NCBI GenBank assembly: GCA_050013255.1
Contig: JBEKFP010000001.1
Location: forward strand, 1 to 64,000
Length of the DNA stretch: 64,000 nucleotides
Reading direction: 5' to 3'
Source of the DNA: Candidatus Bathyarchaeia archaeon
GTDB lineage: Archaea; Thermoproteota; Bathyarchaeia; 40CM-2-53-6
In this document: in pieces, positions 1 through 64,000 of the stretch
Layout: each line of letters begins with the position of its first letter
Position numbering within the stretch: position 1 is the stretch's first letter
The notes under the pieces: model-generated
What the model saw: the letters and a program-made list of their open reading frames with translations, nothing else
What the model was told of the DNA's origin: nothing
Database searches by the model: none
Made by a program: the position numbers and the translations under genes

Positions 1-261
1 TACCCGAGGAGAAAGAGAGACTTGAAAAGAAAGCTCACACCGTAAACCACGATACCCAACAATACTACGACAAAACCCTTCCAAGCGAACGGCACAAAAC
101 TCGGCTTAATCTTAATGTCTTGTTTCGGTTGAGCCGACAAAACCCTTCGGCGGGTAAAGCCAGAGGCTTGCTCCGATAAAGGTTTCCATTCTCCGTTTGG
201 TTTACCGGACTGTGAAAATCCGTATAGGGGAAAGGTCTACCAATTCTATGCTCATTAACTC

Positions 262-381
262 TTAAGTCCTCATGATGTTTCGGCCCGCTCGGCGTTTTCT
301 CACGGGACCGCGTCCACCAGTTGACTTAGCGGCACGCCTCTTAGCTGAAGTCATTCTGCCGCCTCTGCTTTTCTTTGCCAT
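262..381 (-). CDS. small basic protein, 39 aa (MAKKSRGGRMTSAKRRAAKSTGGRGPVRKRRAGRNIMRT)
   Basis: Hand-translated; ATG at 381 preceded by SD-like GGGGTGA; Arg/Lys-rich with no acidic residues. Confidence 0.6.
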   Translation of the reverse strand: MAKKSRGGRMTSAKRRAAKSTGGRGPVRKRRAGRNIMRT

Positions 382-424
382 TTTGAAATCACCCCTTGAA
401 TCTCTTTTTCAGGTCTTGTCTCTT

Positions 425-643
425 CTATCCTGTAGGGTTCGCTTCGTACGTGCTCATTTTTGAGCCGCATGCGGGGCAATCAGCCATTGCGTAGTCGGTT
501 CGTTGCTTATGCTCTGTGGCCACGACGGTTCTAGGGGCTTTGCATTGAAGGCAGTAGAATAGTATGGGCTGGTTCTCACGGAACTGGAACTGGGGTTTCA
601 GGTTGGCGCCGCACTGATCGCAGTAATTGCTCGAATAACTCAT
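425..643 (-). CDS. zinc-ribbon protein with DUF5679-like domain
   Basis: Three CxxC pairs; YCLQCK...CPACGSKM pattern. Confidence 0.65.
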   Translation of the reverse strand: MSYSSNYCDQCGANLKPQFQFRENQPILFYCLQCKAPRTVVATEHKQRTDYAMADCPACGSKMSTYEANPTG

Positions 644-659
644 AGCAAGGAGACTTCTA

Positions 660-812
660 TTACAATATACGACGTCCTTGAAGTAGTCTAACTATTATCA
701 CGATGATTGCGATAATGAGCAATATATGGATTAGACCTCCGCCGATACCGCCAATGAGTCCCACTAGCCAGAGAATTACGATAACCACGATTATGGCCAC
801 TAATAGGTCCAT
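660..812 (-). CDS. lmo0937-family small membrane protein, 50 aa
   Basis: Hand-translated MDLLVAIIVVIVILWLVGLIGGIGGGLIHILLIIAIIVIIVRLLQGRRIL; LWLxG...GGLIHILL...LLQGR signature. Confidence 0.85.
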   Translation of the reverse strand: MDLLVAIIVVIVILWLVGLIGGIGGGLIHILLIIAIIVIIVRLLQGRRIL

Positions 813-890
813 TAACGATTCGCCTCACGTGATATCCACGGGGTACATTTCTTACATTCTTGCATAGGTTTCAGCTTTCTTCTAGTTCAT

Positions 891-1208
891 TTAGACGTAC
901 TTTGATACTAAGCCGACTATGCCGCCTAGGAGTACGAGTATGCCACCAAGGCCGCCTCCGATTATTCCTACGACTATGAGAATAATATCCCAAGTGAGGT
1001 CGGTAGCACGTTTGGCGCCATAGATGGCAACGATGCCGAGGATGATTTCAATGATTCCCCAAAAGGCTCCACCGAGGGACCCAAGCACCGATGGCATGAA
1101 CATCATGAAAGCCATTCCCACGAAACTCAGGAGCCCTTGGATTACGAGAATTACTCCGCCTATCAAGGCGAGAATGTACGCAAGCTTCCCTAAGGAAGCT
1201 TTAGCCAT
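891..1208 (-). CDS. small glycine-rich membrane protein
   Basis: 3-4 hydrophobic helices with GxxxG motifs; GGTGGA upstream. Confidence 0.75.
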   Translation of the reverse strand: MAKASLGKLAYILALIGGVILVIQGLLSFVGMAFMMFMPSVLGSLGGAFWGIIEIILGIVAIYGAKRATDLTWDIILIVVGIIGGGLGGILVLLGGIVGLVSKYV

Positions 1209-1231
1209 CGAGAATCATCCACCTTTAGATT

Positions 1232-1492
1232 CTAAATGACGTGCAATAGGTACGGCAGGGCGAGGAAGATGATGCCGACGATGATCATTATGATGCCGAC
1301 CCATTTCGCTAGCTTGCCCGCGAAAAATACGATTACGCCTAGGATTATCACAACGATTGGGTTCAGGGTCAGCAGCCACTGGTACGCTGAATTAACCATG
1401 GAACCTGCAGTCTGATTCACACCTATTTCGTTTAGCATCCGATACAGACTTACGCCGAGTAAAGGCGCTATCATAGAATAGATCTTGCTCAT
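1232..1492 (-). CDS. small membrane protein
   Basis: Two C-terminal TM helices; TATA-like sequence upstream. Confidence 0.65.
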   Translation of the reverse strand: MSKIYSMIAPLLGVSLYRMLNEIGVNQTAGSMVNSAYQWLLTLNPIVVIILGVIVFFAGKLAKWVGIIMIIVGIIFLALPYLLHVI

Positions 1493-1529
1493 ATCAATTA
1501 ACTCAGGACCTAACAGAGTTGAACCACGC

Positions 1530-1580
1530 TTATAAGGTTATATATTTATATCGATAATGCTGAACATATATATATATCGT
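1530..1580. promoter_or_regulatory. AT-rich divergent promoter region
   Basis: TTATAAGGTTATATATTTATA and (AT)n between divergent genes. Confidence 0.5.
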
Positions 1581-1613
1581 GCTTTGCGCATATACAGTTC
1601 AGCCAGATATCCT

Positions 1614-1781
1614 TTGGGAAAAATCTACGTAGTACTCTCGGATGACGTTGAGCGCCGACTGCGATTGGCAATTGTGAAGAGGCTCGGAGGGAAGAAAGGA
1701 AACCTCAGTGGCGCGATAGAGGAAGCTGTCAATGACTGGCTAAGTAAGGACTGGTCGAAGCTTGGAAATCGTGGGACGTAA
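1614..1781 (+). CDS. ribbon-helix-helix (CopG-like) DNA-binding protein
   Basis: TTG start; KIYVVLSDDVERRLR...KKGNLSGAIEEAVNDWL matches the archaeal RHH pattern. Confidence 0.75.
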   Translation: MGKIYVVLSDDVERRLRLAIVKRLGGKKGNLSGAIEEAVNDWLSKDWSKLGNRGT

Positions 1782-1802
1782 GAAGTGGAGGTGAAGTAAG
1801 AA

Positions 1803-1970
1803 ATGTCATATGTAGTTATTGGAGGCAATCATTACGGTCACATAGCGGATTATCTGTTCGCTCCGTCGTACGGTTACAGCTACGGTTCGTATGGTTATCC
1901 ATACTATGGAGGGAACTATTACTCTCCTTGGTACGGCTACGGTTCGTACGGATATCCGTACTACCGGTGA
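1803..1970 (+). CDS. Tyr/Gly-rich microprotein, 55 aa
   Basis: Hand-translated; strong SD GGAGGTGA; YGSYGYPYY occurs twice. Confidence 0.7.
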   Translation: MSYVVIGGNHYGHIADYLFAPSYGYSYGSYGYPYYGGNYYSPWYGYGSYGYPYYR

Positions 1971-2134
1971 TCCGAGCGTCGAAACTAAACCGACTAGACC
2001 GGGCACTGATTGTGCTCGTCCTCTTTTCTCTCCTTAAATTGAAGGCATTGAAAACACAGGTTGTTAGCTCAAGAGCAGCATAAGAGTCATGGGTATCGCA
2101 TCAAAACGATACGGACCAAACAGGCTATGGGGAA

Positions 2135-2560
2135 GTGGAGGTTGTGACTCCAAGGAACAAAACTGCCGGTGTCCTGTGCATTGTGGGCGGTGCTCTTCTT
2201 GTTGTCGCAGGAACCACCGGCATGAAGCCCTTGCTGGAGGAAATCCTGAAGTACATTCAACCAACAGTTGACGCGTCCCCGATCCTCGGCACGATCTTCA
2301 TGGTGCTGATATTCATAGCCGCCCTTGGTGGAATCTCTGTCATAATAGGTGGCCTCTTGATCTTCCACGTACCAAGGATAGGAAAGCTCTTGGTAATGCT
2401 CGGTGCCGGATTAGGTCTGTTCGGTTTCATGATCCCCATGAGCCTCGCTTGGCACCAAGGAATACCAATCAATGAATTGTTCAAAGGATACGTCTCATCG
2501 ACGTGGGGGTACGTGCTGGGCATCATGCTTACGATAACTGGTCGCCTCATCGCGAAGTAA
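2135..2560 (+). CDS. 4-TM membrane protein
   Basis: Four hydrophobic Gly-rich segments. Confidence 0.7.
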   Translation: MEVVTPRNKTAGVLCIVGGALLVVAGTTGMKPLLEEILKYIQPTVDASPILGTIFMVLIFIAALGGISVIIGGLLIFHVPRIGKLLVMLGAGLGLFGFMIPMSLAWHQGIPINELFKGYVSSTWGYVLGIMLTITGRLIAK

Positions 2561-2727
2561 ATCATGGCACACGTGGTCGCGCGCCAACCACCATCTGCCC
2601 AACCTGCTGCTGAATCATTCTGCTTCCAAGTAGACTTTCTCTTGGGAGCTGAGAGCCCGGTCCGCAGGCTGATGCCATCGGGTCTCGGTTGCGTTTTCGC
2701 GGTCTTCGGCGTATCAGGATAGGGTGG

Positions 2728-4380
2728 TTACATCATGCCTGGAGGCATTCCGCCGGGCATGCCTCCCGGCATTCCGCCTCCTGGGGGACCGCCTTCCTTC
2801 GTGCCTTTTGAAGAGAGGATGTCATCTATTCGCAGGAGCATGCAGGCGGCTTCTGTGGCTGATTTGACGGCTTGCTGTTTCACCCTGAGCGGTTCGACAA
2901 TGTTATCCGCGAGCATATCAGCGATCTTGCCGGTCTTGACTTGGACGCCAAACCATTTGTTTTCCGGGTCCGCGTGTTTCGATCTAAGTTCGACCATTAT
3001 GTCGATTGGGTCGAGTCCGCTGTTTTCAGCGATTGTGAGGGGGATGGCTTCCAGTGCTTCGGCGTAGGCTTCGATGGCGAGTTGTTCGCGGCCTCCCACT
3101 TTTAGAGCGTAGTCGCGAAGTTGCTTGGCTGTTTCAGCTTCGGGGGCTCCTCCACCGGCTACGATCTTGTGATCCTCAACGGCGTTTCTAACTACGCAGA
3201 GGGCGTCGTGGAAGGAGCGCTCAGCTTCGTCGACAACATGATCGGAACCGCCTCTGATCATCACGGTGACCGAGTGAGGGTCTTTGCATTCGCGGACGTA
3301 GATGAGTTTGTCGTCTCCAATCTTCAGTTCTTCGACGAGTTTTGCTTCACCGAGCCCTTCGGAGGGTATGTCTTTGGTGCTGGCTTGTATGGTTCCGCCG
3401 GTGGCTTTGGCGAGTTTCTCCATGTCACCGCTGCTGACGTTCTTAATCGCCATTATGTTCTTCTTGGCGAGGAAGTGTAGCGCCATGTCGTCAATGCCCT
3501 TCTCACAGAAGATCACGTTGGCTCCACTTTTTGCTACCTTCTCGGTCATTTCGCGGAGCATTGATTCTTCTTCGTCGAGGAAGCCTTTCATTTGATCTGG
3601 GGAATTAATGTTAATCTTAGCATCGAACTCGGTTTTCTCAATTTCGAGTTTCGCGTTGAGTAGGGCGATCTTTGCGTTTCTCACTTGTTTTGGCATTTGG
3701 GGGTGTGCGATCTCTTTGTCGACGACGATGCCTTTGACGAGTTCGCTTTGCTCCATGCTCTCGCCCTTTTTCTTCAAAACCTTGATTCGGTCGATGTCAG
3801 CGGTGATCTTGCCCTCTCTCTCTTCCATGACCTGACGGATGGCTTTCGTGGCTAGTGTTCCGAGGTGTTCGCTCGTTCCTGCAGTTGCCTTTGTGCCCAT
3901 CGAGGTCATTGCGACAAGTTTTAGCATCTTTTCGTCGTCAGGTTGTATGTCAATTGATAGGTTTCGGAGGATCTCCAAAGCTTTCTCTGCAGCCTTCTTG
4001 TAACCTTCAACGATGACGGTCGGGTGGACTTCTTGGTCAAGAAGCTTCTCCGCCTTTGTTAGGAGTTCGCCTGCGAGAACGACGACGGTGGTCGTGCCAT
4101 CGCCCACCTCGCTGTCTTGGCTTTTCGCTACCTCAACAAGCATCTTGGCGGCGGGATGTTGAACATCCATCTCCTTCAGTATGGTGGCTCCGTCGTTTGT
4201 TATGACTACATCACCCATGCCACTCACCAACATTTTGTCCATCCCTTGCGGGCCGAGCGTGGTCTTGATGGTTTCAGTGATGACTTTCGCGGCGAGTATG
4301 TTGTTTCGCTGCGCATCCTTTCCAGTTGTTCGTTGAGAACCTTCTCTCAGAATCATAACTTGCATTCCTTGTCCGGACAT
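2728..4380 (-). CDS. ths: thermosome (group II chaperonin) subunit with GGM tail
   Basis: [27 protein letters not shown]; C-terminal [11 protein letters not shown]. Confidence 0.97.
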
Positions 4381-4642
4381 ATTCGATCATCAGACTTGTT
4401 ACCTAAGGTAAGGCCTCTTACATAAAACCTCATCCTCTTGCACCCCCTACGTCTGCGGGTCTTTCGCTTGACTGCTAACTGTCGGGACTCGGAGGAGTAG
4501 TCCGATCGCGTGCCTAATTTCTCGAATCTTTTCCGTAGAAACGGGTTCTTTTGTTCAGAGGTTTGCGTCCTCTTTTTATTGATAGTATTCTCTTAAGGAT
4601 TCATACTGTTGACAAGCTGTATTGATTGGTGATTCTGGACGA

Positions 4643-6370
4643 ATGAGTGAACGAATTGCCAAGCGACATTTCCCTGAGCAATGGAGCCACATCTCGGCAG
4701 GACTCGGACCGTACGAGAGCGTTGTCAACTCTTCGCTGATTGCAATGGCCGAGAAGAGGATTCTCCACCGCATTTGGGCTCATGATTTCACAGTCTGGAA
4801 GCCCGTACCAACCGAGATCAGTAATCGGCTAGGATGGCTACACACCGCCGAGATAATGGAGGAAATTGTGCCTCACTTGAACGAATTCGTGGCGGAGATA
4901 AGAAAGGCTGGGTACAAAGATGCGTTGCTTCTAGGGATGGGAGGTTCCAGCCTAGCTCCACGAGTATTCTTGAAAACCTTCGGCCGTAAAGAGGATTACC
5001 CAAGGCTTAGTGTTCTCGACACTGTCGATTCCGACGCCATAGCAGCCCAATCAAAGCTCCTGGATCCTGCTGACACACTCTACATCGTCTCAAGCAAGTC
5101 CGGCGGGACAGTTGAAACGCTCTCTCTCATGAAGTACTTCTATCGCAATGAAGTATTCTCTGCAGGAAAGGAAGACGCAGGCAATCATTTCGTAGCCATA
5201 ACAGATCCAAAAAGCCCACTCGAACAGATAGCTGACCACAATCATTTCCGAACGAAGTTCCTGAACGATCCTAACATTGGAGGCCGTTATTCGGCACTAT
5301 CATACTTCGGACTTGTCCCAGCCGCACTACTGGGAATAGACCTCGTTAGACTCCTGGATCAGGCTATCACAGCAATGCACGCTTGTGAAACATCCGTAAA
5401 CATAAGGGAAAATCCGGGCGCTCGGCTTGGAGCAATTCTCGGCGAACTGGCAAAGGTTGGAAGAAACAAGGTTACGCTGATCACTTCCCCCAAAATAGCC
5501 AGCTTCGGAGACTGGGTAGAACAACTAATCGCTGAAAGCACCGGCAAAGAAGGGAAAGGCTTAGTCCCAGTTATCGGAGAGCCCGTCGGGCCGCCTGAAG
5601 TCTACGGTAACGACAGGCTCTTCGTGTATATGCGTCTAGAAGGTGATCTGGAGTACGATAATGCGGTCACTAGGCTTGAGGAAACAGGCCAACCTGTCGT
5701 TCGCTTACAGTTGCACGACCTGTACGAGCTGGGCCGACAGTTTTTCCTTTGGGAAATGGCGGTGGCAGTTACCGGTTACGTAATCGGAACAAATCCCTTC
5801 GATCAACCGAACGTGGAAATCGCTAAAGCATTGGCCAGAAAAATGGTTTCAGACTTCGCCTCAAACGGATCTTTACCCGTAAAGGAACCAGACCTATTCG
5901 CAGGGGACATCCTCGTTTACGGTAACATACACGGAAAGGCCCTAAACGAAATCCTGCGTGAGTTCTTAACCCAGACCAAGTCAGGGGCTTATGTCGCAAT
6001 CCAAGCATATTTAGAACCAAGTCACGAGACGGACAAGGTCTTGCTAGAAATACGGAGGAAGATACGTGACCGATACAGGCTAGCTACGACTCTTGGCTAC
6101 GGTCCTCGCTACCTGCACTCAACTGGTCAACTCCACAAGGGCGACGCCGGGCACGGGCTTTTTATTCAGATAACCGCGGGAGACTCGGAAGATATGGAAA
6201 TACCAGACGACATAGAGTCCCCAGCTTCATCCATTACTTTCTCACTTCTGAAACAGGCCGAGGCGCTTGGAGATAACCAAGCTCTTGTAGAAGCAGGCAG
6301 ACGAATTGTCAGATTCCATCTAGCCAATGTCCCCAACGGACTCAACAAACTGAACGAGGCACTGACGTGA
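4643..6370 (+). CDS. pgi: glucose-6-phosphate isomerase, bacterial Tal-Pgi type PGI domain
   Basis: GMGGSSL, SSKSGGTVET, IGGRYSALS, QLIAESTGKEG, NPFDQPNVE, GPRYLHSTGQLHKG. Confidence 0.9.
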   Translation: MSERIAKRHFPEQWSHISAGLGPYESVVNSSLIAMAEKRILHRIWAHDFTVWKPVPTEISNRLGWLHTAEIMEEIVPHLNEFVAEIRKAGYKDALLLGMGGSSLAPRVFLKTFGRKEDYPRLSVLDTVDSDAIAAQSKLLDPADTLYIVSSKSGGTVETLSLMKYFYRNEVFSAGKEDAGNHFVAITDPKSPLEQIADHNHFRTKFLNDPNIGGRYSALSYFGLVPAALLGIDLVRLLDQAITAMHACETSVNIRENPGARLGAILGELAKVGRNKVTLITSPKIASFGDWVEQLIAESTGKEGKGLVPVIGEPVGPPEVYGNDRLFVYMRLEGDLEYDNAVTRLEETGQPVVRLQLHDLYELGRQFFLWEMAVAVTGYVIGTNPFDQPNVEIAKALARKMVSDFASNGSLPVKEPDLFAGDILVYGNIHGKALNEILREFLTQTKSGAYVAIQAYLEPSHETDKVLLEIRRKIRDRYRLATTLGYGPRYLHSTGQLHKGDAGHGLFIQITAGDSEDMEIPDDIESPASSITFSLLKQAEALGDNQALVEAGRRIVRFHLANVPNGLNKLNEALT

Positions 6371-6474
6371 CAATAGTGACCGCAGAAGGATTGCCGATGA
6401 GCAGGCTTCCAAACCATGCCAAGCACATTATCCATAAGTATCCCTCGAAGCAGATTGTTTCGCGGCTGAATTAG

Positions 6475-6837
6475 TTGAGGCATGTCAACAAACCCTGGGG
6501 ATCGTTCGACCAATATACCTTGAACGAAAGCTCGACTGTGAAGATACTTACCATTGACCCCGGTGCAAGCACAAGCCTACAATCACACACGCACAGGAAG
6601 GAGTTCTGGGTGGCTCTCGACGAAGGGCTACATGTCCAGATCGGAAAGAGGAAGATTTCTCTACGGAAAGGATCGAGCATCGTTGTAAAGAAAGGAGTAA
6701 AACATCGACTCCGTTGTAAGGGAAGATCGAAAGTTCGGCTGCTGGAAATCTCTTTTGGAAATTTCTCTGAAAACGACATCGAGAGGTACGAGGACGACTA
6801 CGGGCGCATGACCCAAAACCTATCCCGCAGGCGGTAA
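6475..6837 (+). CDS. cupin, type II phosphomannose isomerase C-terminal-like
   Basis: KPWG, SLQSHTHRKEFW, HRL, EISFG, ENDIERYEDDYGR. Confidence 0.85.
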   Translation: MRHVNKPWGSFDQYTLNESSTVKILTIDPGASTSLQSHTHRKEFWVALDEGLHVQIGKRKISLRKGSSIVVKKGVKHRLRCKGRSKVRLLEISFGNFSENDIERYEDDYGRMTQNLSRRR

Positions 6838-7012
6838 ATACCCCACTCAGGATATCTGAACGTTCGCCGCAGCATGACCGAATAACACGGCTTATTTCTC
6901 GTGTCGCGGCGCTCGAAGCAACCCTTGGTTTTAGTCGTGAGCCCTCGTCGTTTTCCTTCTCTTTCTTCTTCTCGTCTTATTCTCTTGAGTTTGAGGCAAT
7001 TATCTCACGCAG

Positions 7013-7168
7013 CTAGGAATTTGCGATTCTTGTTCGTAATTCCTTTTTGTCATAGGATTTAGTAGCCCTCGTTATGTTCTTTTCTTGTTTTCTCTCTTCT
7101 CTCCTCTCTTCCTTTTTGCGGCTGGTCCTTCTCATTCTTCTGACTCTACGTCTCTCCTTTCCTTTCAC
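7013..7168 (-). CDS. possible highly charged microprotein, 51 aa
   Basis: Hand-translated MKGKERRRVRRMRRTSRKKEERREERKQEK...; low complexity, GTG start. Confidence 0.3.
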   Translation of the reverse strand: MKGKERRRVRRMRRTSRKKEERREERKQEKNITRATKSYDKKELRTRIANS

Positions 7169-7261
7169 AGCCGATCCCACACTAGCTACTGCTAAGAACC
7201 TCTTTCGTCAAATCGAGGTCTCACGAAATTAAAGCAGGCGTGCGAATAGAACCTTTCCTAT

Positions 7262-7459
7262 TTAGTTCCAGGAGTATAAGTGGTCAGGCCAGACGACCCA
7301 AAGCATGCTATAGGCGAAGGATCCGCTGATATCTGCGCCATAGTTACCTGGGTCCATGTAAGCTACGCTCACCATCAGTGAGGGACCGAAGTAATTCCAC
7401 AAATCACGCCGGAAACTACTCGACCATATGGATGACTTTACAGTCTCTAAGCCCTGCAC
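7262..7459 (-). pseudogene. mntH: N-terminal fragment of NRAMP/MntH metal transporter
   Basis: FGPSLMVSVAYMDPGNYG...YSMLWVVW is NRAMP TM1 (DPGN); stops after 65 aa. Confidence 0.8.
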
Positions 7460-8008
7460 TTCTCCGGCATTCTTTCAGCGCTCGAATTACCCAAGACACG
7501 TCAGACCTAGATACAAAGGTTACAGACGAAGAGGATCTTAGGAAACAATCGGAGACCAGAATTGTCGATGGCGAGGATTATCCCCGATGGCATGACGGAA
7601 GCAGAATCCTGTGCTTTGCAAATCGATAACAGGAAAAGCTCTTCAGTTCGCAGCATGTTACTGAATCTGGTGGAAGGGGTTTTGGTTTGACGAGACCTGA
7701 ATGGCAGAAGAAACGAAAGAAAATGGCCAGTAGAGCGGGTCAAGCGAGTGGCAGGGCGCGGTAGACTTTGACGCAAGTTGGGAAGGGCTTTGAAGACCGA
7801 TTATGCCCCAGCTGCCATCAATCAAACTCTACCGCTGTCGAACATGCGGGAAATGCAACAAGTGCTGCAATTGTAGCTCAAACACTAACCGCTTGGACAC
7901 CGAGGCAGGTTAGTTCACAATCTATCAATCAATTTCGAGCGAATTCAACAGCCGTAGAGTAGTTTTTTCTGCATTCCATCGAAGAGCGGCCCGTCTATAA
8001 TTCTGCTT

Positions 8009-8227
8009 TCATGGGGACTTTTTCTTGGGTTTCTTGACCTTCAGCTGTGTCCCTTCCCGTTCACGCTCTTCTTCGCCCTGCTCCAGTCTATCCTCGTCCC
8101 TTTCCTCTTCGGCACTCTCATCAGCGCCTTCGCGTTCCAGCTCTTCCTTATCATCCTGCTCTCGCTGATCTTCTTCCTGCGTTTCCTCACGCTGCTTTTC
8201 CTCTTCTTCGTCGGACTCTTCACTCAA
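8009..8227 (-). CDS. acidic low-complexity protein with basic C-terminus
   Basis: E/D/R-rich; GGAGGCGA upstream of TTG. Confidence 0.55.
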   Translation of the reverse strand: MSEESDEEEEKQREETQEEDQREQDDKEELEREGADESAEEERDEDRLEQGEEEREREGTQLKVKKPKKKSP

Positions 8228-8499
8228 TCGTATCGCCTCCGCCGCATTCTTCTATCTTATTCACGAGTGCTCTATCATTAATGGCCTTTTCTTGGGGTCT
8301 TTTTGCCACTAGGCGCAAAGACGAGTCGGCGCTCGGATCCGTCCGAATCCCACTCCCCGCACCAGACGCTCCCAGTATCTTCCGGCCAGATGTTGAGTAT
8401 GCAAAGAGCATTTGATCCCCACACACAAGACATACGGCTGATCCCCATCCAGAACATAAGCCCGAAATACCTATTCCGCGCAAGTATGCTGACCAAACA

Positions 8500-8703
8500 T
8501 TGGAAGTTCATGACGGCATTGTAAGCAGGCTAATTGAGCAGAGGGAAAGACTGAAGGGCAACGAGAGCTGCCCGAGATGCGGCCATTACAATCTGGAACT
8601 CAAGGTTCTGCTCGACGAAATTGACAAATTGTCCAAGTTACAAAACGAAGCATCCAAAAAACGCATAAAGCACATGAGAGAATCCGATGAAGCGCGCAGT
8701 TGA
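8500..8703 (+). CDS. hypothetical small protein with CxxC
   Basis: CPRCG followed by a helical segment. Confidence 0.4.
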   Translation: MEVHDGIVSRLIEQRERLKGNESCPRCGHYNLELKVLLDEIDKLSKLQNEASKKRIKHMRESDEARS

Positions 8704-8854
8704 TAGAACCTAATTGACGCTATTGCGAAAATAATAGTGAAGGTCATTAGTCATTTATTCTACTTCAATGGTCGTTAGGTCTTGCCATGAGTGAGCAACG
8801 CCGTCACTCACGTTGGTTCTTTGAGAAAAGACTATTGAACTTAGGAGAATCATC

Positions 8855-10639
8855 ATGAGCCACGAGCCCCAGAACTATGGAATCGAGCGGCCTTTACTGG
8901 AATGGGTAGCTGCTATTGCTAAGATAACTAAACCGGATGGCATAGTCTGGTGTGATGGGTCTGATGAAGAATTTCAATCTCTTATCAAACTGATGACCGC
9001 AGATGGGACACTGATTAAGCTCAACCAGGAAAAATATCCCAACTGCTATCTGCACAGAAGCAACCCGAACGACGTCGCCAGAACCGAAGAAGCGACCTTC
9101 ATCTGCACAAAGAACAGAGAGGACGTGGGTCCCACAAATAATTGGATGTCTTCTGATGAAGGTGAAGCAAAGTTACTGAGGCTTTTTGACGGTTGCATGA
9201 TAGGGCGAACAATGTATGTTATCCCATACCTGCTGGGACCTTTAGGTTCGCCTTATTCTCAAGTCGGAATTGAACTCACCGATAGTTGCTACGTCGCTGC
9301 GAATATGGAAATTATGACGAAAGTCGGCAAGGTTGTGTTAGAGCACATGAAGGACGGCGAATTTGTGAAGGGCATACATTCGACCGGCCAGTTGGATCCC
9401 GATAGAAGGTACATTTGTCATTTCCCGGATAAGAAACTCATAATGAGTTTGAACTCGAATTATGGAGGAAACGCCCTCCTCGGCAAGAAATGCCACTCCC
9501 TTAGGATCGCGAGCGTGATGGCGAGAGATCAAGGGTGGCTGGCGGAACACATGCTAATCATAGGAATAGAAGACCCAGACGGCACAGTGACTTATGTGAC
9601 CGGAGCGTTTCCCAGCGCCAGCGGTAAAACTAACCTCGCTATGCTCAAACCGCCAGAATACATGAAGGACTGGAAGGTCTGGGCGGTAAGCGACGACATA
9701 GCTTGGATACACCTAGATTCCGAAGGCAGGTTCAGAGCAATCAACCCTGAGAGTGGATTCTTCGCGGTGGCGCCTAACACCAACGTCAAGACGAACCCCA
9801 GAATAATGGAAACGGTGAAGAAGAACACAATATTCACAAATGTCGCCTTGGCGATGGACGGAACTCCATGGTGGGAAGGCATGGGCGACCATCCCAGAAA
9901 ACTTTGGGATTGGCAAGGAAGAGTATGGACAGCCGGCAAGGGAAGCGCTGCCCATCCAAACTCAAGGTTCACAACTTCAATCAATCAATACCGATTCCTA
10001 TCTACGGAGTACACAAATCCGAATGGTGTTCCAATCACGGCCATTATTTTCGGTGGAAGAAGGTCAGATCTTGTTCCGTTAGTTCACGAATCATTCAGCT
10101 GGGAACACGGCGTCCTAATGGGCGCCATGCTTAGAGTAGAAACTACAGCCGCCGCTGGAGGGGAGGTTGGGGTTCTAAGATACGATCCCATGGCGATGAA
10201 ACCATTCTGCGGATACCACATCGCCGATTACTTCAGACATTGGCTTTCGTTTCGATCAAAAAGCGAAAAACCCCCGAAAATATTCCAGATGAATGCATTC
10301 AGAATGGGACGAGATGGAAGATTCCTCTGGCCAGGGTATGGCCACAATCTCGTCGTTCTCAAGTGGATAGTCGACCGTTGTAGAGGTAGAGCTGATGCAG
10401 TTGAAACGCCGATTGGCTACGTTCCGACCCCTGAATCGCTCAACCTGAACGAGATCAATCTTCCGAGAAGCACAATTGAAGAGTTGCTACATGTCAATAA
10501 CACAGCGTGGATGGACGAACTCGAATCCTCCTGGATGTTCTTCAAAACTCTGGGAGAACAATTTCCTGACGTATTGTGGCAGGAACTTTCGAAATTAACA
10601 GATAGATTACGAGATCCGAGCTTAGCAAATCATCACTAA
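8855..10639 (+). CDS. pckG: phosphoenolpyruvate carboxykinase (GTP)
   Basis: YGGNALLGKKC, GWLAEHM, AFPSASGKTNLAM, DDIAW, AHPNSRF, DPMAMKPFCGY. Confidence 0.96.
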   Translation: MSHEPQNYGIERPLLEWVAAIAKITKPDGIVWCDGSDEEFQSLIKLMTADGTLIKLNQEKYPNCYLHRSNPNDVARTEEATFICTKNREDVGPTNNWMSSDEGEAKLLRLFDGCMIGRTMYVIPYLLGPLGSPYSQVGIELTDSCYVAANMEIMTKVGKVVLEHMKDGEFVKGIHSTGQLDPDRRYICHFPDKKLIMSLNSNYGGNALLGKKCHSLRIASVMARDQGWLAEHMLIIGIEDPDGTVTYVTGAFPSASGKTNLAMLKPPEYMKDWKVWAVSDDIAWIHLDSEGRFRAINPESGFFAVAPNTNVKTNPRIMETVKKNTIFTNVALAMDGTPWWEGMGDHPRKLWDWQGRVWTAGKGSAAHPNSRFTTSINQYRFLSTEYTNPNGVPITAIIFGGRRSDLVPLVHESFSWEHGVLMGAMLRVETTAAAGGEVGVLRYDPMAMKPFCGYHIADYFRHWLSFRSKSEKPPKIFQMNAFRMGRDGRFLWPGYGHNLVVLKWIVDRCRGRADAVETPIGYVPTPESLNLNEINLPRSTIEELLHVNNTAWMDELESSWMFFKTLGEQFPDVLWQELSKLTDRLRDPSLANHH

Positions 10640-11349
10640 TGGGGGGTGTCGGATTCGTTCTACAGGAAGTTCGAATCAAACCTCCTCCCAATCTATCTAG
10701 GCTAGAGTGCTGAAGAACGTTCCCGCGCGGGACTGGCCACTCTCAGCCGCTGGATTGCGGCGCATTGATATGCAGGGGTTATTGGCTCGCCTCCTATTGA
10801 GGGAGAAGTATGTTATTCTGCGGCGGTGAGACAGTTTGAAGAGTAGTTATTGGTTCTGGCGACGTACCCCCGAGTCATCGGCTAAGGAAGTAAACGATCG
10901 CCGCCAACACGCCGACCGGTAAGAAGTTGATCGCGGACCTATTTCTCTTTCTTCTTCTTCCTTACATGTCTTTCCGCGGCATTTCAAGGAAAACGCTTGC
11001 GTCTGAGGCGTTTGGTTCTTTCAAAAGTGGCCTTTTGACTCCTCCTTATAACGAGCTGTGCAGCCAGTCTTCATTGAAGGTTATCTCTGATGTCTCTCCA
11101 AGAATGTGAGAAATGTGGCGCCCTCGTCTATTCCCAGCAGTCGTATTCAGGGGGTTGCCTTTGCCTAAAATGCTACAGATTGGAAGCCGCCAAGAAAATG
11201 AGTTTCAAGTTTGAATGAATGATTCTGGACTGTCTCGTTCGAGGCCCACACTTTTTCTTGGGGTAGAGAATTAATCCGAAGGCACGAAATCGCCAGTGAG
11301 CAGATGGGTCGGGGCTGGCTTGGAATATCATTAAGAAGTCTACGAGGCT

Positions 11350-11463
11350 ATGCCCCGCAAACGCATAAAGAAGATCAAGCGGGAACTCAGCGAGATAAGC
11401 TCGAAGACAGGGGCCAATGTGCCGGTTCTTCTGCAGAAGATCGAGGAAAAACTCAGTGCCTAA
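11350..11463 (+). CDS. possible basic microprotein, 37 aa
   Basis: Hand-translated MPRKRIKKIKRELSEISSKTGANVPVLLQKIEEKLSA. Confidence 0.35.
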   Translation: MPRKRIKKIKRELSEISSKTGANVPVLLQKIEEKLSA

Positions 11464-11466
11464 CGC

Positions 11467-11862
11467 TTAGGCTGAGTTTCGAATGTGTTGCTGGAGTGGT
11501 ACTTCGAAGTAGTGCCGTACACCTTTAGCATCCTCTTCGTAATCGTACTTCTTCAATGTACGGCGGTCAATGTAGAGGCCTGAGCCGAGGTGATCTATCT
11601 GCATGCCCTTGATGCGAACCGTCATAGAATCGAGAACGTCTACGTAGTTTCTTCCCTCAGCGGGTTTCCACTCTAGGATCGCCTTAGGCTCGCTCATCAT
11701 GACAACTTTGACAAAAGCTCGCGGGGAACGGCTTTCGGTATGACCACTCGGGCAAGTGAAGTTCTTTGAGTCCAAGAACTCGTTAAACTTCTCGTAGTTT
11801 CCCGTGAAATCAAATGCGGTGCCGCATTTCTGGCAACTGCACAGAAAAATTCGACTTGACAT
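11467..11862 (-). CDS. hypothetical metal-binding protein
   Basis: CQKC...CPSGH pattern; TTATA upstream. Confidence 0.6.
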   Translation of the reverse strand: MSSRIFLCSCQKCGTAFDFTGNYEKFNEFLDSKNFTCPSGHTESRSPRAFVKVVMMSEPKAILEWKPAEGRNYVDVLDSMTVRIKGMQIDHLGSGLYIDRRTLKKYDYEEDAKGVRHYFEVPLQQHIRNSA

Positions 11863-12316
11863 GGGATACTAAACGAGGCGCCGCTTATAGGAGTCCCTAT
11901 CGTCCGAATCTATCCCTCGCTAGGTCTTTGCCACATTCCCCGCAGCTACTCTTTGAGCCTATTTCTGTTCGCCAAGAGGTGTTCACACACCACCGTTACG
12001 GAACATGCTACTACACGTATTGCCACGTTCATGACCGATCCGACCAATCCAGTCTGCTACCACTCTGGGAATTCTTTGCCTATATTGGCAAGTCGAGACA
12101 TGCGATCTTCAACTGTTTAGATGGGTTGCGAATCGTCTTCTGAGGTTGGGCAGGGCCAAGTATTGGTACCCCTTTTATAGTACTCATGCCGTTTGCACAG
12201 GCAGTATGCTGGAGATCTTACCTGCGCGGATGATGGGGGGCTGCCAAGCCCATGCCAATTATCGCGGCGAGTATTATCTTTCGTATAACTAGAGAAAATG
12301 GATGGTGAAAAGCGAG

Positions 12317-12469
12317 ATGGGTTACGAGAATCGACGATCTGGTGCCCCGAGGCAAATGACGAAAGTCAAATGCTCCGACTGTGGTGCAGAAACGGAAGTA
12401 CCGTTTGTGCCGACGACGGGCAGACCAGTCTACTGTAGAGACTGCTACCAGAAGCACCGAAGCTACTAG
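12317..12469 (+). CDS. CxxC-x17-CxxC domain protein, 50 aa
   Basis: Hand-translated ...KCSDCGAETEVPFVPTTGRPVYCRDCYQKHR; GGTGA upstream. Confidence 0.9.
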   Translation: MGYENRRSGAPRQMTKVKCSDCGAETEVPFVPTTGRPVYCRDCYQKHRSY

Positions 12470-12621
12470 GCAAAGCCACTAGGCGAAGAGCCTAGAACCT
12501 TTGTTGACCGAAAATTCTTCATTTTATTTATCCTCAAATGTAAGATATCAAGGGTTTCTTGATCCAGATCTAGCAATGAAGTTGGTAAGTTAGAAAAGGA
12601 CTTTGTTCGAACCGTACGATA

Positions 12622-12752
12622 TGGTGGGCCCGGAGGGATTCCAACACTCGACCAGGTTTCTTAGTTCGGCGTATAAGCTTTGATAGTCTTCTCTCGCTCT
12701 AACCTAGCTGAGCATCCCGGGATTAGACTTGGATCGGATTCCTTACGGGCCC
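12622..12752 (-). pseudogene. decayed tRNA-Ile(UAU) with three introns (9/10, 30/31, 37/38)
   Basis: GGGCCCG acceptor and encoded CCA; colinear with the tRNA at 25800; T-arm substitutions and a 3-nt deletion after the anticodon arm. Confidence 0.75.
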
Positions 12753-12941
12753 GGGTCCAGCATTACAGAATCCTGGTTAGTTGAATATCTTCCAGTGCTT
12801 CGGCGTTGTGTGCTTATAGCGAGCGATGTATTGTTGTAGTACGGATTTTGGGAGAGGGGTACAATCAGCTCTGATGAGAAACCTTTCTGGAGCATTCCCC
12901 GCGCAGAGTTATTTGAACAGCTTCAGACGACCCCTGAAGGT

Positions 12942-15380
12942 TTGACCAATGATGAAGTTCAACGACGGCTCTCGTCATATGGATACAATCTGCTAAAGGA
13001 AAAGAAGAAAGCTGACGCCATCACGCTTCTTCTTAATCAATTCAGAAGCCCTCTCGTACTCATCTTGCTCGTTGCAGCTATACTTTCCATCTTTCTGCAG
13101 GATCGAGCAAGTGCAGCAATTATCTTGGCCATCGTATTCGTCAGCGGTATACTCGGGTTCTGGCAAGAACGGGGCGCAAGCGATGCCGTGAAGAAGTTAC
13201 TTTCAATCGTACAGGTCAAAACGACTGCGCTGCGCAACGGAGAACCAAGCCAAATTCCTCTAGAGCAGATCGTACCAGGAGATGTTGTGATACTGAACGC
13301 AGGGAACATGGTTCCCGGTGACTGCACGCTTATTGAAGTTAGGGACCTTTTCGTTGATGAAGCGACGCTTACGGGTGAGACTTACCCCGCAGAAAAATCC
13401 GTCGCGGTCCTTGCGCCTGACGCACCTTTGAGCGCTCGCTCGAACACTCTGTTCATGGGAACTCATGTCGTCAGCGGTACTGGCAAAGCTCTTGTCGTAA
13501 CAACCGGGAAGAAAACTGAATTCGGAAAGATTTCTGAAAGTCTTGCGCTTAAACCTCCAGAGACTGGGTTCGAGCGTGGTGTCAGGCAATTCGGCTACCT
13601 CCTCATGGAAATCACTCTAATCATGGCAATCGTGATCTTCGCTGTCAACGCCTACTTGGGACGGCCGATCCTTGTATCCTTTCTCTTCTCAGTGGCACTC
13701 GCAGTTGGTTTAACACCACAACTACTGCCTGCCATAGTAACCGTAAATCTTGCGCACGGCGCGAAGGAAATGGCAAGGCAGAAAGTTATCGTGAAACGGC
13801 TTGTCTCAATTGAAAACTTTGGCAGCATGAACCTTCTCTGTTCGGACAAGACGGGAACCCTAACCGAAGGAAAAGTAGAGATCCATTCTGCCATTGATAT
13901 CGAAGGCAACACCAGCCAAAAGGTTCTCCTATACGCATGTCTGAATGCCAATTTTGAGAGCGGCTTTGCAAACCCCATAGACGAAGCAATTCGAGCAAAG
14001 AGTACGTTCGACTTCACCCCTTACAAGAAAATTGACGAAGTCCCATACGATTTTGTGCGGAAGAGACTCAGTATCCTGGTGTCAAAGGATAACATCCATA
14101 TCATGACGACAAAAGGCGCGGTACCAAACGTACTCGACGCCTGTACCCAAGCAGAGACCCCGAATGGGGCTGTTCAAATTGCAGATGTTCGTGAGCAAAT
14201 CCAGCAACGCTTCGAAGCCTTGAGCGGTCAAGGTTTCCGGCTGCTTGGCGTGGCATACAAGAACGTTCCTGCTGACCGCATTGGCAAGGATGAAGAAACC
14301 CAGATGACTTTCTTGGGTTTCTTACTATTGTTTGATCCGCCTAAGCCGATGATCAAAACAGTTCTACAAAACCTACAGAACCTTGGAATTGCGTTAAAGA
14401 TCATAACGGGAGACAACAGATTCGTCGCGGCATCTCTGAGCACACAGGTAGGACTAACCAGTTCACGTGTTCTAACGGGCCCTGAACTACATCTTATGAG
14501 TGACGAAGCGCTCCTTGAGCGAGTCAAAGTTACCGACGTGTTCGCCGAAGTCGATCCCAACCATAAAGAGCGAATTATCTTAGCGTTCAAGAAAGCAGGA
14601 TATATTGTAGGCTTCATCGGCGATGGAATCAATGACGCCTCAGCACTCCATACTGCAGACGTCGGAATCTCGGTGAACACTGCAGTAGATGTAGCTAAGG
14701 AAGCTGCTGACATCGTATTACTTGAGAAAGACCTAGGTGTTCTAGTACAGGGTGTGCAAGATGGTCGAAAGACTTTCGCTAACACTCTCAAGTACGTGTT
14801 CATGGCTGCGAGTGCCAATTTCGGAAACATGTTCAGCATGGCGGGAGCTTCACTCTTCTTATCCTTCCTACCTTTGCTGCCCACGCAAGTTCTGCTTACA
14901 AATCTCATGACCGACTTCCCTGAAATGGCCATACCCACGGATAGCGTTGACAGTGATATGGTGCAGAAACCCAGACGCTGGAACGTAAAATTCATCCGGG
15001 ACTTCATGATGACTTTCGGTCTCCTTAGTTCGGTCTTCGACTACGCAACATTCGGTGTACTTCTCTTCATCTTGCATGCAACAGCGGATCAGTTCAGAAC
15101 AGGTTGGTTCATTGAATCAGTGGCCTCTGCCACTCTGATTGTCCTAGTCATTCGCACTCAACAACCGTTCTTCAGAAGTAAGCCTAGCAAATACCTTATG
15201 TTTGCGACATTAGCCGTAGTAATTGCAACTGTTCTTCTGCCCTTTACGGCCCTAGGAACGTTGTTTGGATTTGTTCCTATCTCGCTTACTTTCCTTCTCT
15301 TCACTGCGATTATTGTTGGACTATACGTTCTGGGCGCCGAGCAAACCAAGCGGCTTTTCTACAAGCATGAAGGATTCTGA
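12942..15380 (+). CDS. mgtA: Mg2+-translocating P-type ATPase (MgtA-like)
   Basis: LTGE, VGLTPQLLP, DKTGTLT, GDGIND, SANFGNMFSM, FRTGWFIES; true start probably upstream, near 12864. Confidence 0.93.
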   Translation: MTNDEVQRRLSSYGYNLLKEKKKADAITLLLNQFRSPLVLILLVAAILSIFLQDRASAAIILAIVFVSGILGFWQERGASDAVKKLLSIVQVKTTALRNGEPSQIPLEQIVPGDVVILNAGNMVPGDCTLIEVRDLFVDEATLTGETYPAEKSVAVLAPDAPLSARSNTLFMGTHVVSGTGKALVVTTGKKTEFGKISESLALKPPETGFERGVRQFGYLLMEITLIMAIVIFAVNAYLGRPILVSFLFSVALAVGLTPQLLPAIVTVNLAHGAKEMARQKVIVKRLVSIENFGSMNLLCSDKTGTLTEGKVEIHSAIDIEGNTSQKVLLYACLNANFESGFANPIDEAIRAKSTFDFTPYKKIDEVPYDFVRKRLSILVSKDNIHIMTTKGAVPNVLDACTQAETPNGAVQIADVREQIQQRFEALSGQGFRLLGVAYKNVPADRIGKDEETQMTFLGFLLLFDPPKPMIKTVLQNLQNLGIALKIITGDNRFVAASLSTQVGLTSSRVLTGPELHLMSDEALLERVKVTDVFAEVDPNHKERIILAFKKAGYIVGFIGDGINDASALHTADVGISVNTAVDVAKEAADIVLLEKDLGVLVQGVQDGRKTFANTLKYVFMAASANFGNMFSMAGASLFLSFLPLLPTQVLLTNLMTDFPEMAIPTDSVDSDMVQKPRRWNVKFIRDFMMTFGLLSSVFDYATFGVLLFILHATADQFRTGWFIESVASATLIVLVIRTQQPFFRSKPSKYLMFATLAVVIATVLLPFTALGTLFGFVPISLTFLLFTAIIVGLYVLGAEQTKRLFYKHEGF

Positions 15381-15385
15381 CCGCG

Positions 15386-16195
15386 ATGAAAATACACAAC
15401 AGACTCCTCGTGACCCCTGGGAAGAAAAACAAGCTTAGCAAGTTCGATCCAGACGATACTCTGGGATTGAAGAACGATGAGAGGTCGCAGAAGATGCTTC
15501 AGAAGCTCATTGCTCGGCTAGATGATTTACAACATCTTCTCTATGCTTCAAAGAAGTGCTCACTTCTCATTGTTCTTCAAGGAATAGACGGAGCCGGAAA
15601 AGACGGGACCATCCGTCACGTGATGTCAGGAGTAAATCCCCAAGGTTGCCGCGTTACATCGTTTAAGACCCCCTCTGCCGAAGAAGCAGCTCATGACTTC
15701 CTATGGCGCATCCATAACGCTATTCCCGAGCGGGGCGAGATAGGCATATTCAACCGTTCTCACTACGAAGACGTCCTAGTAGTAAGAGTTCACAAGCTTG
15801 CGCCGGAATCTATTTGGTCAAGGCGCTACAAACAGATCAACCATTTCGAAAGGATCCTTGCCGAAAACAACGTTAAGATATTGAAGTTCTACTTGCATAT
15901 CAGTAAGGAAGAACAGAAGAAGCGCTTCCAGCAGAGATTGGATGATCGCACCAAATGGTGGAAACTTTCGCCGGCTGATTTCCAGGAGAGAAGGTACTGG
16001 AACGACTACATGGAGGCTTACGAAGATGTGCTGCGATATTGCAGCACTCCATGGGCGCCATGGTACGTTATTCCCGCAAACAAGAATTGGTTCAGAAACC
16101 TTGCAGTTTCACATATCATTGTCAAGACCCTAGAGGATTTGAACATGAAATTTCCGAAACCTTCTTTCAACGTCTCTCGGTACGTTCTCAAGTAA
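15386..16195 (+). CDS. ppk2: polyphosphate kinase 2, single-domain (class III-like)
   Basis: QGIDGAGKDGTI, GVNPQG, HDFLWR, FNRSHYEDVL, APWYVIPA. Confidence 0.93.
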   Translation: MKIHNRLLVTPGKKNKLSKFDPDDTLGLKNDERSQKMLQKLIARLDDLQHLLYASKKCSLLIVLQGIDGAGKDGTIRHVMSGVNPQGCRVTSFKTPSAEEAAHDFLWRIHNAIPERGEIGIFNRSHYEDVLVVRVHKLAPESIWSRRYKQINHFERILAENNVKILKFYLHISKEEQKKRFQQRLDDRTKWWKLSPADFQERRYWNDYMEAYEDVLRYCSTPWAPWYVIPANKNWFRNLAVSHIIVKTLEDLNMKFPKPSFNVSRYVLK

Positions 16196-16466
16196 CTAAA
16201 TGCTCGAGGAGAGGCCGTGCAAGAAGATTAACTGTTTTCCCTCCACAATCCAAACAAGCGTGCCCCACTAACAATCCGCTGTGAGAACTACAGTTCCACT
16301 ATCCCAGATCGAATATCTCAACCAATTCCTACCTCAAACTCTGTTTCTTTTGGTTTGCTTATGACCTCGAATAATGCTGTTACGCTCACAGTTCCAAGTA
16401 CCCCTCCTCTTACGCTATGCGTCAGCACCGAAACTGATTAACCCACGCGCAATCAGTTCCAATATC

Positions 16467-17039
16467 ATGAAAGAGATAGAGATCAAGATCATCGAAATTG
16501 ACAGAAAAACGATTGAAGATAAATTGACAACTCTAGGCGCTGCGAAGACTTTCGATGGCGATGTAGAAACTTGGTTTTTTGACTTTCAGGATGATACAAT
16601 TACGCGGGCAAGAAACCTCTTGCGTCTTAGGAGAATTGGCAACAGAACTGATTTGGCGTTCAAGAAGTGCGTGGAGAGCCAGTCGGCAAAGGTTAGAAAT
16701 GAGTATGAAGTCTCAATCTCGGATTTTGAGACGATGCGCTTGATACTCGAATCCATTGGCCTTATCTCAACTTGGCGAATGGAGAAACACCGAACGAGTT
16801 ATGTGCTGAGTGGGGGCGTCCATGTTGACATTGACAAGTATTATGGGGACTTTTCGCATATACCCGAGTCAATGGAGATCGAGGGTGGAGACATTTCCAC
16901 GATACGCGAACATGCGAAGTTGCTCGGATTCGGCCCCGATGACTGCAAATCTTGGGATACCTTCGATTTGATTGATCATTATTCAGGAAAGAAAGCTAGG
17001 GATGACTCACATGGAATCGCCCCCAGTCCAGAAAGTTGA
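16467..17039 (+). CDS. CYTH-domain protein (class IV adenylate cyclase / triphosphatase family)
   Basis: N-terminal EIEIK, LRLRR, EKHR, EIE. Confidence 0.85.
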   Translation: MKEIEIKIIEIDRKTIEDKLTTLGAAKTFDGDVETWFFDFQDDTITRARNLLRLRRIGNRTDLAFKKCVESQSAKVRNEYEVSISDFETMRLILESIGLISTWRMEKHRTSYVLSGGVHVDIDKYYGDFSHIPESMEIEGGDISTIREHAKLLGFGPDDCKSWDTFDLIDHYSGKKARDDSHGIAPSPES

Positions 17040-19164
17040 ATCACTTCCGAGGATTTTGGACGATCCAGCTCTTTTCATAAATCGCGAAGTTAGTTGGATA
17101 AAGTTCAACAATAGGGTCCTCGAGGAAGCTCAAGATCGTCGTCATCCACTGTTAGAACGCGTGAAATTCCTCGCCATCAGCGGAAGCAATTTGGATGAAT
17201 TTTTCATGACCCGCGCGTCCATCCTTGAGCAGCAGATTGAGAGAGGCGACTTTGAGCCAACTCCGGGCTCGCGAATGACTCCGCTGGAGCAAATCAAGGT
17301 AACTAGACGCGAAATCCTTCCACTACTCAGAAGTCAAAGGAAATGTTTGGAAGAGGGACTTTTGCCGGCATTGGCCAGAGAGGGCATACGAATACAGAAG
17401 CCTAATGATCTGACTGAGCGACAGAAGCTAAACCTTCGCGACTATTTTCGGAGAGAAATACTTCCGGTCATGAAGAAACCGGATGAAGAATATTTCTCGC
17501 CCTACATCTCCAATCTCCACATCAACCTACTGGTAGTGGCCAACGACCCAAGATTGAGGGAAACTTCAACTAAAGTCATTGTTGAAGCGCCTACGGACAA
17601 TTTTGACAGGTTCATTAGGATACCCACATCGAGTGGCCGTCGTGAGGGCGTGGACAATTTCATACTGTTGGAGGATTTGGTTGGTGCCAACTTGGATCTG
17701 CTATTTCCGTCAGCTCGAATTCTTGGCCATTACAAATCTAGAGTAACGCGAAACGCGGAGATAGATGTCATTGCAGATGAAAACACCGATTTCCTTACAA
17801 CCATGGAGTTGAGCGTCAGACAGAGGCGCTACGGCAAGCCAGCTCGACTCGAGTATGAGAGTTCTATGCCTCAGCATTTACGTGCCTACCTAGCAGGTAC
17901 TATAGGTTCAGTCCGTGTTCCACAGCAAATCTCCGAAGACGTGCAATACGAGATTGATGGCTTCTTTGGGCTAGTGGACTTCTGGCAGCTCCTTAAGCTG
18001 AACAGGCCGAACCTCAAGGACACACCTTTCAAAGGGTACATCATTCCCGAGCTGAGACCGGGCAAATCGGTCTTTGCAGAAATAGCCGCGAAGGATTTTG
18101 CGCTATACCACCCATACGATAGTTTTGACATGATAGTGAACGTGCTTGAGAATGCGGCAACAGATCCTAATGTCAGCGACATCTACATCACCCTCTACCG
18201 TGTTGATCCTGATTCTCCCATTGTTGCTGCCTTAAAGAAAGCCGCCTCTAACGATAAAAGAGTGACAGTCTTGATCGAACTGAAAGCGAAATTCGATGAG
18301 ACTAACAATATCAACTGGTCAAAAGCGCTAAGTCAAGCAGGAGTGAAAGTCGTCTACAACTTCCCCAAGATCAAGGTCCATGCTAAGCTAGCTCTAATAG
18401 TGAGAAAACAGAACGGCAAGCTGGTTCAATACTCACACATCGGATCTGGGAACTACAATTCAATCACCACACGCATCTACGGAGACATCGGCTATCTAAC
18501 CGCCAACCCTCAGATAGGGACCGAAGTCCTAGACCTCTTTCACAAGCTGACAAGCGACCTCAGAACGGCAGAACCGTCCAAGTATCTACTGGTTGCGCCT
18601 ACGTCGCTGAAGAGCGAGATACTGAGGCGCATCGAGAGGGAGATAAATCGGCATCAGGAAAAGGGGAGCGGTTACTTGGCTTTCAAGGTTAACGGATTAG
18701 TGGATAAAGGAATCATTCAAGCACTCTACAGGGCATCGCAAGCAGGAGTGAAGATCGACCTCAATGTTAGGGGGCTGTGCTGCCTGAGGCCGGGTATTCT
18801 TGGCGTAAGCGAGAATATCCGCGTTATCTCCATCGTGGGGCGTTTCCTCGAACACGCCAGAATCTACTACTTCCGGAACGGCGGTGAGGACGAAGTCCTG
18901 ATCGGCAGCAGTGACATGATGCCTAGAAATCTTGAGAAGCGAGTGGAGGTACTTCTCTCCGTGCCGGATCCTATGATAACGTCCTCCATTCTGAGGATTC
19001 TAATGATTCACCTGAAGGACAATGTAAAGGCGAGACGCCTCCTCGCAGATGGTACCTACGAGAAAGTTGAACCCGAACCTGGAGCGGAAATCATCGATTC
19101 CCAACGCTGGTTAATCGAAAACAGAGGAATCTGGCATGAGACGACAAACCCTCGTCCACCTTGA
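17002..19164 (+). CDS. ppk1: polyphosphate kinase 1
   Basis: NREVSWIKFNNRVL, SNLDEFFM, HPYDSF, ELKAKFDE, KVHAK, GRFLEHARIY, DMMPRNL; start approximate. Confidence 0.95.
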   Translation: MTHMESPPVQKVESLPRILDDPALFINREVSWIKFNNRVLEEAQDRRHPLLERVKFLAISGSNLDEFFMTRASILEQQIERGDFEPTPGSRMTPLEQIKVTRREILPLLRSQRKCLEEGLLPALAREGIRIQKPNDLTERQKLNLRDYFRREILPVMKKPDEEYFSPYISNLHINLLVVANDPRLRETSTKVIVEAPTDNFDRFIRIPTSSGRREGVDNFILLEDLVGANLDLLFPSARILGHYKSRVTRNAEIDVIADENTDFLTTMELSVRQRRYGKPARLEYESSMPQHLRAYLAGTIGSVRVPQQISEDVQYEIDGFFGLVDFWQLLKLNRPNLKDTPFKGYIIPELRPGKSVFAEIAAKDFALYHPYDSFDMIVNVLENAATDPNVSDIYITLYRVDPDSPIVAALKKAASNDKRVTVLIELKAKFDETNNINWSKALSQAGVKVVYNFPKIKVHAKLALIVRKQNGKLVQYSHIGSGNYNSITTRIYGDIGYLTANPQIGTEVLDLFHKLTSDLRTAEPSKYLLVAPTSLKSEILRRIEREINRHQEKGSGYLAFKVNGLVDKGIIQALYRASQAGVKIDLNVRGLCCLRPGILGVSENIRVISIVGRFLEHARIYYFRNGGEDEVLIGSSDMMPRNLEKRVEVLLSVPDPMITSSILRILMIHLKDNVKARRLLADGTYEKVEPEPGAEIIDSQRWLIENRGIWHETTNPRPP

Positions 19165-21538
19165 CTTCTTCGGGGACAAATCCGCTTACTGTCTTCTCGG
19201 CGCCGATATGCTGCTAAGACAAATTGTGACGCTGGAGAACCAGATAGATGGCGTAAGGAAGAACGATGACATCGAATTCATGCATAAATTAAGAGTCACC
19301 TCGCGAAGGATGAGAGCGGCTCTTAGCCTCTTCGGAGAATGCTTCCTAAGAAAATCCTCAAAGAAATGGATTAACGCCATCAGGAACGTAACGAGATCCT
19401 CAGGAGCGGCTAGAGACGCAGATGTCCAACTGGTCTTTTTGGAGAATTACTCAAGAACCGTCGAAGACAGAAGCGCGTTGCCGGGTCTGGCATACCTCAC
19501 AACGCTGCAGAGGGCGCGCAGGGTTGGAATGCAATCCGACATAGTCAGCGTCCTTGACGCGCTAGAAGGCTCCAACATTCTCGCAGACATTTCTGACAGT
19601 AGCATGACCCTCCTAAGGAATCTACGTGAACAAAACCGTAGCGAACCCGTCATCAAGACACCATCCAATTACGAGAAAGCTCGCGATCACATTTCGAGCA
19701 GACTCGATGATGTCCTGGCTCTGGAACAGTTCGTCCATGATGAGAGTGCAGCCGTAAAGCATCACGAACTGAGAATAGCGACGAAACGGCTAAGATATAC
19801 GATGGAAATCTTCTCTCCCCTTTACAAGGGAGAGCTGAAAGAACAAATCTCGCTAATGAAGCAGCTCCAAGACGTACTAGGCGAGATCCATGACTATGTT
19901 GTATGGGTTCAAGAGTTCAGCGTCTATCTGCAAGGTGTCCCAGACGATGCTAGATACGGCGTGAGTAAGGTACTAAGCCACGCAGCTGAAATGAAGAAAT
20001 CCCGTTACAAGGATTTCGTGACACTATGGGATAACGCCGTCGCGAAGGCCCTCTTCGACAACATACGGCAGGTAACTGAAACAGGACCGAGTAGCGAGGT
20101 TGTTCGCGAAATCTTGAACCATGATAACCCACCTGTGGCTGTCATCTCAGATGTTCATGGCAATCTCGACGCATTCAAAGCAGTTGTAGTGGATGCAAGG
20201 AGATCGGGAATCGATGTCTTTCTCAACGCGGGAGACGCTGTGGGCTTCGGCACTTACCCAAAGCAGGTGATTCGAGCGCTTCGCTCTGCGATGTTTCTGA
20301 ACGTGATTGGGAACGTCGATCTGGAAGTCCTCGAGAAGGGGTTACAGAATCCCAGAGCGGAGAAGAACAGCATAATGCAGTTCACATTCAGGGAACTAGC
20401 ACCGTCCGACCTAGCCTACCTCCACTCCCTCCCGAAGGAACTGAGACTCGAAATATGTGGCAAGAAGATACTGCTCACTCATGGGACTCCTGACTCAATC
20501 AACGAACACATATATCCAAACACACCGAGCAAACGACTCAAAGAGATCGCATCAAAGGCCAATGCTGAGGTAATTATCACTGGGCACTCCCACATACAAA
20601 TGAACAGGAATGTGGGCGGAGTCACGTTCGTGAATCCAGGGAGCGTTGGTCGACCCGCTGACGGTGACTACAGAGCGGAGTATGCCATAGTCAGATTCAA
20701 TCCATTTTCCTTGGAGTTCAGAAGAGTCAACTATGACGTTGAGGCTACGGCCAACGAGATAAGAAGGAGAGGGCTACCCGAAAGCCTCGCTCAAGTTCTA
20801 CTGCGAGGCGTTTCCCTCGATACTGTCAAAGAACTGGATGATGCGCTCGAGAAAAAGCAACTGTGGAAGAGACGCTCGACCATAAGCAAAGTGAGGAGAA
20901 TAGCAAAGAGGTTCATTTCCGACAATTCGCATGCTGAACAGAGCAGAAAGCTAGCGCTAGTGATTTTCGACAAGACGAGACGACTGCACTCTATGAGCAG
21001 GAAGGAACGCTACTGGTTAGAATGCGCGGCTATCCTTCATGATATCGGACTATCAAGAGGCAATAGGGGTTACCACAAATCATCGCTTAGGCTAATATTG
21101 AACGATCTCGAATTCCCTTTCACCTTCAGAGATAGGTACATGATAGGAAGCGTCGCAAGATACCATCGGAAGGCAATGCCAGATGCGAACCATTTCAATT
21201 TGGCACAACTTAGTGGAGTCGAGAGACAGGAAGTCGTCGTCCTCTCGTCGATACTGCGGGTCGCGGAGGCGCTTGACTGTTCTAGTGAGTTCATCGTGAG
21301 GAAAATTGCCGTGAGGGTACTGCCTAATCAAATGGTTTTGGAGTGTGAGGCCACAGGAGACATCTACACGGGAGACCAAGCGTTCAAGAAGATGAAGAAT
21401 CTTCTAGAGAAAACTTTCGGACGCGATTTAATCATCGTATGGAAGACACGGCAAACTCGCCGAAAGCGCCATCCAGCATTGCAGGCTCATAGGGATAGAG
21501 CCGTCCGATCTCGCACGAGAACCCGACAGCCGAGCTGA
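19136..21538 (+). CDS. CHAD + calcineurin-like metallophosphoesterase + Ppx-type HD fusion
   Basis: HKLRVTSRR and HELRIATKRLRY (CHAD); SDVHGN, GD, GN, THG, GHSH, NPGSVG; AAILHDIG. Confidence 0.88.
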   Translation: MRRQTLVHLDFFGDKSAYCLLGADMLLRQIVTLENQIDGVRKNDDIEFMHKLRVTSRRMRAALSLFGECFLRKSSKKWINAIRNVTRSSGAARDADVQLVFLENYSRTVEDRSALPGLAYLTTLQRARRVGMQSDIVSVLDALEGSNILADISDSSMTLLRNLREQNRSEPVIKTPSNYEKARDHISSRLDDVLALEQFVHDESAAVKHHELRIATKRLRYTMEIFSPLYKGELKEQISLMKQLQDVLGEIHDYVVWVQEFSVYLQGVPDDARYGVSKVLSHAAEMKKSRYKDFVTLWDNAVAKALFDNIRQVTETGPSSEVVREILNHDNPPVAVISDVHGNLDAFKAVVVDARRSGIDVFLNAGDAVGFGTYPKQVIRALRSAMFLNVIGNVDLEVLEKGLQNPRAEKNSIMQFTFRELAPSDLAYLHSLPKELRLEICGKKILLTHGTPDSINEHIYPNTPSKRLKEIASKANAEVIITGHSHIQMNRNVGGVTFVNPGSVGRPADGDYRAEYAIVRFNPFSLEFRRVNYDVEATANEIRRRGLPESLAQVLLRGVSLDTVKELDDALEKKQLWKRRSTISKVRRIAKRFISDNSHAEQSRKLALVIFDKTRRLHSMSRKERYWLECAAILHDIGLSRGNRGYHKSSLRLILNDLEFPFTFRDRYMIGSVARYHRKAMPDANHFNLAQLSGVERQEVVVLSSILRVAEALDCSSEFIVRKIAVRVLPNQMVLECEATGDIYTGDQAFKKMKNLLEKTFGRDLIIVWKTRQTRRKRHPALQAHRDRAVRSRTRTRQPS

Positions 21539-21705
21539 GCGCGTCGCTCAGGTGAAGCTTGATCGTTAATGTTCCTAAGATAAACGAATGTTGCCAATTC
21601 ACATGTGGATATGGGAGAGGATTCCGCCTGCCCACCTTTGATAAGCAGAAGTTACAAACCACTACAGCCTGCAACAGTGAGCCCATTTAACCAGAAGTGC
21701 AAGGC

Positions 21706-23214
21706 ATGTCGAAACTCGCCGCAATTGATGTCGGTTCAAACGCGATACGGCTAGCGATAGCCTCAGCCGATGATGAGGGGAGGTTGCACATAGTCCAAAC
21801 TGACCGAGAGGCAGTGCGGCTAGGCTCCGATGTGTTCGCAAAAGGCGAGATTTCCGATAGTCGACTTGTTGAAGCAATGGATGCGTTCCTCAAATTTCGA
21901 AGACTGATCAACCAGCACAAAGTGAAGTCAGTGAGAGCAGTGGGCACTAGCGCTATCCGGGAAGCACGGAATCGAGATTATTGCATAAATCAGATTGCAA
22001 AAGCGACCGAAATAATCATCGAGCCAATTAGCGGAGAAGAAGAGGCACGCTTGCTTTACTTAGCTACTTCTAAAGCCGTGAACTTGGAGGGCAAGGTGGC
22101 GCTCCTCGTGGATATTGGCGGCGGTAGCGTCGAGATAACCCTCGCAACCGGACGCGAGATAATTGCCACCGAAAGCTTCGGCATTGGCACTGTCAGACTA
22201 TTGCAGATGCTGGAACAGAAGAAGCGGGGTGAGAGAGCCTTTCGGCAGCTTGCTCGTGAATACATCAACGTTTCAGGTACGCGCCTTCGAAAGGAAATCG
22301 GTGAACGCAAAGTAGACTTATGCATCGCTACTGGCGGCAACGTCGAATCCCTAGGAGACCTACGAGTACAATTGTGCGATGGAAGAGATGACACTTCGGT
22401 AAGCATGGACGAGCTCGGTTCAATTCTTAAAGAGCTACAGTCCCGGTCTTATGAAGACAGGATCAAAGACTTCGGATTACGACCGGACAGAGCAGACGTA
22501 ATCATTCCAGCTACGATCGTTCTCCAAAGCGTCGCGAAAGAAGCACAAGTCCAGCAAATCCTAATCCCCCGCGTCGGAGTCAGAGAAGGACTTCTAATTG
22601 ATATGGCAGAAGGGCTGAAGGGCACTGCAGGACCACTGCACCGAACCCAAGTAATCACCTCCGCAAGACTGCTGGGAAGGAAGTATGATTACGAAGTGCA
22701 GCATGCACTGACTGTCGCCCGTTTCGCGGTTCAACTGTTTGACGCTACAAAGAAGCTCCATAAGTTGGGTTATGACGAAAGGACGCTTCTCGAAGGTGCC
22801 GCACTGTTGCATGACATCGGCTACTACATCGGTCAAACGGACCACCACAAGCACACATACTATTTGGTCAATGCTTCACCCATACTTGGTCTCGACGATA
22901 CGGAGAAGGCAATCGTCGCGAATGTGGCTCGCTATCACAGCCGATCATTCCCTAAACCTAACCATAAGGAATACGCGGACCTTTCACCCAAACGGCGTCA
23001 AATAGTTGTCAAATTGGCTGCAATCCTGCGGCTCGCAGAAGCCCTGGACCACGAGCATTCCAACAAAATACAACATATCAAGCTTATCAAAGGCAAAAAG
23101 AAGATCATTCTGCGTCTGAGGGGTCAAGGAGACCTACTGCTTGAGAAATGGGCACTGAGTTACAATTCTCGATTATTCCAAAAAGTATACAAGAAAAAAG
23201 TAGTGATAGAGTAA
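21706..23214 (+). CDS. ppx: exopolyphosphatase Ppx/GppA with HD domain
   Basis: AIDVGSNAIRL, ISGEEEA, DIGGGSVE, RADVI, GVREG, LLHDIG. Confidence 0.95.
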   Translation: MSKLAAIDVGSNAIRLAIASADDEGRLHIVQTDREAVRLGSDVFAKGEISDSRLVEAMDAFLKFRRLINQHKVKSVRAVGTSAIREARNRDYCINQIAKATEIIIEPISGEEEARLLYLATSKAVNLEGKVALLVDIGGGSVEITLATGREIIATESFGIGTVRLLQMLEQKKRGERAFRQLAREYINVSGTRLRKEIGERKVDLCIATGGNVESLGDLRVQLCDGRDDTSVSMDELGSILKELQSRSYEDRIKDFGLRPDRADVIIPATIVLQSVAKEAQVQQILIPRVGVREGLLIDMAEGLKGTAGPLHRTQVITSARLLGRKYDYEVQHALTVARFAVQLFDATKKLHKLGYDERTLLEGAALLHDIGYYIGQTDHHKHTYYLVNASPILGLDDTEKAIVANVARYHSRSFPKPNHKEYADLSPKRRQIVVKLAAILRLAEALDHEHSNKIQHIKLIKGKKKIILRLRGQGDLLLEKWALSYNSRLFQKVYKKKVVIE

Positions 23215-23317
23215 TGACGAAGTCACAAGGCCAGATCCGGAAGATCCATGCAAATCCATCTCCGACGGAGTTCGCCCGGGTTGGAAGACTACATGGCAAT
23301 CAGAAGGTTGTCTATAG

Positions 23318-25093
23318 TTGAGTAAAACTCCAAGGAGAAAGAGGACGCCGACTAGGCCACGCCAGTCATCGTGGCGACCCCGCTCAGCAAGAACTCCACT
23401 CAAGAACGTGAGAAAAAGAAAAACAACTCCTTCCAACATAAAGCCCAAAAGAATCGGGAGAATATCGGCGAGTAGAAAGCGATATTCTCCCAACGCACGA
23501 CGTTCATCGCCAAAACGAGTTAAAGGAAGAACTCCAAGGAAAAGCGCGAGAAAGAGAGAGAAAGGCAAGGGATCTTCAAAGAAACCCATCCTGACAGGGC
23601 GACTCGTGCAGAGCTATCCTAGGAAGCCACGTCCACGCCCATCACGCCGAGCCATATCTAAACGGCATGCACCAACGCCGATTGCAATTAGACCACCAAC
23701 ACGGAGACTGAGACGGAGGGCACGCGTCCCTGACGTGCTAAACTTCATTTCCGACACCTTGGAGCGTGAATGGAATGGTTACAGGAAGCGTCTCCAGGAA
23801 TTTCGGCAGAAGGCGTCGGTCAAGAACGTCCACGATCTTCGCGTTAACATAAGGCGGCTCATGACGTGCCTTGAGTTGATTGAGCGATTCAATCCGGATA
23901 ATGCCGTCCGGAGAGCCCGCATTAACCTCAAAGAGCAATTGTCAAAGCTTAGCAATCTCAGGGACGCTCACGTCGAAATGGTGGCTATTCGCGGCTATCT
24001 GAGACAGTTACCTGAGATCAAACAATTCTACGATGAGTTACGCGATAGAGAAAGCGACTACCTCAGCGCCGCCAAGAAGATGTCCTCGAAGACGAAATTC
24101 ATTGAAAACGCGATCAATAGGGCGAAAGTTCGGCTTGTGGCTCGACGAGCCACAATAACTGTATCAGGCGCCAGCAAAATCATCAACGATGCAGTGGATC
24201 GTTCCTTTGACAATGTCAACGGAAAACTCGAATACGTCACTATCGCTGACTATTCAACGATTCACAGCGTAAGACTCGCATTCAAACCGTTCAGATACCT
24301 GCTGGAGATGCTGCAACCGTTGATTCCAATAGAACGCAAGCAGTTAAGAACCGCTCAATCGCTCGCGCGAATGATGGGTAAAATCCAAGACATTGAGGTT
24401 CTGATGAAGCGGTTGGTTGAATTCAGATGGAAAAAGGATAACGCTCGGCGAGCCATGATTGAAATATGGTTGGATCTTGAACGAAGAAAAACTGAGGCCG
24501 CTCAACGCTTTCTAAGAGCTATTCCTAAGTTGGGGAATATTTGGAAACCAATAATCCATGAACAAACGGGGTTCAGGACTGTTGATTCAAGAACCCTCTA
24601 CGTTCTCCGGCACGGGATCGCAATCGCCCGCGGAGACCCGGGCTATCCATTAGATTCCGACCGCCCGTTAACGTCCAAAGGAATGAAGAAAGTGCGTCGG
24701 ATCGTCACGGGAATGCGCCGTCTTGACGTTGAGTTTGACGTCATTCTAACGAGCCCATATAGGCGAGCGCTTGAAACTGCGTTCGAAGTCGGTCGAGAGT
24801 ATAGACTAGGTGAAATGATTCAAACTACACCTGCATTGAAACCAGAGGTTCTCCCAGAAGAAGTGATCAGGGTACTGCAGGACAAGTATGCATCAAATCG
24901 TAATCTGTTACTTGTGGGACATGAGCCTCAACTAAGTGCGTTTGTCTCCACGTTGACTTCAGGTAGCGCAGGCGCAAGGCCACTAATGAAAAAAGGAGGG
25001 CTATGTAAGCTTCAAGTAGAGAAGTTGCAAGTCGGGAAGTGTGCGACGCTGCTGTGGCTTCTTACCCCCAAACAACTCACTAATATGGCCTAA
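23318..25093 (+). CDS. CHAD + SixA-like histidine phosphatase fusion with long basic N-terminal extension
   Basis: HDLRVNIRRL (CHAD); LRHGIA, RPLT, TSPYRRALET, LVGHEP (SixA); start uncertain. Confidence 0.85.
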   Translation: MSKTPRRKRTPTRPRQSSWRPRSARTPLKNVRKRKTTPSNIKPKRIGRISASRKRYSPNARRSSPKRVKGRTPRKSARKREKGKGSSKKPILTGRLVQSYPRKPRPRPSRRAISKRHAPTPIAIRPPTRRLRRRARVPDVLNFISDTLEREWNGYRKRLQEFRQKASVKNVHDLRVNIRRLMTCLELIERFNPDNAVRRARINLKEQLSKLSNLRDAHVEMVAIRGYLRQLPEIKQFYDELRDRESDYLSAAKKMSSKTKFIENAINRAKVRLVARRATITVSGASKIINDAVDRSFDNVNGKLEYVTIADYSTIHSVRLAFKPFRYLLEMLQPLIPIERKQLRTAQSLARMMGKIQDIEVLMKRLVEFRWKKDNARRAMIEIWLDLERRKTEAAQRFLRAIPKLGNIWKPIIHEQTGFRTVDSRTLYVLRHGIAIARGDPGYPLDSDRPLTSKGMKKVRRIVTGMRRLDVEFDVILTSPYRRALETAFEVGREYRLGEMIQTTPALKPEVLPEEVIRVLQDKYASNRNLLLVGHEPQLSAFVSTLTSGSAGARPLMKKGGLCKLQVEKLQVGKCATLLWLLTPKQLTNMA

Positions 25094-25799
25094 TATCGTG
25101 CGCACCGGAATTCTATTCCTTCACCGAATGAACATGAAGCATTTTCATAACATGTTGTGGTGCGGTCCATAATGAATCTGTAATTACAGCGATCTTTCGT
25201 TGACCTTGACCGATCGGTGAAGCAACCGTCCTTTCTCCAAGCAAGCTACTTGCAAAAGTCATTATCAGGATGATCAGAGCATTGAATGGCTGTGCTGTTT
25301 GGGTCTCCCAATTCTGTAGACTATCGCGTGGCCACGTGTAGATGCCTCTATCCACTTGCAGTCCCTACAGCGCCTAACGGATTCTCAAGCTTCCGACTCG
25401 AATCGCGTCGTTGACCTGCACCTAGGACAAAGCAGATAAAACGACGACATGGATGAGTCAGACAGCTACGCTCTAGTAATCGACTGTGTCAGCGAAAAGT
25501 TGAACCCACTAAAGGCAATTTAGTGGGCGAAAAAGATGATGAATCCTTTAAGTTCAGAGCGATGTTAACTGCTCATTCAACAGATCAGTTTACAGTCTCT
25601 CTTGTGACGCAATCGAGCTAAATTCTAAATCCTAAATTCTATCACGATCAGGAGTGCAGAAAATTGGACTATCCCTATACCAACAGGTACAAGGACGCTG
25701 CCATAGCCGTGGGTTTGGAAGGATCGATGGTCGAAATCGACCAAAAACAGCTCAAAACGAGACAGAAGCTCTAAAAACCGGTCATCGAACCCGACGATA

Positions 25800-25904
25800 T
25801 GGTGGGCCCGGAGGGATTCGAACCCTCGACCAGCAGGTTCCTCAGTTACGCATATGAGCTTCGACCTTCTTTCTGTCGCTCTAGCCTAGCTGAGCTACGG
25901 GCCC
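25800..25904 (-). tRNA. tRNA with CAU anticodon, probably tRNA-Ile2; introns at 30/31 (13 nt) and 37/38 (14 nt)
   Basis: Spliced 78-nt cloverleaf GGGCCCGTAGCTCAGCTAGGCTAGAGCGACAGGCTCATAACCTGCTGGTCGAGGGTTCGAATCCCTCCGGGCCCACCA; splice helices CGAC/GTCG and CTCA/TGAG. Confidence 0.9.
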
Positions 25905-26114
25905 GTAGTCTTCTAGTAGGTTTAGGCCGGACATTTCAGGGTTAGGGTTCTCGTTTGCTACGCAAGTCTTTCGGAGACCTCAATTGTCAAGTCCAAGAAA
26001 GAGAAATGAATCTCAATGGGATGCTTTAGGCAAGGGATGCGGCAACTCTTCACTTCGGCTACGAACACTTAATTCTATATTCAAACAGCGACTCATAATA
26101 TCGGTTGAACATCG

Positions 26115-26402
26115 ATGGCAAAACAGGACGACTTGGGGTTTAATCCGCTTGAGGAACTTGACCGTAGCGAAGCTCGCATCGTAGTCAGGCTGGAGTTCAG
26201 GCGATTTAGAAAACCTGTAACACTCATTCAGGGGCTTCCGGGCTCTCGTTTAGAGGAAATTGCCCGCGAATTGAAGCGGCGGTTCGGGGCGGGGGGAACC
26301 ACTAAGGGTGGAGAGGTTCTACTTCAGGGAGACCACCGAGTCCACATCAAAGAGGAACTTGTCAAGTTAGGATTCCCCGTCGATCATATCGACATGATCT
26401 AA
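26115..26402 (+). CDS. sui1: translation initiation factor aIF-1 (SUI1)
   Basis: RRFRKPVTLIQG, LKRRFGAGGT, LQGDHR. Confidence 0.92.
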   Translation: MAKQDDLGFNPLEELDRSEARIVVRLEFRRFRKPVTLIQGLPGSRLEEIARELKRRFGAGGTTKGGEVLLQGDHRVHIKEELVKLGFPVDHIDMI

Positions 26403-26409
26403 CGAGTTG

Positions 26410-26560
26410 TGGTGCTCCGGGCGGGATTTTCTGCGATTGGACCATCGCTTTCGAACCCGCGTCGCTGACTCTCTCCACAAGCTCGAGAGGCCAGCATACT
26501 CTCGGCGTCACACGCCTTGACCGGGCTATATTCGGTAGCTTAATCAGCTTCTACCGGAGC
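26410..26560 (-). tRNA. tRNA-Glu(CUC) with four introns
   Basis: Removing inserts of 20, 17, 13 and 23 nt gives a 78-nt cloverleaf ending in CCA; each insert forms a strict or relaxed BHB motif. Confidence 0.9.
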
Positions 26561-26603
26561 CCCAGCTGCCCGGAGCACCCCGACTATCGCAACCCAACGG
26601 TAT

Positions 26604-27260
26604 TCAAGCGTTCCGTTTTCGTGCTATCATTACCGCGAATGCGACCACAATCACGGCTATGAGCAAAGTTCCCGCCGCAATGTAGCTCGGGTCTATGATC
26701 AGTGGTTGAGCGACAGACGTTCCGGGATTCGTCTCATGGGTAACGATTGCTTCGTTTGTGGTAGTGGTTCCAACTGAAGTCGTCGCCACAGTGTCCGTTG
26801 TTTGCTGCGTCGTAGCGCTTAATGTGCCAACCTGGATGGCGATGGTGCGCTCCATCGGGGATGCAACCATTCCACCATCTTCGAATAAGTAGACGATGAG
26901 TTCTAGCCTCCACGGTCCATCACTGCTAGGGGCGGTAGCCGCATTCGAAACGCTTGCGGTGACGCTGGGTCTCCAACCTATGTCAAAGGGGCTCGATGAA
27001 AGGATACTCTTTGTTTGAAGGTCTACCAGGTCGACTCTGCCCGTATAGTAACTTCTCCATTGTGCGCACAGAATGAGCATGCTTGTATTAACGGCAATTG
27101 ATTGACCTGGACTTGAAGTGGCTGGATAATCCATGTTCAATTCAGCGACGTTGCAGCGGTCGGCGTAAACTTCGTGAATGGCGATGGATGGCGTTGCCAC
27201 AGTAACAAGCACTAAGAAACAGCAGAAGAGAACTACCTTAGACGGTATTCTGACCTGCAT
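26604..27260 (-). CDS. secreted, C-terminally anchored protein with Thr-rich linker
   Basis: Signal peptide, beta-rich domain, T-rich stretch, TM helix followed by RKR. Confidence 0.75.
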   Translation of the reverse strand: MQVRIPSKVVLFCCFLVLVTVATPSIAIHEVYADRCNVAELNMDYPATSSPGQSIAVNTSMLILCAQWRSYYTGRVDLVDLQTKSILSSSPFDIGWRPSVTASVSNAATAPSSDGPWRLELIVYLFEDGGMVASPMERTIAIQVGTLSATTQQTTDTVATTSVGTTTTNEAIVTHETNPGTSVAQPLIIDPSYIAAGTLLIAVIVVAFAVMIARKRNA

Positions 27261-27332
27261 CGTCCCTCGGAATAACGTACGGGCTTGGTTGACTTAAGTA
27301 AGAGTGGAATTTGTAGAATGGCGGCCCGTAGT

Positions 27333-28961
27333 TTAGTATTCTGGCATTTCTCCGCCTCTGGGAGGCGGCGTGGGAGGCGGTTTGGCGGCGGCAATTACGT
27401 CATCGATTCTTAGTATCATTGATGCGGCTTCGGTGGCGGACCGGATCGCTTGTTCCTTGACTCGGACGGGTTCACTTACGCCTTGTTTTCTCATGTCTTT
27501 GACTTCGCCTTTGAAGACGTCTACGCCTTGCGGCCCTCCCTCTTTCTTGTCGTGTGCCGAACGGAGGGCAACCATAATGTCTATAGGGTCTAGGCCGGCG
27601 TTTTCCGCTAAGGTTTTCGGAATTATCTCTAAAGTGTCGGCGAAGGCTTCTATCGCAAGTTGCTCACGCCCGCCAACCTTGCTAGCGTAATCTCTGAGTT
27701 TCTTGGAAAGTTCGGCTTCGATGGCGCCCGCCCCTGTAACTACTTTGGGCCTCTGCACTACATCGATAACGACCGATAGAGCGTCCTTCAGAGCCCGCTC
27801 CGCCTCGTCGACTAGGCGCTCCAAGCCGGCTCGGATAAGCACACTAACCGACCTTGGGTCTTTGCAACCCTCAATGAAGACCATCTTATCGTCTCCAATC
27901 TTCCTTTCCTCAACTAGGTCTGCTTTGCCCAGATCTGGAGCTTTCAAGTCGTCAAGGTTTGTTACGATCTTTCCGCCCGTTGCCCTTGCTAGCTTTTCCA
28001 TGTCCGATTTCTTGATTCTTCGTACCGCGAGCATTCCTTCCTTTGAGAGGTAGTGCTGTGTTGTGTCGTCAATCCCCTTTTGGCACAGGACAACGCTCGC
28101 TCCCGAAGCTTTGATTTTGTCAACCATTTCCTTCATCATGTGAGTTTCCTCATCGAGGAAGGCTTTCATCTGGGACGGGTCGTTGATGCGTATTTCCGCC
28201 GATATCTCGGTCTTCTCAATTTCGAGGGCAGCATCTATGAGGGCAATCTTCGCGTTCTTTACCTGCTTTGGCATCCCTGGGTGGACAACTTCCTTGTCTA
28301 CAATAATGCCCCTAACCAGTTGAGTGTCGAGGAGGCTCTTGCCCTCCTTCTTGACAAGCTGGATGTTATCGATGTCAGCGTACCACGACTCGCCGCGCTT
28401 TTCCTTTACTAGTTGAACCGCTTCGATCGCAATATCTGCGAAGTGCTCACGAGCGCCACCTAAACCCTTGCTATGCATCGCAGTCATAGCGACTTTCTTG
28501 AGCGCAGCCTTATCATCAAGTCTTACTGGTTCGGAAAGGGAGTCAAGAAGTTGAATCGCTTTGTCTGCAGCTTTCTTGTAGCCCGCTACAATAGTTGTTG
28601 GGTGGACGCCATCATCAAGCAAGTCTTGGGCTCGTTTAAGTAATCCTCCGGCGAGGACCACGGCGGTCGTCGTTCCGTCGCCAACTTCATCATCCTGCGT
28701 CTTGGCGACTTCCACCATCATTTTCGCAGCGGGGTTTTGAACATCAACCTCGTCGAGAACGGTGGCTCCGTCATTTGTTACTGTAACATCGCCGAGACTA
28801 TCGACGAGCATTTTGTCCATTCCGCGAGGACCGAGAGTGGTCTTTACCACTTCAGACACAATGATTGCCGCGGTAATGTTGCTTCGTTGAGCATCGCGGC
28901 CTCTATTGCGTGTGGATCCTTCCTTTAGAATGAGTACCTGCTGACCGGAGAGATAGGCCAT
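27333..28961 (-). CDS. ths: thermosome subunit, second paralogue
   Basis: [16 protein letters not shown]; Pro-rich C-terminal tail. Confidence 0.97.
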
Positions 28962-29226
28962 TTTTGTTACCTCGGGTGACACCCATGGATAAAAACGACC
29001 AGTAGATAAGCATTTTTCTATTCAACACCTTAACGGTCGAAGGCTATTCTGGTTACAAGAATGCGATTAAGAAAATGCCTTCCAAACTGGATCATGAACT
29101 ACTCGGATTCTTCGGGTTCCAACCGGAAATCTCGCGTGCATTGCCTAGCGAACTTATTATACCGGTCTCGCCATTCGTCCACACAGAAAATTCTAGAATC
29201 TTCGGGAACGTTCGAGGAAAGTACAT

Positions 29227-29928
29227 TTGCCCGTTAACCTCTTGGTGCGAACCAGCAAACTTCGCAACTGCACTCTCGTAACAGGTTTTCATGGCGTAGG
29301 TGAAACAGGATACATTTCCGTCTCTTATCTCGTTCATGCTTTGAATGCGAAGAGAATTGGATTCGTCGACGTGGCACACCCGCCCCCATTTATCGCAACC
29401 TCCGAAGATGGTTTGGTGACGCCGTTCGAGGTTTACCGGGCTGGAAGGATAGTGCTTGTGAAATTGGAGTTTTCTCCGCATAGGGCGGAGGAAGCAGAGT
29501 TCGCCAAGACTCTTGCACGATGGATTGTAGAAAACAAATTCAAAGACGCCATTCTCATCGGGGGCCTAGACGGAGCTCTGAAGTCCGGCAAGGACGGCGT
29601 CAGAATAGTTACAACCGGCGACTACCCTGTGAAAGCAAAGAAGATGAACCACCCAAAACTCGAAGCGGGCTTATTCGTTTACGGCCCGCTGGCCGTCATG
29701 TTAGGGGAATTCGAGAAGCTGAGCTTTCCCGCCGTTGCAGTACTCCCTTACGCCTCAGCTGAACACGCAGATCCTAAGGCCGCGGCCACTGCGATCAGGG
29801 CGGTGTCAAAAGCATACGGGCTGAAAGTCGATGTCAGGGACTTGGAATACGATGCTGAGGATATCGAGGAGGAAATTGATAAGCGGATGCAGCAAACTGC
29901 CCGCTCACTGCGTGGCTTGTATGGTTAA
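29227..29928 (+). CDS. PAC2-family proteasome assembly chaperone
   Basis: VTGFHGVGETG, IGGLD, YGPLA, DPKAAA. Confidence 0.85.
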   Translation: MPVNLLVRTSKLRNCTLVTGFHGVGETGYISVSYLVHALNAKRIGFVDVAHPPPFIATSEDGLVTPFEVYRAGRIVLVKLEFSPHRAEEAEFAKTLARWIVENKFKDAILIGGLDGALKSGKDGVRIVTTGDYPVKAKKMNHPKLEAGLFVYGPLAVMLGEFEKLSFPAVAVLPYASAEHADPKAAATAIRAVSKAYGLKVDVRDLEYDAEDIEEEIDKRMQQTARSLRGLYG

Positions 29929-30000
29929 TGCAACATTCATACATTAGTGTGCCAGTTACCAACCGCAAGTTAGGTTCATGATTAGATTAGCTGATAACGA

Positions 30001-31257
30001 ATGCAACTTCGATTCTTAGGTGCATGTCAAGAAGTAGGTAGGTCCGCAATTGCGGTCAAAGGCGTCCGTAGCCAAATCCTGATGGATTACGGCGTCATGA
30101 TAAACCACGACATAGGCTTCCCGGTTCACGTTTCACCAAGAGACTTAGACGCAGTCATACTAACACACGCTCACCTCGACCACAGTGGGCTGATACCCCT
30201 CTTCTACGTTCACTCAAAACTACCAGTCTATGCCGTTGAACCGACCTTCCAATTGACCCGAGTATTGGTGCGGGACATGATCAAGCTTAGCGGTTACTTC
30301 CTTCCGTACGAGTACATCGACCTAGAAACCATGATGAATCACGCCGTCCCCGTGGAATACCATTCAAAATTCAAAGCAGGGGACTCTGAAATCACCATGG
30401 TTAACGCCGGCCATATTCCTGGCAGTGCGCAGGTGATTGTGAAAAATGATGGCAAACGGGTGCTCTACACGGGTGACTTTAACCTGATTCCGACTCACCT
30501 CGTTCCTGGCGCTGACAGAGAATATGGGAACCTAGACGCAATAGTGATCGAAAGCACATACGCCATGGGTGACCACCCAGACAGAACTGAGTCTGAGCGC
30601 AACTTCGTCTTGGCCTGCAAGGAAGTTGTTGAAGGAGGAGGAACCGTTCTTGTTCCAGCCTTCGGCGTTGGCCGGTCCCAAGAAATTATTTGCATGCTCG
30701 CCGACCACAACTTCAATCACAAAGTTTTCGTCGACGGCATGGCACTGGACGCGATTAGAATGCTGGAGAAGTATCCGAAAGCATTGAAAGACGAACAGCT
30801 GTTCCGGAGAGCTATGAAGGAGGCTGAGCAAATCAGGAACTGGCATGACAGGAGGAGTGCGGCCCGAACCGAGGGAGTGATAGTATCGCCTGCCGGGATG
30901 CTCAAAGGAGGGGCATCAGTCTTCTACATGGAAAACATCGCCAGTAACCAGGATAACGGAATCTTTCTCGTAAGCTACCAAGTTCAAGGCTCGCCAGGAA
31001 GGATACTCTTGGACGAGGGTCAATTCATTTTGCATGGAAAAGCAAGGAAGGTCAGTGCCCGAGTTGAGAAATTTGATTTCTCTTCACACGGCGGAAAGAC
31101 CCAACTCGAGGAGACATTGAAAGAAGTTGACAAGAAAACTCGAGTCTTCGTTGTTCACGGCGAAGAGGGAAACTGTAAGCATTTGGCGGAATGGGCATCT
31201 CAAGAATTGGGTCTCCAGACCTCGACCCCTCGACCAGGTGAGACCTACGACCTCTGA
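30001..31257 (+). CDS. MBL-fold beta-CASP ribonuclease (aCPSF2-like)
   Basis: LGACQEVGRS, THAHLDHSG, AGHIPGS, YTGD, ESTY, FSSH, VHGE. Confidence 0.92.
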   Translation: MQLRFLGACQEVGRSAIAVKGVRSQILMDYGVMINHDIGFPVHVSPRDLDAVILTHAHLDHSGLIPLFYVHSKLPVYAVEPTFQLTRVLVRDMIKLSGYFLPYEYIDLETMMNHAVPVEYHSKFKAGDSEITMVNAGHIPGSAQVIVKNDGKRVLYTGDFNLIPTHLVPGADREYGNLDAIVIESTYAMGDHPDRTESERNFVLACKEVVEGGGTVLVPAFGVGRSQEIICMLADHNFNHKVFVDGMALDAIRMLEKYPKALKDEQLFRRAMKEAEQIRNWHDRRSAARTEGVIVSPAGMLKGGASVFYMENIASNQDNGIFLVSYQVQGSPGRILLDEGQFILHGKARKVSARVEKFDFSSHGGKTQLEETLKEVDKKTRVFVVHGEEGNCKHLAEWASQELGLQTSTPRPGETYDL

Positions 31258-31267
31258 GGTTCTCGGA

Positions 31268-31783
31268 GTGATTCAAGTCGGGTCAACGAGCGATTACTCT
31301 CTTGGCACGTTCAAGAATGAATTCTCCAACAGCTTTCCAAGTTTCGCGTTGGAAACGATGCGCCCTCTGCCTGATCCGTCTGAGGCTTACGATGCATTGC
31401 GTGGGCAGTACCATTCCACTCGCCTGCTTGTACTCTTAGAGCAGCATCTGCGCACTGTTCCCGCGGACAGATTGTTGGGCGTTACAGCCTTTGACCTGTT
31501 CGTCCCAGGGATGAACTTCGTATTCGGCGAAGCCCGATGCCCAGGCTACGTGGCGGTTATTTCGACCCAGCGACTAAGAACATCCCCAAAAGACCAAGGC
31601 TTGTTTCGAGAAAGAGTGCTTAAGGAATCGGTGCATGAAATAGGCCACACGCAAGGGCTCAAGCATTGCCCTGACCCGTTATGCGTGATGCATTTCTCTG
31701 AACATATCGGCGATACGGATAGAAAGAGTTCAACCTTCTGCAAGGAATGCCATTCGGACTTAGTGAGGCAGAAAGTTGGGTAA
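31268..31783 (+). CDS. amzA: archaemetzincin Zn metalloprotease
   Basis: NFVFGEA, HEIGHTQGLKHC, CVMHFS, FCKEC; start approximate. Confidence 0.92.
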   Translation: MIQVGSTSDYSLGTFKNEFSNSFPSFALETMRPLPDPSEAYDALRGQYHSTRLLVLLEQHLRTVPADRLLGVTAFDLFVPGMNFVFGEARCPGYVAVISTQRLRTSPKDQGLFRERVLKESVHEIGHTQGLKHCPDPLCVMHFSEHIGDTDRKSSTFCKECHSDLVRQKVG

Positions 31784-32627
31784 GAAATTCAAGGCGAAGC
31801 CAAGCCAACTAGCCCCTGAAATCTCCGCCATAGCTCTCGCAGGACTGCTGACGTTTGGCCTTCAATCATCCAATGCACCCATCGTTCCCATAACCATCTT
31901 CCCAGAGACAACAAGCGGGATTACGCTGAACGCCGGCATCTTCGTGGTTCTGATGGCCGCTATGGGTACCATTATGTACCTGTTCATAAAATTCGGGTTG
32001 AAACGCCTAGTCAGATACATGATTAACCTCGCTCTCTTCGCCCTCCTATTCTTCCTGATAACATGGTACGGATCATTGTACGCAAACTACTTGCCTTCCT
32101 TCGTGACCTCGACAAGCTGGGGCTGGCTCCTCGTCAGCCTCCTAGGGGCCGTTGGATTAGGGCTTCTGATCTACAAGGCGAAGGGGGCACTGCATTTGCT
32201 TGGCATAGTTCTGATCGGCGGACTCACTGGGACATTTCTCGGCGTGTCCATACCCACATTAACGGCGGTCGTGCTCTTGCTAGCCTTAGCGGGCTATGAC
32301 CTCTTCGCAGTCTACAAGGGCCCAATAGGGAAGATGGCTGAATCAACCAACCTCGAAGAATTCACGGGCGCCGTTTTTACGTACGGTGATTTGACGGTGG
32401 GGATGGGGGATATGGTGTTCTACTCTATGCTCGCGAGCAACTCAATGATGAATTTTGGGCCGATCCCATTCCTCGCCGCGGCTGTTGGTTTGGTAATTGG
32501 TGCTTACCTTGGGTTCAAGATGCTTGAAGGGCGGGACATGTTTCCAGGCCTGCCGTTCGCCATAATTCTCGGATTAGTGTTCATGTATGTTGCTTCACAA
32601 ATCTTGATCATGCTAAAACCAACCTGA
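31776..32627 (+). CDS. presenilin-like GxGD intramembrane aspartyl protease
   Basis: Multi-TM; YD, GMGD and PGLP motifs. Confidence 0.88.
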   Translation: MGKKFKAKPSQLAPEISAIALAGLLTFGLQSSNAPIVPITIFPETTSGITLNAGIFVVLMAAMGTIMYLFIKFGLKRLVRYMINLALFALLFFLITWYGSLYANYLPSFVTSTSWGWLLVSLLGAVGLGLLIYKAKGALHLLGIVLIGGLTGTFLGVSIPTLTAVVLLLALAGYDLFAVYKGPIGKMAESTNLEEFTGAVFTYGDLTVGMGDMVFYSMLASNSMMNFGPIPFLAAAVGLVIGAYLGFKMLEGRDMFPGLPFAIILGLVFMYVASQILIMLKPT

Positions 32628-32986
32628 GCGAACACATTCTCCATTACCAGTAGGAATGGGTTACATATTCTCGTTGCAGAGGAAAAGCAACACGATTTAA
32701 GCCAAGGTCAGGTCGGAAATCGGAGCTTCCTCCCACCAAATCGGCCCAAAAGAGGGTTCTGTTGGGTTCTAGGGGCTTAGGCTAGGGTGGATAGGTTAGG
32801 GTGGTGCCACCCTTCGAGGGGTGGTGCCAAACGGTGCCAAGCGAAGGTAAATCAACCTCTCTTGACCCCAAAAAATGCACCACCCCCCTGGGGGGTCCCT
32901 CCAAGCGTGCGCGCACTCTTCTCCGCCTACTATCCCATAAAACTACACCACCCACCCCCCCGCCGCCAAAAACCCGCATTATTGGC

Positions 32987-33244
32987 CTATCTTCCGGCCT
33001 TGATCTTTTGCCTGAGCTTAATATTCGCAAGCCTGTCCCAGTTTCGAACAATTCGGGGAATATCGTACCCGCATACCTCAACTATGCCTGGGTAAGGGTC
33101 GGTAGTTGGGGCCGTTCTGATTCCAAGGAATTTGGAACAAACAAAGAAGAAGTACGCCCTGCTCTTCGTTGTTACCGCGAATAGAATTCCCGTCCTTTCA
33201 ATGAGCAGTTTGAGCATTGTTCGCTCGTAGATCAGCTTCCTCAT
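32987..33244 (-). CDS. hypothetical protein
   Basis: ATG overlaps the upstream stop codon (ATGA). Confidence 0.35.
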   Translation of the reverse strand: MRKLIYERTMLKLLIERTGILFAVTTKSRAYFFFVCSKFLGIRTAPTTDPYPGIVEVCGYDIPRIVRNWDRLANIKLRQKIKAGR

Positions 33245-33999
33245 CCTTCGCCACTCACGCCTCTTTTCATTCGAAGCCAAGGCTCAGGTTTCACGAAACC
33301 GTATAGAAATTTCAGGTAGAACACTGGTACGTATAGGATGTTCTTCACGTTCCTACTGTTGAGGCTTAGCAGTAGGATCACTTTGAGGGCAAACAAGAGT
33401 TCTCTAGGCTTCGAGTCAGGTAGCACCCTCGTGTTCGCTCCTTCCCACTCGGGTTTGAATTCTCTAAATTGCGAACGATGAACCATCGAATCAAGAACGT
33501 AGTACGTTTTGAGTTTCTGCTCGTCGAGGCGCCTTTGAATGAAATAAGTCTCCCGAGCATCGATATAATCCGGCACAACCTTACCCAAGAAATTGTTCCT
33601 ACGCAGGACAAGTAGACTTGCAGGTAGTCCATACCGAAAACGGTGCCCCATAGCCATCCCCACTACCGCACCATACCCCCTATCCCGAAGGATACTCAGC
33701 GCCAGATCAAAGAAATCGGCTCTCACAATCTCGACGTCACTGTCAACGAAAACGATGTATTCGGTGGTCGCTAATTCAAAACAAAGCTGTCTTGCTCGCC
33801 CCAACCCCTCTCGCTCGGAAAATATCTCCGCATTGAATCTTCTTGCGATCTGAATTGTTCCATCGTCGCTATGGTGATCGACAACTAGGAGCCGTGAATC
33901 AGGAGTGAGCCTTCTGATACTTCCTAGACATTGTTCCAGCGTCTTTGCTGAATTGTAGCTGCAGACACAGAAAGTGAGTCCTTTCACCTCCTTCAACAT
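33241..33999 (-). CDS. GT2 glycosyltransferase
   Basis: SYNS, VDHHSDDGT, FVDSD. Confidence 0.88.
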   Translation of the reverse strand: MLKEVKGLTFCVCSYNSAKTLEQCLGSIRRLTPDSRLLVVDHHSDDGTIQIARRFNAEIFSEREGLGRARQLCFELATTEYIVFVDSDVEIVRADFFDLALSILRDRGYGAVVGMAMGHRFRYGLPASLLVLRRNNFLGKVVPDYIDARETYFIQRRLDEQKLKTYYVLDSMVHRSQFREFKPEWEGANTRVLPDSKPRELLFALKVILLLSLNSRNVKNILYVPVFYLKFLYGFVKPEPWLRMKRGVSGEG

Positions 34000-35237
34000 G
34001 CCGCTCTCCGCCTGTACACAGCTAGAAAATGGTCGCCCAAACGGTTCATCGGGAATATTGTCCCGAGCTTGAAATCTACTGATTTCCACAACCCAAACAG
34101 CTTTCCAGGTGGCAGAAACTTTGTTAGGTTCGAAGGCGGAAGCGTAATCACAACGCCATAGACTTTCTTCAGCTCGAAATATGGGTCAACGATTTTTCCA
34201 AGTGATGCCACGGAGAACGCGTTTGTTGCAACACAAAACCTAGACTTGCCTACAGGTACGGGGTTGCGTAGCCTCGCGAACGCAAGTCTCGGCTTCAACT
34301 TGAACGTGTAGCCAAGAATCTCGTAGAGGCAGTATTTGTTCCAAACACCGAGAATCAGGGGCGCCTCCTCCTTCAGAATATCGTTGAGAACACGTACCGA
34401 TTGATGCAATCGAGGCTCTGTGTTTATCGCGCCATAGGTCGAATAGGCCCCATCGATTCTTGAGAAGCCAAGGTTCGCTATTTTGTCTTTCAGATCGACT
34501 GGCCTTGACCAGACGCATAACACATTATCCGAGAGCCCTGCCTTTTCCGCCTTTGATTTGAGTACCTCGACCATTTTGCTGGAAATGTCTGTCGCAATTA
34601 CTCTTACCCCGGCCTTTGCAAGGCTCAATGTCTCCGTGCCGGTACCGCATCCAATTTCCAGGACTGTATCCCCCGGTTTGAAGAACTCCATCATAACTGA
34701 GACGGAGACGTTACGGAGCCATGTGTTGATTGGGTTTCCGAATATGTGCCTGTCATAATCCTCTGCGACGGCGTCGAAGGCCGCTTCGAGGTCGCCGTAA
34801 ATTATTTCATCAAAACTAGTGGAGGCCCACTCGTTGACGAAAAGTTCAACGTAACTATGCTGGCCCTTGTAATATTGATTCACAACTGCTTTTCCGTATT
34901 TTCGGGTGAATATTGCAAGTAGCGGGTCGTCAAGTCCCGTTATTTGCTTTATGTGTCCTTCGCAATTGAAGATCCGGTTCTGGAAGAACAGCCTTGCTTT
35001 CACATTCCCTTGCAGATTCAGAAACCAGGCGTGCTTCCCTGACCTTCCTGGAAAAACAATGATCCTAACTCCCACTGAAACATACCTGAGCAGAACCTGA
35101 TGTGGCTTTCCACTCTTGCGACCAATGGTTTCAAGTCGGATGTACTGATTCTGGCCGGGTGAGGAATCTATGCCCGATTTAGATGATATCCACGGTTCCC
35201 GCGTTCTTTGAATTTCGCTTTCTCTAAGCTTCTCCAT
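33993..35237 (-). CDS. deazaflavin-dependent nitroreductase-like split-barrel domain fused to class I SAM methyltransferase
   Basis: LETIGRKSGKPH...WFLNL; VLEIGCGTG, TDISSKM. Confidence 0.82.
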   Translation of the reverse strand: MEKLRESEIQRTREPWISSKSGIDSSPGQNQYIRLETIGRKSGKPHQVLLRYVSVGVRIIVFPGRSGKHAWFLNLQGNVKARLFFQNRIFNCEGHIKQITGLDDPLLAIFTRKYGKAVVNQYYKGQHSYVELFVNEWASTSFDEIIYGDLEAAFDAVAEDYDRHIFGNPINTWLRNVSVSVMMEFFKPGDTVLEIGCGTGTETLSLAKAGVRVIATDISSKMVEVLKSKAEKAGLSDNVLCVWSRPVDLKDKIANLGFSRIDGAYSTYGAINTEPRLHQSVRVLNDILKEEAPLILGVWNKYCLYEILGYTFKLKPRLAFARLRNPVPVGKSRFCVATNAFSVASLGKIVDPYFELKKVYGVVITLPPSNLTKFLPPGKLFGLWKSVDFKLGTIFPMNRLGDHFLAVYRRRAAC

Positions 35238-35331
35238 CTAGCCCTCGACCTCTGTAACTTTCAGCTCAATTTCCGGCTCAGTTCCCACAGAATGCTAAGT
35301 TCATCACAGCTGATAAGAGATATTGACTTGC

Positions 35332-36288
35332 CTAGGATTTAGTTCCGTACCTCTTCCACAAGGCGTGCTTCCTTGTCGACCCGACATTGTCTAGCATTGC
35401 GAGGAACACCGACACCACTTCACCAATCATTGATACAGGTAAGGCGATAATCAACCTCGGATTGTCTGACAGGGTTCTAATGAGGATTGATAAACTGAGA
35501 ACTGGATTTGAGGCTAGCATTGACTCTAGGGTCTTTGGTGATTTGCCGACCTTTTTCCAAATCTGAAGGTGGCCGTAAACGATTCTGCGACGCTGGCGGA
35601 TGACATCCACGAAGTTCTTAGGAACATCGATCTTGACCTTAGCAGTTTGGCAAAACCCAATTGTGTAGCCGGCGAGGTATGCCGTTCCTGCCAGGTACGC
35701 GCCGTCGTTTACCGTATCCGGTGGCAGTTCATGAAGGGCTTCTCCTCGAAGCACCAAGAGTTCGTCACAGCACCGATTGTTAAGATCGTCGACATTTAGC
35801 TCTCGCAAGAACTCGTTATGTACTCCCCACATCAGTTCCAGCACACTACCGGCGAGCCCCGCTCCACCACTCACGATTGGGAGGCCGGAAACCATCCCTA
35901 TCTTCTCGTCCCGCATTATTTCATTCAGCAACCTAGAAATCGCACCTCTCTCAGGGAGAGCGTCGGAATTTACTAGAACCAAGAACTGGCCGTCGAAATT
36001 CTGAATGATCTGATTTATCGCAACGGATTTTCCCCTCCGTATGGGTTCCTCAATCAGCACGAAACGCCGGTCTCGCCGCGCTAGCTCCCGGGCGAAAAGA
36101 AGCGCGCTGGCGTCACAGCCACTTGCAACCAGAACCACCTTCTTTAGCATTAGGCCAGAGGGGTATGATTCAGTCTCGATGAGATCTAGAAGCCTCTCCA
36201 AATTTGCAGCCGAATCCGCAGCACAGATGCCAATCGAAAAACCCACGTCAAGCCTGATATTTTCAGGTAGCACAACACTCTGGCTCAT
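35332..36288 (-). CDS. GT2 glycosyltransferase
   Basis: RGKSVAIN, NSDA, VNDG, RQRRRI. Confidence 0.85.
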   Translation of the reverse strand: MSQSVVLPENIRLDVGFSIGICAADSAANLERLLDLIETESYPSGLMLKKVVLVASGCDASALLFARELARRDRRFVLIEEPIRRGKSVAINQIIQNFDGQFLVLVNSDALPERGAISRLLNEIMRDEKIGMVSGLPIVSGGAGLAGSVLELMWGVHNEFLRELNVDDLNNRCCDELLVLRGEALHELPPDTVNDGAYLAGTAYLAGYTIGFCQTAKVKIDVPKNFVDVIRQRRRIVYGHLQIWKKVGKSPKTLESMLASNPVLSLSILIRTLSDNPRLIIALPVSMIGEVVSVFLAMLDNVGSTRKHALWKRYGTKS

Positions 36289-36321
36289 AGCACCAAACCA
36301 AACCGCCTGTCCGAGAACAGG

Positions 36322-37278
36322 TTATTCTTCCCACATCGCGCGGAGCCATTCATAGAAATTTGATGTATAGACACACGAGACTGCGCTTATCTTTGGTTCA
36401 AATACACGGAAGTTTTGCCCCTGCGATTTTAGTCTTAAGTTGGTCAGGTATGCCCTGATGCGTAGATATCGGCTCAGGAAAACGTAAGCCATGGCTTCGG
36501 CCCAGTCTAGTGGGAAAGAAAACCACTTTGACCTGTCCCTGGTCTCTACCCTCCGCTCATCAGTCCCATCCTTCAACTCTATGAGCTTCGCAGCGTAGGG
36601 TACCGAATAGAAAACTCCGACCCAGTCGTTACTTTCTAAAATCTTCTTGTATTGATCCACGCCCGCAACAGGTCTTGCTTTGAGAAGTTCGCGGGCAAAT
36701 AGTGGGTTCCTCCTGTTCATTTGAGATTCATGTTCGAAACCTTCCTCGTCGTGGACGTAGCTCAAACAAAAGGGCGACAGGTGAGGAGGCCGCAGGTCTA
36801 GGAGCTTGTTCAACCTAACAAGGACCAATGTCATGAATGCGCTGAGCCAGAGCCTATTTCGCCTTGTGACGATGAACAGGTCGATGTCATCCCATTTATC
36901 GGCGCTCCCGTACGCTACGCTGCCAGTAACAGCAACGGTTCGAATGAAAGGAACCGCCCGTCTCAAAACTCCAGCAAAGCTTGCCGCAGAACCTAACTTT
37001 GCAGCGGACATCTTCTCCCTTTCCAAGCGGGAGGAGTCTAACTGGTTCGGGTTTGTGAGCAAGTATCCATCTTTGATATAGAAGTGAATATCAGGAAATT
37101 TTGTTCCGGCTAATATAGACCGAAGTTGTTCCGCCGTGAGGTTTCTCCTTGGGAGAAAGTAGTTCGCTACCTCGTCCAATGTGAACGGAAACTTGAGGTA
37201 CTCGGATACTCTGAACACCTTCCACAGCCCATCGTAAATGTCGTCTGCTTGATCTTGCACTGGGAAGGTTTCTTGCAA
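36322..37278 (-). CDS. Pol-beta-superfamily nucleotidyltransferase-domain protein
   Basis: VTGSVAYG...DDIDLFIV. Confidence 0.8.
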   Translation of the reverse strand: MQETFPVQDQADDIYDGLWKVFRVSEYLKFPFTLDEVANYFLPRRNLTAEQLRSILAGTKFPDIHFYIKDGYLLTNPNQLDSSRLEREKMSAAKLGSAASFAGVLRRAVPFIRTVAVTGSVAYGSADKWDDIDLFIVTRRNRLWLSAFMTLVLVRLNKLLDLRPPHLSPFCLSYVHDEEGFEHESQMNRRNPLFARELLKARPVAGVDQYKKILESNDWVGVFYSVPYAAKLIELKDGTDERRVETRDRSKWFSFPLDWAEAMAYVFLSRYLRIRAYLTNLRLKSQGQNFRVFEPKISAVSCVYTSNFYEWLRAMWEE

Positions 37279-37492
37279 CTTAGTTCATCCTCAAGGAATG
37301 GTTCTTGCCTGCGCTAACTCGGGCGCGTTCGCTTGGCACGATATAAAAGAATTACTACTACAATCGTAGTACCTTGGTTGTTCAATCGCACAAGCGGTGC
37401 TGGCTGATTTTGATTGATGAAAACTCATAGAAATTGATTCTTCCATAGAACAAGAATTATTTCCTCAGAAGACTTTCCGTGTCAGAATCACG

Positions 37493-37642
37493 ATGCCATC
37501 ACTCTCATTAAGAAGACTAGGGGCACTTCTAGGAATAATTGACATACTAGAGCTCGGGATACTACTCACCGACCAGATTTTACGAGGAGCAACTGACCAC
37601 TTCTACGCGCTCATTCTCTTCGTTATCATTGACTTCGTCTGA
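37493..37642 (+). pseudogene. truncated paralogue of the membrane protein at 43935-44429
   Basis: LLTDQILRGATDHFYALILFVIIDF vs LALDNVLRTFATLHYYALLAFVVVDI; stops after 49 aa. Confidence 0.6.
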
Positions 37643-37851
37643 CTATCCGACTGCTTGGGCAAACCTCGCATCTTTCTACGTATTTGGTTTACGCGGCTCG
37701 TTATTCACGGAAGGTGACGTATACATGTATGCTGCATGGAACTGATAGTGAAGTAGTCGTATGCCTTGCCTACGTCCTTGCGATGCACTACAATAGGTCG
37801 TTCATTCAGACTATTTCGTGAGGCGATTTAGCAAACATTAAGGCTTTTTCC

Positions 37852-37987
37852 TGTGTGTGCGCGCACACACACTAAAACGACGGTTCAAATTCCGTTGCCC
37901 GCACCATTAGAGCGCACACACACTAAACTACGAACGACGACGATTCAAATTACGACGCCCGCACCATCGATGGCACCCCCAAAAAAA
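37852..37987 (+). repeat. site A: 20-bp palindrome plus two tandem TTCAAAT-N5-YGCCCGCACCA units
   Basis: TGTGTGTGCGCGCACACACA; GCGCACACACACTAAA occurs twice. Confidence 0.85.
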
Positions 37988-38012
37988 CAATTCAAGCTAC
38001 TATTCCGATTAG

Positions 38013-39086
38013 TTACTCTTTCTCAATATCAGCAGCCAGTTTGCGAGTGCCCTGGGCATACATCTTCAGATTCCTCAATTCCTTCTGAGGATGATCTACG
38101 AGTTTCCATTCCTCACCTTCCCGGATGAACGTCCCTAACGATTGACCTGCAAAACTACGTTCAACAGCATAGATTGTTCCTTCACGGAACGTGGCATTTG
38201 GGAATAATTGTTTCAGAGAGGCCTCAGCAATATGATGTTCCGTACTAATCGGCAGTTCTATGAAAGGGGGTGCAAATCCTGATCCCCGCTTCAAGCCACC
38301 GGCCAACTCTGCCATGCTCGATAAGGAGACGGGAAACTTCGCCAGTTCAGCAGCTACCTCACCAGCTTTAATCACATCCTTAAACTCTGGGCGCATTACG
38401 AGATTCCTAATTGCTCGTTCCAGTCTATGCAGTAGGACCGCTGGATGACGAACAAGACCAAGCCTTCCAGAAGTGCTGACCACCGCGGCGTATTCACTTG
38501 AGTCTATGATTCGCCAGAAGAGATTTCGTATGTCTGCCTTTGAAACTTGACCCACTACCTCACTCTTGAACATGAGCGATGGGTCGTATCGCGAAGTGAT
38601 GAAAACAAGTTCAGCAAATCTATACCGTGCTTCACCACTGAATACACTGGTATCTATTTGCGGTGCAAAACACATTACGTGACCTAGCGAGTCGGATGCT
38701 ATTGCCGCTCCATACTTGCATCCGAGCGCTAGATTGTAGAGCATGTCTGAGGCGAAATTTAGAAAAAGGGCCTCATGCGGCTTGCTTGTTTGGTCTTGCC
38801 ACTTGCTTGCTTGATTGCGAATCGGCAACATGAAGTCGTCCACGCGAGACAGTATTTTTCCGTCTCCATCAACCAGCTTGACTAGGTTGCGCCGCGTAGA
38901 CGGCAGCTGATCCAAAACCTCAGCAACTCTATTCCTTTCCGATGCGCTAGGAACAGGAACTATAATCTGATCGGCTCCCAAGGACGTAAGCACAATCGCG
39001 GTCGCATTTAGCATGGACACTCTTACAGGCTGTCCTGACAGCCTACCCACAGCATCGATGTGTTCAAGAACTATCGGGTTCGGCAA
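38013..39086 (-). CDS. hypothetical protein, paralogue of 41071-42153
   Basis: 357-aa ORF; shares LTSLGADQI, LYNLALGCKYGA, GEARYR, FAPPFIE with the paralogue. Confidence 0.85.
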   Translation of the reverse strand: MPNPIVLEHIDAVGRLSGQPVRVSMLNATAIVLTSLGADQIIVPVPSASERNRVAEVLDQLPSTRRNLVKLVDGDGKILSRVDDFMLPIRNQASKWQDQTSKPHEALFLNFASDMLYNLALGCKYGAAIASDSLGHVMCFAPQIDTSVFSGEARYRFAELVFITSRYDPSLMFKSEVVGQVSKADIRNLFWRIIDSSEYAAVVSTSGRLGLVRHPAVLLHRLERAIRNLVMRPEFKDVIKAGEVAAELAKFPVSLSSMAELAGGLKRGSGFAPPFIELPISTEHHIAEASLKQLFPNATFREGTIYAVERSFAGQSLGTFIREGEEWKLVDHPQKELRNLKMYAQGTRKLAADIEKE

Positions 39087-39191
39087 CTGAACAGGCTCCG
39101 GTTGTCCACAGAGATTTAGTCATCCGAGATTTCAATGAATCGAAATCGGAAGTCTATCGGCGTTGTGAGGTCACTCTAGTCCACGAAGCTT

Positions 39192-39222
39192 TGTGTGGGT
39201 CTAATGGTGCGCACACACACAC
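39192..39222 (-). repeat. site B, inverted copy of site E
   Basis: Reverse complement reads GTGTGTGTGTGCGCACCATTAGACCCACACA. Confidence 0.85.
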
Positions 39223-39428
39223 TTTGAAACGGTTGGTGTAGGTGTTTGTTGTTAGGGGAGGTGTCCCCTAACAACCCCTCCCGGCCCGGTTCCGGGAATC
39301 TGACTACCTAGCATCACTCCCCGGACCCGGCCGCATGTGTCGTTTGAGTGAAATCCGGCCCGGAATCAGACTTTGCGGACTAATGGAACCAACAGGTCGG
39401 AAGAATCAGGAGTTCGAGACTTACGATC

Positions 39429-39980
39429 TTAATTCAATACTTCCCATGCAAACACTCTGACCGCTTGATGAACTGGATGATCTAGCCTTCTGTAGTTCTC
39501 CACCCTCTTCGAAAGTTTGACTCCAATCACTTTTTCACAAATTACCTCGAAGGAATCTATCAACGGGGTGAGGCTGATCTTGGGAGGGGCATGCTCGTAC
39601 CCAATGACTGCGACAGATTTGCGCTCGGAACCTTGAAGCTGCATCAACTTGAGGCAGTCACCTATGCTACTAACGTTTCCCGGATAAGGATGTAGGAGAT
39701 TGACGGACCAGTCTTCTGCTTCCTTCCCGTTGTCTCCGAATGGGCGAACAATCTTGAACTCAACAGCCCAGTCATCTGGGATGAGTAGATCGGGAGTTCT
39801 CTTTGTGACAGCGTTAGCCTTGTACTCTGGAAGATGATTCAGATGAGCAACGATAAGCTTGAGCAGCTGAGGTTCACCGTAGGGTCCCACGCCGGGTTTG
39901 AAAGAACGGAAAGGAATCCGTGACGCATCAACCTCGACGATGGCGTCAGTCACATCGTTCATGAGGTCATAGATATCCAT
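39429..39980 (-). CDS. PD-(D/E)xK nuclease-like protein
   Basis: RTPDLL...WAVEFK motif. Confidence 0.65.
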   Translation of the reverse strand: MDIYDLMNDVTDAIVEVDASRIPFRSFKPGVGPYGEPQLLKLIVAHLNHLPEYKANAVTKRTPDLLIPDDWAVEFKIVRPFGDNGKEAEDWSVNLLHPYPGNVSSIGDCLKLMQLQGSERKSVAVIGYEHAPPKISLTPLIDSFEVICEKVIGVKLSKRVENYRRLDHPVHQAVRVFAWEVLN

Positions 39981-40031
39981 GTACCGGGAATTAGACGGAG
40001 GATTCGTATTAGAGATTTGTTAGCTTGTATC

Positions 40032-40133
40032 TGTGCGCATCTTTAGTACTCTACACACGAGAACTGCGGTTCAAATTTCGTTGCCCGCACCAGCAATACC
40101 ACACACACTTAACGAGGAACAACGGTTCAAATC
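40032..40133 (+). repeat. site C
   Basis: CGGTTCAAATTTCGTTGCCCGCACCA (40067-40092) matches 37881-37906 at 25/26 positions; followed by CACACACAC. Confidence 0.85.
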
Positions 40134-40175
40134 GTCGATTTTTTATCCAGTGTTCCACCTCTCTATCCGAGACCC

Positions 40176-40973
40176 TTGCACCCGGCTCACGAAATCCCGC
40201 AACATGGCAACCTCGTTCCGGCCTATTCGCGCTTTATCTTGCTTACCTACCTCAACCAAGTCGCTCAAACCATCTCAGCCAAGTTAACACTCGACCATAC
40301 TAGAGATGAAAGAGGACTGACGGACGATCTCATCGAAGAGCTAGTTCGATGGGATCAAACAACCCTGCCAGAATCATTGCACTATGAGGGATGGAGACTT
40401 GAGTTGCGAATGAGTAAAGTCACACAGAAGTTAGAGAGTCAATTAGGAGCAGATCTCGGCCTTATCACAACCCTTAGCACACGTATGTGTCGCGTCGAAA
40501 AGGCTCTACTTTTCCAATGCAAGCGCCTTCACCCTACAGGACAATCTGAATTCACCCCTGAATCTTGCTACGGAGACCTTATGGAAGAACATGGTCGAAA
40601 GCAGGCGACAGATATGCTTGCTCATACACCCGCGAGTTTCTTCTTATTGTTTAACCCAAGAATCTCTCACGTGCACAATGATTTGGAACTAATCAATAGC
40701 AAGCCATTGAGAGAAGATCATGGAGTCAGTCTGCACGCCGGATTCCAAGATATTCTCATATTGCCTGCTACCACGCGCATTGGAATGCATAGCACGGGAG
40801 GCCTCGAAGATTTGTTTCCATATACAACATGCTTCTCTCAATTCATCGTTCAGGACGTCTTCCAATGTAACGTAGGTGATGCGTCCGCGTTGGCGCTGGC
40901 CACTGCTAGAAACAAGAACGAGGAATTTCGTGTCCGGATTTCTCTCGAAATGGACCTGCTCTTTGAAGACTAG
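40176..40973 (+). CDS. PD-(D/E)xK-like restriction-nuclease-fold protein
   Basis: E...ESQLGADLGL...LLFQCKRL (E-x3-GAD...QxK); start uncertain. Confidence 0.6.
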   Translation: MHPAHEIPQHGNLVPAYSRFILLTYLNQVAQTISAKLTLDHTRDERGLTDDLIEELVRWDQTTLPESLHYEGWRLELRMSKVTQKLESQLGADLGLITTLSTRMCRVEKALLFQCKRLHPTGQSEFTPESCYGDLMEEHGRKQATDMLAHTPASFFLLFNPRISHVHNDLELINSKPLREDHGVSLHAGFQDILILPATTRIGMHSTGGLEDLFPYTTCFSQFIVQDVFQCNVGDASALALATARNKNEEFRVRISLEMDLLFED

Positions 40974-40990
40974 ATTTGATTTGACGTCAG

Positions 40991-41032
40991 GCATTTTCTG
41001 GGGGGGTGGGTCAGCTGGTGCGCACACACACA
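40991..41032 (-). repeat. site D, inverted
   Basis: Reverse complement reads TGTGTGTGTGCGCACCAGCTGACCCACCCCCCCAGAAAATGC. Confidence 0.75.
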
Positions 41033-41070
41033 AAGCGAGGGACTTGGTCAACGTGGCCGCGGATTTTTTC

Positions 41071-42153
41071 CTACTTTCGATATCCTCGCACGATATTGGT
41101 AGCAGCTATTCGTGAGCGATCCGCGGACCTACGGAGGTGTTCTAGAGTTTCTTGTGGACGATAAGAAAGCTTCGCCTCTTCACCATCATTCAACCACTCA
41201 AGATATGATGCATTATTGAGGGTCGCTTCAGTGGCATAGATAGCTCCTTTTGGAGGGACTGCATCAGGAAATGATTCCGCGAGAGAAGCCATAGCAATCT
41301 GATAATCCGTAGTGATAGGAATTTCGATGAATGGAGGAGCAAATCTGTTTCCTCGTTTCAATCCGTCAACAGCTAACTCTGCCACCTTGGATAGTGGAAC
41401 CGGAAGATTGGCCAGTTCCGCTGCAGTCTCAGCGGCTCTAATTGCCAGTTTGAAATCTTCACGTTTCACAAGGCTTTCAATCGCTCTTTCCATCCTGCGC
41501 AATAACACGTCCGGTTTGCGAACTAAGCCCAGTTTTCCCGAGAGATTAACTACGGTTGAATATTCGCTCGACTCTATGATTTTCCAAAACAGACCGCGTA
41601 TGTTTGCCTCAGAAACTTGTCCAACCACCTCAGTCCCTCCAACAAGAGATGGGTTGTATCTTGATGCAATGAGTGCCAATTCAGCCAATCTGTATCGTGC
41701 CTCACCATGAAACAATCCTGGATCGATTATTGGGATGAACTCCATCATATGGGTCAAGTCATAGCATGCGACAGAGGCTCCGTATTTGCAGCCAAGAGCA
41801 AGGTTGTACAAGGCGTTTAGCGCAAAAGTCACAAAAGTGTCTTCTGGCCACTTCGATGCCTGTTTCCCAATTGGCATTAGGTAATCGCGAACGCGGGACA
41901 GTATTTTTCCATCCTCATCGATCAGTCTTATTCGATTTCGACGAGTGGTTGGTACTTGCTGCAGGGCCTCAGCAACCCTTTCTCTTTCATTTGACCCTGG
42001 AACAGGAACGAGAATCTGATCTGCTCCCAATGATGTAAGTAGGATCGCAGACGAATTGAGGGTGGACGCTTTTACAGGTTTGCCTCCCAATTCTCCCAGA
42101 ACGTCTTTGTGTTCAAGAACTACCGGATTTTCCAACTCCCACGCCCCTCGCAC
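41071..42153 (-). CDS. hypothetical protein, paralogue of 38013-39086
   Basis: 360-aa ORF alignable by eye over its full length with the paralogue. Confidence 0.85.
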   Translation of the reverse strand: MRGAWELENPVVLEHKDVLGELGGKPVKASTLNSSAILLTSLGADQILVPVPGSNERERVAEALQQVPTTRRNRIRLIDEDGKILSRVRDYLMPIGKQASKWPEDTFVTFALNALYNLALGCKYGASVACYDLTHMMEFIPIIDPGLFHGEARYRLAELALIASRYNPSLVGGTEVVGQVSEANIRGLFWKIIESSEYSTVVNLSGKLGLVRKPDVLLRRMERAIESLVKREDFKLAIRAAETAAELANLPVPLSKVAELAVDGLKRGNRFAPPFIEIPITTDYQIAMASLAESFPDAVPPKGAIYATEATLNNASYLEWLNDGEEAKLSYRPQETLEHLRRSADRSRIAATNIVRGYRK

Positions 42154-42238
42154 TACCCGATATCAAGCTAGGCTCTACTCGTTCTCCTCTGAATAGAGAT
42201 TTCCATTCAGCTCAAATCTTGAATCGTCGTCCGTCTAA

Positions 42239-42334
42239 GTGTGTGTGTGCGCACCATTAGAGCCACACACACAAAATAACGCCTGAACTGACGGTTCAAA
42301 TCACTATCAGTACCACACACACGAAACGCGCACC
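42239..42334 (+). repeat. site E
   Basis: GTGTGTGTGTGCGCACCATTAGAGCCACACACAC...ACGGTTCAAATCACTATCAGTACCACACACAC. Confidence 0.85.
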
Positions 42335-42459
42335 TCTTTTGATTGGGAATCAATCATAGGGCTGAAGATTTCGCACTGGTGGTTTGTTTATTCACAGTTG
42401 AGAATTGTTCATCGCGAAATCCGGCTTCGACAAGCCCTCCTGTCGTCGGGGACGTTAGG

Positions 42460-43896
42460 CTATAATCGATCAAGAACTGGGTGGTGCAGCCCCTCGTGAA
42501 GCGTCTTCTCCCAGAATCTTGCACCCCGTAGCATCTGCCAAAGGGCTCTGAGAACCGGTAGACCCCAGAGAATCCAATAGAACATTATCGTGGAAACTGC
42601 GAGTCCGTAGTAATGTACTTTCTCCGTTATTCCATTGACCGTTTTGCCAACCGTTGCGGCAATTCCCCGAACTGTCAGTAAGATGTGCCACAATAATAGA
42701 AGCATGTTGAAAGTGCTGAGGGTGGCAAGCCACGGGTTGTCCACAACGGGGAGGAGTGAAGTTGGCAGCGAAATTCCTGAGGCTAACTGAATTGGCAAAA
42801 GAATAGCGACCAGCAAAGATAGCACCATCAATGGGTAGCCTATTATTGAGAGAAAAGGAACGAAGAAACCGAGCAGATAGTAGAACATAAGAAAACCGAT
42901 TCCAAACCGCCGTCTAAGTGGGAAATCTCTCCAGTACTTTCCTAGTCGCCCCACGGTGTAGAGAGTGCCCCGTATCCAGCGCGTTCGCTGATTAGCCCAT
43001 CCACCTTCGTTCCGTGTCCTCAGCAGCGTCCTAGGTGCCTCTTCATAGGTATCCACGTCGATAATGCCAACCCGATAGCCGTATCCGTAGAGTCGAAGCC
43101 CAAGCTCCAAATCCTCCGTAACGTTCGTTGGGTCCCACCCTCCAAGGGAATTCAAGACATCACGGCGGATGTAGTAGCAGGTTCCCCCAAGAGCCACTGG
43201 AAGACCTCTCATCCGAACCTTTGGAAGAAGCCATGCAAACCAAAATGCATAGTCCCCGACGGACTGAAGCGACAACCAACTGTCCCTGTAATTGATGAAC
43301 CTAAGCCTTCCTTGGACAGCGTCGAACCCATTAACTTGCAGACACTGAGCTGCCTTTCGAAAAACCAAAGGATCACCTTGCACATCCTCAGCATCAACCA
43401 CTGTCACTATCTCGCCTGTGGCCATTGGCAATGCGTAAGTGAGGGCTCGCGGCTTCGAATCAGGCAACTGCTCCGCGTCAATATCAGCCCATTTGGCTCC
43501 TCGTTGTCTGACTTGGGAGATAAGTAGGTTCCATGATGGATCGCTATTGTTTGGAACCACAAGATGGGTCACGCCTAATTCTCGCGACATCCGGTCCGCT
43601 ATTACGCCTGTGTTCATGTCATCAGAATCCGTAACTAGCAATATCTCCTTCTTTTCGACGGGATAATCCAGAGAGGTGAGTGAGAGAAGACTGCGCCTAA
43701 GGACCGATTCTGGCTCATTCCTTGCTGCAAGAATAGCAGTTATTCTTGGCAGGTCCGCCGACCCGTCCGGAAGAGGATTCGCTGCGTCAACGAAAAGTCG
43801 TTCACGGCCTGAACACCCTAAGAAGAAGATCTTGGCGTTCCAAACCAAATAGAGAATCTGTGTTACAACTATGAAAAGGAGTACGTCAGCAGGCAC
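42460..43896 (-). CDS. processive membrane GT2 glycosyltransferase (cellulose-synthase-like)
   Basis: KPRAL, DAED, TED, QRTRW; C-terminal TM helices. Confidence 0.9.
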   Translation of the reverse strand: MPADVLLFIVVTQILYLVWNAKIFFLGCSGRERLFVDAANPLPDGSADLPRITAILAARNEPESVLRRSLLSLTSLDYPVEKKEILLVTDSDDMNTGVIADRMSRELGVTHLVVPNNSDPSWNLLISQVRQRGAKWADIDAEQLPDSKPRALTYALPMATGEIVTVVDAEDVQGDPLVFRKAAQCLQVNGFDAVQGRLRFINYRDSWLSLQSVGDYAFWFAWLLPKVRMRGLPVALGGTCYYIRRDVLNSLGGWDPTNVTEDLELGLRLYGYGYRVGIIDVDTYEEAPRTLLRTRNEGGWANQRTRWIRGTLYTVGRLGKYWRDFPLRRRFGIGFLMFYYLLGFFVPFLSIIGYPLMVLSLLVAILLPIQLASGISLPTSLLPVVDNPWLATLSTFNMLLLLWHILLTVRGIAATVGKTVNGITEKVHYYGLAVSTIMFYWILWGLPVLRALWQMLRGARFWEKTLHEGLHHPVLDRL

Positions 43897-43934
43897 CTAG
43901 GAACAGCTCAACAGAGAATGATCTCAGATTGGTG

Positions 43935-44429
43935 TCATTTTGCTTTGGGGGAGAAGGGATGGCCGAGCTTCCACGCGATGGCTATGACTGCGAGCTCTAG
44001 TATGAGAGTAAGGTCAATAAGTAGCCCTGGGACCCCGGGAGGGTTTCCGAAACTGACGGACAGGCTGCTAGCGGGGTTAAACAGATAGTCGGCAAACTGC
44101 CCATAGCTTGAGAATCGATAAACTGAGGCTTGCGAGACGTCAGCAAATTGCAAAATGACCCTGAGTACGCACCATATGATCGCAATCGAGAAAACCATCT
44201 TCACCGGTCTAGCAAGAACATAGATCCCAACCGCGATGTCAACAACTACGAATGCTAACAGCGCATAGTAGTGTAGGGTCGCAAAAGTTCGCAGAACATT
44301 ATCAAGAGCCAATAGTGCAATTCCCAAGATGGCGCTAAGGATGAGCAACGCCCCACATGCTTTCGAAGCCCTGGGGCCTTGAGGAACTGACAATTCAACC
44401 CACTTTAGCAAGGAAAGCGGGGGCGTCAT
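43935..44429 (-). CDS. 4-TM membrane protein
   Basis: Hydrophobic helices. Confidence 0.7.
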   Translation of the reverse strand: MTPPLSLLKWVELSVPQGPRASKACGALLILSAILGIALLALDNVLRTFATLHYYALLAFVVVDIAVGIYVLARPVKMVFSIAIIWCVLRVILQFADVSQASVYRFSSYGQFADYLFNPASSLSVSFGNPPGVPGLLIDLTLILELAVIAIAWKLGHPFSPKAK

Positions 44430-44507
44430 ATATATTTATTACTACGCTTGTAGTAGCTTTAATGCATAGCATAGTTTATGAAGTGGAAAGTGTGTTGTGG
44501 CAAAATC

Positions 44508-44885
44508 ATGACAGATTCTGAGTTCCTCAAGGCCTTGACATCAACTGAAGCGATAGACCTTACGGTTAAGGATCAGAAAACTGGACGAAGCAGCTCGAGA
44601 CCAGTTTGGTTTGTCATGGAAAGCGAAAAGCTGTATCTTCTCCCAATGACAGGGTCCGACTCAGAATGGTATAAGAATATACTCGTCAACGCTGAAGTGC
44701 AAATCTCTGCCAGGAGTCCATTAAGAGTGTTAGGGATGAAGGGCAGAAAACTAACCGCGAACACCAAACCGATACAAGCCTCAGAAGTAGCGGACGTGGT
44801 TCAGAAGTTCAAATCGAAATATGGAGCAGCAGAAATTAGCAAGACTTACTCCAAACTTGATGCAGCTGTGCAGGTTCTGATCTAG
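44508..44885 (+). CDS. deazaflavin/F420-dependent nitroreductase-like split-barrel protein
   Basis: IDLTV..KTGR...PVWFV...SEWYKN. Confidence 0.75.
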   Translation: MTDSEFLKALTSTEAIDLTVKDQKTGRSSSRPVWFVMESEKLYLLPMTGSDSEWYKNILVNAEVQISARSPLRVLGMKGRKLTANTKPIQASEVADVVQKFKSKYGAAEISKTYSKLDAAVQVLI

Positions 44886-45067
44886 ACGCATACGAAATAA
44901 AAGTCGTCATCCGGTACATAACTCCGAGTTCCCCATGCTGGGGAGTGACAATATTCGAAGCCAAGAGTGAGGAAGCAGTGTTCAACGCACAACTTCTTTT
45001 GGGCACTGAGGGTCAACCGGTCTCGTTGATCGATGGAGGAGACGTCTGTGTATTGGCGCTGAGAAGC

Positions 45068-45247
45068 TTACTTGCTCTTCATGAGGTCGTAGTCGAGACC
45101 TATCCATATCACGCTGGCCACCCCGATAATTACGCCTGCAGCCAGCCATGGCAGGTACGTATAGCTAGTCCAAGTCCACCATAAATCTGCAATGATAATT
45201 ATGATTCCCATCAAGATTGCAAGGTAGGACTTCGCATTAGTAGTCAT
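45068..45247 (-). CDS. 2-TM microprotein, 59 aa
   Basis: Hand-translated MTTNAKSYLAILMGIIIIIADLWWTWTSYTYLPWLAAGVIIGVASVIWIGLDYDLMKSK. Confidence 0.65.
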   Translation of the reverse strand: MTTNAKSYLAILMGIIIIIADLWWTWTSYTYLPWLAAGVIIGVASVIWIGLDYDLMKSK

Positions 45248-45929
45248 TCAAAATCCAACAAGTGTGTTTGCTTGATCATCGGCTAAAAAATCTTTGGTTA
45301 AGTTGTCCAGACGATCTTGTTTGCAGTTCAAGTCGACAATCCGTTGGCAATCCGATTTTGGAGACGCATACGATGCAGAATCGGAAATAGTCAGGTTCCT
45401 CGGCCAGAAGGAACTGAAGTCTACTGTCTTTAGAAAGATACCTAGTCTGTCACCATCGAATGCCCGTGCACTGTCGGACTCGCCCAAGGTTACTGGTTCG
45501 ATTCCTCGCATGTATAAATACCATCTGTAAAATTCTCTTTGCAGAAGGACAGATTCCAGCTACACGAATGGGCCATGACTGGCTAAGTCTACCGATTGCT
45601 TGTTCATTTTCGCATGCCCCAAAGAGTTCTACTCCGCGTTCCACAGATAATAGACTTTTCAAACAAAATCCCTCCAGCATAATGTAAAGGAAAGTGGGAC
45701 TCTACTTACTACATACGTGCGCGGTAGCTTTCTGCTCGTTGCAATATGCGATTGAGGTTTGCACTCTAACGGAGAGTAGTTAAGGTGGTTTTCGTAGGTA
45801 TTGGTGCGCGGCATGACGTGGATTGACCTGCACCGAGGCGCCTCACGCCAGATGAGGAGATGCATCTCCGCTGACCGCAATAACCCTTATAGTGAATAGG
45901 TGGTTCTTGCCGTCTCGAACGGTGCCCGA

Positions 45930-46526
45930 ATGTCGGAATCTCGGGAATACGTAGCGCCCAGCTGGGACAAGATCTACGAGATGATGGTTGACCTAGCTGT
46001 AAGAATCAGAAAGTCCGGTTTCAAACCAGACCTTATCGTAGGCGTATCTCGGGGCGGTTGGGCCCCTGGTAGAATCCTGTCCGACCTACTGGAGAACACC
46101 CACACGGCTAATGTCAAGATTGAGTTCTACGTGGGCATCGAGAAGACAGGGCGCAAACCCGTCGTTACTCAACCGATTGCCGAGAACATTTCCAATAAGC
46201 ATGTGCTAGTGGTCGACGACGTGGCGGATACCGGGGAAAGCCTCAAAGTCGCTCTTGATCACGTGCGTGAGAAGGGTGCTGGAGAAGTGAAGACGGTAAC
46301 AGTATACTACAAGCCGCACAGCACATTCAAACCAGACTTTTTCGCAGACACGACGAGGAATTGGATAATTTTCCCATGGGAGAGACTGGAGGCCGCGAAG
46401 TTGTTGCTTGAGGAGGCCAAGGCTGAAGGACGAACCCTAGATTCTGTTCGTGGAATATTGAAGAAGTGTGGGGTAGAGGGCAAACTTGCAGACTCGTTGT
46501 TTGAGCTCGCCAACGGCGGTTCCTAG
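45930..46526 (+). CDS. purine phosphoribosyltransferase (HGXPRT-like)
   Basis: VGVSRGG, VLVVDDVADTGES, WIIFPWE. Confidence 0.9.
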   Translation: MSESREYVAPSWDKIYEMMVDLAVRIRKSGFKPDLIVGVSRGGWAPGRILSDLLENTHTANVKIEFYVGIEKTGRKPVVTQPIAENISNKHVLVVDDVADTGESLKVALDHVREKGAGEVKTVTVYYKPHSTFKPDFFADTTRNWIIFPWERLEAAKLLLEEAKAEGRTLDSVRGILKKCGVEGKLADSLFELANGGS

Positions 46527-46529
46527 TCA

Positions 46530-47096
46530 TTGCTATTCGAGATCAAGGACTCAGCAGATTTCGTTTGGATTTCAGCCTTCAACACCAAGCCAGACGGCGT
46601 AGAACGTGTACTACAATCAATCCAGGGGAAGTACCCGGACGTTAGCATTCAGTTAGTAGACTTGGACAACGTGGCAGGATCCCGGTATCTGTTTCTGGCC
46701 ACGTATAATGCCCTCAAATCATTCCGTTCAAAGCAGCCCATCGCGCGCTCGCTCGGCATGGAAATCCTGCTTTACGCCGCTGGAAACAGGCAGATAGGCG
46801 AAGCACTGAAAAACGTTGGCATTACCCCGGCGACTAGAAAGGTTGCCACAATTGCGGTAGGCAAGTCAAGAGTGCAAGTCCTAGAATCTGCTGCCGCTCT
46901 CCGTGATATCCTCAAGAAAGAGGAATCCGACGACTTGATCGACAAGTGGGATCAAGATCGCATTAAGCGCGTTCGATCTGTCTTTGGGATTGGAGACAAG
47001 GAAATTAAGGCATTGCGCCACAAGAATGAAGACGCGGTCAAAGCGCTGGAGCATTTGGCAATTGAAAGGTCCGCTATGCTCGCAATAAAGAAATGA
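46530..47096 (+). CDS. cgi121: KEOPS complex subunit Cgi121
   Basis: ARSLGMEILLYAAGNRQIGEAL...IERSAML. Confidence 0.88.
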   Translation: MLFEIKDSADFVWISAFNTKPDGVERVLQSIQGKYPDVSIQLVDLDNVAGSRYLFLATYNALKSFRSKQPIARSLGMEILLYAAGNRQIGEALKNVGITPATRKVATIAVGKSRVQVLESAAALRDILKKEESDDLIDKWDQDRIKRVRSVFGIGDKEIKALRHKNEDAVKALEHLAIERSAMLAIKK

Positions 47097-47101
47097 AAGC
47101 C

Positions 47102-47629
47102 TCAGGCTTTGTGTTTCTCGCGTTCAATTGAAAGAGTATCATCTGAACTAATTAGGGCAAGTCCTGCCAGGTGGCCGATTACTTCGACCAGGACGATCTT
47201 GTCAGGATTATCCAGATCGACTTTTCGCTCAATACGCTTTGCAATAGTATCGATTATCGTCTTGCTGGATAAATCCGTATGCCGCTTCTCAACCGTAACC
47301 CTGAACTTCTCTCCTGTCCCTATTCCTTCTGCAAGTGCCACAGCAGCTCCAACTATTGCATCGAGGCTACTTTCTACGACTTCTTGAATCGGGACGAGTT
47401 TCAAGGTGTACTTGAATTCCCACGGCCTCTCTTTTAGAAGAACCCGAAGGTCTCGAATTGCTTTGATGGGATCGAGTTTTGTCTCGGCAACGACTAAGCC
47501 TATGACTGAGGTCGTCTCGATTGTTGACCCGCGGTCGCCGACCTCTCCGAGTAGGTACCACATTTCGCTGCACGTGTTCTTCTCGTTGCCCCTGCTGGTC
47601 GAGATGACTAGATCGAAGTCGTTCAGCAA
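47102..47629 (-). CDS. THUMP-domain RNA-binding protein
   Basis: FRVTVEKRH...VDLDNPDKIVLVEV. Confidence 0.88.
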   Translation of the reverse strand: MLNDFDLVISTSRGNEKNTCSEMWYLLGEVGDRGSTIETTSVIGLVVAETKLDPIKAIRDLRVLLKERPWEFKYTLKLVPIQEVVESSLDAIVGAAVALAEGIGTGEKFRVTVEKRHTDLSSKTIIDTIAKRIERKVDLDNPDKIVLVEVIGHLAGLALISSDDTLSIEREKHKA

Positions 47630-47675
47630 CGTGATGCCCCGGTTTCTTGCGAAAGGTAAGCTCGTACCTTAATAG

Positions 47676-48299
47676 CTATCTTGGAGCCATCTCCCGAAGG
47701 CACCGCATTATTTCCGGTTTCCCGATTGGTCCTTCACGTAGAATCGTGAGGTTAGGTTTGGTAAGGTCGACCACCGTTGAGGCTACTCCCAGAGGAGTTG
47801 TACCCCCATCCAAGACTAGGTCAACACGATCTCCAAGTTCCCTAACAACTTGATCTGCAGATACAGCCGGCGAATGCCCGGTGAGATTGGCACTAGTCCC
47901 CACTAAGGCCCCCGAGCACAGGCCGAGGAGGCTCAAGCAGACCGCGTGTTTTGGGGAACGCAAGCCAACTGTCCCAGACGGGACAAGAATTTTCGGGAGA
48001 GCTCCGAGAGCGGGAAGAACAATCGTTAGCGGGCCTGGCCAGAATCTTCGTGCAAGCTTTGTTGCGTGGTCCGAGACTTGGGCGAAGCGTTTCGCGATTT
48101 CTATGTCTTTCACCAATAGGGGCATCGGTTTCGTGCGAGCACCCTTCACTTGCATCGAGCGTTCAACCGCTGAAGCGTCAAACGGGTCGCATCCTAAGCC
48201 GTATACTGTCTCCGTGGGATAACAGATGAGGCCCCCCTTTCGGACCACGTCCGCGGCTGCAGTCAGACCCTCTAGGTCGGCTCTCAAGACACGTACCAA
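47676..48299 (-). CDS. tsaC: threonylcarbamoyl-AMP synthase (TsaC/Sua5 family, single domain)
   Basis: YPTETVYGLG, FWPGPLT, TSANLTG, STVVD, LREG. Confidence 0.92.
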   Translation of the reverse strand: MVRVLRADLEGLTAAADVVRKGGLICYPTETVYGLGCDPFDASAVERSMQVKGARTKPMPLLVKDIEIAKRFAQVSDHATKLARRFWPGPLTIVLPALGALPKILVPSGTVGLRSPKHAVCLSLLGLCSGALVGTSANLTGHSPAVSADQVVRELGDRVDLVLDGGTTPLGVASTVVDLTKPNLTILREGPIGKPEIMRCLREMAPR

Positions 48300-48410
48300 T
48301 GAAATCGACGAACCTAACGGAACAACCAAGGCCGCGAACTGCTTAAAGATTAGTTCTCGAGACTCACCCATTCCGTTCGCAGTTATCGCGGAAGATACGA
48401 GGCTACCGAC

Positions 48411-49370
48411 GTGAAGACCAAGCCTAACAAGATCGTTGTTCATGGTGGAGCGGGATTCTGGAAGAGCGATATCAGAAAGGCTTTGATCGGCGTAAGAAAC
48501 GCAGCGTCCTCTGGGTCGAGGGTTCTAATGGAAGGCGGCTCCGCACTCGATGCTGTCGAAACGGCTGTTTCGGTCATGGAAGATGACCCGATATTCAATG
48601 CTGGCAGAGGCTCATCTCTGACCTTCACCGGGGAGGTTGAGATGGATGCAGCCATAATGGATGGAAAGAACCTTTCTGCAGGCGCCGTCGCACTGGTCAG
48701 GAAAATCAAGAACCCAGTCCATCTGGCCCGCTTAGTCATGGAAAAAACCGACCACGTTCTTGTGGCAGGGCGGACGGCTGAGAGGCTTGCAAAGGCCTAC
48801 TCACTTCCTACAACAAATCCGATAACCTCGAAGAGGCGCCAAATGCTTCTGAAACTAAAGAGAAACCCGCTAGTCGTAGGATCACCCTGGGTCCGGAAGA
48901 ACCCTATATTGCTACGAAATCATCCCGAGATCATTAAACATGACACCGTTGGTGCCGTGGCTATGGATGCGGCAGGCAATTTCGCAGCCGCAGCCTCAAC
49001 GGGTGGGACAACAATGAAGTTGCCCGGCAGAATCGGGGATACCCCACAGATCGGTTCAGGCGTCTATTCAGACAACCTGTGTGGAGCAACAACCGTAACT
49101 GGCTGGGGCGAAGTGGCCATCAAGCTGACCCTTTCGAAAGCTGTGTGCATGGCGATGGAAGGAGGGTTGTCAGCATCTAGGGCAGCAGAACTTGCGGTTG
49201 AGACGGCGTCGAAACGTTTGAAGGGCGACGCTGGCGTAATAGCGATCGACCGCCAAGGGCAACTTGCCGCAGTTCACAATACACCATTCATGCCATGGTC
49301 CTTCTGGGCAACTGGGATGGGGCACCCTAGAACGGCTTCGCGGGGAAAAATAGTGGCTCCGTTGCGTTGA
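48411..49370 (+). CDS. iaaA: isoaspartyl peptidase / L-asparaginase (Ntn hydrolase)
   Basis: VHGGAG, FNAGRG, DTVGAVA, STGG, GRIGDTP. Confidence 0.93.
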   Translation: MKTKPNKIVVHGGAGFWKSDIRKALIGVRNAASSGSRVLMEGGSALDAVETAVSVMEDDPIFNAGRGSSLTFTGEVEMDAAIMDGKNLSAGAVALVRKIKNPVHLARLVMEKTDHVLVAGRTAERLAKAYSLPTTNPITSKRRQMLLKLKRNPLVVGSPWVRKNPILLRNHPEIIKHDTVGAVAMDAAGNFAAAASTGGTTMKLPGRIGDTPQIGSGVYSDNLCGATTVTGWGEVAIKLTLSKAVCMAMEGGLSASRAAELAVETASKRLKGDAGVIAIDRQGQLAAVHNTPFMPWSFWATGMGHPRTASRGKIVAPLR

Positions 49371-49497
49371 GTATCGAGGCAACGAGGGTACCATTTGACA
49401 TCCCGAAAGTCTGCTGCAAAGAATCAAGATTGGCCAAAAGTTTTAAAGTCCCACCTTAGGGGGGTTAAACGAGTTCTTGTTACGGGAGTTTCTTCTC

Positions 49498-49596
49498 TTG
49501 AGTGAAGACGAAAATTGGGATGATGGAGAAGAAGACGACTGGACAGATGACGAATGGGGCGAAGATGATGGCTGGGGAGAAGATGAGGAATGGTGA
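49498..49596 (+). CDS. acidic Trp-repeat microprotein, 32 aa
   Basis: Hand-translated MSEDENWDDGEEDDWTDDEWGEDDGWGEDEEW; TTG start. Confidence 0.6.
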   Translation: MSEDENWDDGEEDDWTDDEWGEDDGWGEDEEW

Positions 49597-49668
49597 CTGA
49601 GCCCCGCATCAAATCGCACTAATGGTTCAGACACCTCAACTGAAGTTTTCTAGCCAAAACAGAGTTGA

Positions 49669-51453
49669 TTGCGATTGTTACGAGTAGCCACACTAGACAA
49701 GGAGCATTGTAAACCCGACGATTGCGGAATACCTTGCTATCGGTTCTGCCCTGAAGTCTTGAACCGAAGGTACGCAATCAAGTTCATAGCCGGACAGAAA
49801 AAGCCGATCATAGATGAGGACCTCTGCACAGGCTGCGGAATCTGCATCAAGAAATGCCCCTTCGACGCCATCGGCATCGTAAAACTCCCACAGGAACTAG
49901 AGGGGGAATGTATTCATAGCTACGGCGTCAATGAATTCAAACTTTTCAGGCTGCCCGTCCCACAAACAGGGAAAGTCATAGGCCTCATCGGCCGCAACGG
50001 AACAGGCAAGAGTACAGCCCTCAAGATGCTGGCCAGCGAACTCACACCGAACTTCGGTTCGCTAGAAACACCCACCAACTGGGACACAGTCCTAACAAGG
50101 TACCGAGGAACATTACTGCACGAATACTTCAGCAAACTTGCAGCCAAGAAACTGAGAGTAGTTCACAAACCTCAACATGTCGACAAGCTCGCAACGGTTC
50201 TCGAAGGCAGGATCGGTCAACTACTCAAGAAGGTTGACGAGCGCAGTAAACTCCCCGAACTTGCCAAGGACCTTGAACTAGAAACACTCTTCGAGAGAGA
50301 ACCAAGCATGCTTAGTGGCGGCGAGTTGCAACGCGTCGCTATCGCGGCCGCCATTTCACGGGACGCAGATGTATACATTTTCGACGAACCCTCCAGCTAC
50401 CTGGACGTCTACCAAAGAATGCGGGCTGCACGAAGCATAAGGAAACTCGTCGGCGAGGCCAAGTCAGTGATTGTTGCTGAGCACGACCTGGCAATGCTCG
50501 ACTACTTATCTGACGAAGTCTATTTGGTCTATGGGCAACCAAGCTCGTATGGAATCGTCTCGCACGTCCACCCCACGAGGGGCGGAATCAACGACTATCT
50601 AATAGGATTCCTGCCCGATGAGAACATGCGTTTTCGAGACGAACCTATCCGTTTCCACGTAAGGCCACCGAGACAGGTAGACGCCGAATCACAAACCAAA
50701 CTAGAATGGCCACAGGTAAGCAAGACTGTTGGAAAATTCCACCTTCAAGTCGAAACGGGCTCCATAAAGTCGGGAGAAATTGTGGGCATACTGGGGGCCA
50801 ACGGGATTGGAAAAACCACATTCATCAAAGAACTGTTGGATTACTACAGTAGATCAGGCCAAAACCAGCTGCAGGTGAGTTACAAGCCCCAATACATCTC
50901 CTCAGCCTACGACGGAACGGTCGATGGGCTTCTCACAAGTGCCGCCGATGATTATTCCTCGGCCCTCTTTACCGACGAAGTGGTACGACCACTATCCATA
51001 ACGAAATTGCTTGACAGGAAGATCGATGAACTCAGTGGCGGTGAATTGCAGCGTGTTGCAATTGCGGCTTGTCTGGGGAAGTCAGCTCAAGTCTACTTGC
51101 TCGATGAGCCGAGCGCCTTCTTAGATGTCGAAGAAAGGTTGAACGTGGCCAAAGCATTGAGGCATTTGGTAGATTCACGCCAATCTTTCGCTTTCGTGGT
51201 TGAGCATGACATAGTCGCCCAAGATTTCCTTGCAGACCGCATCATGGTCTTCAAGGGTTTACCAAGCATCAGCGGCCAGGGTTCCACTCCAATGCCAATG
51301 CGTGACGCGATGAACGATTTCCTTTGCGAGATGGGTATAACGTTCAGGCGCGACCCCGAAACCAAACGGCCACGCATAAACAAGGTCGATAGCAAGTTGG
51401 ATAAAGAGCAGAAAAATTCTGGCGAGTTCTACTACGCTGCAGCTACTGAATAG
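49669..51453 (+). CDS. rli: ribosome recycling ATPase ABCE1/RLI
   Basis: Fe-S domain CTGCGICIKKCPF; two ABC domains with LSGGELQR. Confidence 0.97.
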   Translation: MRLLRVATLDKEHCKPDDCGIPCYRFCPEVLNRRYAIKFIAGQKKPIIDEDLCTGCGICIKKCPFDAIGIVKLPQELEGECIHSYGVNEFKLFRLPVPQTGKVIGLIGRNGTGKSTALKMLASELTPNFGSLETPTNWDTVLTRYRGTLLHEYFSKLAAKKLRVVHKPQHVDKLATVLEGRIGQLLKKVDERSKLPELAKDLELETLFEREPSMLSGGELQRVAIAAAISRDADVYIFDEPSSYLDVYQRMRAARSIRKLVGEAKSVIVAEHDLAMLDYLSDEVYLVYGQPSSYGIVSHVHPTRGGINDYLIGFLPDENMRFRDEPIRFHVRPPRQVDAESQTKLEWPQVSKTVGKFHLQVETGSIKSGEIVGILGANGIGKTTFIKELLDYYSRSGQNQLQVSYKPQYISSAYDGTVDGLLTSAADDYSSALFTDEVVRPLSITKLLDRKIDELSGGELQRVAIAACLGKSAQVYLLDEPSAFLDVEERLNVAKALRHLVDSRQSFAFVVEHDIVAQDFLADRIMVFKGLPSISGQGSTPMPMRDAMNDFLCEMGITFRRDPETKRPRINKVDSKLDKEQKNSGEFYYAAATE

Positions 51454-51493
51454 GCTGCTACAGGTTTAACTAGCGCGCTTCCAACCTACTCGC

Positions 51494-51724
51494 ATGGAGA
51501 CCAAACGCCAAGTGACAACGAACTACTGCCTCGAATGTGGTGGAATACTAAGCTACGATACCGCACTCAAGCAGTACACGTGCAAAAGCTGCGGCCTCAC
51601 GGTGAGCGCCCAGCAATTAATGGAAGGCCGACTCAAGATTCGGGAACAAGAATCGCCCGAAGAGCAACGTAGGCGCAAGCAGAACGAGTACTTGAAATGG
51701 TGGCTCTCGAAGAAAGCTGATTAG
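51494..51724 (+). CDS. small zinc-ribbon protein
   Basis: CLECGG...CKSCG...EYLKWWL. Confidence 0.75.
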   Translation: METKRQVTTNYCLECGGILSYDTALKQYTCKSCGLTVSAQQLMEGRLKIREQESPEEQRRRKQNEYLKWWLSKKAD

Positions 51725-51827
51725 GATTCAACCATTTCCTGTTACGAACGTAACAGGTCCCCGTGAGTTTTCCAGAAGATATGCTGTTTAATCGGTAATT
51801 CCACACCTCTATTGAGGGTAAATTAGA

Positions 51828-52640
51828 TTGCCCTGCACCGTCGAGATACTCTCCATCGGAAACGAGCTCCTGCTAGGGAATACTGTCAACACTAATGCTT
51901 CGTGGATTGCAACCCAGGTCACAAAGCTTGGAGGGAAGGTGAATCAAATAACGACCGTCGCCGACAACCTGAACGAAATTTCTCGAACAGTACTAGAGGC
52001 GTTGGAAAGGAAACCCAACCTACTAATCCTGACGGGCGGAATCGGTCCCACCTTTGACGATATGACCCTCAGAGGAGTCGCAAGGGCTCTCGGCTTGCGA
52101 ATTAGACTCAACAAGTCCGCTGTTGAGATGATTCGAACGCATTACGCCCGAAGATTTCCAAACCGAAGAATTACTTTATCAAAACCTCGCCTAAAGATGG
52201 CATTAATTCCTGTTACGTCTATGCCTGTGATTAACCCGATTGGAACAGCACCCGCCGTTAGATTGAAGGTACTTGGCACAGAAATTTTCTGTTTACCGGG
52301 CGTACCCAGCGAAGCAAAAGCAATTTTCAAAGGAACTGTTTCGAAAGCCGTCAGCGCAAAGACGCAGGGGATGACATTCGTAGAGAAGTGGATCAGGGTT
52401 CAAGGCATAATGGAGTCCTCGCTGGCACCGATTATTGACCGTGTTATGCGGCAATGGCCTGGTGTCTACGTTAAGTCTCATCCTAGAGGAGTCGAAGCAA
52501 GTGGTCGGCCGAACCTCGAACTCCACTTTTCCATCTCCTCGAAATCACGATTGAAGGCACGGGAATCTGTTGTCGGTGCAGTTAACGATCTGAAGAAGGA
52601 GCTCGAGAATTATGGGGCGCGAGTTACAGATTCTGCATGA
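51828..52640 (+). CDS. CinA-like molybdopterin-binding domain protein
   Basis: IGNELLLG...NTNA, TGGIGPTFDDMT, GTAP, LPGVPSE. Confidence 0.9.
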   Translation: MPCTVEILSIGNELLLGNTVNTNASWIATQVTKLGGKVNQITTVADNLNEISRTVLEALERKPNLLILTGGIGPTFDDMTLRGVARALGLRIRLNKSAVEMIRTHYARRFPNRRITLSKPRLKMALIPVTSMPVINPIGTAPAVRLKVLGTEIFCLPGVPSEAKAIFKGTVSKAVSAKTQGMTFVEKWIRVQGIMESSLAPIIDRVMRQWPGVYVKSHPRGVEASGRPNLELHFSISSKSRLKARESVVGAVNDLKKELENYGARVTDSA

Positions 52641-52662
52641 AGATTACGAATGAGTTCAGTAG

Positions 52663-54483
52663 TCAGAGCCCCACGTAACGTTGCACGTTTTCTTCTATGA
52701 CCTTTAGGCTGCTCCGCCAGAAATCCGGTTTTTTGAGGTCAATTTCAAACCTCCGCGCAAGTTCCGCTGGCGACGTTTCTCCCGTGCTGGCCAATAGAGC
52801 TTCATAATCCTTCACGAAACGATGACCACGCTCTTTGTAAATTGAATACAACCCTGTTCCAAAAAGCAGGCCGAATGCGTAGGGGTAGTTGTAGAATGAA
52901 AAGGCTGGAATGTAGTAGTGAACTTTCCACGCCCACATGAATTTGTGGAGGAAACGTTCGTCCAGAGCCTCACCGTAAGTAGCCTTTTGGCATCTCAGCA
53001 TAATCTCGCAAAAGTCATCTGCCGACAGTTCGGAGTTAACCCGGCGCTCAAAGACCTCCTTCTCGAAAAGGAATCGTGAAGTTATGTCAACGACCACTTG
53101 TGTCGCTCCTGCTAGTGACGTTTCTAGGATGGCCAGTTCTTCCTCACGATTTGCAGCTTCGGATAAGACGGCGTTCGAGATTATGGTCTCATTCATGATT
53201 GAGGCAGTCTCAGCCAAGGTCATCGGGGTAATTCTTTGCAGTATCGTTTTGCCAACCTGGCATTCATTGTGGAATGCATGCCCCAATTCATGGGCAACGG
53301 TCGAGACCTGTTCGAGTGACCCATCGAAATTGCACAGTATGCGTGACTCTTCTACCCCGGGCACATCCATGCAGAAAGCACCTCCCCGTTTACCGTTGCG
53401 TGGTTCCGCATCAATCCAATGATTATCAAAGGCCTTCTGCGCTAACGTGGCTAGACGGTCACTGAAGCTTCGGAATTGAGTTACGAGGAACTTCTCAGTC
53501 TCCGCCCAACTATAGCGACGTTCGCTTTTGCCGACTGGTGCGAAGAGATCCCACCACGGGAGCTTCTCCCCGCCTAATAACTTCGCTTTGGCGAGAAGAT
53601 ATCGCCGGAAGATAGGAAACGACTCCCGCATTGTCGCCATCATTGTATTGAGAGTCTCACGGTCAATCCTTGAGGTGTCGAGTGACGCATGAAGTGCGTC
53701 GATTCGACCACGTCGCTTGTCCAGCGTGTTTACGCTGCCCTTGACTCCGTTCAGGGCAGCCGCCAATGGTTCACGTACGATCTCCCAGGCTGCCAGCTCA
53801 GCCTCGTATGCGCGGCGGCGAATTTCAGGGTCAGGATGAGTGTTGAGGTTCTGCAATGCTGTAATTGGGAATTTCTGCTTCTTGCCCTCCAATTCAAAAT
53901 CGACGTTAACCTGTGAGCAGACAGTGCCTTGCATTTTCCCCCATGCATTTGACCCGCTGAGCTCAAGGTCTGCCGCGAGAGATTCCTCTGCATCGGTCAT
54001 CAGGAAACGGCTCTGCTCTGCTGTTTCGCGAAGATAGAAGCCATGAGCCTGAGCTACACCTGCCTGGGCCAAGGCTTGAGGTAAGAGCGATGCGATGGTC
54101 CCGACCCATCCTTTGAAGAACACCTCTTGCTTCTGTAATCTGACACCGACCATCTCCAGTTCTGATTGCAGGCGCTTTGCTATGGTATTGTAGGAGTCGG
54201 TCGACACGTACGATCCCACGTATGCGTGGAGAGTTGAGTACAGGCGGAGTGCTGCGTTCGTAAGAGCCAAGTATTCGTCAATAGCGGATTTCACTTCTCC
54301 AGTAGCTGTCTCGGGTTTGTTAGCTGGCGCCCTGGAAATCTTATGGTCGACTATGTAGGCGTCAATCGCGTTGAGTTGGAATTTCAAATCAGCAAATGCC
54401 TTCTTGAACTGCTCTGAATCCAGAGCGGGGTAGACATTAGAAAGGTCCCATCTAGGTAACGTTCCAGGATCGTGATTCACCAA
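52663..54483 (-). CDS. pepF: M3B oligoendopeptidase F
   Basis: KRGGAFC, HELGHAFH, LAETAS, FYNYPYAFG. Confidence 0.93.
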   Translation of the reverse strand: MVNHDPGTLPRWDLSNVYPALDSEQFKKAFADLKFQLNAIDAYIVDHKISRAPANKPETATGEVKSAIDEYLALTNAALRLYSTLHAYVGSYVSTDSYNTIAKRLQSELEMVGVRLQKQEVFFKGWVGTIASLLPQALAQAGVAQAHGFYLRETAEQSRFLMTDAEESLAADLELSGSNAWGKMQGTVCSQVNVDFELEGKKQKFPITALQNLNTHPDPEIRRRAYEAELAAWEIVREPLAAALNGVKGSVNTLDKRRGRIDALHASLDTSRIDRETLNTMMATMRESFPIFRRYLLAKAKLLGGEKLPWWDLFAPVGKSERRYSWAETEKFLVTQFRSFSDRLATLAQKAFDNHWIDAEPRNGKRGGAFCMDVPGVEESRILCNFDGSLEQVSTVAHELGHAFHNECQVGKTILQRITPMTLAETASIMNETIISNAVLSEAANREEELAILETSLAGATQVVVDITSRFLFEKEVFERRVNSELSADDFCEIMLRCQKATYGEALDERFLHKFMWAWKVHYYIPAFSFYNYPYAFGLLFGTGLYSIYKERGHRFVKDYEALLASTGETSPAELARRFEIDLKKPDFWRSSLKVIEENVQRYVGL

Positions 54484-54596
54484 ACACTAGTCCTCCTGCA
54501 ATACCTAGAGCCTGACTTTCCTAGTCCCATAAATTTTCCCATAGTACTCCAAATAGCCTTGGGCGTCATCTAGCCGTGGTCAGGATGTGTCTGAGG

Positions 54597-55361
54597 GTGA
54601 CAAACACTGTATTTTTGGTTGGGATGGCTGGTTCTGGGAAATCTTCTCTCACAGCTTCCTATTCGGAATGGTTGAAGAATAGTGATCAGGACGTTCTAGT
54701 TGCCAACTTCGACCCCGGCGCGACGGCTATACCATATAATCCTGACATCGATGCACGGAAGTACGTGGATGTGGAGAACTTAATGCTTGATTACAAGCTC
54801 GGGCCCAATGGTGCCTTAATCATGGCCTCCGATTTGCTAGCCGACCACTTGGAAGAGATTCGGGAGGAAGTTGAGGATGCCAACCCCGACATTCTCCTAG
54901 TAGACACGCCTGGTCAGATAGAGCTGTTCGCATTTAGGGAGGGAGGGCGTTTTATGGCAAACGAGTTAACCGGAGAGAAACGCGCAGTGATTTATTTGAT
55001 GGATGCACCCTTCGTTCGGTTCCCGCTCAACTTTGTCTCAAGCATATACCTCGCGGCCGCTATATCCAGTAGAATCATGCAACCCCAAGTCTATGCCCTT
55101 TCCAAAACTGACCTTGTCACGGATCAGGATGTTGATACGATACTCGAGTGGGCCACTGAGCCCGAAGCCTTCGCCGAATCATTGCGTAGCGTTGAAGAAC
55201 AAAACCTGTCCATGATTTCAATGAATTTGGCGACTGCAGTCTTCGAAAGCGGGTTGTTGTCCGAACCCATCCCGGTATCTTCGAAAGACAACTCAGGAAT
55301 GGTTGAACTCAACGCGGCTGTTACAAGAATTCTAACAGGCGGCGAAGAACAATCCTCGTGA
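54597..55361 (+). CDS. GPN-loop GTPase
   Basis: GMAGSGKS, DPG, LGPNG, DTPGQIE. Confidence 0.93.
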   Translation: MTNTVFLVGMAGSGKSSLTASYSEWLKNSDQDVLVANFDPGATAIPYNPDIDARKYVDVENLMLDYKLGPNGALIMASDLLADHLEEIREEVEDANPDILLVDTPGQIELFAFREGGRFMANELTGEKRAVIYLMDAPFVRFPLNFVSSIYLAAAISSRIMQPQVYALSKTDLVTDQDVDTILEWATEPEAFAESLRSVEEQNLSMISMNLATAVFESGLLSEPIPVSSKDNSGMVELNAAVTRILTGGEEQSS

Positions 55362-55434
55362 GGGATGATAATCAGACCATGCTTAAGGATCTTGATTGAA
55401 ACTGCACAATTCAGTTCAAGGGTCGATTGAATTT

Positions 55435-56139
55435 ATGCCACCAGCAACGGTTGAACGAATTCTTCAATCTGCGCGGAGCCAAAAGAGAAAGTACCTCCTT
55501 GAACCCGAAGCTAAAGAAATCTGTCTAGCCTACGGTATGCCCACACCTGCCTTTGGCGTCGCGCAAAACCCTTCTGAGGCGAGAGAGCTAGCAAGTGAAA
55601 TTGGGTTCCCTGTCGTCCTGAAGGTTGTTTCCCAAGATGTTTTGCATAAGACCGAAGCTGGAGGTGTCCTTCTTGACCTGAATTCAAAGGAACAGGTTGA
55701 AGATGGGTATAACCAAATTATCTCCAAAGTCCGAGCCTTTGATGATAAGGCTAGAATTTCCGGCGTCCTGGTGCAACACATGGCTCCTAAGGGTATAGAG
55801 GTAATCGTCGGAGGGCTTCGAGATAGCCAGTTCGGCCCGACCGTTTTATTCGGCCTTGGCGGAATCTTTGTTGAAGTTCTCAAGGACGCCAGCTTTAGGG
55901 TATCGCCCCTGAGTGAACTCGACTCCCGCCAGATGATCCGAGAGATTCACGCCTATTCGATTCTGCAGGGCGCCAGGGGCCAACCTGCGTCAGACGAAGA
56001 GGCAATCGTTCGAATTCTACAATCGACTTCGAAGATCATGATGGAAAACCAAGCAATACAACAAATGGACCTCAACCCAGTCATCGTGTACGCGAGAGGC
56101 GCCAACATAGTCGACGCAAGGATCATACTCGGCGAATAA
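55435..56139 (+). CDS. acdB: ADP-forming acyl-CoA synthetase beta subunit (ATP-grasp)
   Basis: FPVVLKVVS...HKTEAGGV, FGPTVLFGLGGIFVE, DLNPV, VDARI. Confidence 0.9.
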   Translation: MPPATVERILQSARSQKRKYLLEPEAKEICLAYGMPTPAFGVAQNPSEARELASEIGFPVVLKVVSQDVLHKTEAGGVLLDLNSKEQVEDGYNQIISKVRAFDDKARISGVLVQHMAPKGIEVIVGGLRDSQFGPTVLFGLGGIFVEVLKDASFRVSPLSELDSRQMIREIHAYSILQGARGQPASDEEAIVRILQSTSKIMMENQAIQQMDLNPVIVYARGANIVDARIILGE

Positions 56140-56307
56140 GAACACGGTTACACCACACAACGCATTATATACAGCGCCCAGACTGTTTGCATGCATCCCA
56201 GACCGCGTGTTCACTTTGAAACTTATGTACTCGCGACGGTTTGCTTCACTTCTTGGAGTGCGCCTGTTCAGCAGTGGGAATGAAGTGGCCGCCTAGGTGG
56301 TAGTGGA

Positions 56308-57204
56308 ATGGATTCGGCTACGCTCGAAACACCCGTCGAGAACCTGTACCGAGAACTGGAAACATTGAAGGAAAGAAATGCTGCAAAGAAAGCTAAGATC
56401 AGCCTTCTCAGGGAACAGATCGAAGAGATTGTAAAGAAACGTGACACGCTCAATTCGGAGGTCAAGCGTACATCTGAAGAGACAAGGGAAGTAAAAGGGA
56501 AACGAGATTCACTAAATGCAAAGGTAAAGGAACTCAAAGATAAGCGGGACGCGCTAAGAGTGCTGGCTTCCCAGAAGCGGGAGGCCCTCTCAAAGCTTCT
56601 CGAACAGGCTAGGCGGATATCAGAGCAACTACAAGGGAGCATGTCCGAGCTTTCAAGACAGATAAAGGGCTTAGAATGGTTCATTCAAACCAATCCGCTT
56701 TCCACGAAGGCCGAAAGGAACCTTGTGGCGAAAATCGGTGCTTTGGAAGGTAACCTAGCCAAGCACAAGGGCCTGAGGAATGTGAAAGATAAACTCTTAC
56801 AATTGAGAGTTGAAGTTGGCGCGTTAAGGTTGCAAGCACAAGCCACTCACGAAGAACTCACAAAAGTAGCTGAGGAGAGCGAGAAGATCCATGCAACCAT
56901 GCAAGAACTCGTTAAGATTTTGGTAGCGAAAAGGAAGGAAGCGGACGCGAAGCATTCGGAGTACCTCGAAAAGAACCAAGAACGCCGTGATGTGGTGGCT
57001 GAGCTAAGAGCAAACCTAGAGCGTTTGGACAAGGTTCGAGCTCAGATAGGCGAAGCCAAGACTATTCCAAAGCTCAAGGGAGAGAAGCTGAAATCGAAAT
57101 ACAAGGAAGCAGCGAATGAGAAGCTTCGCACGGGTGGAAAACTATCATTCGAAGAGTTTCAGGCGCTAATGGACGACGGCGGTTCGGAAGATGACGACGA
57201 ATAA
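56308..57204 (+). CDS. conserved archaeal coiled-coil protein
   Basis: Heptad repeats; LEWFIQT; GKLSFEEF. Confidence 0.8.
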   Translation: MDSATLETPVENLYRELETLKERNAAKKAKISLLREQIEEIVKKRDTLNSEVKRTSEETREVKGKRDSLNAKVKELKDKRDALRVLASQKREALSKLLEQARRISEQLQGSMSELSRQIKGLEWFIQTNPLSTKAERNLVAKIGALEGNLAKHKGLRNVKDKLLQLRVEVGALRLQAQATHEELTKVAEESEKIHATMQELVKILVAKRKEADAKHSEYLEKNQERRDVVAELRANLERLDKVRAQIGEAKTIPKLKGEKLKSKYKEAANEKLRTGGKLSFEEFQALMDDGGSEDDDE

Positions 57205-57222
57205 GACCGGTGTTGATAGTTT

Positions 57223-57996
57223 ATGCCCAGAATTGCGGTAATTGGCGGAAGCGGCCTCGAAGGATTACTCCAAGGCTCACAAACAATTCATCTGGAAACA
57301 CCTTACGGACCTGCCCCACCAATAGCAGTTGGTTCGATCGGTAACGAACAAGTCGCATTCTTACCGAGACATGGGCCGAGACATGACCTTCCGCCTCACA
57401 AAGTCAACTATAGGGCCAACCTGTCCGCGCTAAAGCAACTCCGGGTGGAACGCGTCATAGCGACAAATGCGGTCGGTGCTATGAACGCAAGCTACAACCC
57501 AGGCGACATGGCCGTCCCCGAAGACATTTTGGATATGACCAAATCGCGAGTTGCAACATATTTCGAGAGCGCACCGGTAACGCACATCGATGTCTCCCAA
57601 CCGTATTGCCCCGACCTCCGCAAAATCCTGATAGAATCATGCAACGGCGCGGGAGCGAAGACATGGGGCAATGCGATTCTTGCCGCAACTGAGGGGCCGC
57701 GGTATGAGACCCCAGCTGAGATCCGAATGTTGCGAATGCTAGGCGGCGACATTGTTGGAATGACCGGTGCACCCGAAGTTTTTCTGGCCAGGGAACAGGA
57801 GTTGTGTTATTCGACGCTGTGCTTCATTTCAAACCGAGCTGCTGGAATGCAGGAGAGGTTGTCCGCTAGGGAGGTCACGGAAACCGGTAACAAAGTCATG
57901 TCTCAAGTCCTCACCATCATACGTAAAGCCGTGGAGAGCATCCCTGCAGAACGAACGTGCCCGTGCGTAAAGGCGATGGACCAAGCGCGAGCGTGA
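57223..57996 (+). CDS. mtnP: methylthioadenosine / purine nucleoside phosphorylase
   Basis: IGGSG, LPRHG, VNYRAN, EGPRYETPAE, VGMT. Confidence 0.92.
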   Translation: MPRIAVIGGSGLEGLLQGSQTIHLETPYGPAPPIAVGSIGNEQVAFLPRHGPRHDLPPHKVNYRANLSALKQLRVERVIATNAVGAMNASYNPGDMAVPEDILDMTKSRVATYFESAPVTHIDVSQPYCPDLRKILIESCNGAGAKTWGNAILAATEGPRYETPAEIRMLRMLGGDIVGMTGAPEVFLAREQELCYSTLCFISNRAAGMQERLSAREVTETGNKVMSQVLTIIRKAVESIPAERTCPCVKAMDQARA

Positions 57997-58000
57997 ACCC

Positions 58001-58783
58001 ATGCTACCAACCTTCCTCAAAACAATTGGCGCCTACACTATCTATGAAAAATGGCTCGGAGATCAAATCGCCTCGAATGAAATGCCGGAGCACGTTGGTA
58101 TCATACTCGACGGCAACAGAAGATGGGGCATCGAGAAATATGGCGATAGACTTGACGGCCACTTATACGGAGCACGAACGGGCGAAGATTTCCTACAATG
58201 GTGCTTAGACCTAGGCATCAAGACAGTAACGCTCTACGTTTTCTCCACTGAGAACTTCCGTAGACCAAGAGAAGAGGTCAACACTATACTCAAACTGATT
58301 GAGAACGAAGCAAGGAAACTCATTACGGACCGGCGAATCCACGAGAACAAGGTGCACGTGAAAGCGATTGGCCGCATTGAACTGCTACCTGAATCACTAA
58401 AAGGGGTTTTGAACGAGGTGGAAAAGGTAACTGCGGCATACGACCAGCATTACCTAAACATTGCCGTCGCCTACGGTGGCCGCGCTGAAATTGTTGATGC
58501 CGCGAAGCGGATCATTGACGAGGTCAAAAGCGGCTCGTTGGATGAAGGGGCAGTAGATGAGGACATGTTTCAGAAGTACCTGTACACATCACACCTTCCG
58601 AACCCCTACCCGGAGTTGATAATTCGTACTTCAGGTGAAGAGCGACTTAGCGGGTTCCTACTTTGGCAGGCTGCTTACAGCGAGTTCGTCTTCTTAGACG
58701 TCTTCTGGCCTGAATTTCGCCGGATAGACCTACTAAGGGCTGTTCGGACATACCAGCGCCGAAGACGCCGGTACGGCAAATAG
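58001..58783 (+). CDS. uppS: cis-prenyltransferase (polyprenyl diphosphate synthase)
   Basis: HVGIILDGNRRW, FSTENF, YGGR, IRTSGEERLSGFLLWQ. Confidence 0.95.
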   Translation: MLPTFLKTIGAYTIYEKWLGDQIASNEMPEHVGIILDGNRRWGIEKYGDRLDGHLYGARTGEDFLQWCLDLGIKTVTLYVFSTENFRRPREEVNTILKLIENEARKLITDRRIHENKVHVKAIGRIELLPESLKGVLNEVEKVTAAYDQHYLNIAVAYGGRAEIVDAAKRIIDEVKSGSLDEGAVDEDMFQKYLYTSHLPNPYPELIIRTSGEERLSGFLLWQAAYSEFVFLDVFWPEFRRIDLLRAVRTYQRRRRRYGK

Positions 58784-59067
58784 AATCACGAAACGCGGAC
58801 CCGGTGGGTATCCTCACTTATAGGCTTCCAGAGGGCCCCGTCAACCAATGGCTAGCTATGTGTCAAGCATTCCTTACCTTGAATTTGTCTTTCTTACCTA
58901 CGCTTCGAAAAACAGCCCTATGCCAAAGTTGACACGGCCTAATCCATACAAATCATCATGAAAGTGTAACCAAGCCTTATCTTCGCACTTTCTGAGCAGC
59001 CGATAGCCCACGATAGTTGCTAATGTGACAAGTTTGGTGCATTCCCTGCGGCGAGCATGAACCAACA

Positions 59068-62000
59068 TTGGTGTATATCAAAAGAATCGACCTGAGAGGC
59101 TTCAAGACCTTCGGAAAGAAGGCGACTGTTCACCTCGACCGCGGTCTCACAATCGTAACCGGCCCGAACGGTTCTGGCAAATCGAACATTATTGACTCGG
59201 TAAAGTTCGCCCTTGGGGAACTGAGCGCCAAAGAGCTTAGAGGCGAAACGATAGGCGATTTGATTCACAAGGGAGCGATGGCTGCAACATCCCGCTCGGC
59301 TTGGGTTGCAGTACAATTTGACAATCATGACAGACGAATCCCGATAGATGCTGAAGCAGTCACGATCTCGCGAGAATTCCGCCGCGGGGGCGAGGGCATC
59401 TACCGGCTCAACGGAAGGAAGGTCTCCCGAAAGCAGCTGACGGACATTCTTTCCTCAGCAGACATCCAGGTGTCGGGCTATAACATCGTTCCACAGCACG
59501 CGATTACCCGTCTTGCTGAGGTTACCCCTGAAGAGCGGCGGACGATAATTGAAGATATGATTGGTATCGCCGTCTATGACACTAAGAAAGCCTCGGCACA
59601 AGTTGAACTACAAAAGGCCGATGTAAACCTCCAAGTAGCATCGGCAAAGATTGAGGAAGTCCGGCTCCGAGTTGAATCTCTTGAAAAGGAACGCAACGAC
59701 TACCTGAAGTACAAGCAGATTCAGAACGAGATTAGGGAACTTCAAGCCAAAGCGGTCTCCCATAAGATTAGGAAAGGACAACAAGAAGCCAGCGAGTTCG
59801 AACTGGACCTTCGCCAACATCAACAACAACTTCAGGAATTGAAAACCAGAAGAGATCAGATTATTCAGGAAAAAAGGAAGTTTGAATCCGAAAAGAGAGA
59901 GTACGAAGAAACGATAGCAGATAAGGGCAGCAGCAGGCTCCTCGAAGTTCAACGCAAAATGGGCGACATCAAGGCCACTATGGCGGGCCTAGAGGCACAG
60001 GTAAATGCTGCACAATCGAATACCAAATCGCTCCAAGAACAAAAGAGCGAACTCGAAAGGAACTCAACCGAAATACTCCAGAAAGTTAGCAACTCAAAGA
60101 ATGAACTCGCGGAACTCAGGCCATCCCGCGATGCGCTCATCAAGTCCATAGAGACAAAACAAGCCAACGTCAACGAATCATTCAGAGCGCTTACCGAACT
60201 AAGAGAGAAACTGGGCGCACGCAACAAAGAGGCCGAGGACCTAGAACGCACGATAGATAGCCTGACAAACAGGGTTGCCAGATTCACCTCGCAGATCAAA
60301 GCGAGTGCAACAAAAATTGATTTATTGAATAATCACTTGAAAACACTGCGCGCACGCAAGGAAGAATATGAGAACGCCCTTCAGAACGCCACAACCCATG
60401 TGGGCGAGCTACAGTCCGCAAAAAGTCAAGAGACCGAGAGTACAAATGAAGCGGACAGGAAAATTTCTGAATATGTGAAGATCAAACGTCAACGCGGAGA
60501 AGAGACGGAAAAAGCGAACGATGTCGCGAAACGTTCTGCTCTAGCAATCACGGAGATAGAAACACAGAAGAACATAACAGAGAGCTGGGCTTCTGACGAC
60601 AAAGCGCTCTCCTTAATCGAACAGATGGCTGAGGCGGGCGCTATCTCAGGCGTCTATGGACGGCTGGTCGACCTTGTCAAGGCGAAGGATGGTTACAGCA
60701 AAGCTGCCGAAGCCGCTGCCGCGGGTTGGATGAAAGCTCTTGTTATGAAAAACATTGAGACTGCTGTCTCTTGCATCGAGGTCCTGAAGAAAACGAAAGT
60801 GGGACGGGTCAAGCTCATTCCGCTCCAAGGCCTTACCCAGCCAAAGAACGTACGTGTTCCCAAAGAAATTCGGGGCATAATCGGCCCTATCACAGACAGC
60901 CTTGAATTTGCAGAACGCGTCAGGCCAGCTGTGAACTATGTCTTCGGTGACACTCTGCTAACCTCGAACCAGAAATCCGCATTCCTTGCGTCGCTCAAGG
61001 GCGTTCGAGCAGTCACACCCACAGGAGACCTATATGAGCCAGGCGGCGCGATGGAAACAGGGTACTTCAGGCAGCCTTTGGACGTATCAAAACTACTGTT
61101 GAAGGGCAAGACAATCGATCAGTTAAGAATCACGCTCTCGTCACTTGAGAAATTGGCGGTAAAGGCCAAAGAGGAAATTGCAAGGATAGACCAAGAAATT
61201 CTAGACCAACGCAACAGCAAAGGAAAGAGCCAAAACCTAATTCGGTCAACTGAGAGAGAAATCGCCACCTTCAAAGAAAACCTTGAACGATCCCACAAGG
61301 TAGTCGCAGATACCTCCCTGCGCATTGAGCAGATAACGCACGAAATCGGTACCGAGCAGGCGGTGCTCGAGGCCAGCGTATCCCAGAAGGAGAAGATTCA
61401 TGCCAAATTGGCGGAGTATGAGCAGACACGCAACTCTCTAAAGATCCGGTCACAGTCTGCTTTCCTCCTTGAGAGGGAAAACGAGCACTCAAAACTGGCT
61501 AGCGAACTCAGTGAACTCGTCCGAATGAAGATTGAAGCTGAGAGTCGGATTGAGTCCCTAACATCAACCGTGACGGCAATAGAGCCAACCGCTGAACAAA
61601 CGAAGATTCAATCCACGGGTATTGACAGGCAACTGGAAAAACTCAAGTCAGAACTGACATTCGCCCAAGCTGAGCTCACGAAATATGAAGAAGGATTGAA
61701 GCAGCTTGAAACAGCGAGGGATCACCTCTCCGGAGAACTCGCTGGGGTCAGAGTCAAACGGGAAGAGTATAATTCACAACTTCGTGAAATGGATACAGAA
61801 ATAAACGAACTCCTCGACAAGCTTGACCCATTGAACACCAAGAGCGCAAACCTAACCGCTTCACTCAAGCATACGCAAATGCAAATCGACTTCTACATGA
61901 ACGAGCTGAAAGAACTAGGATGCACCGAAGCAGTGGAAGTCACCGACGGTGAAATCCAAAAGGTGGAGAGCACACTCCCCGTCCTCAAGAAGGAACTGGC

Positions 62001-62619
62001 TGAGATAGGGGGCGTCAATGAACTCGCCGCTTCACAATACGACGAAGTCAAAGAAAATTACAAGCACCTGGCCACAAGAATTTATGAGCTCGAAAAAGAG
62101 AAAATGTCCATAGTCCAATTCATGAACGAAGTGGACCAACAGAAACTTGAAGCCTTCATGAAAGCGTTCAACCAAGTCAGTGAATCGTTCAACCAAATTT
62201 TCTCAACAGTCACAAGCGGGTTTGGAAGGCTCTTTCTTGAGAAACCCGAAAATCCCTTCGAGGCAGGCGCGGACATAAGACTGCAATTCCCTGGAAAAAC
62301 AGAGATGACGATTGGAAGTGCCAGCGGCGGCGAAAAATCTGTCGGTACGGTTTGTTTCATATTGGCCCTGCAAGCCATCCATCCGATGCCCTTCTACATG
62401 ATGGATGAAATAGACGCTCACCTAGACGTGGTTAATTCGCAGCGGCTTGCGGAATTGCTCAAATCAAAGTCAAAGGGTTCCCAATTCATCATCGTCTCAT
62501 TGAAGGATGTGACCATATCTCGTGGAGATGCGGTCTATGGGGTCTTCATTCAGGAAGGGGTCTCTCAAGTAGTTAGCCTGCCAATGCAGGAGGTAAAGGC
62601 GATTGGAAGAGCTAACTAA
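59068..62619 (+). CDS. smc: chromosome segregation protein SMC
   Basis: GPNGSGKSN, coiled coils, hinge GVYGRL, SGGEKS, DEIDAHLD. Confidence 0.97.
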   Translation: MVYIKRIDLRGFKTFGKKATVHLDRGLTIVTGPNGSGKSNIIDSVKFALGELSAKELRGETIGDLIHKGAMAATSRSAWVAVQFDNHDRRIPIDAEAVTISREFRRGGEGIYRLNGRKVSRKQLTDILSSADIQVSGYNIVPQHAITRLAEVTPEERRTIIEDMIGIAVYDTKKASAQVELQKADVNLQVASAKIEEVRLRVESLEKERNDYLKYKQIQNEIRELQAKAVSHKIRKGQQEASEFELDLRQHQQQLQELKTRRDQIIQEKRKFESEKREYEETIADKGSSRLLEVQRKMGDIKATMAGLEAQVNAAQSNTKSLQEQKSELERNSTEILQKVSNSKNELAELRPSRDALIKSIETKQANVNESFRALTELREKLGARNKEAEDLERTIDSLTNRVARFTSQIKASATKIDLLNNHLKTLRARKEEYENALQNATTHVGELQSAKSQETESTNEADRKISEYVKIKRQRGEETEKANDVAKRSALAITEIETQKNITESWASDDKALSLIEQMAEAGAISGVYGRLVDLVKAKDGYSKAAEAAAAGWMKALVMKNIETAVSCIEVLKKTKVGRVKLIPLQGLTQPKNVRVPKEIRGIIGPITDSLEFAERVRPAVNYVFGDTLLTSNQKSAFLASLKGVRAVTPTGDLYEPGGAMETGYFRQPLDVSKLLLKGKTIDQLRITLSSLEKLAVKAKEEIARIDQEILDQRNSKGKSQNLIRSTEREIATFKENLERSHKVVADTSLRIEQITHEIGTEQAVLEASVSQKEKIHAKLAEYEQTRNSLKIRSQSAFLLERENEHSKLASELSELVRMKIEAESRIESLTSTVTAIEPTAEQTKIQSTGIDRQLEKLKSELTFAQAELTKYEEGLKQLETARDHLSGELAGVRVKREEYNSQLREMDTEINELLDKLDPLNTKSANLTASLKHTQMQIDFYMNELKELGCTEAVEVTDGEIQKVESTLPVLKKELAEIGGVNELAASQYDEVKENYKHLATRIYELEKEKMSIVQFMNEVDQQKLEAFMKAFNQVSESFNQIFSTVTSGFGRLFLEKPENPFEAGADIRLQFPGKTEMTIGSASGGEKSVGTVCFILALQAIHPMPFYMMDEIDAHLDVVNSQRLAELLKSKSKGSQFIIVSLKDVTISRGDAVYGVFIQEGVSQVVSLPMQEVKAIGRAN

Positions 62620-63274
62620 GCCGTTCTGGCTACGGCCCCCCTACCTCATCCTCTTCGACCTGTTGAGGCTCCACAGAGTCAAACCTTGGGATGTCGACAT
62701 AACCAACCTGCTGAACACGTTCCTAGCTGAAATGAAGAAAAACGGCTATATCGACTTCTCCGCATCAGGCACGGCCCTACTCTCCTCATCAGTCGTTCAC
62801 CGAATGAAATCTGAACTGGTACTGAAAATGGAAGCGCCGCCAAAACCACCGGTCGCTAGACCCGACGTGGAAATTCCGCCACCCCTGCCGTTTCCGCTTC
62901 GGTTTGAATACACCTCCACTTCCGTCGCTGAGATTCTCCGCACGCTGCAGGAGGTTTTGGAGAATGAGAAAGCAGTACTCGCGAAGAAACCATTCATCCT
63001 GAGCCCCCCATCAGTCTTTGAACAATTGGACGTATTTCTGGCGAATATCGAGGAGAACATCGAGAACTTCTTTGCAGAGATCATCAAGCTCAGCATCAGG
63101 GGGTTACCGCTCTCCTTCAAAGATCTAGTAAAGGACCGAACGTTTATCGAAGCAGTTCGAATTTTCATAATGTTACTTTTCTTAGCCAATGAGAAGAAGA
63201 TACTACTCACGCAGGACGAACAAGGTTTGGACCTATTCATCCGATTAGGGGAGGTGTCGCCATCAATTGCTTGA
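62603..63274 (+). CDS. scpA: kleisin ScpA
   Basis: PWDVDI; FIMLLFLA; lies between smc and scpB. Confidence 0.85.
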   Translation: MEELTKPFWLRPPYLILFDLLRLHRVKPWDVDITNLLNTFLAEMKKNGYIDFSASGTALLSSSVVHRMKSELVLKMEAPPKPPVARPDVEIPPPLPFPLRFEYTSTSVAEILRTLQEVLENEKAVLAKKPFILSPPSVFEQLDVFLANIEENIENFFAEIIKLSIRGLPLSFKDLVKDRTFIEAVRIFIMLLFLANEKKILLTQDEQGLDLFIRLGEVSPSIA

Positions 63275-63884
63275 AACACCCCCTGAACCCACTCTGACCG
63301 TCCCGAGAGCAAAAGCAAAGCTAGCCTTGATAGAGGCCGCCCTCTACGTTACGGGCAAACCATTGGACCTTAAGACACTCGGCTCAGTTGTTGGATTTCG
63401 ATCGGAAGACAAGGTAAAAGAACTCGCCCGAACGTTGAAGGACAAGTACGGAAAAGACGAAAGTTCGCTAGAAGTGTTAGAGCTGAGCGACGGCCGCTTT
63501 GTAATGCAACTGAAACCGCAGTACGTGCGGCATGTTAAGCGGCTTGCGACGCGGCAACTTCTCACTCCCGGCCCAATGAGGACGCTATCCTTTATCGCCT
63601 TCAGGCAACCTGTCACTCAATCCTACCTTGCAAAGGTCAGAGGGAGCCTAACCTACTCACACGTTAAGCAGCTTCGAGAAACGGGGCTCATTGCAGAAGA
63701 GAGACTGGGGCGAACGAAGATGCTCCGGACGACTCCAAACTTCTCTGATTACTTCAACCTCAGTCATGACATGCCCGCCATGAAGAAACAGCTGGAAAAA
63801 CTCTTTGAGAACATCAAAACGGAGAAACCGCCGCAGAAGTCCAGCCCGACACCCGAAAAAGAGAAAGTTCTAAGTCCCCAGTAG
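63267..63884 (+). CDS. scpB: SMC complex subunit ScpB
   Basis: IEAALY, TLSFIAFRQPVTQ, VRG, TTPNFSDYF. Confidence 0.93.
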   Translation: MLETPPEPTLTVPRAKAKLALIEAALYVTGKPLDLKTLGSVVGFRSEDKVKELARTLKDKYGKDESSLEVLELSDGRFVMQLKPQYVRHVKRLATRQLLTPGPMRTLSFIAFRQPVTQSYLAKVRGSLTYSHVKQLRETGLIAEERLGRTKMLRTTPNFSDYFNLSHDMPAMKKQLEKLFENIKTEKPPQKSSPTPEKEKVLSPQ

Positions 63885-64000
63885 AAATAAGATAGTAATG
63901 CAATATTGGTTTTGAGGCGCCGCGAATGGTTATGGTTGAATTTAACAAGCTGAAAGAAACTGTCGATATCTTCATCCCAAGAACTACGGAGGGTGCGTCA

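Follow-up and report, generated by a model that had tools for sequence, protein, structure and literature searches.

The stretch of DNA analyzed here (the window; 64,000 nucleotides) comes from a soil or peat Bathyarchaeia MAG of 2.46 Mb, referred to below as G000. On its minus strand, at positions 12752 to 12622, lies a 131-nt tRNA-like gene (the candidate). An earlier note on this DNA had described the candidate as a paralogue, with anticodon TAT, of the tRNA(CAU) gene located at 25904 to 25800 on the same strand, and alignment bears this out over the full length of the gene. Homology between the candidate and this resident gene extends from tRNA position 1 to 15 nucleotides beyond the CCA, and the upstream flanks of the two genes are unrelated. 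Within the homologous region, a 49-nt stretch is 92% identical (E 5.6e-12) and forms a direct repeat on the same strand (12607-12655 and 25785-25833) with a separation of 13.2 kb. A homology search finds this kind of tRNA-Ile2 at only two loci in the 2.46-Mb genome. We use the term type A for tRNA-Ile2 genes that carry introns at positions 9/10, 30/31 and 37/38, and the term type B for those that lack the 9/10 intron. The features of the locus are collected in Table 1.

Table 1. Coordinates of the candidate copy, the resident tRNA gene and the island between them, in positions of the window
Feature	Position	Strand	Basis or remark
Candidate exon 1	12752-12744	-	Sequence GGGCCCGTA
Candidate 9/10 BHB intron, 30 nt	12743-12714	-	hBHBh' geometry; nearly intact, with a single h' mismatch (GGAAT/AATCC)
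Candidate exon 2 (D-arm exon)	12713-12691	-	Alignment to the functional gene
Candidate 30/31 intron remnant, 12 nt	12690-12679	-	Central helix lost, in contrast to the functional gene and every intact homologue
Candidate anticodon exon GCTTATA	12678-12672	-	TAT at 12675-12673
Candidate canonical 37/38 intron, 14 nt	12671-12658	-	Partner TAAG now fully paired with CTTA
Candidate 3' exon, 36 nt	12657-12622	-	Terminates in CCA
Candidate upstream flank, 36 nt, type-A kind	12753..12788	-	Homology to G002, G008, G012 and metagenome type-A genes
Candidate 3' flank, 15 nt, TATCGTACGGTTCGA	12607..12621	-	13/15 match to the flank of the functional gene
Polyphosphate/cation island, 13 kb, seven genes, between the tRNA copies	12789..25784	+	Pfam
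Functional tRNA-Ile2(CAU), type B	25800..25904	-	Rfam RF00005, 47.9 bits (match 25803-25904); spliced 78-nt cloverleaf (ARAGORN)

The Rfam match to the resident gene is the only tRNA that Rfam detects in the window, and the spliced form of this gene is accepted by ARAGORN at default settings. Both of its introns are held in BHB motifs. The 30/31 intron has the helix h GAG/CTC, the central helix H CGAC/GTCG and the bulges AG^A and AA^G, and the 37/38 intron has the central helix CTCA/TGAG and the bulges TA^T and GA^A. Type-B orthologues with the same flank are present in the congeners G014, G018 and G033. We read the resident CAU gene as tRNA-Ile2 and not as elongator tRNA-Met because a separate eMet-like gene with the acceptor GCCGGGG is located at C2:730137, because the genome encodes TiaS, and because of the GGGCCCG acceptor of the resident gene, which we take to be of the isoleucine type. 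TiaS, for which the earlier note had proposed a search, is represented by a 455-aa open frame with a match to PF08489 (TiaS_FLD) of 141.7 bits (C1:1397954-1398292).

Given that the source is a MAG, the candidate block might in principle be an artefact of assembly or sequencing, either a chimeric join or an error-ridden copy of a repeat, which was one of the outcomes named in the earlier note as fatal to its reading. However, the 211 nucleotides from 12590 to 12800, which include both junctions, are 100% identical in a contig (L133) of GCA_049586655.1, an independent NCBI assembly that differs from G000 elsewhere (99.3% identity across 5.65 kb). Furthermore, the differences that set the candidate apart are substitutions and a homologous intron, with no homopolymer errors. 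Because an independent assembly carries the identical block, we regard an artefactual origin as highly improbable. These two assemblies are the only ones that carry both a type-A-derived and a type-B tRNA-Ile2.

The most conspicuous difference between the candidate and the resident gene is the insert at position 9/10. This insert is composed of the helix h (GGG/CTC), the central helix H (CCCG/CGGG), the bulges TA^A and AT^G and the helix h' (GGA/TCC), arranged in the order GGG-CCCG-TA^A-GGA...TCC-CGGG-AT^G-CTC, which is the geometry of a BHB intron. Its excision yields exactly GGGCCCGTA followed by GCTC, the same sequence as in the intron-less gene. A homologous insert is found at the same position and with the same upstream flank in five congeners (G002, G006, G008, G010 and G012), in each of which the intron-bearing gene is the only full-length homologue of tRNA-Ile2 found. 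Therefore, the insert must be removed for the gene to work in these organisms.

The 9/10 intron is also found well beyond these five genomes. In a class-wide sample it occurs in 13 of 401 genomes, which comprise the five other species of the genus, the candidate's own genome, six of the ten genomes of a sister genus, and a single genome from a different family. A pattern scan recovered it from 64 metagenome contigs, some of them from lineages whose exons differ. In the 40 unique variants, the CCCG/CGGG helix, the two 3-nt bulges and the first three base-pairs of the inner helix are constant, a constancy that is partly imposed by a search pattern that fixed most of the paired bases, and the loop varies in both length and sequence. 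Some changes in h' are compensatory (e.g. GGATT/AATCC versus GGATC/GATCC). Thus, functional orthologues combine a constrained motif with a free loop. The geometry and this conservation agree with the earlier description of the insert as a near-ideal BHB, and together they indicate that it is a genuine BHB intron that is conserved in working copies.

Intact type-A relatives resemble the multi-intron tRNA genes of Thermoproteales in carrying three BHB introns of the hBHBh' form with variable loops, and three such introns is the maximum cited for tRNA genes of that order (PMC4090602; PMC4033280). Unlike those genes, however, the type-A genes are hosted by Bathyarchaeia, and their 9/10 intron has been stably inherited in one isoacceptor through at least two genera and not recently transposed. 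The latter point follows from the copy number of the insert: recent intron transposition predicts a second copy of the 30-nt insert elsewhere in the 2.46 Mb, and none was found. An intron at position 9/10 does not appear in the reviews consulted, among them the enumeration in PMC4090602, which closes with ‘etc.’; because such lists are open-ended, novelty cannot be claimed for it on this ground. What is mildly novel here is the conservation of a three-intron tRNA-Ile2 in this family of Bathyarchaeia.

The candidate itself departs sharply from the genes that share its architecture. Exons of 22 intact type-A genes differ from one another by a median of one and a maximum of three positions, despite non-exon identities down to 54%, whereas the candidate differs from them at 7-8 of 78 exon columns. 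These columns comprise C28>G, C34>T, a 3-nt deletion at tRNA positions 43-45, G52>T, C56>G and one polymorphic D-loop site, such that four substitutions and the deletion fall at exon positions otherwise invariant among the 22 intact intron-bearing genes. C56>G gives rise to the T-loop sequence TTGGAAT, and G52>T creates a mismatch in the T-stem. C28>G, in combination with a GTCG>ATCA change, converts the central helix of the 30/31 BHB from CGAC/GTCG to CGAG/ATCA. Intact homologues show no variation in the original helix or in its bulges, AG^A and AA^G. Every sign of decay listed in the earlier note (the altered T-loop, the T-stem mismatch, the 3-nt deletion and the broken 30/31 helix) is thus present.

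Searches for a functional tRNA at this position gave concordant results. The candidate precursor has no RF00005 match in Rfam even at E<=10 and is not reported by ARAGORN, and its in silico spliced form is rejected by ARAGORN at default settings. Only with the -ps80 setting is a cloverleaf drawn, with mismatches in the T-stem and anticodon stem and a truncated variable loop. The candidate therefore yields neither an RF00005 match nor an acceptable cloverleaf after intron removal. Nor do all of its introns lie in cleavable BHBs: the 9/10 and 37/38 motifs are intact, and the 30/31 helix is gone. Upstream, the homologous block is truncated within a conserved element of type-A genes, such that CGAAAAGCATATTC is reduced to ..GGAAGATATTC. 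The conserved CGAAAAGCATATTC element is a putative BRE/TATA, and the promoter of the candidate would thus be cut inside it; presumably, the candidate is not expressed.

As part of the explanation that we favor for the locus as a whole, we consider it highly likely, from these comparisons, that the candidate is a pseudogene that could be neither spliced nor folded into a tRNA. Two observations count against this reading. The acceptor stem and the BHBs at 9/10 and 37/38 have remained almost intact, which implies that the copy is not very old and that some processing is conceivable. In addition, C34>T and a G>T change in the 37/38 intron, which generates the partner TAAG, raise the pairing of the central helix of that intron from two to four base-pairs.

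This second observation is also an argument for a different view, which is that the TAT anticodon was once of use. The earlier note had taken the contrast between CTTA/TAAG in the candidate and CTCA/TGAG in the resident gene as co-variation that looks selected, and had proposed a once-functional alternative AUA decoder. On this account, a C34>U change after duplication or import created an AUA decoder independent of agmatidine, which was kept by selection together with compensation in the intron, and which then decayed. CTTA/TAAG indeed forms a perfect 4-bp BHB helix, and the closest CAU relatives pair at two of four positions (CTCA/GAAG). The second change, G>T, which improves this pairing, is weak evidence for such a decoder. 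Precedents also exist, as isoleucine tRNAs with a UAU anticodon are known from Korarchaeum and Nanoarchaeum, although tRNA-UAU occurs in only 2 of 167 archaeal genomes (PMC6000648).

However, the contrast between the two genes in the window compares two different alleles, the candidate being derived from type A and the resident gene belonging to type B. Among type-A genes, 20 of the 22 intact CAU copies already have an A in the intron facing position 34 (mostly in the form GAAG). C34>T therefore pairs without any compensating change, and only this one substitution is needed. Even the full TAAG partner accompanies CAT in intact genes (G010, L050 and L085). These observations weaken the argument from co-variation, since the A opposite position 34 is older than the anticodon change.

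The distribution of anticodons is equally at odds with a UAU decoder. All 82 intact homologues carry CAT (18 of 18 species-representative genes and 64 of 64 metagenome genes) and none carries TAT, so that the conservation of UAU among orthologues that would mark a natural UAU decoder is not seen. A TAT-specific scan of the metagenome collection for an otherwise intact version returned no matches. The search for an intact tRNA-Ile(UAU) with a 9/10 intron that the earlier note had suggested accordingly found only CAT genes in related genomes and metagenomes, and nothing in IMG/VR. A simple scan of the genome also found no intron-less UAU tRNAs, a result that is weak because nearly all tRNAs in this genome carry introns.

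Further arguments come from the genome and from decoding. G000 encodes both TiaS and an intact CAU gene and thus does not lack a route (TiaS/TilS) for C34 modification. A study of haloarchaeal tRNA-Ile2 (PMC3895270) reports that the C34U form binds AUG besides AUA and describes U34 mutants as poor substrates for IleRS. Moreover, the putative promoter of the candidate is truncated at the very boundary of the imported DNA. With natural tRNA-Ile(UAU) of Korarchaeum cryptofilum, Nanoarchaeum equitans and Mycoplasma mobile, the candidate shares a UAU anticodon on an isoleucine-type tRNA body. To our knowledge, the genomes of these three organisms lack a C34-modifying enzyme. In contrast to those tRNAs, which are intact, the candidate has a broken body, resides in a genome that has TiaS and a CAU gene, and has no intact UAU relatives that could be found.

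We therefore think it very improbable that the imported copy served for a time as a U34 reader of AUA, with C34>U and G>U co-selected before later silencing and decay. If this were true, the locus would represent an attempt, caught in the act, at switching AUA decoding in an archaeon that still possesses TiaS. Most simply, TAT is one of several decay mutations, and the functional ancestors of the candidate were CAU genes.

The origin of the copy can be addressed by comparing the sequences at the locus with a neighboring gene. The thermosome gene that adjoins the tRNA in G000 is 95% identical to that of G014 and 82-83% identical to those of G018 and G033, all of which have type-B genes with the same flank. 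Its identity to the thermosome genes of type-A genomes is 72-74%, and the latter are 78-100% identical among themselves. In contrast, the flank and introns of the candidate are up to 82% identical to those of type-A genes, which equals the median within the type-A clade. Because 82% identity in unconstrained sequence does not fit vertical descent between lineages whose thermosome genes are 72-74% identical, this comparison indicates import from the type-A clade; the earlier note had likewise supposed that the copy was imported. The P-type ATPase gene beside the candidate is likewise 92% identical to that of G008, a type-A genome, against a background of 74%.

On a vertical alternative, the lineage itself would have had a three-intron gene ancestrally, and the candidate would be what was left of it after a type-B gene arrived and displaced it. 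Since at least two genera and one other family have three-intron genes, this form may be the older one. However, the type-B gene and its specific flank are common to the clade of G000, G014, G018 and G033, whereas the candidate is present only in G000 and L133. The identity of its flank and introns to type-A genes is, as noted above, too high for such a history, and the candidate lacks the adjacent multi-intron tRNA that neighbors all native type-A genes. We consider descent of this kind to have very little chance of being correct.

The immediate donor was sought in several collections. Scans of IMG/VR (viral and plasmid contigs) for the tRNA, the 9/10 intron and the att-like core gave zero matches each, and a donor arrangement in which a type-A gene stands beside the ATPase or the island is absent from the genomes and contigs searched. 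In G008, the ATPase and tRNA genes are on different contigs with unrelated neighbors. No type-A contig matches the sequence from 12789 onward.

The candidate is located at the far end of the island, downstream of the functional tRNA-Ile2. The seven genes of the island encode a P-type ATPase, PPK2, CYTH, PPK1, a CHAD-phosphoesterase, Ppx/GppA and a CHAD-His phosphatase. The island is shared in mosaic form with G014, the closest relative, at identities of 67-96% (90-96% from the ATPase through CYTH, 67-77% for PPK1), and G014 lacks the candidate copy. Within the genus, the mosaic includes an ATPase 92% identical to that of G008, a PPK2 88% identical to that of G017 and a PPK1 82% identical to that of G012. 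G018 and G033 have no closely related island at the tRNA, and their left and right flanks are not adjacent.

Homology to type-A genes stops exactly at 12788, where homology to G014 and L132 resumes. The same left flank (with a zf_Tbcl_2 gene) and the same ATPase are found in G000/L133, G014 and L132, and the fillers between them differ, all ending at 12788/12789. G000 and L133 have the candidate block at this place, G014 has 108 nt of unrelated sequence, and L132 has a 2.2-kb SulP/STAS transporter segment. No homologue of the 108-nt filler was found anywhere searched. Left of the candidate, a 55-aa treble-clef zinc-finger gene (12302-12469, plus strand; PF23477, E 6e-20) sits in a segment of ~300-400 nt. 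Many genomes of the genus contain this segment at 80-86% identity, and G000 has a second copy of it at C2:745102-745403.

The tRNA-Ile2 locus is an insertion hot spot. Scars that correspond to 30-45 nt of the 3' end of tRNA-Ile2 are found 1-5.6 kb downstream of the intact genes in G014 and G018. The scar loci are G014:C11 (L041 5900-7070) and G018:C2 (L044 3900-4050). One G014 fragment (frag1) and the G018 scar are preceded by GAACCCACGATAT, which approximates the reverse complement of the TATCGTCGGGTTC flank found after the CCA in G018 and G000, and the G018 scar is therefore bracketed by an inverted repeat of ~13 bp. In a metagenome contig (L103), the 70 nt downstream of a type-A gene are of the same 3' flank type as in the resident gene. 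A casposon-like arrangement, with terminal inverted repeats of the 15-nt flank, was considered for the island and rejected, as the island contains no inverted copy. A third direct match of this flank, at 15444 inside the PPK2 ORF, is within chance expectation.

This setting raises the question of whether the candidate is an attR-type scar. The island would then be an integrative element that used a whole type-A tRNA-Ile2 as its attachment site and whose integrase was later lost; a minority of our confidence rests with this proposal. Recombination within the shared 3' exon and flank would have placed the resident gene and the element's own copy at opposite ends, a route to which we assign the same limited likelihood. 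In agreement with this idea, the two tRNA copies are direct repeats that bracket inserted DNA, with a 49-nt core that reaches 15 nt past CCA, the locus attracts insertions that leave 3'-end fragments in G014 and G018, and the island genes are most similar to those of type-A-clade genomes. However, no integrase was found in the seven large ORFs of the island (Pfam assigns them to polyphosphate and cation-transport families only), at the island edges, or in the extra 5.7 kb of G014. The usual scars at this locus are 3' fragments of ~30-45 nt, whereas the candidate is an entire gene together with promoter DNA. In G014, which shares the island, an unrelated sequence takes the place of the candidate, in L132 the SulP segment is found there, and the site was on none of the viral and plasmid contigs searched. 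An attR-type scar is a specific route within the explanation that we prefer and does not contradict it.

The same features place the candidate both close to and apart from the tRNA pseudogenes and att duplications that border archaeal and bacterial islands. As in those systems, the candidate is a non-functional direct repeat of a resident tRNA that brackets a variable, exchanged block, and the same tRNA carries further 3'-end scars in relatives. Unlike them, it comprises a whole gene plus 36 nt of the donor promoter region instead of the 3' 30-50 nt, it stems from an allele type (with an extra intron) other than that of the resident gene, and an integrase is absent.

On balance, the candidate is very probably a dead, horizontally acquired copy of tRNA-Ile2, an ordinary pseudogene rather than the relic of a UAU decoder. 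Its ancestor would have been a three-intron tRNA-Ile2(CAU) gene of a sister clade in the same genus, a form also found in the neighboring genus, whose CAU product would be converted by TiaS into a reader of AUA. A piece of ~180 bp, reaching from the interior of the donor promoter to ~15 nt past CCA, would have entered the lineage by horizontal transfer and landed at the highly variable junction at the distal end of the 13-kb island, downstream of the resident tRNA-Ile2. The piece may have been co-imported with island DNA through recombination at the tRNA locus, or it may have arrived separately by a later illegitimate insertion. Because the resident gene and TiaS already decode AUA, the extra copy would have been free to drift, acquiring C28>G, C34>T (and hence TAT), the deletion of 43-45, G52>T and C56>G, and losing the 30/31 helix, with half of its promoter lost as well.

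Taken alone, the candidate is an ordinary tRNA pseudogene that reveals nothing new about AUA decoding. It does illustrate how comparison with intact orthologues can explain a seemingly ‘rare anticodon’ in a MAG, and it cleanly marks an exchange of DNA among clades of a single genus, at a hot spot that is linked to a tRNA and carries a complete set of polyphosphate genes. Of wider relevance is that a soil and sediment family of Bathyarchaeia carries a three-intron tRNA-Ile2, with a stably inherited 9/10 intron, that is missed by standard tRNA finders. In the whole G000 genome, ARAGORN reports 30 tRNAs and the Rfam tRNA model 19, and these counts are low because nearly all tRNA genes contain interruptions, many of them more than one. 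Annotation pipelines will therefore under-call tRNAs in such MAGs.

Several other elements near the tRNA genes were observed. Between the island and the resident tRNA, a 210-nt stretch (25280-25491, plus strand) is 91% identical in the distant congeners G004 and G011 and has no ORF family assigned, and an adjacent weak match to a C/D-box sRNA (Rfam sR5, 17.7 bits, E 0.31) at 25533-25585 (plus strand) contains GATGATGA. Both are possibly small RNA genes. On the minus strand at 26410-26589 lies an element of ~180 nt that is 76-96% conserved across genera, and a counterpart precedes every native type-A gene, ~58 nt from the tRNA start and 22 nt farther out than the 36-nt upstream flank. Rfam and ARAGORN both report nothing for this element, which nevertheless reads as an intron-rich tRNA whose acceptor is GCTCCGG...CCGGAGC-A-CCA and whose T-arm (GCGGGTTC.AA / ATCCCGC) is interrupted by an insert. 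A further insert directly after GCTCCGGTAG is seen in this genus but not in others. Elsewhere in G000, fragments that resemble the 3' half of a tRNA follow a palindrome, GAACCCTCAATATTGAGGGTTC, at C3:~138050, and similar fragments are located at C3:131030 and C2:295571. These could be halves of split tRNAs or att sites of elements.

What the first reader, a model, noticed from the sequence alone, without database searches (positions are those of the whole stretch)
26410..26560. tRNA-Glu(CUC) interrupted by four introns
Seen on the minus strand, with exons of 10/13/17/21/17 nt. Intron 1 at 10/11 (26531-26550): helix CGGT/ACCG, inner AGCT/AGCT. Intron 2 at 20b/21 (26501-26517): CGGT/GCCG. Intron 3 at 37/38 (26471-26483): CTCT/GGAG. 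Intron 4 at 59/60 (26427-26449): inner GCGAT/ATCGC, central helix with one mismatch. All have 3-nt bulges. The spliced product is GCTCCGGTAGTATAGCCCGGTCAAGTATGCTGGCCTCTCGAGTCAGCGACGCGGGTTCGAATCCCGCCCGGAGCACCA. To my recollection three introns is the usually cited maximum in Thermoproteales and 10/11 is an uncommon site; this needs a literature check. The intron-1 helix competes with the acceptor stem, which implies ordered splicing and a broad-specificity endonuclease.
Basis: partly seen in the sequence, partly recalled or inferred. Interest (0 to 1): 0.82.

Follow-up and report, generated by a model that had tools for sequence, protein, structure and literature searches.

The report
Four-intron tRNA-Glu gene with leader decoy
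This is a real glutamate tRNA (anticodon CUC) gene, the only one found in an uncultured soil/peat Bathyarchaeia archaeon, and four short enzyme-spliced introns cut it into five pieces; that beats the textbook maximum of three but not the newest reports, and its transcript appears to begin with a spare copy of the tRNA's first strand that lets the first intron fold for cutting.

Summary
Window 26410-26560 (minus strand) has exons of 10/13/17/21/17 nt and introns of 20/17/13/23 nt at tRNA positions 10/11, 20b/21, 37/38 and 59/60. Joining the exons gives a 78-nt tRNA-Glu(CUC). That product is 94% identical over its full length to an uninterrupted tRNA-Glu(CUC) gene of another archaeon.

Relatives lack each intron at exactly these borders. 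Exons are almost invariant, while intron helices change in a compensatory way.

The host is a Bathyarchaeia MAG lineage, not Thermoproteales. It encodes a crenarchaeal-type two-subunit splicing endonuclease, RtcB ligase and RNase P RNA.

Four introns exceeds the published "up to three" (2021). A 2026 preprint reports up to five in Asgard archaea, and seven or eight tRNA genes in this genome are longer than this one.

A copy of the acceptor 5' strand sits 9 nt upstream (26568-26576), at the predicted transcript start. All 29 tRNA-Glu genes with the 10/11 intron have it. Folding predicts that the intron-1 splice motif forms only when it is present.

This scan has noted such "stand-in strands" on other DNA (37 notes, about 35 genomes). 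I found no paper describing them. All evidence is computational.

The parts
26551..26560 (-). Exon 1, tRNA positions 1-10 (acceptor 5' strand, U8, A9, G10)
26531..26550 (-). Intron 1 (20 nt) at 10/11. HBh' motif: central helix of exon CGGT (positions 5-8) with intron ACCG, inner helix AGCT/AGCT, bulges AG|a and aa|U11.
   Evidence: It is absent at exactly this border in L018 and L019. Inner-helix pair 3 varies C:G / U:A / G:C across 17 intron variants.
26518..26530 (-). Exon 2, positions 11-20b (D-stem 5' strand and D-loop)
26501..26517 (-). Intron 2 (17 nt) at 20b/21, the known '20/21' class. Central helix CGGT/GCCG is 4 of 4 with one G-U. The outer helices are only 1 bp each in this genome, so the motif is relaxed.
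   Evidence: Orthologues have inner helices of 3-6 bp directly abutting the central helix (L007, L012, L013, L016, L019). The intron strand varies GCCG/ACCG, and both pair with U20. It is absent in L020.
26484..26500 (-). Exon 3, positions 21-37 (D-stem 3' strand, anticodon stem 5' strand, anticodon CUC)
26471..26483 (-). Intron 3 (13 nt) at the canonical 37/38 site. hBH motif: CUCU (32-35) with GGAG, and the anticodon stem as outer helix.
   Evidence: It is absent in L020, L027 and L030.
26450..26470 (-). Exon 4, positions 38-59
26427..26449 (-). Intron 4 (23 nt) at 59/60. hBHBh' motif: the T-stem is the outer helix and the inner helix is GCGAU/AUCGC. The central helix UUCG/AGAA has 3 of 4 pairs here and 4 of 4 in most relatives.
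   Evidence: with several pair types at inner-helix pairs 1-5. It is absent in L014-L017.
26410..26426 (-). Exon 5, positions 60-76, with an encoded CCA at 26410-26412
26568..26576 (-). Leader 'decoy': GCUCCGGGC, a copy of the acceptor 5' strand. With U26577 it can form 10 bp with positions 64-73 of the tRNA.
26561..26567 (-). Remainder of the spacer between the decoy and tRNA position 1. The last two bases of the decoy part (GC, 26568-26569) are counted in the spacer, which measure from the end of the 7-nt copy. That spacer varies in sequence and is 7-11 nt across all genes with the 10/11 intron (8-11 nt in the CUC genes with the conserved TATA-like box).
26601..26608 (-). TATA-like box CTTGAATA (TTAAAATA in 16 of the 18 CUC sequences scored; CTTGAATA here and in L049, TTTAAATA in L043). 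It ends 24 nt before the decoy.
   Evidence: the gap is 23-24 nt in all 18 CUC genes of the genus. The transcript start is inferred from this, not mapped.

Best explanation
This is a working tRNA-Glu(CUC) gene, the only one found in this genome. Its primary transcript carries four bulge-helix-bulge introns, which the host's two-subunit (alpha-beta type) splicing endonuclease cuts out and RtcB ligase rejoins. RNase P then removes a 17-nt leader. Introns 3 and 4 use the anticodon stem and the T-stem as outer helices. Intron 2 is a relaxed D-loop motif. Intron 1 is a special case, because its central helix borrows bases 5-8 of the acceptor 5' strand and so cannot coexist with the acceptor stem. 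The transcript most likely begins with a spare copy of that strand (26568-26576). This copy pairs with the tRNA's 3' strand and frees the true 5' strand to build the intron-1 splice motif. After intron 1 is removed, the true strand takes its place and RNase P cuts off the leader. Shown here: the gene structure, the BHB frames, conservation, the enzyme genes, the co-occurrence of the copy with the intron, and the thermodynamic prediction. Inferred: actual splicing, the transcript start, the helper role of the copy and the strand swap. My confidence is about 0.9 for the four-intron gene and about 0.6 for the helper role.
For: Gene and product. The joined product is 94% identical over 78 nt to an uninterrupted tRNA-Glu(ctc) gene. 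Single copy: blastn of the product against the genome finds only this CUC gene and a two-intron UUC gene at C1:221631-221763. Comparative: there are 25 distinct orthologous genes. Every intron keeps the BHB frame, with the central helix 4 of 4 almost everywhere. Each intron is absent at these exact borders in some relative. Thirteen distinct genes carry all four introns, 12 in the genus and one in another family. Selection: only 3 of 78 exon sites vary among the 12 four-intron genes of the genus. Two are stem-preserving transitions and one is a purine exchange at position 57. Introns differ in length and sequence, with compensatory pair changes. Enzymes: EndA alpha is most similar to the A. 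pernix catalytic subunit (E 1.5e-38) and shares its Tyr, His and Lys alignment positions. A second, His-less EndA paralogue is present, as are RtcB and RNase P RNA at 175 bits. Decoy: it is present in 29 of 29 tRNA-Glu genes with the 10/11 intron, across CUC genes of two families and UUC genes of another lineage, and absent in 9 of 10 without that intron. The TATA-to-decoy gap is fixed at 23-24 nt while the decoy-to-tRNA spacer varies. In this genome, 5 of 6 tRNA genes with an intron at 8/9-10/11 carry a 6-7 nt copy of their own, different acceptor strand, while none of about 31 others has an exact copy. Partition-function folding of 30 genes gives a mean probability for the intron-1 central helix of 0.03 without the leader, 0.89 with the native leader, and 0.45 with the copy deleted or replaced by poly-A. 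For this gene the values are 0.00, 0.97 and 0.10.
Against: There is no RNA evidence. The one metagenome scan for joined exons found only DNA of a species that natively lacks introns 2 and 3. In this genome intron 2 has no outer helix of 2 bp or more, and the central helix of intron 4 has one G-A mismatch. RNAfold gives near-zero probability to the central helices of introns 2-4 in every splicing state, so thermodynamics alone does not support those motifs and protein binding must be assumed. For the decoy, several points weigh against the helper role. One gene with an early intron (C1:1244030) has no copy. Two relatives without intron 1 (L018, L019) keep the copy. In several species the spacer alone already gives a high intron-1 helix probability. 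The related genomes are not independent samples. How the true strand later displaces a longer 9-10 bp decoy helix is unexplained.
Confidence: 0.85

Rival explanations
1. The four-intron gene is real, but the upstream copy of the acceptor strand is a passive relic, for example of a small duplication, or it serves another purpose such as protecting the 3' end or tuning RNase P. On this view the endonuclease captures the intron-1 motif without help.
For: One early-intron gene lacks a copy. Two relatives without intron 1 still have it. Spacer-only leaders already favour the intron-1 helix in some species. The only substitutions inside the copy are three C-to-U changes, which is weak evidence for pairing.
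Against: The copy is conserved while the adjacent spacer diverges in sequence and length. Five genes in this genome carry copies matching five different acceptor sequences. That is about 0.07 exact matches expected by chance against 4 seen. It co-occurs with the intron in three lineages and two isoacceptors. Promoter spacing is locked to the copy and not to the tRNA.
Confidence: 0.28
2. The locus is a decaying tRNA pseudogene riddled with insertions, and GAG codons are read by tRNA-Glu(UUC).
For: No expression data exist. Standard finders do not call the gene. A UUC isoacceptor is present.
Against: Exons are nearly invariant across 12 or more species while the inserts vary. All four inserts keep splice-motif frames with compensatory changes. 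A promoter-like box is conserved, and no other CUC gene was found in the genome.
Confidence: 0.04
3. The upstream copy is the true first exon, and the stretch between it and U8 is a fifth intron.
For: The two copies are identical over 7 nt here, so the product would be the same.
Against: No BHB frame fits any of the equivalent borders: the would-be central strands are CUCC/CUCC or GCUC/GCUC, which are not complementary (sequence, frame as). In other lineages the upstream copy ends in C or A, or has U for C, which would put mismatches in the mature acceptor stem. The downstream copy is invariant.
Confidence: 0.03

Closest known systems
Multi-intron tRNA genes of Thermoproteales, for example Pyrobaculum islandicum tRNA-Pro(UGG) with introns at 25/26, 37/38 and 56/57 (reviewed in PMC4090602; 'up to three' in PMC8450103)
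   Same: Short protein-spliced BHB, HBh' and hBH introns occur at the canonical site and at non-canonical sites including 20/21 and 59/60. The host has an alpha-beta type endonuclease.
   Different: This gene has four introns, not three. The host is a mesophilic soil/peat Bathyarchaeia lineage, for which I found no published tRNA-intron survey. It has a 10/11 intron whose motif consumes the acceptor strand, together with a leader copy of that strand.
[quoted passage not shown]
   Same: Nearly all tRNA genes are interrupted, with up to five intervening sequences per gene. There are many D-arm introns that annotators miss. Here 35 of 36 recognisable genes exceed 90 nt.
   Different: The phylum differs (Thermoproteota, class Bathyarchaeia). 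The word 'leader' does not occur in the 2026 preprint, so no leader copy of the acceptor strand is described there.
Trans-spliced split tRNAs of Nanoarchaeum equitans and Caldivirga maquilingensis (PMC4090602)
   Same: Extra complementary RNA outside the mature tRNA sets up the structure that the splicing endonuclease needs.
   Different: Here everything is in cis on one 168-nt transcript. The extra strand mimics an exon strand and is not itself part of a BHB motif.
Ectopic multiple introns in Cyanidioschyzon merolae nuclear tRNA genes (PMC3728597)
   Same: Up to three BHB introns occur per gene, including D-arm and T-loop sites. RT-PCR showed ordered removal.
   Different: That host is a eukaryote and has fewer introns per gene. 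The order of removal has not been tested here.

Membership tests
Archaeal BHB (EndA-spliced) tRNA introns | A 4-bp central helix formed by the four exon bases before the 5' bulge and four intron bases before the 3' bulge, flanked by two 3-nt bulges | tested here: met
   introns 1-3 have 4 of 4 pairs. Intron 4 has 3 of 4 here and 4 of 4 in 18 of 21 orthologous variants. The frame definition matches the one quoted.
Archaeal BHB (EndA-spliced) tRNA introns | At least one outer helix (h or h') of 2 bp or more | tested here: inconclusive
   this is met for intron 1 (h' 4 bp), intron 3 (h 7 bp) and intron 4 (h 5, h' 5). Intron 2 has only 1 bp on each side in this genome, against 3-6 bp h' in several orthologues.
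Archaeal BHB (EndA-spliced) tRNA introns | Removal restores a canonical cloverleaf tRNA | tested here: met
   (ARAGORN tRNA-Glu ctc). (94% full-length identity to an uninterrupted tRNA-Glu ctc gene).
Archaeal BHB (EndA-spliced) tRNA introns | The host encodes a splicing endonuclease and RtcB ligase | tested here: met
   there are two EndA paralogues, one alpha with Tyr, His and Lys aligned to the A. pernix catalytic subunit and one beta-like. RtcB is present.
Archaeal BHB (EndA-spliced) tRNA introns | Introns are actually excised and the exons ligated in RNA | not testable with these tools
   The metagenome scan returned only DNA.
tRNA-Glu(CUC) | Anticodon CUC in a 7-nt loop, with standard acceptor, D, anticodon and T arms, and orthology to tRNA-Glu genes | tested here: met
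   29 of 30 public records with the same gene type are titled Bathyarchaeota or Bathyarchaeia MAGs from soil and peat. The remaining record is labelled as a bacterial MAG.
Split or permuted tRNA genes | Exons at separate loci or in permuted order | tested here: not met
   all five exons are collinear on one strand within 151 nt.

The most novel reading that the evidence does not exclude
The leader copy of the acceptor 5' strand is a dedicated cis-acting folding helper that has co-evolved with introns placed at positions 8/9-10/11. It holds the tRNA's 3' strand so the true 5' strand can form the splice motif, and it is then discarded with the leader. On this reading it is a general, so far unpublished rule that determines where introns can persist near the 5' end of tRNAs in intron-rich archaea, including Bathyarchaeia and, according to this scan's notes, Asgard and other lineages.
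Probability: 0.55. Interest if true: 0.7.

Novelty: new variant of a known kind. Interest (0 to 1): 0.56.

Why it matters
Three points make this worth attention. First, it shows that Bathyarchaeia, abundant soil and sediment archaea, have tRNA genes as fragmented as the most extreme Asgard lineages. This gene is invisible to ARAGORN and Rfam, so tRNA complements of such MAGs will be under-called. Second, it adds a well-supported four-intron case beyond the 'up to three' still quoted for Archaea. Species-level presence and absence of each intron gives material for studying intron gain and loss. Third, the leader copy offers a concrete and testable answer to how an intron can sit where its splice motif conflicts with the acceptor stem. 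It suggests that sequences outside the mature tRNA help decide where introns can survive.

Tried and rejected
- ARAGORN (with and without intron mode) and Rfam, at both gathering and E-value thresholds, find nothing on the unspliced gene.
- One scan of metagenome contigs for the junctions left by removing introns 2 and 3 found a single hit. It is a 4.4-kb DNA contig of a species that natively lacks those introns, so it gives no RNA evidence.
- I tried to infer a splicing order from partition-function probabilities in all 15 splicing states. RNAfold gives about 0 for the central helices of introns 2-4 in every state, because it prefers a shifted register with a 1-nt bulge, so no order can be inferred.
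- The fifth-intron reading, with the upstream copy as the true exon, was rejected. No BHB frame fits, and the copy varies where the exon is invariant.
- The idea that the leader is cut at -1/+1 by a BHB formed with the 3' end was rejected. The leader bases in the required frame (GCUG) are not complementary to positions 72-75.
- Target-site duplication by the intron was rejected. The two repeats flank only the 9-nt spacer and not the intron.
- The 'complement of decoy' folding control was uninformative, because the complement itself pairs elsewhere. The shuffled-decoy control was only partly informative because shuffles stay GC-rich. The poly-A and deletion controls were used instead.
- Single-deletion brute force on the neighbouring tRNA gene (25800-25904) gave no consistent isotype.
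- Literature searches for four-intron archaeal tRNAs, for Bathyarchaeia tRNA introns and for leader/acceptor-stem helpers returned no description of this gene type or of the leader copy.

Full report
**Observation.** Joining the exons gives 78 nt that ARAGORN folds as tRNA-Glu with anticodon CUC and an encoded CCA. ARAGORN and the Rfam tRNA model do not detect the unspliced gene, even at a permissive threshold. No ORF of 60 aa or more overlaps it.

**Is it more than chance?** Two independent lines say yes.
- Across 200 other genomes of the phylum, the joined 78-mer aligns end to end with uninterrupted genes at up to 94% identity. ARAGORN calls the best of these tRNA-Glu(ctc).
- Orthologous genes in 25 distinct versions show each insert present or absent at exactly these borders. 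Intron 4 is missing in L014-L017, intron 1 in L018 and L019, and introns 2 and 3 in L020.

Thirteen distinct genes carry all four introns, 12 in the same genus and one in another family of the order.

**Splice motifs.** I used the standard frame: four exon bases before a 3-nt 5' bulge pair with four intron bases before a 3-nt 3' bulge. This is my derivation from the canonical 37/38 case, and it matches the definition quoted.
- Intron 1 is HBh': CGGU/ACCG with inner helix AGCU/AGCU.
- Intron 2 has CGGU/GCCG but only 1-bp outer helices in this genome.
- Intron 3 is hBH: CUCU/GGAG on top of the anticodon stem.
- Intron 4 is hBHBh', with a G-A mismatch in its central helix.

In the 25 genes the central helices are 4 of 4 almost everywhere. 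Inner helices show compensatory changes: intron-1 pair 3 is C:G, U:A or G:C, and intron-4 pairs 1-5 take several pair types. Where intron 2's intron strand changes from G to A, it still pairs with U20.

Among the 12 four-intron genes of the genus only 3 of 78 exon positions vary. Two are stem-preserving transitions and one is a purine exchange at position 57. This pattern indicates a gene under selection whose inserts must be removed.

**Host and machinery.** The 2.46-Mb genome has one CUC gene and a two-intron UUC gene at C1:221631-221763.

It encodes two EndA paralogues. One is closest to the catalytic alpha subunits of the Aeropyrum, Sulfurisphaera and Pyrobaculum enzymes and has the aligned Tyr, His and Lys. 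The other lacks the His and looks like a structural beta subunit. PMC7714728 and PMC4090602 link the alpha-beta form to relaxed, non-canonical motifs. RtcB and archaeal RNase P RNA are also present.

**The leader copy.** Nine bases upstream of position 1 lies GCUCCGGGC (26568-26576), a copy of the acceptor 5' strand. With U26577 it can form 10 bp with positions 64-73.

I saw it in the alignment before consulting the scan's notes. Those notes describe similar 'stand-in strands' in this genome's tRNA-Cys and in about 35 other genomes. They are unverified AI notes and I do not count them as evidence.

My own tests gave the following.
- All 29 tRNA-Glu genes with the 10/11 intron have the copy. 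These are CUC genes of two families and UUC genes of a third lineage. Nine of 10 genes without that intron lack it, and the exception lies inside the same genus.
- The copy is conserved while the spacer after it varies in sequence and is 7-11 nt long. The TATA-like box ends a fixed 23-24 nt before the copy, which places the predicted transcript start at the copy. The start is inferred from the usual archaeal spacing, not mapped.
- Of 37 recognisable tRNA genes in this genome, six have an intron at 8/9-10/11. Five of those carry a 6-7-nt upstream copy of their own, different acceptor strand. None of the others has an exact copy. The exception is C1:1244030.
- In partition-function folding of 30 genes, the intron-1 central helix has mean probability 0.03 without the leader, 0.89 with it, and 0.45 when the copy is deleted or replaced by poly-A. 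The true acceptor stem moves the opposite way. For this gene the helix values are 0.00, 0.97 and 0.10.

This remains a model, with the counter-points listed under evidence against.

**What could not be shown.** There is no RNA evidence and no splicing order.

**Novelty.** PMC8450103 (2021) states that archaeal tRNA genes contain up to three introns, with Pyrobaculum calidifontis the richest genome. A 2023 preprint reported that 92-95% of tRNA genes are interrupted in three Asgard genomes. An October 2026 preprint counts up to five intervening sequences per gene there.

Four introns is therefore above the long-quoted limit but is not a record. In this genome seven or eight tRNA genes are longer than this one, up to 229 nt, and 35 of 36 exceed 90 nt.

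Positions 20/21, 37/38 and 59/60 are listed as known sites. Position 10/11 is not in that list, although D-arm introns are common in Asgard.

I found no paper on Bathyarchaeia tRNA introns and none describing a leader copy of the acceptor strand. I therefore class the finding as a new variant of a known kind. It is an ordinary mechanism (BHB splicing) in an unreported lineage, at an unusual density, with an undescribed helper element.

**Verdict.** I put confidence at about 0.9 for a functional four-intron gene and about 0.6 for the helper role of the leader copy. Interest is moderate at 0.56.

Noticed in passing
window 25800-25904 (-): There is a second interrupted tRNA gene about 500 nt downstream. 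It is 105 nt long with an encoded CCA and scores 47.9 bits on the Rfam tRNA model, with about 28 nt of extra sequence in the anticodon arm. Single-deletion trials gave no consistent isotype, so it probably has two introns.
   Followed up: partly
G000 whole genome (list): Of 36 well-recognised tRNA genes only one (C2:260000-260077) is uninterrupted, and 35 exceed 90 nt. Seven or eight are longer than this 151-nt gene (162-229 nt). This Bathyarchaeia genome therefore rivals the most intron-rich Asgard lineages. Rfam finds only 19 tRNA genes in it.
   Followed up: partly
G000 C1:110968-113778 (-), loci L063/L064: RtcB matches the family model in two pieces (positions 1-60 and 49-426) about 1.4 kb apart inside one 1039-aa open frame. 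This suggests an intein or other in-frame insertion in the tRNA ligase gene.
   Followed up: no
G000 C1:221631-221763 (-): The tRNA-Glu(UUC) gene has two introns (about 20/21 and 37/38) and no 10/11 intron. Directly upstream is GCUGCGG, a one-mismatch look-alike of its acceptor strand. This may be chance or a relic of a lost decoy.
   Followed up: no
L056 (DASQZS010000317.1): A contig binned as 'Candidatus Acidoferrum sp.', a bacterial MAG, carries the archaeal three-intron tRNA-Glu(CUC) gene identical to that of Bathyarchaeia genome G010. The contig is probably mis-binned.
   Followed up: no
window 26382-26401 (-): A block, UAGAUCAUGUCGAUAUGAUC, lies 9 nt after the CCA. It is conserved in the four closest relatives (L002-L005), one base differing in L004 and L005, although the trailer between it and the CCA differs in length. 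It contains an imperfect inverted repeat and its function is unknown.
   Followed up: no
G000 C1:1244030-1244171 (+): A class II (long variable arm) tRNA gene has an intron right after position 9. Its motif also uses acceptor bases 4-7, but it has no upstream copy of the acceptor strand. Only a 4-nt GCGG 35 nt upstream pairs with the 3' end in the MFE fold. This is the one exception to the decoy rule in this genome.
   Followed up: partly

Follow-up and report, generated by a model that had tools for sequence, protein, structure and literature searches.

A four-gene unit without a transposase in a Bathyarchaeia archaeon, flanked by probable casposase insertion junctions

Repeats and genes of the array

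The window analyzed here is a 64,000-nucleotide stretch from the genome of a Candidatus Bathyarchaeia peat archaeon, labeled G000 (names such as C1: and C2 also denote sequences of this genome, distinct from sites C1 and C2). Between 37852 and 42334 it contains four ORFs of 357, 183, 265, and 360 residues, set among alternately oriented repeats (Table 1). The repeats that a sequence-only reading had listed as A to E lie where it placed them and in the same orientations; the window holds six exact motif matches, where 0.05 are expected. That reading counted five sites, but there are seven cores (A1 at 37900+, A2 at 37960+, B at 39211−, decayed C1 at 40036+, C2 at 40086+, D at 41022−, and E at 42250+) plus a decayed core near 42302. 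The likenesses it described are borne out: B is complementary to E at 94% of 36 nt, with one mismatch over 33, and A1 and C2 match at 25 of 26 positions. Two details are corrected, in that the spacer given as 7-8 bases is 7, and TTAGA, assigned to the right arm, belongs to a 14-bp core. Each repeat has the anatomy of a junction, consisting of an 18-bp leader resembling a tRNA T-loop, a 14-bp target (CGCACCA plus seven bases), and a (CA)n element-end tip. The T-stem of the tRNA-like leader is not retained (fold z of 0.28 and −1.04). The repeats are real, but their identity as recombinase sites is doubtful, and they are probably not recombinase sites. Neither tyrosine nor serine recombinases were matched in the window, in line with the earlier statement that it holds no integrase, and no Cas1 match was found there either. 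An Rfam search of 36-47 kb found no match, and a scan for sigma-70 promoters and terminators, a model ill-suited to an archaeon, remained at chance level.

Table 1. Features of the array (positions in the window)
Feature	Position	Strand	Remarks
Accessory island containing the array	37376..45673	.	Absent from related species; outer borders approximate, without intact site
Older element end: two head-to-head tips, no core between, then subterminal repeat	37852..37881	+	From sequence
A1 leader, 18 bp, tRNA T-loop-like (GGTTCAAAT...GCC)	37882..37899	+	Spacing as in tRNA-Gly 3' end, C1:1132477
A1, left copy of 14-bp target duplication	37900..37913	+	Identical to E; single copy in empty allele
Mobile unit (4,336 bp) with four genes but no transposase	37914..42249	.	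Absent in L260-L262
Left terminal inverted repeat: (CA)n tip and subterminal repeat	37914..37950	+	Inverted relative to 42219-42249
A2, built-in leader and 14-bp target within left end	37942..37973	+	Read as new landing site
Module 1: gene 1 (38013-39086, 357 aa) between a poly-C tip and a CA tip	37974..39197	-	L263 homolog with same poly-C tip type
B, internal 14-bp core, tip on either side	39198..39211	-	14-mer and adjoining end as at C1 casposon junction C1:1330272
Copy of end of C1 Cas1-encoding element	39212..39415	+	83% identical to C1:1330273-1330479
Gene 2, 183 aa, putative restriction-endonuclease-like	39429..39980	-	Invariant residues
C1, decayed core	40036..40049	+	Low profile score, 16-20
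C2, built-in leader and 14-bp target	40068..40099	+	25/26 identical to A1 leader and core start
Gene 3, 265 aa, putative PD-(D/E)xK-fold nuclease-like	40176..40973	+	Invariant residues, model matches
D, internal 14-bp core, tip on either side	41009..41022	-	Gene-4-side tip abuts other cores in L256, L264
Module 4: gene 4 (41071-42153, 360 aa) between two CA tips	41023..42249	-	Homologs in L256, L264
Right terminal inverted repeat of unit	42219..42249	-	Inverted to left end
E, right copy of 14-bp target duplication	42250..42263	+	Identical to A1
End of earlier element with leader and decayed core; second variable point	42264..42322	+	Sequence and contig comparison

Two of the cargo genes look like PD-(D/E)xK nucleases. 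Gene 2 has an invariant P63-D64...E74-x-K76 and about 2,000 homologs, of which the named ones are bacterial; the closest named Atlas clusters, MunI and AccI (0.76-0.78), serve only as a lead. Gene 3 has an invariant D93 and Q114-x-K116, and its predicted structure matches Hjc, RecU, and restriction enzymes with middling Z scores of 7-7.8. A 62% homolog of gene 3 lies two genes away from a Cas1 (L257). The cargo had been described as defense-like, a label that fits these two genes by their putative fold, but the cargo across the genome is mixed.

Genes 1 and 4 are paralogs with 57% identity. The gene 1 homolog in L263 (73% nucleotide identity) ends beside its poly-C tip in a unit that also has a TIR-domain gene. 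The match to the gene 4 homologs (87-90% nucleotide identity in L256 and L264) stops at the tip/core border; in L256 a Cas1 fragment and an Mrr-like gene precede gene 4 and the tip. A QueH/HUP-type fold for gene 4 was considered and found unconvincing (model pLDDT of 78, best Z of 6.1), and an Atlas search with this gene gave no usable match. Pfam, PADLOC, and NCBIfam return nothing significant for any of the four genes. Apparent truncations of gene 3 (130 aa) and gene 1 (333 aa) in some contigs are alternative gene calls on identical DNA.

Filled and empty alleles

Three assemblies of same-species peat contigs carry an empty allele that agrees with the window sequence once 4,336 bp and one 14-mer are taken out (85 of 85 bases). 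The exactness of this allele defines 37914-42249 as a single unit, its ends inverted and its 14-bp target duplicated, and A1 and E as the duplicated pair. The A1/E 14-mer occurs only at these two among the 88 strong sites of the genome. The terminal inverted repeats are imperfect and about 31-37 bp long; owing to a one-base ambiguity at the left tip, a duplication of 13 bp instead of 14 is possible. The flanks of the empty contigs (L260-L262) are 98.6-99.1% identical to the window. These three contigs may represent one strain, and they may be a post-excision state.

Over seven contigs there are 0-1 SNPs inside the unit against 8-106 in the flanks, where haplotypes differ by 0.3-2.4%; the SNP-free tract runs from 37797 to 42318. 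The contigs were seen to differ in whether they have the complete four-gene block and its 14-bp duplication, and no second locus with the 4.3-kb block came to light. The earlier proposal of inversion or shuffling of modules is not supported, as gene order and orientation are constant in 30 of 30 same-species contigs, although contigs drop rare variants and low-level inversion would escape this comparison. Contig joints are short cross-matches between repeats, from which inversions cannot be read.

The surroundings also vary. In G014, which has a flank gene with 91% identity, the flanks of the accessory island are joined directly, and G004, G018, G021, G022, and G015 likewise have no island. 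The coreless head-to-head tips left of A1 are present in the empty allele as well, with one further such junction in L010. The region to the right of E has three different continuations in same-species contigs, as seen in the window, in L228/L232, and in L260-L262.

The site family in the genome

The motif has about 100 copies in about 30 clusters of G000 and none in shuffled sequences. The sites border mobile gene modules, as the sequence-only reading had it: 96 of 99 lie outside long ORFs, and similarity between copies stops precisely at the core. The inserts between sites measure 0.05-16 kb, each with its own ends. Within clusters, identical cores in the same orientation number 14 against 3.9 expected, or 10 against 1.3 when the commonest core is removed (0 of 5000 shuffles), while opposite-orientation identities number 2 against 1.3. 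G000 has ten leader-first pairs. A pooled test in relatives gives 20 against 4.4 for the same orientation and 9 against 4.0 for the opposite, but is inflated by genome-specific core bias, and the G000 test is therefore the one used here. A random target would vary more in the right half of the core than is observed, with one 14-mer accounting for 13 of 88 sites; the conservation of core and leader is itself partly built into the site search pattern. A tip lies within 75 bp upstream of 16 of the 45 leader sites (background 1.6%). A search of viral contigs for the tip-core-tip pattern gave no match.

Cas1 casposases in the genome and its relatives

Outside the window, G000 encodes two Cas1-solo proteins, one on C1 (C1:1333417-1334640) and one on C3, and each gene lies between the leader, duplication, and tips that also mark the array. 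The best match is the M. mazei casposase (PDB 6OPM, E of 4e-74, residues 4-402), which covers the full length including the C-terminal HTH. The catalytic E, H, and D are retained, and the clade is separate from CRISPR-type Cas1 (100/100). The genes are unlinked to other cas genes, which together with the C-terminal HTH is as expected for a family 2 casposase. No Cas2 match was found in the genome. No PolB family was detected among the 19 ORFs of the two Cas1 elements, a search that a very divergent PolB could escape, nor among the four genes of the unit; PF00136 matches lie on C2 only, and PF03175 has none.

The Cas1 element on C1 has inverted ends of about 130 bp between identical 14-mers, and the segment to the right of core B, a copy of one end, also matches the other end over about 130 bp. 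The same bracket surrounds Cas1 in G014, G004, G059, and G002, and tip type tracks the Cas1 subclade (CCG tips, 100/100). A GGGGATAT tip, which resembles known casposon ends, also follows the same core. Cas1 was not found in the site-rich genomes G011, G013, G016, G018, G019, G021, G046, and G048.

Origin of the array

The sites are very probably insertion junctions of a family 2-type casposase, with 37914-42249 as a non-autonomous donor whose insertion at A1 gave rise to E. Most likely the unit was inserted by a Cas1 transposase, an enzyme related to CRISPR, whose gene lies elsewhere in the genome, and the C1 casposase, with its CA tips, is the candidate mover. This reading builds on features observed directly: an allele with the unit and one without it, a 14-bp duplication that is exact, the inverted ends, the Cas1 elements with the same borders, and the Cas1-element end at B. 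The enzyme would recognize the 18-bp leader plus CGCA and join the two (CA)n-tipped ends of the donor 14 bp apart, after which repair would duplicate the 14 bp. The earlier idea of a recombinase acting in trans to capture, invert, or shuffle modules is thus kept in part: the modules are mobile and the enzyme appears to act in trans, but the evidence points to a Cas1 casposase instead of dif- or shufflon-like inversion. Observations that tell against the casposase reading are the site-rich genomes without a Cas1 match, a 4.3-kb block seen at one locus only, a 3' terminal base that differs from the M. mazei substrate, and the low variability of the core's right half.

None of the inner cores forms a duplicated pair, as A2 differs from C1 and C2 from E, and for this part of the array we therefore infer the history. 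The donor is presumably composite, which would explain why the inner sites alternate. Any two tips could serve as ends, and blocks cut from older arrays would bring old junctions (B and D) with them and land in either direction. Ends with their own leader and target (A2 and C2) may act as fresh landing sites, which would allow arrays to nest and to spread away from tRNA genes.

It is also conceivable, though unlikely, that a casposase made the sites while the alternating order and the empty allele arose later, by homologous or slipped recombination between repeats of 30-60 bp. The decayed or deleted cores at 37852, 40036, and 42302 fit such events, as does a SNP-free tract slightly wider than the unit, which is compatible with spread by homologous recombination. 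Mini-casposons have been flipped in E. coli by recombination between inverted ends (PMC5137440). Such recombination swaps arms, however, and never creates opposite cores, and the SNP-free interior favors a recent gain over an old block lost in one lineage.

We consider it improbable that a tyrosine recombinase acts in trans on the sites as dif- or att-like sequences to excise, integrate, or invert modules. The filled/empty pair with its direct repeat is also what a recombinase would produce, the tip-core-tip sites resemble 11-8-11 inverted sites, and neighboring sites are in opposite orientation 26 times and in the same orientation 19 times. Moreover, a divergent recombinase gene lies near a site in L022/L077 (one gene), and integrases of some relatives use the CGCACCA of tRNA-Leu ends. 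Nevertheless, the three tyrosine recombinases of G000 each sit at another tRNA end in an island of their own, away from the clusters, and the 30 recombinase loci from relatives show tRNA-end matches only, plus one leader site. Despite their great diversity, the cores form direct-orientation pairs headed by the leader, the gene between core pairs is Cas1 and not Int, and there is no inversion in the 30 contigs. A search for serine recombinases gave one weak match, below the cut-off. Finally, repeats of the MITE or REP type, or RNA processing signals resembling tRNA, scattered between genes and unlinked to cargo movement, would suit about 100 genome-wide copies and the 16 clusters with a single strong site, but are scarcely credible given the filled/empty pair, cargo homology that ends at tips, paired cores, and the lost T-stem.

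Implications

Casposons have been described as rare and invariably associated with a DNA polymerase (PMC6452270). Here, Cas1 elements without a detected polymerase, together with many natural units that lack the enzyme, appear to be a main route for accessory genes in an archaeal lineage that is widespread in soil and peat (19 of the 22 genomes of the genus). The filled/empty pair records a recent move, in nature, of a unit that lacks the enzyme. Ends with a leader and target of their own offer one means of multiplying leader-repeat-insert arrays, a point relevant to the origin of CRISPR arrays. With its compact enzyme, a target of 32 bp, and short ends, the system is a candidate site-specific tool for kilobase inserts. 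More tentatively, these Bathyarchaeia may run a casposase-driven form of gene capture, in which enzyme-less units with landing sites in their ends build whole-gene arrays that grow, nest, and move as composites, and from which the host gains adaptive genes, here nuclease-like ones. If so, this would be an integron-like system based on the chemistry of CRISPR adaptation, as well as an extant form halfway from casposons to CRISPR arrays.

Comparison with known systems

Judged by sequence, the target matches published casposase biochemistry. The M. mazei casposase produces a 14-bp duplication that starts with CGCA and requires bases 12-17 upstream (PMC6977970), which here are GTTCAA; the 3' terminal base is G here and C in the M. 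mazei substrate. The likeness to M. mazei family 2 casposons (MetMaz elements; PMC4779613, PMC6977970, PMC10359463) extends to the casposase with a C-terminal HTH, the CGCA-led 14-bp duplication, the tRNA T-loop leader, the inverted ends, tandem stacking at one target, and a single target at the empty site. The unit has the terminal inverted repeats, a duplication in the 14-15 bp range, and the CGCA-led target with T-loop leader of a family 2 casposon, but not its own Cas1-type casposase or a family B DNA polymerase gene; with no Cas1 match in the window, it can only be a non-autonomous derivative of a casposon. The Cas1 elements of the genome, too, show no PolB. Further differences are tips that are (CA)n, poly-C, or CCG, the many ends that include a target, a total of about 100 junctions per genome as opposed to a few, and inner junctions that alternate.

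AciBoo-C1 of Aciduliprofundum boonei and the mini-casposons (PMC5137440, PMC6614799) likewise target an 18-bp T-loop leader plus the duplicated segment. The A. boonei casposase requires an 18-bp leader (PMC5137440), the length of the A1 leader. In mini-casposons a marker gene between two ends integrates, and only the last five end bases are critical (PMC5137440, PMC6614799); engineered versions are mobilized in vivo by the enzyme encoded on the chromosome and accumulate in stacks at their target (PMC10359463). Those are laboratory constructs, whereas the units here are natural. A literature search with incomplete coverage found no natural non-autonomous casposon and no Bathyarchaeia casposon. 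The AciBoo-C1 target is tRNA-Pro, with a 15-bp duplication, whereas most targets here are not tRNA genes.

In the pdif modules of Acinetobacter, one or two genes lie between alternately oriented short sites of XerC-6-XerD type, with the enzyme supplied in trans. The array resembles them in its small modules, alternating short sites, and presumed trans enzyme. As had been noted, though, the sites are not a recognized dif, with a 14-bp center between 8-bp tips of interchangeable types instead of a 28-bp XerC-6-XerD sequence whose conserved arms are asymmetric; they are leader/duplication/tip junctions, and no Xer candidate is tied to them. Unlike a shufflon, the array has no adjacent invertase gene, and its segments have one orientation only in the 30 contigs. 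Integrons and CRISPR arrays also hold inserts between repeats, and CRISPR insertion is leader-directed by Cas1 chemistry. The array shares the inserts between repeats with both, and probable leader-directed insertion by Cas1 chemistry with CRISPR. It differs from an integron, where IntI adjoins attI, in having no IntI match and no integrase in the window and in sites that alternate, whereas attC cassettes share one orientation, and from a CRISPR array in its gene-sized inserts in place of short spacers, varied and alternating cores in place of uniform direct repeats, and the lack of a Cas2 match.

Architecture and distribution of the sites

The sites share a 14-bp core consisting of CGCACCA and seven variable bases. 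An element tip, mostly CACACAC, lies to the right of the core, and either a second tip or an 18-bp leader lies to the left; the leader has GTTCAA at -17 to -12, a conservation partly built into the search pattern used. The motif positions given by the sequence-only reading are borne out, with six exact matches in the window against 0.05 expected, and the cores total seven when a decayed copy is counted. A genome-wide pattern scan yields approximately 100 sites in approximately 30 clusters, and shuffled sequence gave none. As that reading also held, the sites are tied to gene boundaries: 96 of 99 fall outside long ORFs, which make up 78% of the genome.

Within the genus, 19 of 22 genomes have the pattern, as do four of five genomes of one sister genus and three further genomes elsewhere in the order; nine genomes of three other genera lack it. 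The host belongs to the soil and peat Ca. Bathyarchaeia, the label given to most of the 111 genome records in which the pattern occurs. A few matches fall under bacterial record titles (L018, L019, L038, L048, L067, L098); some of these trace to genomes assigned to this archaeal genus, which makes mislabelling or chance the likely cause. One 14-mer makes up 17 of 18 cores in the relative G046, where a single target thus seems amplified; this 96% complete genome gave no Cas1 match. The coreless palindrome in the window, which has one similar case (L010), may reflect loss of a core or the direct joining of two ends. A GGGGAT or GGGGTAT tip follows cores at one site in this genome and at L206, L211 and L219. 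Some of these cores have a separate Cas1 subclade nearby, and the tip type is that of described casposons.

Positions of the features discussed (window coordinates unless a contig is named)
Feature	Position	Description
Island	37376-45673	Holds the unit; at its left edge a 27-bp stretch of several same-species contigs is missing
Coreless palindrome	37852-37873	Perfect, 20 bp; two tips head to head
Unit	37914-42249	Four genes (1-4)
Decayed core	40036	
Divergence point	near 42302	Three different continuations among contigs
Glycosyltransferase gene	42460-43896	Family 2; in the island
Non-coding stretch	45808-45895	Terminal stem; C, D', C' and D box-like words
Short unit, two copies	contig C1, 197618-197948 and 633236-633566	~330 bp; no clear gene
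GGGGAT/GGGGTAT-tipped core	contig C1, 716091	
Leader sites	contig C1, 1346569 and 1352968	

Duplicated cores and the empty allele

Same-orientation identical cores within the clusters of this genome number 14 against 3.9 expected; when the commonest core is left out, the figures are 10 and 1.3, and 0 of 5000 shuffles reached that value. Opposite-orientation identical pairs are not enriched. In ten core pairs the leader stands first and a tip closes the pair, with 0.6 to 16.6 kb in between. The cores at the left (A1) and right (E) of the unit form one of these, and the 4,336 bp between them has inverted ends. In a metagenome search, the predicted empty junction is matched by three contigs, which may be one strain. 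Once the insert and one 14-mer are taken out of the window sequence, these contigs agree with it at 85 of 85 bases, and their identity to the left flank is 98.6-99.1% over 5-12 kb. Because they also diverge just downstream, they represent a separate haplotype and not a collapsed assembly. The empty allele may either precede insertion or follow precise excision (for the latter possibility, see PMC10359463).

The inversion or shuffling of modules proposed from the sequence finds no support, as 30 filled contigs show a single gene order and orientation. The unit has 0-1 SNP in seven filled contigs, not all independent, compared with 8-106 in 2.9-5.0 kb of flank, a contrast suggesting that the unit was gained and spread recently. 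The whole 8.3-kb island is absent from related species, and no other locus was seen to carry the 4,336-bp block. The short ~330-bp unit, 90% identical between its two copies, is also present to the right of the empty site (L260-L262).

The Cas1 enzyme and its elements

The genome has two Cas1 genes, on contigs C1 and C3, and no Cas2 match. Along its entire length, including the HTH, the C1 copy aligns with the M. mazei casposase 6OPM (E 4e-74), and the catalytic residues are kept in both copies. The C1 element spans 16.3 kb, with ~130-bp inverted ends that start with CA tips, and is flanked by two identical 14-mers in direct orientation, leader first. The C3 element (11 kb, CCG-type tips) is also enclosed by two identical 14-mers. 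PolB was found in neither. Cas1 is bracketed likewise in four relatives (G014, G004, G059, G002). Eight genomes that contain sites yielded no Cas1. Tip type tracks Cas1 subclade, firmly for three CCG-tipped enzymes (100/100) and weakly for the rest. The C1 element (L265) carries AIPR, Hjc-like, HATPase and DndB-like genes, and the C3 element (L204) HNH and TIR-domain genes.

That a recombinase acts on the sites rather than a casposase, specifically a tyrosine recombinase in trans, is very improbable, given that all three tyrosine recombinases of this genome are sited at other tRNAs.

Among other loci, L022/L077 encodes a short, divergent tyrosine recombinase ~450 bp away from a tip-core-tip site. 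Elements of one family, with an integrase resembling XerA and a small gene upstream, occupy tRNA-Leu/Ser ends (L114, L116-L119), and the sequence past their att site is similar to the stretch preceding two leader sites on contig C1. An IS110-like transposase recurs near sites in relatives (L020 and five other loci), with none in this genome.

Origin of the alternating inner sites

Simple stacking would give cores all in one direction; B and D oppose the others, and no reverse leader exists. We think it fairly probable that the inner sites alternate because the modules are casposon pieces that land as blocks, in either direction. The B arm copies the C1 casposon end at 83% identity and shares its core. 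Gene 4, tip included, closes a Cas1-bearing contig as its last gene, and across three sources it adjoins three different cores. In another unit a homologue of gene 1 stops at a poly-C tip of the same type, and a homologue of gene 3 is found two genes away from Cas1. Together, these contexts argue that the modules are casposon pieces with tips kept. The A. boonei enzyme requires five bases at the end (PMC6614799), which suggests, by analogy, that any two tips may act as ends, in which case blocks with an inner junction would land either way and produce the alternating pattern. Opposite inner cores occur in five of ten bracketed units. Leaders lie just inside a tip in 16 of 45 cases (background 1.6%); many ends thus carry a landing site with them, as at A2 and C2, where leader and target are built in.

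Cargo and neighbouring sequence

The four ORFs of the unit have no significant family match. Genes 1 and 4 share 57% identity, and their homologues adjoin Mrr-like and TIR-domain genes. A defence role is plausible. The description of the cargo as defence-like holds in part: an invariant PD...ExK motif marks gene 2 (~2,000 homologues), and gene 3 shows D...QxK, its structure model resembling Hjc and restriction enzymes with middling Z; cargo elsewhere is mixed, including ATPases, transporters and oxidoreductases. The commonest gene near sites belongs to a ~235-aa family of KaiC/RecA-type ATPase appearance (10 copies in this genome, 17 ORFs in L001-L111). Among 40 relatives, the glycosyltransferase has a close homologue only in G048, of another family, where it is split. 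The non-coding stretch is 91-94% conserved across the genus and resembles an archaeal C/D guide RNA; it gave no Rfam match and no clear target.

Comparison with known casposons

The M. mazei casposase makes a 14-bp duplication led by CGCA and requires upstream bases 12-17 (PMC6977970), and the A. boonei target comprises a duplicated segment and an 18-bp T-loop leader (PMC5137440). Both agree with the sites described here; the end base differs from that of M. mazei. Casposons, their tandem stacks and engineered mini-casposons are already known (including PMC5137440, PMC10359463); no natural example of such an enzyme-less unit was found in the literature searched. The unit appears to work like a casposon, yet by the genes that define casposons is not a member, and is best described as a putative natural, enzyme-less composite derivative.
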